From the NCBI GenBank assembly GCA_043750125.1, contig JAYVCD010000248.1:1-10508 (forward strand): DNA of 10,508 nt, read 5' to 3'. This document shows, one piece after another, positions 1 to 10,508 of this stretch. Origin of the DNA: Archangiaceae bacterium. Its GTDB lineage: Bacteria > Myxococcota > Myxococcia > Myxococcales > Myxococcaceae. The notes under the pieces were generated by a model. It made no database searches, had not been told where the DNA came from, and saw nothing but the letters and a program-made list of their open reading frames with translations. The position numbers and the translations under genes are program-made. The first letter of the stretch is position 1, and each line of letters opens with the position of its first letter.

Positions 1-2
1 CC

Positions 3-1031
3 GCCGCGGTGCTGTCGGAAGAAGGCGCGATCGCGGTGCGCAACGGGCGGTTCTGCGCGCACATCTACGTCGATCGCCTGTTGGGCCGGGGGACGAAGGG
101 ACATGGAAAGGCGGGCAGCGCTCCGACCGGCGCGGTGCGGTGCAGCGTCGGGCTCTACAACGACGAGACCGATGTCGACCGCCTGCTCGAGTTCGTCGAG
201 CGGGTGCGGGATCGCAAGTGGAAGGGGCAGTACAAAGTGAAGGGCGACTCGGTGAGCGCCGAGTTCGCGGGCCGCTGTGCAGATCGGTGGATGGAAGCCT
301 CGCATCAAGAGGCCGAGCCCAACGGCCCGGTGGACAGCCCTTCGCTGGGCTACGACTTCGAGGTGCTCAATGGCAATGAGCCGTGCCGCACCTACCTGAT
401 CGCCGACCCGCAGACCCGCGAGGCGGCGCTGGTGGACCCGATTCGTGGGCACGTCGAGGCGTACATCGATCTGCTGATGGAGCGCCGCTACAAGCTTCGC
501 TACACGATCGAGACCCACACCCACGCCGACCACTTGTCCGGTTCGGTGCGGCTCAAAGACCTGACCGGGGCGAAGATGTTGATGCACGCCAACTCCCCTG
601 CCCCCTGTGTCGATCGCGGGCTGGTCGATGGCGACACAGTCGAGCTGGGGGGCCTGAAGATCGACGTCCTCGCCACCCCCGGCCACACCCACGACGCGAT
701 GTGCCTGGTCCTGCCGGGCCGGGTGCTGACCGGAGACACGCTGCTGATCGGCGCTGTCGGGCGCACCGACCTGCCGACTGGAAATTCCGCCGCCTTGTAC
801 GAGAGCCTGCAGAAGCTGATCGCCACGCTTCCCGACGACACCATCGTGCTCCCGGCGCATGACTACGAAGGGCGGCAGGCGAGCACGGTGGGCCGCGAGA
901 AGCGGCACAACCCGAGGCTGCAGCCGAAGAGCGCCGAGGAATTCGCCGACGTGATGGAAAAGGGACAAGTGGGGTTGCCGCCTCCGGTGAACCTGCGCGA
1001 GGCGCTGAACACCAACCTCAAGTGTCTGTAG
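3..1031 (+). CDS. 5'-truncated fusion protein: C-terminus of an aminotransferase class V / cysteine desulfurase-like domain joined to an MBL-fold persulfide dioxygenase (ETHE1/type I PDO-like)
   Basis: The frame is open from position 3 (GCC GCG GTG...), so the gene starts left of the window. The first ~70 aa (AIAVRNGRFCAH...GAVRCSVGLYNDETDVDRLLEFVERV) match the SufS/CsdA-type C-terminal pattern gIavRxGxxCAh...vRxSxgxYNxxxDvDrl, with the Cys codon at 54-56. From ~345 onward: TYLIAD...AALVDP, ETHTHADH (510-533), TPGHT, TGDTLLI, GRTDL, PAHDY, NPRL and terminal NLKC. These are ETHE1-type PDO motifs. Confidence 0.9.
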   Translation, partial: AAVLSEEGAIAVRNGRFCAHIYVDRLLGRGTKGHGKAGSAPTGAVRCSVGLYNDETDVDRLLEFVERVRDRKWKGQYKVKGDSVSAEFAGRCADRWMEASHQEAEPNGPVDSPSLGYDFEVLNGNEPCRTYLIADPQTREAALVDPIRGHVEAYIDLLMERRYKLRYTIETHTHADHLSGSVRLKDLTGAKMLMHANSPAPCVDRGLVDGDTVELGGLKIDVLATPGHTHDAMCLVLPGRVLTGDTLLIGAVGRTDLPTGNSAALYESLQKLIATLPDDTIVLPAHDYEGRQASTVGREKRHNPRLQPKSAEEFADVMEKGQVGLPPPVNLREALNTNLKCL

Positions 1032-1768
1032 TCGGGTTTCTGGCCGGGCTCGCGACGGGGCTGGTGCTCTCGGTGCTCGGCGCCGGAGGCAGCACCTTCA
1101 TCGTGCCGGTGCTGGTGTTCGGTCTTCACACCTCGGTCTCCGAAGCGATGGGGACGTCACTGGTAATCGTCGCCGCCGCGGCGATGGCGGCGAGCGTGGG
1201 CCACTGGCGCAAGGGCAACATCCACCCGAAAGTCGCCGGCCTGTTCGGCAGCGCGGCGATCGTGGGGGCGATCGCGGGCGCGTCGCTTCACCGGTTGGTC
1301 TCGGCGCGCACGTTGACCGCGCTGTTCGTGGTGCTGCTCTTCGCTGCGGCGGGTCGAATGGTCTGGGGAAAGCCGGTCGACCCCGAGCGCGCGCGTCAGC
1401 CGAGCGCCGCGATCTTGCTGCCGCTGGGCGCTGCGATCGGAGTGCTGTCGGGCTTTCTGGGCGTGGGAGGCGGCTTCTTAATCGTCCCGGCGCTCAGCTG
1501 GGGCGGAGGCTTGAGCGTGCGACAGGCGATCGGAACTTCGCTGTTGGTGATCGCGGTGTCCTCACTGGCGGGAGCGGCCAGCTACGCGGCGCAAGGTCAG
1601 CTGAGCGCTGGAATCTTGGCGACGGTGGGCGCGGGCGCGGTGATCGGTGCGTTCTCGGGCGCGCCGCTGTCGGGGAAGCTTCCCGAACGGCCGCTGCGCC
1701 TGGGCTTCGCGGGGTTGGCGGTGATGGTGGGAATTTTCATGGTGCTGAAGATCGCGACGACGGCGTGA
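1022..1768 (+). CDS. Sulfite exporter TauE/SafE (DUF81) family membrane protein
   Basis: 248 aa, almost all hydrophobic (~8 TM segments). It has the two-fold internal repeat of this family: LGAGGSTFIVPVL...AMGTSL and LGVGGGFLIVPAL...AIGTSL. The GTG start overlaps the upstream gene by 10 nt. Confidence 0.92.
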   Translation: MSVVGFLAGLATGLVLSVLGAGGSTFIVPVLVFGLHTSVSEAMGTSLVIVAAAAMAASVGHWRKGNIHPKVAGLFGSAAIVGAIAGASLHRLVSARTLTALFVVLLFAAAGRMVWGKPVDPERARQPSAAILLPLGAAIGVLSGFLGVGGGFLIVPALSWGGGLSVRQAIGTSLLVIAVSSLAGAASYAAQGQLSAGILATVGAGAVIGAFSGAPLSGKLPERPLRLGFAGLAVMVGIFMVLKIATTA

Positions 1769-1829
1769 GCCTGGGTCACCCGGCTCTCGATTCGCCAAGA
1801 TCGGGGCTTCTTGATCGTTCAGCGCCGGG

Positions 1830-3260
1830 TCAGGACCGCGATGGTGCTGTTCGGCTTGGGAGGAATCCTTTGATGAGCTGGCTGCGCTGCAACCGATCCA
1901 GCAGCGCCTCGACGCGCACCGGCTTCTCGAGAATCGGCATCTGGGTCGTCGCCATGAACGCGCAGATGTGGGGCTCAACGCCGCCGCCCGTCGAAAAGAC
2001 GAATCGGCTCGCGAGTTCCGGAGCGATCGCCGTCGCCCGCTGGAACACCTGCACGCCATCGACGCCCGGCATCTGCAGATCGCAGAGGACGACGTCGAAG
2101 CTGCGATCGTTTGCGAGAATGCGCAGCGCCTGCTCGCCGCAGCTGGCCGTCACCACGTCGTGCACGCCCTTCAACAGGATTTCATAGGTGAGCAGCAGCT
2201 TGGTCTCGTCATCGACGATCAGTACCCGCGCGCGCTTGTCGACGGTGGGATTGACGGCCGCCTCGGACAGCGGGCGCGCAGCGGGGCGGTGCGGCAGCCG
2301 CACTTCGAACCGCGCTCCACCGCTGGCGGAGGCCGAGACCGCCACCACGCCATGATGGCCGCGGACGATTTCGGTGACCATCGAGAGGCCGAGGCCCGTT
2401 CCCAGCTCGGGCGACTTGGTGGTGAAGAACGGCTCGAAGATCCGTTCACGCAGGGCGGGCGAGATGCCCGGACCGGTGTCCTCGACCACCAGCAGCGCGT
2501 GCTGCCCATCGATGCGCGTATGCACCGTCACTTCGTTGTCTGGGCCGCCCGCTTCCGCCACCGCCTGCGCCGCGTTCACCAGCAGGTTCGTCACCACCTG
2601 CGCCAGCCGGCCGCGGTTCCCATCGACGTGCGGCACCTCGCTCGACAGGACCAGCTTCACTTGTGCGCTCGAGCGCAGCGAAGGTCCGGCCAACCGGCAC
2701 GCGGCCTCGACGACGTCGTTGAGCGAGACGGCTTCGAAGCCATCGCCGTCGGCGCGCGAGAACGTGCGGAGATCTCCGGCGATAGCGCGGATCCGATCCA
2801 TTCCGTTGCGCGCGTGATTGACGTTCTGCTCCATCTCGGCGAGCACGGTGCCCACCGCATTCCGCAGCTGCGCGCCGTCGAGCGACGCGTCCGCCAGCCT
2901 CGCGCGGACGTCGGCGATTCGCTCTGCGAGCAGATCGACCGAGAGCGACACCCAGCTCGAAGGGTTGTTGATCTCGTGCGCGACCCCGCTGGCGATCTGC
3001 CCAATCGCGACGAGCTTCCCGCGGTGGAGCAGCTTCCCTTGCGTCTCTTTAAGCGCCGAGTAGGCGACTTCGAGCTCGCGCCTGGACGCGACCGCTCCAT
3101 GGAGCTCCTCGGCGAGCATGTTGAGCCCTGCTGCGATCGCGTCGATCTCATCGAGCCCGTCCCCGATCGGCGCGTGTTTCGAAAAATCCTGGCGCGCGAA
3201 GGCCAGCAGCACCTCGAGAAGCTGATCAATCCGCGGATCGTTTTGAGACGTGTCGCTCAC
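1830..3260 (-). CDS. Soluble hybrid sensor histidine kinase / response regulator (HAMP-like N-terminus, HisKA, HATPase_c, REC)
   Basis: H-box [10 protein letters not shown]-box [14 protein letters not shown]1 VEDTGPGI, F-box [10 protein letters not shown]2 GTGLGL. Receiver motifs [25 protein letters not shown] and LEKP. No TM segment. Start placed at GTG 3260, which forms a GTGA overlap with the upstream stop at 3259-3257; the ORF track start is 3284. Confidence 0.93.
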
Positions 3261-3646
3261 GAGCGGACTTGATCCATCAGCCACGAAATGGCCACGGTCT
3301 CTTGCGAGAACAGCTGGGTCGGGGTGCGGTGGTTCCCGTGCCGCAGGAAGAAGTTGCCGATCATCCGGCTCACGGGCGAGCCGACCAAAAGCGCCACTGC
3401 CGCGGTGAAACTCGCGGCGTTCTCACTGACGAACTCTTCGCGCGCTTCGCGGGTCTGGTACTTCAGGCCGCGGATGTCGACGAGCACCGGCAGCCGCTTG
3501 CCGCCCGCCAACTTCCCTGTGGCCGCAAGCGCTTCTTGCGCGTCGACGTGTTCCATCAGCGCGCCTTGCCGCATCGTCGCGCGAATGAAGCCTCTGGGAT
3601 CCAGTTGGATCGCACAGAGCCGGGTTTGGACCGAGCCATCAGGCAT
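3257..3646 (-). CDS. STAS/SEC14 (SpoIIAA-like, DUF7793-type) small cytoplasmic protein
   Basis: ~129 aa alpha/beta protein with PVLVDIR, REAREEF, AVALLVGSPVSRMIGNFF and PTQLF...AISWL. I recognise these motifs from small STAS/SEC14-like proteins found beside signalling genes. ATG 3646 preferred over TTG 3655. Confidence 0.75.
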   Translation of the reverse strand: MPDGSVQTRLCAIQLDPRGFIRATMRQGALMEHVDAQEALAATGKLAGGKRLPVLVDIRGLKYQTREAREEFVSENAASFTAAVALLVGSPVSRMIGNFFLRHGNHRTPTQLFSQETVAISWLMDQVRS

Positions 3647-3700
3647 GGACGGCAACTGTAACCCGTGCCCAGAGGAAGGTGCGAGGACAGCGGCCCCTGG

Positions 3701-4810
3701 TCAAGAAACGTAGCGACCATTGGCAAAGCGAACGGTCATCCAGATCAACATCGCGGCGCTCCCCAGGAACCAGCAGAGCCGAAGCCTGGGGCGCGGCTGC
3801 AGCTCGATCGCCAGCTGGGCCAACGCGGGGAAAGCGGCGAGCGCGTACCGGCCCAGCCCGATGAAATCGCGGCTGGTGATCAGCGGGATCCCCATCGCGA
3901 CTGCGGCGTAGGCGGTGTAGCCCCAACCCAACGTCCGCCGCGCGCGCCAGGCGAGCACGAGCACCGCCACCGCGAGCAGCGCGTGGAACAGCGGCAAGAA
4001 CAGATCGAGGAGTTTGTAGGACCGCAGCGCGTCGTACTTGAGCCAGGACCCCACGCCTCCGAGTTGGCCCCAGCCGGCCTGGGTGGTCATGAACCCGAAG
4101 GGGTCTGCGAACTTCGCGCCGAGGAAAGCCATGAAGGCGAGCGCGCCGAGCCCCGACAGTGCAGGGACGAAGTCGCGCGCGGTCAACGGTCGACCCTCGC
4201 GGCGCGCCAGTTCCAGCTGTCGAACCATCAGCCCGATGACGACCGCCGGGCCGATCGGCCGGGTGGCGGTGGCGAGCATTCCCAGCAGCGTGGCCGGGAA
4301 GACCTTGCCGCGCTCGAGCAACAGGAACGCTCCGGTCGCGAGCATCAGAAAGACGGCGTCGGAATACACCGCGCCATAGAGGAAGAAAGCGAACGGCCAC
4401 AGCAGCAACAGCCAGGTCGCAAGGCTTGCGTCCGCGGGCCGCAGCTGTGCGACCCAGCGGGAAAAGAAGACGGCGGCGAGGATCCCCGCGACCCAGGTGA
4501 TTCCCATGCCGGCGAGGAAAACCGGAACTCCCAGCGCCATCACCGCTCGAATCAGCAGGGGGTAGAGGGGGAAATACGCCGCGGCGCTCTGCTCGGTGGC
4601 CGAGAAGGTGTAGCCGCGCGCGGCGATCTGCTCGTACCAGCCGGCATCCCAACGGACCCACATGTCGAGGAAGGGCCAGGCGGCATAGAGGTCCGAAGTT
4701 CGGCCGGGGCCGGTCACCCCGAACTTCCACAACCCGAGGCTGCCGACGAGCATCACCCCCACGGCGGCGCCGAGGGTGCGGAGGATCACCGCACCGGGGG
4801 AAGGGGGCAC
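3701..4810 (-). CDS. GT-C fold polytopic membrane mannosyltransferase-family protein (PIG-V / Mannosyl_trans2-like)
   Basis: 369 aa with many TM segments. Signature first loop WVRWDAGWYEQIAARGY...AAYFPLYPLL, followed by YSDAVFL, TRPIG, QAGWG and GRYALAAFP. Start codon uncertain. Confidence 0.85.
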   Translation of the reverse strand: MPPSPGAVILRTLGAAVGVMLVGSLGLWKFGVTGPGRTSDLYAAWPFLDMWVRWDAGWYEQIAARGYTFSATEQSAAAYFPLYPLLIRAVMALGVPVFLAGMGITWVAGILAAVFFSRWVAQLRPADASLATWLLLLWPFAFFLYGAVYSDAVFLMLATGAFLLLERGKVFPATLLGMLATATRPIGPAVVIGLMVRQLELARREGRPLTARDFVPALSGLGALAFMAFLGAKFADPFGFMTTQAGWGQLGGVGSWLKYDALRSYKLLDLFLPLFHALLAVAVLVLAWRARRTLGWGYTAYAAVAMGIPLITSRDFIGLGRYALAAFPALAQLAIELQPRPRLRLCWFLGSAAMLIWMTVRFANGRYVS

Positions 4811-4834
4811 GACGCTCGAGGAAAAGAGTGGCAG

Positions 4835-5521
4835 CTACAGCTTGGGGTAGCCCGAGATTTCGCCGGCTTTCAGTTCCGCGGCGAACTTACGAACGAAGGC
4901 GGTCTGATTGGGCAGCGACAACCCGTAGGCCTTTCCTTCGGCGAGGGCCTTGTCCACGCTCCACCCTTCGATTGCCATCCGGTAGCAGGCGGTGGCGACT
5001 CCGGTTCGGCCCTTTCCGGCCTCGCAGTGGACGTACGCAGGTTGATTCTCGGGCTTGCTGATGAAGTCGAGCATCTGCTTCATCTGTTGGGTGGACGGGG
5101 CGGAGTTGTCGAGGATCTTGACGTTCAGGGTGTTGAGGCCGGCTTTGGGAGCCCCCTTGCTGTCGTTGGTCCCTTCGAGCGTGAGGTCGACGATCGACTT
5201 GAAGCCTTGCTGCTTGAGCTTCTCGTAGCCCTTCGGGTCGTCGATGCGCGAGCCGCGGGTGAAGGTGTCGGAGACTTTGAATTCGTAGTGCGAGACCGGG
5301 TAGCGAAGTCCGGTGAGCTCGGTGACGCCTACGGCTTCGGCCGCGACGTTGATGAAGCCGTCCCGCACTTCCTGGGCGACCTGGGTGGTCCCGCTCCAAC
5401 CTTTCTTCGCTTCGGCAGCGACGGCCTGGCGGTCCTTCTTGAGCTCTTGGGCGACGTTCTTGGTGCCGGCTTCGACCTTGTCCTCGAACTTCTGGAGCAC
5501 GTTCCCGATTTTCAAACCCAT
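4835..5521 (-). CDS. Cys-based protein-tyrosine/dual-specificity (CX5R) phosphatase with a ~65-aa helical N-terminal extension
   Basis: P-loop PAYVHCEAGKGRTG (Cys 5026-5024, Arg 5008-5006). Upstream RGSR...LKQQGFKSIVDL and downstream ACYRMAIEGWSVDKALAE are typical of atypical DSPs. ATG 5521 has a purine-rich RBS (AAGGGGAAGGGA); the track start at 5635 overlaps the upstream gene. Confidence 0.88.
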   Translation of the reverse strand: MGLKIGNVLQKFEDKVEAGTKNVAQELKKDRQAVAAEAKKGWSGTTQVAQEVRDGFINVAAEAVGVTELTGLRYPVSHYEFKVSDTFTRGSRIDDPKGYEKLKQQGFKSIVDLTLEGTNDSKGAPKAGLNTLNVKILDNSAPSTQQMKQMLDFISKPENQPAYVHCEAGKGRTGVATACYRMAIEGWSVDKALAEGKAYGLSLPNQTAFVRKFAAELKAGEISGYPKL

Positions 5522-5592
5522 GAGCTGTCCCTTCCCCTTTGCCGAGCCGGCGGAATAGAGCCGACCGCCGAAGCCTGTGCAAGTCGCCGCTG

Positions 5593-7878
5593 TCAGCCGA
5601 TGTCGTCGATGGTGTTGATGTCCGTTACGTCCCAATCGGGCATGCCCCGGTGCCCCTTGAGGTAGGCGGCGAGCTCGGGGTTCCGGTAGCCGAGCGCCTC
5701 GAGCACCTTGTCCTGCACCGGGCCCAGGTTGTGGCGTTGGTAGAGGTCATCGGCCTGGGCCATGCCGGTCACTGGGTTGAAGAGCACGCTGTAGACGCTG
5801 GTGAGCGGGTTGTCGACGTACTGAAATTCCCCGTGGCCGACCGCCATCTTGACGAAGTCCACGGTCTCTTTCGCATCGAGGCCAAACAGCGCTGCGGTCT
5901 TGATCGCGGTGGCGGCTTCCGCGTCGTTGAGGTTCACGTTCGGGGCGGCGGCCAGCGTTCGAATCTGCGCAGGGCTCAGACCCAGCTGGGTGAGGCGCTG
6001 AATGGTCGCCGCTTTCGCGCTGATGATTTCTTTGGCCTGGTCGAGCGGGACGCCGGTGACCTTCGCGTAGAGCTCAGACTGTTCTTTCTGAAGCTTGTCG
6101 CGGGCGTCGTTGCCTTCGATCATCGAGTCGATGAACCCGCCGATCCCATGAATGATGGTCCCGGCGATGGTAAGCACCCCGTCGACCGCGGTGCCGAGAA
6201 CCGGAACGTAGCCGGCCACGTCCCCGCCCAGCTGAACGAGGGTGCCGATCGCTTTGACGATTTCGCCCGCGTTGGGATCGTTGCGCAGCTCATTGATGTC
6301 CTGACCCAGCTGCACCGCGTCGAGCACCATCCCCAGGCCGGGAGCGAACCTGCCGATGAACTTCGAGGCGTCGGGCGCGAGCCGGGCGGCGCCAGCGTAC
6401 GAGGTGAGAATTCCGGCGGTGATCTGCAGACCCGCGGCTGACGCGCCCAGGCCCTTCTTCAACGCCTCGACGTAGTGGCCGTCGCTCAGCGCTTTGCCGG
6501 TGCCGTAGAGGCCGGCGACGACGGTGAAGACCGCGGCGGCTTTGCCGAACTTCGACTTCGAGTCCCACCCTTCGACGATCTTGTCGAGGTGCTCGGGGCT
6601 GCCGTTTGCGAAGCGCTCGGTGTCGTCGAGGAACTTGCCGACCTCGGTCCCGAGGGTCTTGAACGCCTTTGCGCCCTTGAAGTCCCCGAAGATCCGCTTC
6701 ATGTCGGCGAGCAGCTGCTGCTTGCCGTCTGGAGAGTCCCCGTACTTGGCCAGCAGCTGCTGCTGCACGGCGACCGTGGCGTCGGTCATCAACCCGTCAG
6801 ACAGCCGGGTCTCGAGGTTGTCGTTGATGAACCCGTCGATCGTCTTGAACAGCTCGGGGTCGTTTCCCAGCTTCTTTGCGAACGTCAGGGCCTGCTCGGC
6901 GTGGGCGGGATCTTTGGCGATCACCTCGTACGCATCGAGCATCGCCTCGCCGGCGCCCTCGTTGCCCGCGCGGGCCATCGCCTCGAGCTGCGGCCCGGCG
7001 ACTTCCAGAGTCCGCGCGAGCGCGTCTGAGGAAGACGTGGCGGTGGCTTTGATTTGAGCGTGCTCGGGAATCGCCCAGAACTGGGTCTCGTAATTCTGGC
7101 GTTCCTCGGGGGTCAGGGTGCCGCCAAAGCTCGCCATGTCCTGCGCCAATCGGGTGTCGAGCTCGGCCTTCTTCTCGCCCGCGCTCTTGGCTTCCTCGCG
7201 CAGCTGGTCCACGCCATCGACCAACGCTTTGTCGATCGCGTCCGCGCCCTTGGAGTTGCCTGAGGCACGCAAGGCTGCGGCGGTGGCGAGCGCCAGGTCC
7301 GGGCCTGCGCCGGCGTGAATGGAAGCAACGAGGGCATCATCGATTTCCCCCACCTTGCCGTCGGTGGGGATGATCGCCGCGAGGCGTCCGGCGAGCTCGG
7401 TGACGGCTTGCGGCCCCACGATTCGAGCGGCATGGGCCAGCGAGGTGATGACCTGCTCAGTGTCCGCTTTGCTCAGCGGCTCGAGCTTCTGGAGCACGTC
7501 ATCGATGATCGGTTGGGTCGCGGTGTAGACCTCTTTGGCCTGCTCCGGAGTCAACGACTGCACCTGCACTTCGAGCTCAGTCGCCGCGGCCACCGGGCCT
7601 TGGGTGGCGAGCGCCTCTTTGACCTTGGTGGAGGCGGCATTGGCGGCCGCGCTGAGCGGGACGGTGCTCGGAGCCGCGATGCTCCTGGGCGCAGGGGGCC
7701 CGAGCAAAGGCAAAGCAGCGTCAGTACGAAACGCGCTGAGCCGAAGTGCTTTGCCTGCGCCGGTCGAAAACTCATCACTCTTCTTCAGCACAGCCGCTTT
7801 GGGCGCCGGCGCAGGAGCGGCCTTCGGCTTCAGCGGGGTGACCCATCGCGTCGGAGAGTCTGAGATTCGTCGGGTCAA
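5593..7878 (-). CDS. Large (~760 aa) Ala-rich helical hypothetical protein with a Pro/Ala-rich N-terminus and Gly/Ala hydrophobic helices; possible secreted effector or translocator-like protein
   Basis: Long ORF with GC-rich third codon positions. No Sec signal or lipobox. Hydrophobic/amphipathic helices at ~6546-6115. Start placed at TTG 7878 (MTRRISDSPT...) because the extension to 7944 reads like intergenic sequence and spans a candidate promoter. The function is an inference. Confidence 0.8.
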   Translation of the reverse strand: MTRRISDSPTRWVTPLKPKAAPAPAPKAAVLKKSDEFSTGAGKALRLSAFRTDAALPLLGPPAPRSIAAPSTVPLSAAANAASTKVKEALATQGPVAAATELEVQVQSLTPEQAKEVYTATQPIIDDVLQKLEPLSKADTEQVITSLAHAARIVGPQAVTELAGRLAAIIPTDGKVGEIDDALVASIHAGAGPDLALATAAALRASGNSKGADAIDKALVDGVDQLREEAKSAGEKKAELDTRLAQDMASFGGTLTPEERQNYETQFWAIPEHAQIKATATSSSDALARTLEVAGPQLEAMARAGNEGAGEAMLDAYEVIAKDPAHAEQALTFAKKLGNDPELFKTIDGFINDNLETRLSDGLMTDATVAVQQQLLAKYGDSPDGKQQLLADMKRIFGDFKGAKAFKTLGTEVGKFLDDTERFANGSPEHLDKIVEGWDSKSKFGKAAAVFTVVAGLYGTGKALSDGHYVEALKKGLGASAAGLQITAGILTSYAGAARLAPDASKFIGRFAPGLGMVLDAVQLGQDINELRNDPNAGEIVKAIGTLVQLGGDVAGYVPVLGTAVDGVLTIAGTIIHGIGGFIDSMIEGNDARDKLQKEQSELYAKVTGVPLDQAKEIISAKAATIQRLTQLGLSPAQIRTLAAAPNVNLNDAEAATAIKTAALFGLDAKETVDFVKMAVGHGEFQYVDNPLTSVYSVLFNPVTGMAQADDLYQRHNLGPVQDKVLEALGYRNPELAAYLKGHRGMPDWDVTDINTIDDIG

Positions 7879-7911
7879 AGGGCGCTCGAGAGTGAAGAAG
7901 GGCTTGAGAGA

Positions 7912-7919
7912 GTATCGGC
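7912..7919 (-). promoter_or_regulatory. Candidate sigma28/FliA-type -10 element (GCCGATAC)
   Basis: 7/8 match to the GCCGATAA consensus, 33 nt upstream of TTG 7878. There is no canonical TAAA -35 at 15-nt spacing; TCAC lies 13 nt upstream. Confidence 0.4.
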
Positions 7920-8009
7920 AAGGCACCTGGAGGTGACAGGTCACGAATTGTCAAAGGAGCTGACGAACCTGCCTTGAATGGCAGCGGTCCCGAAGGGCAC
8001 CATCGCGCC

Positions 8010-10034
8010 ATGAACTTGCGACTGGTGGGGCTGTTCGTGCTTCTTGGGGGTTGCGGCGGGCCCATCATCAGTCTTGCCGACAGCGGTTCGGGAGGTGGAA
8101 ACGGCAGCGGAGGAGGAGGAGGAGGAGGAGGCGGCGGCGGCGAAATCGACGGGGGTCTGGATCCCGATGGCGGAGTGCTTCCCGATGGGGGGTTGCCTCT
8201 GCTGGGGCCGCTGACGTTCCGGCACGTGGTCGCCTCGATGCACGGTCTGGCAGGTCAGAACCCGGGAGACGCGGTGATCGAGGCCTCGGGGCGGGTGGTG
8301 TCGTTTCCCGCTGTGACGACCCCGACCCTCTCGGCATTGACGACCGTACGGTTGGTCGATGGAGGCACGCTGCTGTCCGATGGCGGCTACCAGGCGTTCG
8401 TCGAAGCAATCCCCGTCGCGGGGCCGGTCCGTTCCGGTCGACAGATGGCCAGCTGCTACGACCCGGGAAGCGGGAGGCATGTGGCCGTGCTGCTCGGCCA
8501 AAATCCCGACAAGTACGAAGTGGGCTCGTTCGTGATCGTCAACGGGAAGGCGCAGTTCAGCAGTTGGAACGCGGTGAATGCTCCTGCGGTGCAAGGGGCG
8601 GCGGTGACGGCGATCTACCCCGCCGGGGCCGACACCTTCTCGGTCTACAAGGGCAATGAGCTGATTCCGCTGACGCTCTCGGGCGGCAACGCGACGTGGG
8701 GAACGGCTGCGACGTTCGTCGGGGCTGCACCGCCCGTGACCGCCTTCGATTCTTCCGGGGGTCGGCTGATTGGCCTGGGGGAATACATCGGCCCGCTACC
8801 CATTACTTTTCGCCACTCGTTGTTCTCGCGGGCCGCGGTGAGCGCGGGCGCGTGGGCTCCGATTGCGATGACCGGGGAGATGCCGCCCGACATCACCGGG
8901 CCGCTGGCGACGCTCTCCAAGCCGTGGATCGCGTGGGAAGGGTCGGCCCAGAAGCTGACCGTCGTTCAATACCACCCGGTTGTTTTGCCCAACGGGATGA
9001 TGGGAATAACGCAGGGTTTGTGGACGGCAGATCTGGGCACCCACCAGTGGAAGAAGGTGATGGACCTGGGCTCGAGCGTGATCGGCTCGCAGCCGTATGC
9101 GATCGATGAAGTGCTTCACCGGGCGTTCAGCCTGAGCCAGACCGGCTTCACCACGATGTCGCTCAAGGCGGGCAGCGAGGGGACAGGCGGGTCGGTTCCC
9201 ACCCAAGGCCCGCTGCGGATCGGCACGGTCCAGGGCGCGGTTGGACTTCCCGATGGACGCATGGTCGCCAGCACCTTGAGCCAGCTGTGGGCGATGAACC
9301 CGGCGACGGACCTGGTGTGGCACTTGTTTGCCAACCTGCCGGCCCAGGTGCGTGGCCACTCGCTGTCTTTCGATCCGGTGACGCAGAAGGTGTACGTGTT
9401 TGGCGGCGCCTCGAAGGTCTGGGAAGTCACGCTGGCGGGTGTGGTGAACGAGCTGGTGACGACCGGCGGACCGACGGGACCGCGCGAGGCGCACGGAGCG
9501 GCGGCGATCGACGGTGTCTTGTATGTGGCGGGAGGCACGACCAACTGGAACGTCGGCGGCGAGCTCGATGATGTCTGGGCGCTCGACTTGAGCACCCGGG
9601 CGTGGCGCAAGCTGGGGACGATGGCGGCGAAGCGGCTGCGGCCCGCGGTGCGAATCAACGGAGCCGAGCTGTGGGTGGTGGGCGGCGCTCGGGTTCAAGG
9701 CAGCTCTTCGGTCGGTGAGTCGACGATTGTCGCGTTCGATCGCCAAAGCGGAGCCCAGCGCACGGTGGCGGTGAGCGGCGCCTGGCCTCCGCGCGGAGGC
9801 TACTTCTGGAGCTGGGCTCCCCTGGGCGAAGGCATCGTGGCCATCGACTCGGGAGACACGGTCGACAACTCGACGAATCAGCTGTGGACTCTCGATGTGC
9901 TGGGGGCCGACGTGAAGTGGATCAACAGCGATCCGGCAGCGTCGGATTACGCGTTCTACAGCCAGGTCGGCGCGTCGGCAGATCGCCGGACTGCGTACTT
10001 CCTGGGCGACGACGTGTGGGAGCTGAAGCGGTAG
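8010..10034 (+). CDS. Kelch-repeat / beta-propeller lipoprotein
   Basis: ATG 8010 gives MNLRLVGLFVLLGG-C (lipobox, Cys15), then a poly-Gly linker and DGG repeats, then a beta-rich body. C-terminal kelch units: GHSLSFDPVTQKVYVFGG, REAHGAAAIDGVLYVAGG...DDVWALDLSTRAWRKLGTM, and GAELWVVGG. Confidence 0.85.
   Translation: MNLRLVGLFVLLGGCGGPIISLADSGSGGGNGSGGGGGGGGGGGEIDGGLDPDGGVLPDGGLPLLGPLTFRHVVASMHGLAGQNPGDAVIEASGRVVSFPAVTTPTLSALTTVRLVDGGTLLSDGGYQAFVEAIPVAGPVRSGRQMASCYDPGSGRHVAVLLGQNPDKYEVGSFVIVNGKAQFSSWNAVNAPAVQGAAVTAIYPAGADTFSVYKGNELIPLTLSGGNATWGTAATFVGAAPPVTAFDSSGGRLIGLGEYIGPLPITFRHSLFSRAAVSAGAWAPIAMTGEMPPDITGPLATLSKPWIAWEGSAQKLTVVQYHPVVLPNGMMGITQGLWTADLGTHQWKKVMDLGSSVIGSQPYAIDEVLHRAFSLSQTGFTTMSLKAGSEGTGGSVPTQGPLRIGTVQGAVGLPDGRMVASTLSQLWAMNPATDLVWHLFANLPAQVRGHSLSFDPVTQKVYVFGGASKVWEVTLAGVVNELVTTGGPTGPREAHGAAAIDGVLYVAGGTTNWNVGGELDDVWALDLSTRAWRKLGTMAAKRLRPAVRINGAELWVVGGARVQGSSSVGESTIVAFDRQSGAQRTVAVSGAWPPRGGYFWSWAPLGEGIVAIDSGDTVDNSTNQLWTLDVLGADVKWINSDPAASDYAFYSQVGASADRRTAYFLGDDVWELKR
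8109..8141 (+). repeat. Trinucleotide repeat (GGA)7(GGC)4 encoding an 11-Gly linker
   Basis: Read directly from the sequence; in frame within the kelch lipoprotein. Confidence 0.95.
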
Positions 10035-10255
10035 TCAGCGTCGGCCACACGCAGCGGAAAGACTGCCAAGCCGGTGGCACGCAGCAGACATTGGCCGTTT
10101 GCAGCCGTCGGCCTGCCCGAGAGGTGAGCGCGACGCTCCTGAAAAGCTTTCCTGATGCTTCGAGCAGTCTGATTGACCGGACTTTCTATAGTTTGAAACG
10201 GCTCGCCTTTCGCCTATGAGCGCGAACGTTTTCTCTTTCTGTTCTGGAGCCTCCT

Positions 10256-10508
10256 ATGCGTCGTCCTATGTATTTGTGGTTGTCCACAGCGGCCTGCGTC
10301 ACCCTGCTGTCTGCGTGCGGTGGAATGCCTCAGACGACGTGCACCACCGCGGCACAGTGCAAAGCTGGGCAGATCTGCACCAACGGTGTGTGCCAGACCG
10401 TCGGCGGCACCGGCGGCGGAGTGGGAACGGGCGGCGGAGTGGGAACGGGCGGCGGAATGGGAACGGGCGGCGGAGTCGGGACGGGCGGCGGAGTCGGGAC
10501 GGGCGGCG
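10256..10508 (+). CDS. 3'-truncated lipoprotein with a Cys-rich motif and a Gly/Thr repeat linker (not in the ORF track)
   Basis: GGAG RBS at 10246-10249 and ATG at 10256. Manual translation: MRRPMYLWLSTAACVTLLSA-CGGMPQTTCTTAAQCKAGQICTNGVCQTVGGT(GGG[VM]GT)5GG... Lipobox LSAC (Cys21) and a C-x5-C-x5-C-x4-C motif. The frame stays open to the window edge. Confidence 0.9.
   Translation, partial: MRRPMYLWLSTAACVTLLSACGGMPQTTCTTAAQCKAGQICTNGVCQTVGGTGGGVGTGGGVGTGGGMGTGGGVGTGGGVGTGG
10412..10508 (+). repeat. 18-bp in-frame tandem repeat GGCGGCGGA(G/A)T(G/C)GG(A/G)ACG, at least 5 copies, encoding GGG[VM]GT
   Basis: Units start at 10412, 10430, 10448, 10466 and 10484; a partial sixth unit from 10502 runs off the window. 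Confidence 0.95.

Follow-up and report, generated by a model that had tools for sequence, protein, structure and literature searches.

The first 1,031 nucleotides of the window, the whole 10,508-nucleotide stretch analysed here (bases 1-10,508 of contig C248), hold the 3' part of a gene truncated by the contig end and coding for a protein of about 820 residues with the domain order rhodanese, SufS-like cysteine desulfurase with a Cys-bearing tail, and type I persulfide dioxygenase (PDO). Sequence comparisons indicate that this myxobacterial fusion is genuine and conserved, and is neither the product of a lost stop nor an assembly error. The initial annotation of this DNA had presented an in-frame fusion of a desulfurase and a PDO as an exception to the known fusions of PDOs with sulfurtransferases; the fusion stands, but the exception does not, since a rhodanese domain is present at the N-terminus of the full protein.

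A three-domain gene at the contig end

The features of the gene and of its neighbour, in window positions, are as follows.

3..1031, (+) strand: tri-domain gene, last 342 codons and stop (ORF, Pfam, orthologues)
3..200, (+) strand: C-terminal end of the SufS-like Aminotran_5 domain (Pfam; alignment to SufS structures via an orthologue)
39-62, (+) strand: active-site loop RNGRFCAH, Cys codon at 54-56, aligned with the SufS loop Cys
201..296, (+) strand: conserved 32-residue tail RVRDRKWKGQYKVKGDSVSAEFAGRCADRWME (alignments of relatives)
276-278, (+) strand: codon of the tail Cys (Cys in 114 of 114 relatives)
297..350, (+) strand: variable, weakly conserved spacer of about 18 residues (alignments; pLDDT below 50)
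351..1028, (+) strand: ETHE1-like (type I) PDO domain (Pfam, PDB matches, fold search)
513-533, (+) strand: THTHADH (HxHxDH)
675-695, (+) strand: TPGHTHD (His)
726-746, (+) strand: LTGDTLL (Asp of TGD)
759-776, (+) strand: GRTD
855-875, (+) strand: HDY
1023-1025, (+) strand: C-terminal Cys of the PDO domain
1022..1768, (+) strand: TauE/SafE-family anion (sulfite) exporter gene (Pfam TauE, 6e-51)

In the ORF list the frame is stop-free over 342 residues and open at its 5' end, and about 1.44 kb of the gene lie off the contig. The frame is identical at 341 of its 342 positions (99%) to the C-terminus of the 821-residue database protein P0003, in which the Pfam families Rhodanese, Aminotran_5 and Lactamase_B are all present. 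A 90%-identical orthologue, P0001, gives the extent of the three domains (Rhodanese at residues 36-118, Aminotran_5 at 165-541 with an E-value of 7e-88, Lactamase_B at 607-766). The window frame itself matches Lactamase_B at residues 126-286 (E-value 3.1e-13) and the final 46 positions of Aminotran_5 at residues 2-61, the latter with 20.5 bits against a cut-off of 21.5; the same residues scored 25.2 bits in a whole-genome scan. The missing 5' half was sought in the source assembly (89.4% complete) and lies on no other contig there; the sole candidate was an unrelated rhodanese with 39% identity.

Of the 120 database relatives that match best, 115 combine the three Pfam families in proteins of about 810-860 residues, and a full-length match was found in 15 of the 401 genomes sampled from the phylum. 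The search for shared Aminotran_5 and Lactamase_B architectures proposed with the initial annotation thus came out in favour of the fusion. Orthologues in 14 other genomes, with open frames of 817-918 codons, are 60-91% identical to the window frame, and these together with the near-perfect match to P0003 argue that the fusion is more than chance. Confirmation of the junction with reads had also been suggested: unitigs from four metagenome runs of one study, possibly the source sample, cover nt 149-1100 with no joints and no indels. The same unitigs extend in frame upstream of nt 3, the last ten codons reading NVEGVSDLLT where an orthologue has FNVDGVSDLLT.

The catalytic domains and the tail between them

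All conservation counts below were taken over 114 full-length sequences. Best matches of the metallo-beta-lactamase (MBL) part are to Myxococcus xanthus PDO (4YSB, 1.5e-51), BpPRF (1.3e-41), human ETHE1 (4CHL, 4.2e-40) and Arabidopsis ETHE1 (2GCU, 3e-38); the top-scoring glyoxalase II reaches 1.8e-23. In a Foldseek fold search ranks 1-11 are all PDOs, led by 4YSB (TM 0.92, rmsd 1.9 A) with BpPRF at rank 2, and glyoxalase II appears from rank 25 down. The best NCBIfam model for this domain is GloB (TIGR03413, GSH_gloB), with 108.2 bits against a cut-off of 200.8 that is not reached. PDOs bind iron through a 2-His-1-carboxylate set consisting of HxHxDH and a downstream His and Asp (PMC6060420). 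That set, as found in type I PDOs, is present in the window as THTHADH, TPGHT and TGD, the motifs already recognised in the initial annotation, and the HxHxDH, His, Asp and His positions are retained in all 114 relatives. On this evidence the MBL domain is, as the initial annotation had supposed, an ETHE1-type PDO rather than a glyoxalase II. It resembles the stand-alone enzymes 4CHL, 4YSB and 2GCU in fold (TM 0.85-0.92) and shares with stand-alone type I PDOs the metal ligands, the GRTD Arg and Asp, the HDY Tyr and the C-terminal Cys.

Unlike those enzymes, the domain is joined to a persulfide generator and does not conserve the glutathione-binding Lys at the aligned column. Glutathione is bound in AcPDO by R139, Y173, R190 and K212 (PMC6060420). 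Mapped through the 4YSB alignment, the corresponding columns hold the GRTD Arg in 114/114 (likewise its Asp), the HDY Tyr in 114/114 and the NPR Arg in 108/114, whereas the K212 column holds Lys in 2/114, with K or R in the next column in 51/114. The glutathione synthetase family gives two moderate matches in the genome, though it also matches control genomes lacking glutathione.

The desulfurase part of an orthologue can be aligned over its whole length with experimental SufS structures (4e-66). As in SufS and CsdA, which are type II desulfurases, the PLP Lys, the His of EHHxN, the Arg and the Cys loop are in register. In the window, RNGRFCAH follows the R-x-G-x-x-C-A type of loop, with the Cys codon exactly where the initial annotation had placed it, and the substrate-binding Arg lies within VRCSVGLYND in the 3..200 segment. 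The off-window PLP-Lys motif reads AGAGHKAYAP in P0003, its Lys in register with that of SufS. An intact Aminotran_5 domain with its PLP lysine had been set as a check on the fusion, and both this Lys and the loop Cys are invariant (114/114 each). The NCBIfam model TIGR01979 (sufS) gives 326.1 bits against 475.1, short of the curated threshold, so the substrate of the domain might be other than cysteine. In a tree, the SufS-like fusion clade stands apart from 16 plain SufS proteins on a long stem (SH-aLRT 100). The source genome holds at least five other strong Aminotran_5 genes, which argues that the fusion is not the housekeeping desulfurase.

SufS and CsdA require a Cys-bearing acceptor (SufE, SufU or CsdE). 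The gene neighbours examined at 13 loci include no gene for SufE, SufU or CsdE and no suf operon. The fusion protein thus differs from SufS and CsdA in having no adjacent SufE, SufU or SufBCD gene, as well as in its invariant-Cys C-terminal tail, its separate clade and its fused rhodanese and PDO. The place of the acceptor partner may be taken by the tail Cys or the rhodanese of the fusion. The rhodanese domain is closest in NCBIfam to the MoeB/MoeZ type (82.8 bits, under the cut-off); its catalytic Cys is retained in 71/114, with Ser in 42 and Asp in one, and the sequences without it form one lineage. Rhodanese domains are described as taking sulfur from cysteine desulfurases in the part of PMC9163753 consulted, which cites its reference 20.

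Between desulfurase and PDO the initial annotation had placed a linker of about 40 residues. The segment exists, but it is not a passive linker: it consists of the 32-residue tail and the variable spacer. Besides its Cys (114/114), the tail has invariant W, G, Y, R, D, W, M and E residues; the structure model gives it a pLDDT below 50, so it is predicted to be flexible or disordered. It is absent from all 16 plain SufS proteins compared and retained in relatives that lack the PDO or have a permuted domain order, and by these comparisons it is a hallmark of the separate SufS-like clade and part of the desulfurase unit. A search for shorter proteins returned matches of plain SufS length that span only about 58-69% of the region, and a look-up of the tail in the ESM Atlas gave no usable match. 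Two PDO-like genes with matches starting near query residue 88 (G018:C10 and G033:C96) were considered as cases of the tail forming an N-terminal extension of stand-alone PDOs, and neither carries the motif. We found no description of this tail-bearing clade in the literature searched.

The tail may be an intramolecular substitute for SufE or SufU. A further proposal, which we put forward tentatively and with the balance against it, is that the tail (…AGRCADxWME) acts as a swinging arm, carrying persulfide from the SufS loop Cys to the PDO iron in the manner of a glutathione mimic, where it would be oxidised on the protein to Cys-S-sulfonate and released as sulfite or, via the rhodanese Cys, as thiosulfate. 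It is favoured by the invariance of the tail Cys, the predicted flexibility, the loss of the glutathione-binding Lys and the precedent of CstB, in which, according to the portion of PMC12934615 consulted, a Cys on a mobile loop serves as substrate carrier, being persulfidated, oxidised at the PDO iron and then passed to the rhodanese Cys. The survival of the tail in forms without a PDO speaks against it. If true, the protein would be a self-contained 'cysteine-sulfur oxidase' with no need of a small thiol, and a new SufS subfamily with the acceptor in its own chain.

Docking of the PDO domain on the SufS-and-tail unit scored 0.43 against 0.00 for the best of three controls. Of 80 solved complexes used for calibration 58 passed the mark, as did 2 of 110 mismatched pairs; with scores of 0.60 or less it was passed by only 7 of those 80 complexes and by both of the mismatches. 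At least 44% of contacts are shared between runs and the pLDDT of the partner is at least 85. The docking gives weak support to a predicted contact between the two units; the arrangement of domains in the structure model (pTM 0.61) is uncertain.

Relatives and gene neighbourhood

Two relatives keep the desulfurase and its tail without a PDO: in Cystobacter fuscus Cbf 10 the gene codes for rhodanese, SufS and tail with a stop directly after the tail, and in a Polyangium metagenome-assembled genome for SufS and tail alone. The desulfurase unit thus has a use of its own, and its coupling to the PDO is not obligatory. The Cystobacter form is nested within the fused clade in the tree and so represents a secondary loss of the PDO. 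Two other proteins join the same activities differently: P0125 has the permuted order PDO, rhodanese, SufS and tail, and P0244 combines an MBL domain, a rhodanese and a NifS/IscS-type desulfurase in one chain. Their PDO domains sit in other clades of the PDO tree, and judging by these two sequences the three activities appear to have been joined repeatedly. P0125 occurs once, on a metagenome contig of 5.9 kb, and may be a chimera of the assembly; when further copies of its order were sought, only P0125 itself covered the junction and the other 119 matches listed were canonical.

Directly 3' of the fusion gene, the TauE gene starts at a GTG that overlaps the fusion-gene stop by 10 nt. Its product matches PF01925 over profile positions 2-237 of 237, that is over the full length (173.8 bits, cut-off 32.6). 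As a predicted sulfite exporter it fits the sulfite product proposed below. A TauE gene holds this position at 4 of 13 loci in one sample and at 5 of 20 in another, the two samples overlapping; it is the only recurring neighbour, present at a minority of loci, the remaining neighbourhoods being unrelated. A LysR regulator upstream of the G004 orthologue reached no curated subfamily (GcvA 95 bits against 288) and was not seen at the other loci. The terminator-like hairpin after TauE (nt 1785-1806) is at chance level, with one found and 0.9 expected, and no RNA data set is listed for the stretch.

Proposed function and its alternatives

We give an even chance to a pathway, read from domain content and conserved residues, in which cysteine would be converted to alanine and an enzyme persulfide, and the persulfide to sulfite or thiosulfate for export. 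The SufS-like domain would take sulfur from L-cysteine, releasing L-alanine and leaving the loop Cys (nt 54-56) persulfidated, a step we infer from the conservation of all catalytic residues. The sulfane sulfur would then pass to an acceptor, which may be the tail Cys (nt 276-278), the rhodanese Cys or a glutathione-like small thiol, and the Fe(II) PDO domain with O2 would oxidise the persulfide, its presumed substrate, to sulfite. Where present, the rhodanese Cys may join sulfite and a second persulfide to form thiosulfate, a step that would not be general because this Cys is replaced in 43 of the 114 relatives, all of one lineage. TauE, translationally coupled, would carry the oxyanion out of the cell. 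Overall, cysteine would be catabolised or detoxified without release of free H2S rather than serve as the housekeeping source of sulfur for Fe-S clusters, and such H2S-free breakdown would suit protein-eating myxobacteria.

Other readings share much of this evidence. In the parts of PMC12934615 and PMC9163753 consulted, every bacterial PDO fusion characterised so far pairs the PDO with a sulfurtransferase and uses persulfides formed beforehand, and the protein could serve the detoxification of sulfane sulfur or H2S as PRF and CstB do, its persulfides coming from elsewhere and the desulfurase-like domain being an acceptor, a sensor or a minor source. In G011 the fusion-TauE pair is followed, 2.4 kb further downstream, by a PDO-rhodanese gene, and in another relative such a gene comes after TauE. 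The complete PLP catalytic set in every one of the 114 relatives is hard to square with a role as acceptor alone, the scan of neighbouring genes turned up no sulfide:quinone oxidoreductase, and the rhodanese Cys has gone from 43 sequences; we consider this explanation unlikely. It is also improbable, to a similar extent or somewhat more, that the desulfurase is biosynthetic, serving a thio-cofactor or metabolite while the PDO is a safety valve destroying unclaimed persulfide. The existence of desulfurase-and-tail units on their own in Cystobacter fuscus and the Polyangium genome, the likeness in role of the tail Cys to the dedicated acceptors SufE and SufU, and the sub-cut-off proximity of the rhodanese to the MoeB/MoeZ type would all suit such a role. 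Against them, contexts differ between loci with no recurrent biosynthetic neighbour found, the sole recurring one being a sulfite exporter, and the Cystobacter form is a secondary loss.

CsdA and SufS reportedly act on L-cysteine sulfinate or L-selenocysteine in vitro. A PLP domain acting mainly on the sulfinate, yielding alanine and sulfite, or on selenocysteine, with the PDO handling side products, would agree with the adjoining sulfite exporter, the SufS score below its curated cut-off and PDB matches named 'cysteine sulfinate desulfinase' (CsdA) and 'selenocysteine lyase' (SufS/CsdB). A catalytic Cys is not required for desulfination, but the Cys residues of both loop and tail are invariant, and the PDO has no obvious part in such chemistry, which makes this very doubtful. 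A glyoxalase II or other thiolesterase in place of the PDO, or a fusion that is an assembly artefact or one-off lost stop, is scarcely credible and largely refuted: although the top NCBIfam model is GSH_gloB, below its cut-off, and the 5' part of the gene lies outside the window, E-values favour PDOs over glyoxalase II by some 28 orders of magnitude, the fold search likewise places PDOs ahead, 115 of the 120 best matches, from many sources, and 15 genomes carry the fusion, and the junction is tiled by unitigs.

Among known systems, the protein resembles BpPRF (PDB 5VE3-5) and CstB of Staphylococcus aureus in that an ETHE1-like Fe(II) PDO is covalently joined to a rhodanese, with an associated TauE gene. 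PRF and CstB fusions carry the rhodanese C-terminally, and Blh an N-terminal DUF442. Here, in contrast, the rhodanese is far N-terminal, about 480 residues from the PDO with a whole PLP desulfurase between, the persulfide source is built in, and the rhodanese Cys is dispensable in 43/114. A sulfurtransferase with its catalytic Cys directly fused to the PDO, the arrangement of PRF, CstB and Blh, is thus not found, and the NCBIfam Blh model gives 100 bits against a cut-off of 625. The plant mitochondrial route of cysteine breakdown uses separate enzymes (an aminotransferase, the sulfurtransferase STR1 and ETHE1), begins with a transamination to 3-mercaptopyruvate and yields pyruvate as its carbon product; the sulfur passes through a persulfide and a PDO to sulfite, and a sulfurtransferase makes thiosulfate. 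Our scheme shares this course of the sulfur and differs in its single chain, its PLP desulfuration and its proposed carbon product, alanine. As far as the consulted part of 10.1101/2025.05.23.655777 goes, plants catabolise cysteine via persulfides and ETHE1. The fusion PDO is of type I, whereas the rhodanese-fused PDOs of the sqr-pdo operons surveyed are of type III in the section of PMC9163753 consulted. The cargo desulfurase of Family 2A encapsulins (NF041166) is the second-best NCBIfam model for the desulfurase domain (270 bits, cut-off 800), and the consulted part of PMC10925157 links rhodanese to those desulfurase systems; the fusion differs in that it has a PDO and lacks both an encapsulin gene and an N-terminal targeting region.

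The literature searched yielded no paper that describes a fusion of desulfurase and PDO, tables S6 and S7 of PMC9163753 (rhodanese near sqr-pdo) lying outside that search, and the words 'fused', 'fusion', 'dioxygenase' and 'lactamase' are absent from a 2021 review of bacterial cysteine desulfurases (PMC8300815). If the proposed function is true, one polypeptide would take cysteine sulfur all the way to an oxyanion for export, with neither free H2S nor a diffusible persulfide on the way, adding a bacterial cysteine catabolism apart from cysteine dioxygenase, desulfhydrases and the persulfide pathway of plants and animals. It would connect the SufS-type and ETHE1-type families, so far treated as belonging to Fe-S assembly and to sulfide detoxification, and offer a natural system for persulfide channelling between active sites. 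The proposal is directly testable if the Archangium host of a fused homologue is in culture. That host is named Archangium sp. in one source, and the Cystobacter fuscus strain carrying the PDO-less form has a complete genome.

Extent and spread of the fusion gene

The initial annotation read the frame at the start of the window as a cysteine desulfurase fused to an ETHE1-type persulfide dioxygenase (PDO), and all the motif positions that it named are confirmed. The features of the gene and of P0001, an 822-aa orthologue from a genome of the same genus, are as follows.

3-1031, plus strand: fusion ORF, 342 codons, 5' end open
Residues 2-61 of the window protein, plus strand: last 46 profile positions of Aminotran_5 (Pfam, 20.5 bits against a cut-off of 21.5)
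39-62, plus strand: RNGRFCAH motif, Cys codon at 54-56
201-296 (residues 67-98), plus strand: strongly conserved tail
Residues 126-286, plus strand: Lactamase_B domain (Pfam, 3.1e-13)
513-533, plus strand: THTHADH motif
675-695, plus strand: TPGHTHD motif
726-746, plus strand: LTGDTLL motif
1029-1031, plus strand: TAG stop codon, overlapping the TauE/SafE GTG start by 10 nt
P0001 residues 36-118: Rhodanese (Pfam)
P0001 residues 165-541: Aminotran_5 (Pfam, 7.3e-88)
P0001 residues 607-766: Lactamase_B (Pfam)

The source assembly comprises 460 contigs and is 89.4% complete. Since the window, the first 10,508 bases of its contig, starts at base 1, it is the contig end, not a mutation, that truncates the gene; its 5' remainder was absent from all other contigs of the assembly. 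The truncated Aminotran_5 stretch scored 25.2 bits in a Pfam scan of the genome. P0003, a database protein of 821 aa from a 12.7-kb contig, is identical to the window protein at 341 of 342 residues and carries Rhodanese, Aminotran_5 and Lactamase_B domains; P0001 is 90% identical to the window protein. Metagenome unitigs from four runs tile nt 149-1100 across the junction with no joints or indels, although these runs belong to a single study, possibly on the source sample, and are not independent evidence. Unitigs also extend upstream of nt 3 in frame, the last ten codons reading NVEGVSDLLT against FNVDGVSDLLT in the orthologue.

The fusion is real and conserved. Matches cover the whole 342-aa query in 10 of 41 related genomes, all of the window's family, with open frames of 666-886 aa where the contig permits. 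An even sample of the phylum gave full-query matches (E <= 1e-125) in 15 of 401 genomes, namely the window's own, 11 of 171 others of its family and 3 of 20 of a second family, with open frames of 817-918 aa. The junction region matched 750 of 8,000 scored candidate proteins from a protein collection at E <= 1e-10. Among the best 120 of these, 115 contain all three Pfam families, and in the other five the rhodanese family alone is missing; four of these are 493-556 aa long on contigs of 1.9-3.8 kb and the fifth is 690 aa long on a 5.6-kb contig. By source name or record title, carriers belong to Myxococcaceae, Archangiaceae/Archangium, Kofleriaceae, Nannocystaceae and Polyangia. Carriers also include a pair of MAGs labelled Pseudomonadota and Rickettsiales (51-53% identity, all three domains confirmed). 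This distribution makes a myxobacterial origin of the window most likely.

Catalytic domains and the Cys-bearing tail

Along its whole length the desulfurase part aligns with solved SufS structures (best 4e-66; about 3e-57 for E. coli SufS/CsdB), and the His of EHHxN, the Lys of GHK, the Cys loop and the substrate Arg are in register. It scores below the curated SufS cut-off (326 vs 475 bits). The metallo-beta-lactamase (MBL) part is, as judged from sequence and structure models, a type I PDO. By sequence, the solved structures nearest to it are 9RHQ, Myxococcus xanthus ETHE1/MxPDO 4YSB (1.5e-51), BpPRF (1.3e-41), human ETHE1 (4.2e-40) and Arabidopsis ETHE1 (3e-38), whereas the best glyoxalase II match reaches 1.8e-23. 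The window's own 342 residues were modelled with pLDDT > 90 across the PDO domain, and the model superposes on 4YSB with a TM score of 0.92 and an rmsd of 1.9 A; Foldseek ranks 1-11 are PDOs throughout. PMC6060420 assigns 4YSB, 4CHL and 2GCU to type I PDOs and defines the 2-His-1-carboxylate iron site.

Conservation was assessed in an alignment of P0001 with 113 of the best 120 matches, 114 full-length sequences in all; P0002, the same protein started further downstream, and six truncated rows were left out. Present in 114/114 are the PLP Lys and the loop Cys, the four residues of HxHxDH with two further His and an Asp, both the Arg and the Asp in GRTD, and the HDY Tyr. The column of the glutathione-binding Lys of type I PDOs holds Lys in just 2/114. 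The rhodanese catalytic residue is Cys in 71 sequences, Ser in 42, which form one lineage, and Asp in 1; the loop of P0003 reads CSTGNRS, the commonest active loop. A further Cys, at P0001 residue 131 in the segment between rhodanese and desulfurase (A-x-C-R-x-P-G), occurs in 112/114.

A segment does separate desulfurase and PDO, as had been described, but it is not a simple linker: residues 67-98 form the conserved tail, with ten invariant positions including the Cys at nt 276-278 (114/114), and only the following 18 or so residues are variable. This tail is part of the desulfurase rather than of the PDO, since relatives that lack a PDO or have a permuted domain order end with it. In the complete genome of Cystobacter fuscus Cbf 10 the order is rhodanese-SufS-tail with a stop just past the motif, and a 472-aa Polyangium MAG protein consists of SufS and a terminal tail only. 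Several partial proteins, of which two carry the label Planctomycetota, end with the tail as well, and so does P0125, a single metagenome protein with the order PDO-rhodanese-SufS-tail. The Polyangium protein has a possible counterpart of the Cys at P0001 residue 131.

In a desulfurase-domain tree, whose alignment included the tail columns, the 17 rows with a tail group into a single clade apart from 16 plain SufS rows (SH-aLRT 100, stem 1.37), none of which has the tail motif. P0125 has a fused Polyangia protein as its sister (support 98). The Cystobacter fuscus form is sister to a fused Archangium protein (support 99), which points to a secondary loss of its PDO. The portion of the tail that holds the Cys, together with the spacer, makes up the sole long low-confidence stretch in both structure models; in the 822-aa model (mean pLDDT 83.5, pTM 0.61) pLDDT falls below 50 at residues 562-589 and 591-593. 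A tail that is conserved yet predicted to be flexible fits a mobile arm or a segment docking only in the dimer.

Such sequences are not new, since automatic annotation already names them, for example 'selenocysteine lyase/cysteine desulfurase/glyoxylase-like metal-dependent hydrolase'. We found no description or characterisation of the desulfurase-PDO fusion or its tail in the full-text literature searched, a scope that excludes the PMC9163753 supplements and the BpPRF paper, nor in the available portions of the PDO-fusion papers and the desulfurase review. It is an uncharacterised architecture assembled from well-known enzymes, and the literature searched likewise held no description of the SufS-like tail clade.

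Neighbouring genes and proposed function

The other features of the window are the following.

From GTG start 1022, plus strand: TauE/SafE exporter, 248 aa (Pfam, 6e-51)
1830-3284, minus strand: hybrid histidine kinase (HAMP, HisKA, HATPase_c, receiver; Pfam)
3257-3655, minus strand: DUF7793 protein, its end overlapped by the kinase gene
4835-5635 and 3701-4810, minus strand: dual-specificity/PTP-like phosphatase and adjoining PIG-V-like membrane mannosyltransferase (Pfam)
5593-7944, minus strand: Ala-rich protein, 783 aa, no Pfam match at E <= 0.01
7974-10034, plus strand: 686-aa protein with a Gly-rich N-terminal stretch and Kelch repeats
10412-10508: 18-nt tandem repeat, 5.4 copies, 94% matches

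Of 13 loci, 4 (that of the window and those of three relatives) have TauE directly 3' of the fusion gene, with the same 10-nt overlap in three of the four; a second sample, which partly overlaps the first, shows this order at 5 of 20 loci. Neighbours at the other fusion loci are unrelated; in one relative a LysR gene closely precedes the fusion gene. The related genome G011 has a PDO-rhodanese gene (locus L017, 11108-12373) 2.4 kb downstream of its fusion and TauE genes, and in G033 a TauE gene is immediately followed by a PDO-rhodanese gene (locus L028, 548-2664). At least five further strong Aminotran_5 genes are present in the window's genome, so the fusion protein need not be the housekeeping desulfurase. 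The kinase/DUF7793 pair showed no link to sulfur genes. The phosphatase matches the Tc-R-P and PTP-NADK families (about 1e-17), the 5' end of the Ala-rich gene is 30 nt from the start of the opposite-strand Kelch-repeat gene, and the 18-nt repeat encodes a GGVGTG-type Gly-rich repeat in an ORF that runs from 10256 off the window.

What the analysis shows directly is the domain identities, the intact catalytic residues, the conserved fusion and a recurrent sulfite-exporter neighbour; a catabolic route is inferred. The PLP domain would convert cysteine to alanine and a Cys persulfide, and the acceptor of the persulfide sulfur could be the tail Cys, the rhodanese Cys or a small thiol. The PDO would oxidise the transferred sulfur to sulfite, the rhodanese, where active, would form thiosulfate, and TauE may export the product. 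A direct precedent for a protein-borne Cys is CstB, in which, according to a bioRxiv preprint (PMC12934615), such a Cys becomes persulfidated, is oxidised at the PDO iron and then passes its load on to a rhodanese Cys. We give the whole reading, from cysteine through sulfite or thiosulfate to export, about an even chance of being right.

Several rivals compete with this route. The protein might serve PRF-like persulfide detoxification, or act on cysteine sulfinate or selenocysteine. It might instead supply sulfur for biosynthesis, the PDO then serving as a safety valve. The last rival, a glyoxalase II or an assembly artefact, is opposed by the ranking of solved relatives and by the conserved fusion.

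Other unions of the three activities and domain docking

Queried with the window protein, a set of 1.84 billion representative proteins yielded P0125 as well as P0123, a divergent canonical fusion (49% identical), and P0244, a 768-aa protein on a 142-kb contig that combines MBL, rhodanese and a NifS/IscS-type (class I) desulfurase with no Cys tail. Because its equivalent of GRTD reads GRDD, the MBL domain of P0244 may not be a typical PDO. P0125 lies on a 5.9-kb contig, with no second copy among the best 120 listed matches. Ten main fused rows form one clade in the PDO-domain tree (support 99); since the PDO domains of P0125 and P0244 branch elsewhere, the three-activity combination appears to have arisen more than once.

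Docking of the PDO domain with the SufS+tail unit scored 0.43 against 0.00 for the best of 3 controls, in the range (<= 0.60) that held only 7 of 80 solved complexes and both of the mismatches that passed the mark, which 58/80 solved complexes and 2/110 mismatched pairs pass. With contact agreement of at least 44% between runs and partner pLDDT of at least 85, this gives weak support to a predicted docking of the PDO domain on that unit.

The 150 best representatives include other partners of the PDO domain: Usp-PDO-rhodanese (P0174), Usp-PDO (P0224), STAS-PDO plus a weak rhodanese match (P0181), and FAD/NAD(P)-binding or pyridine-nucleotide-disulfide-oxidoreductase domains N-terminal to the PDO (P0211, P0238 and P0235).
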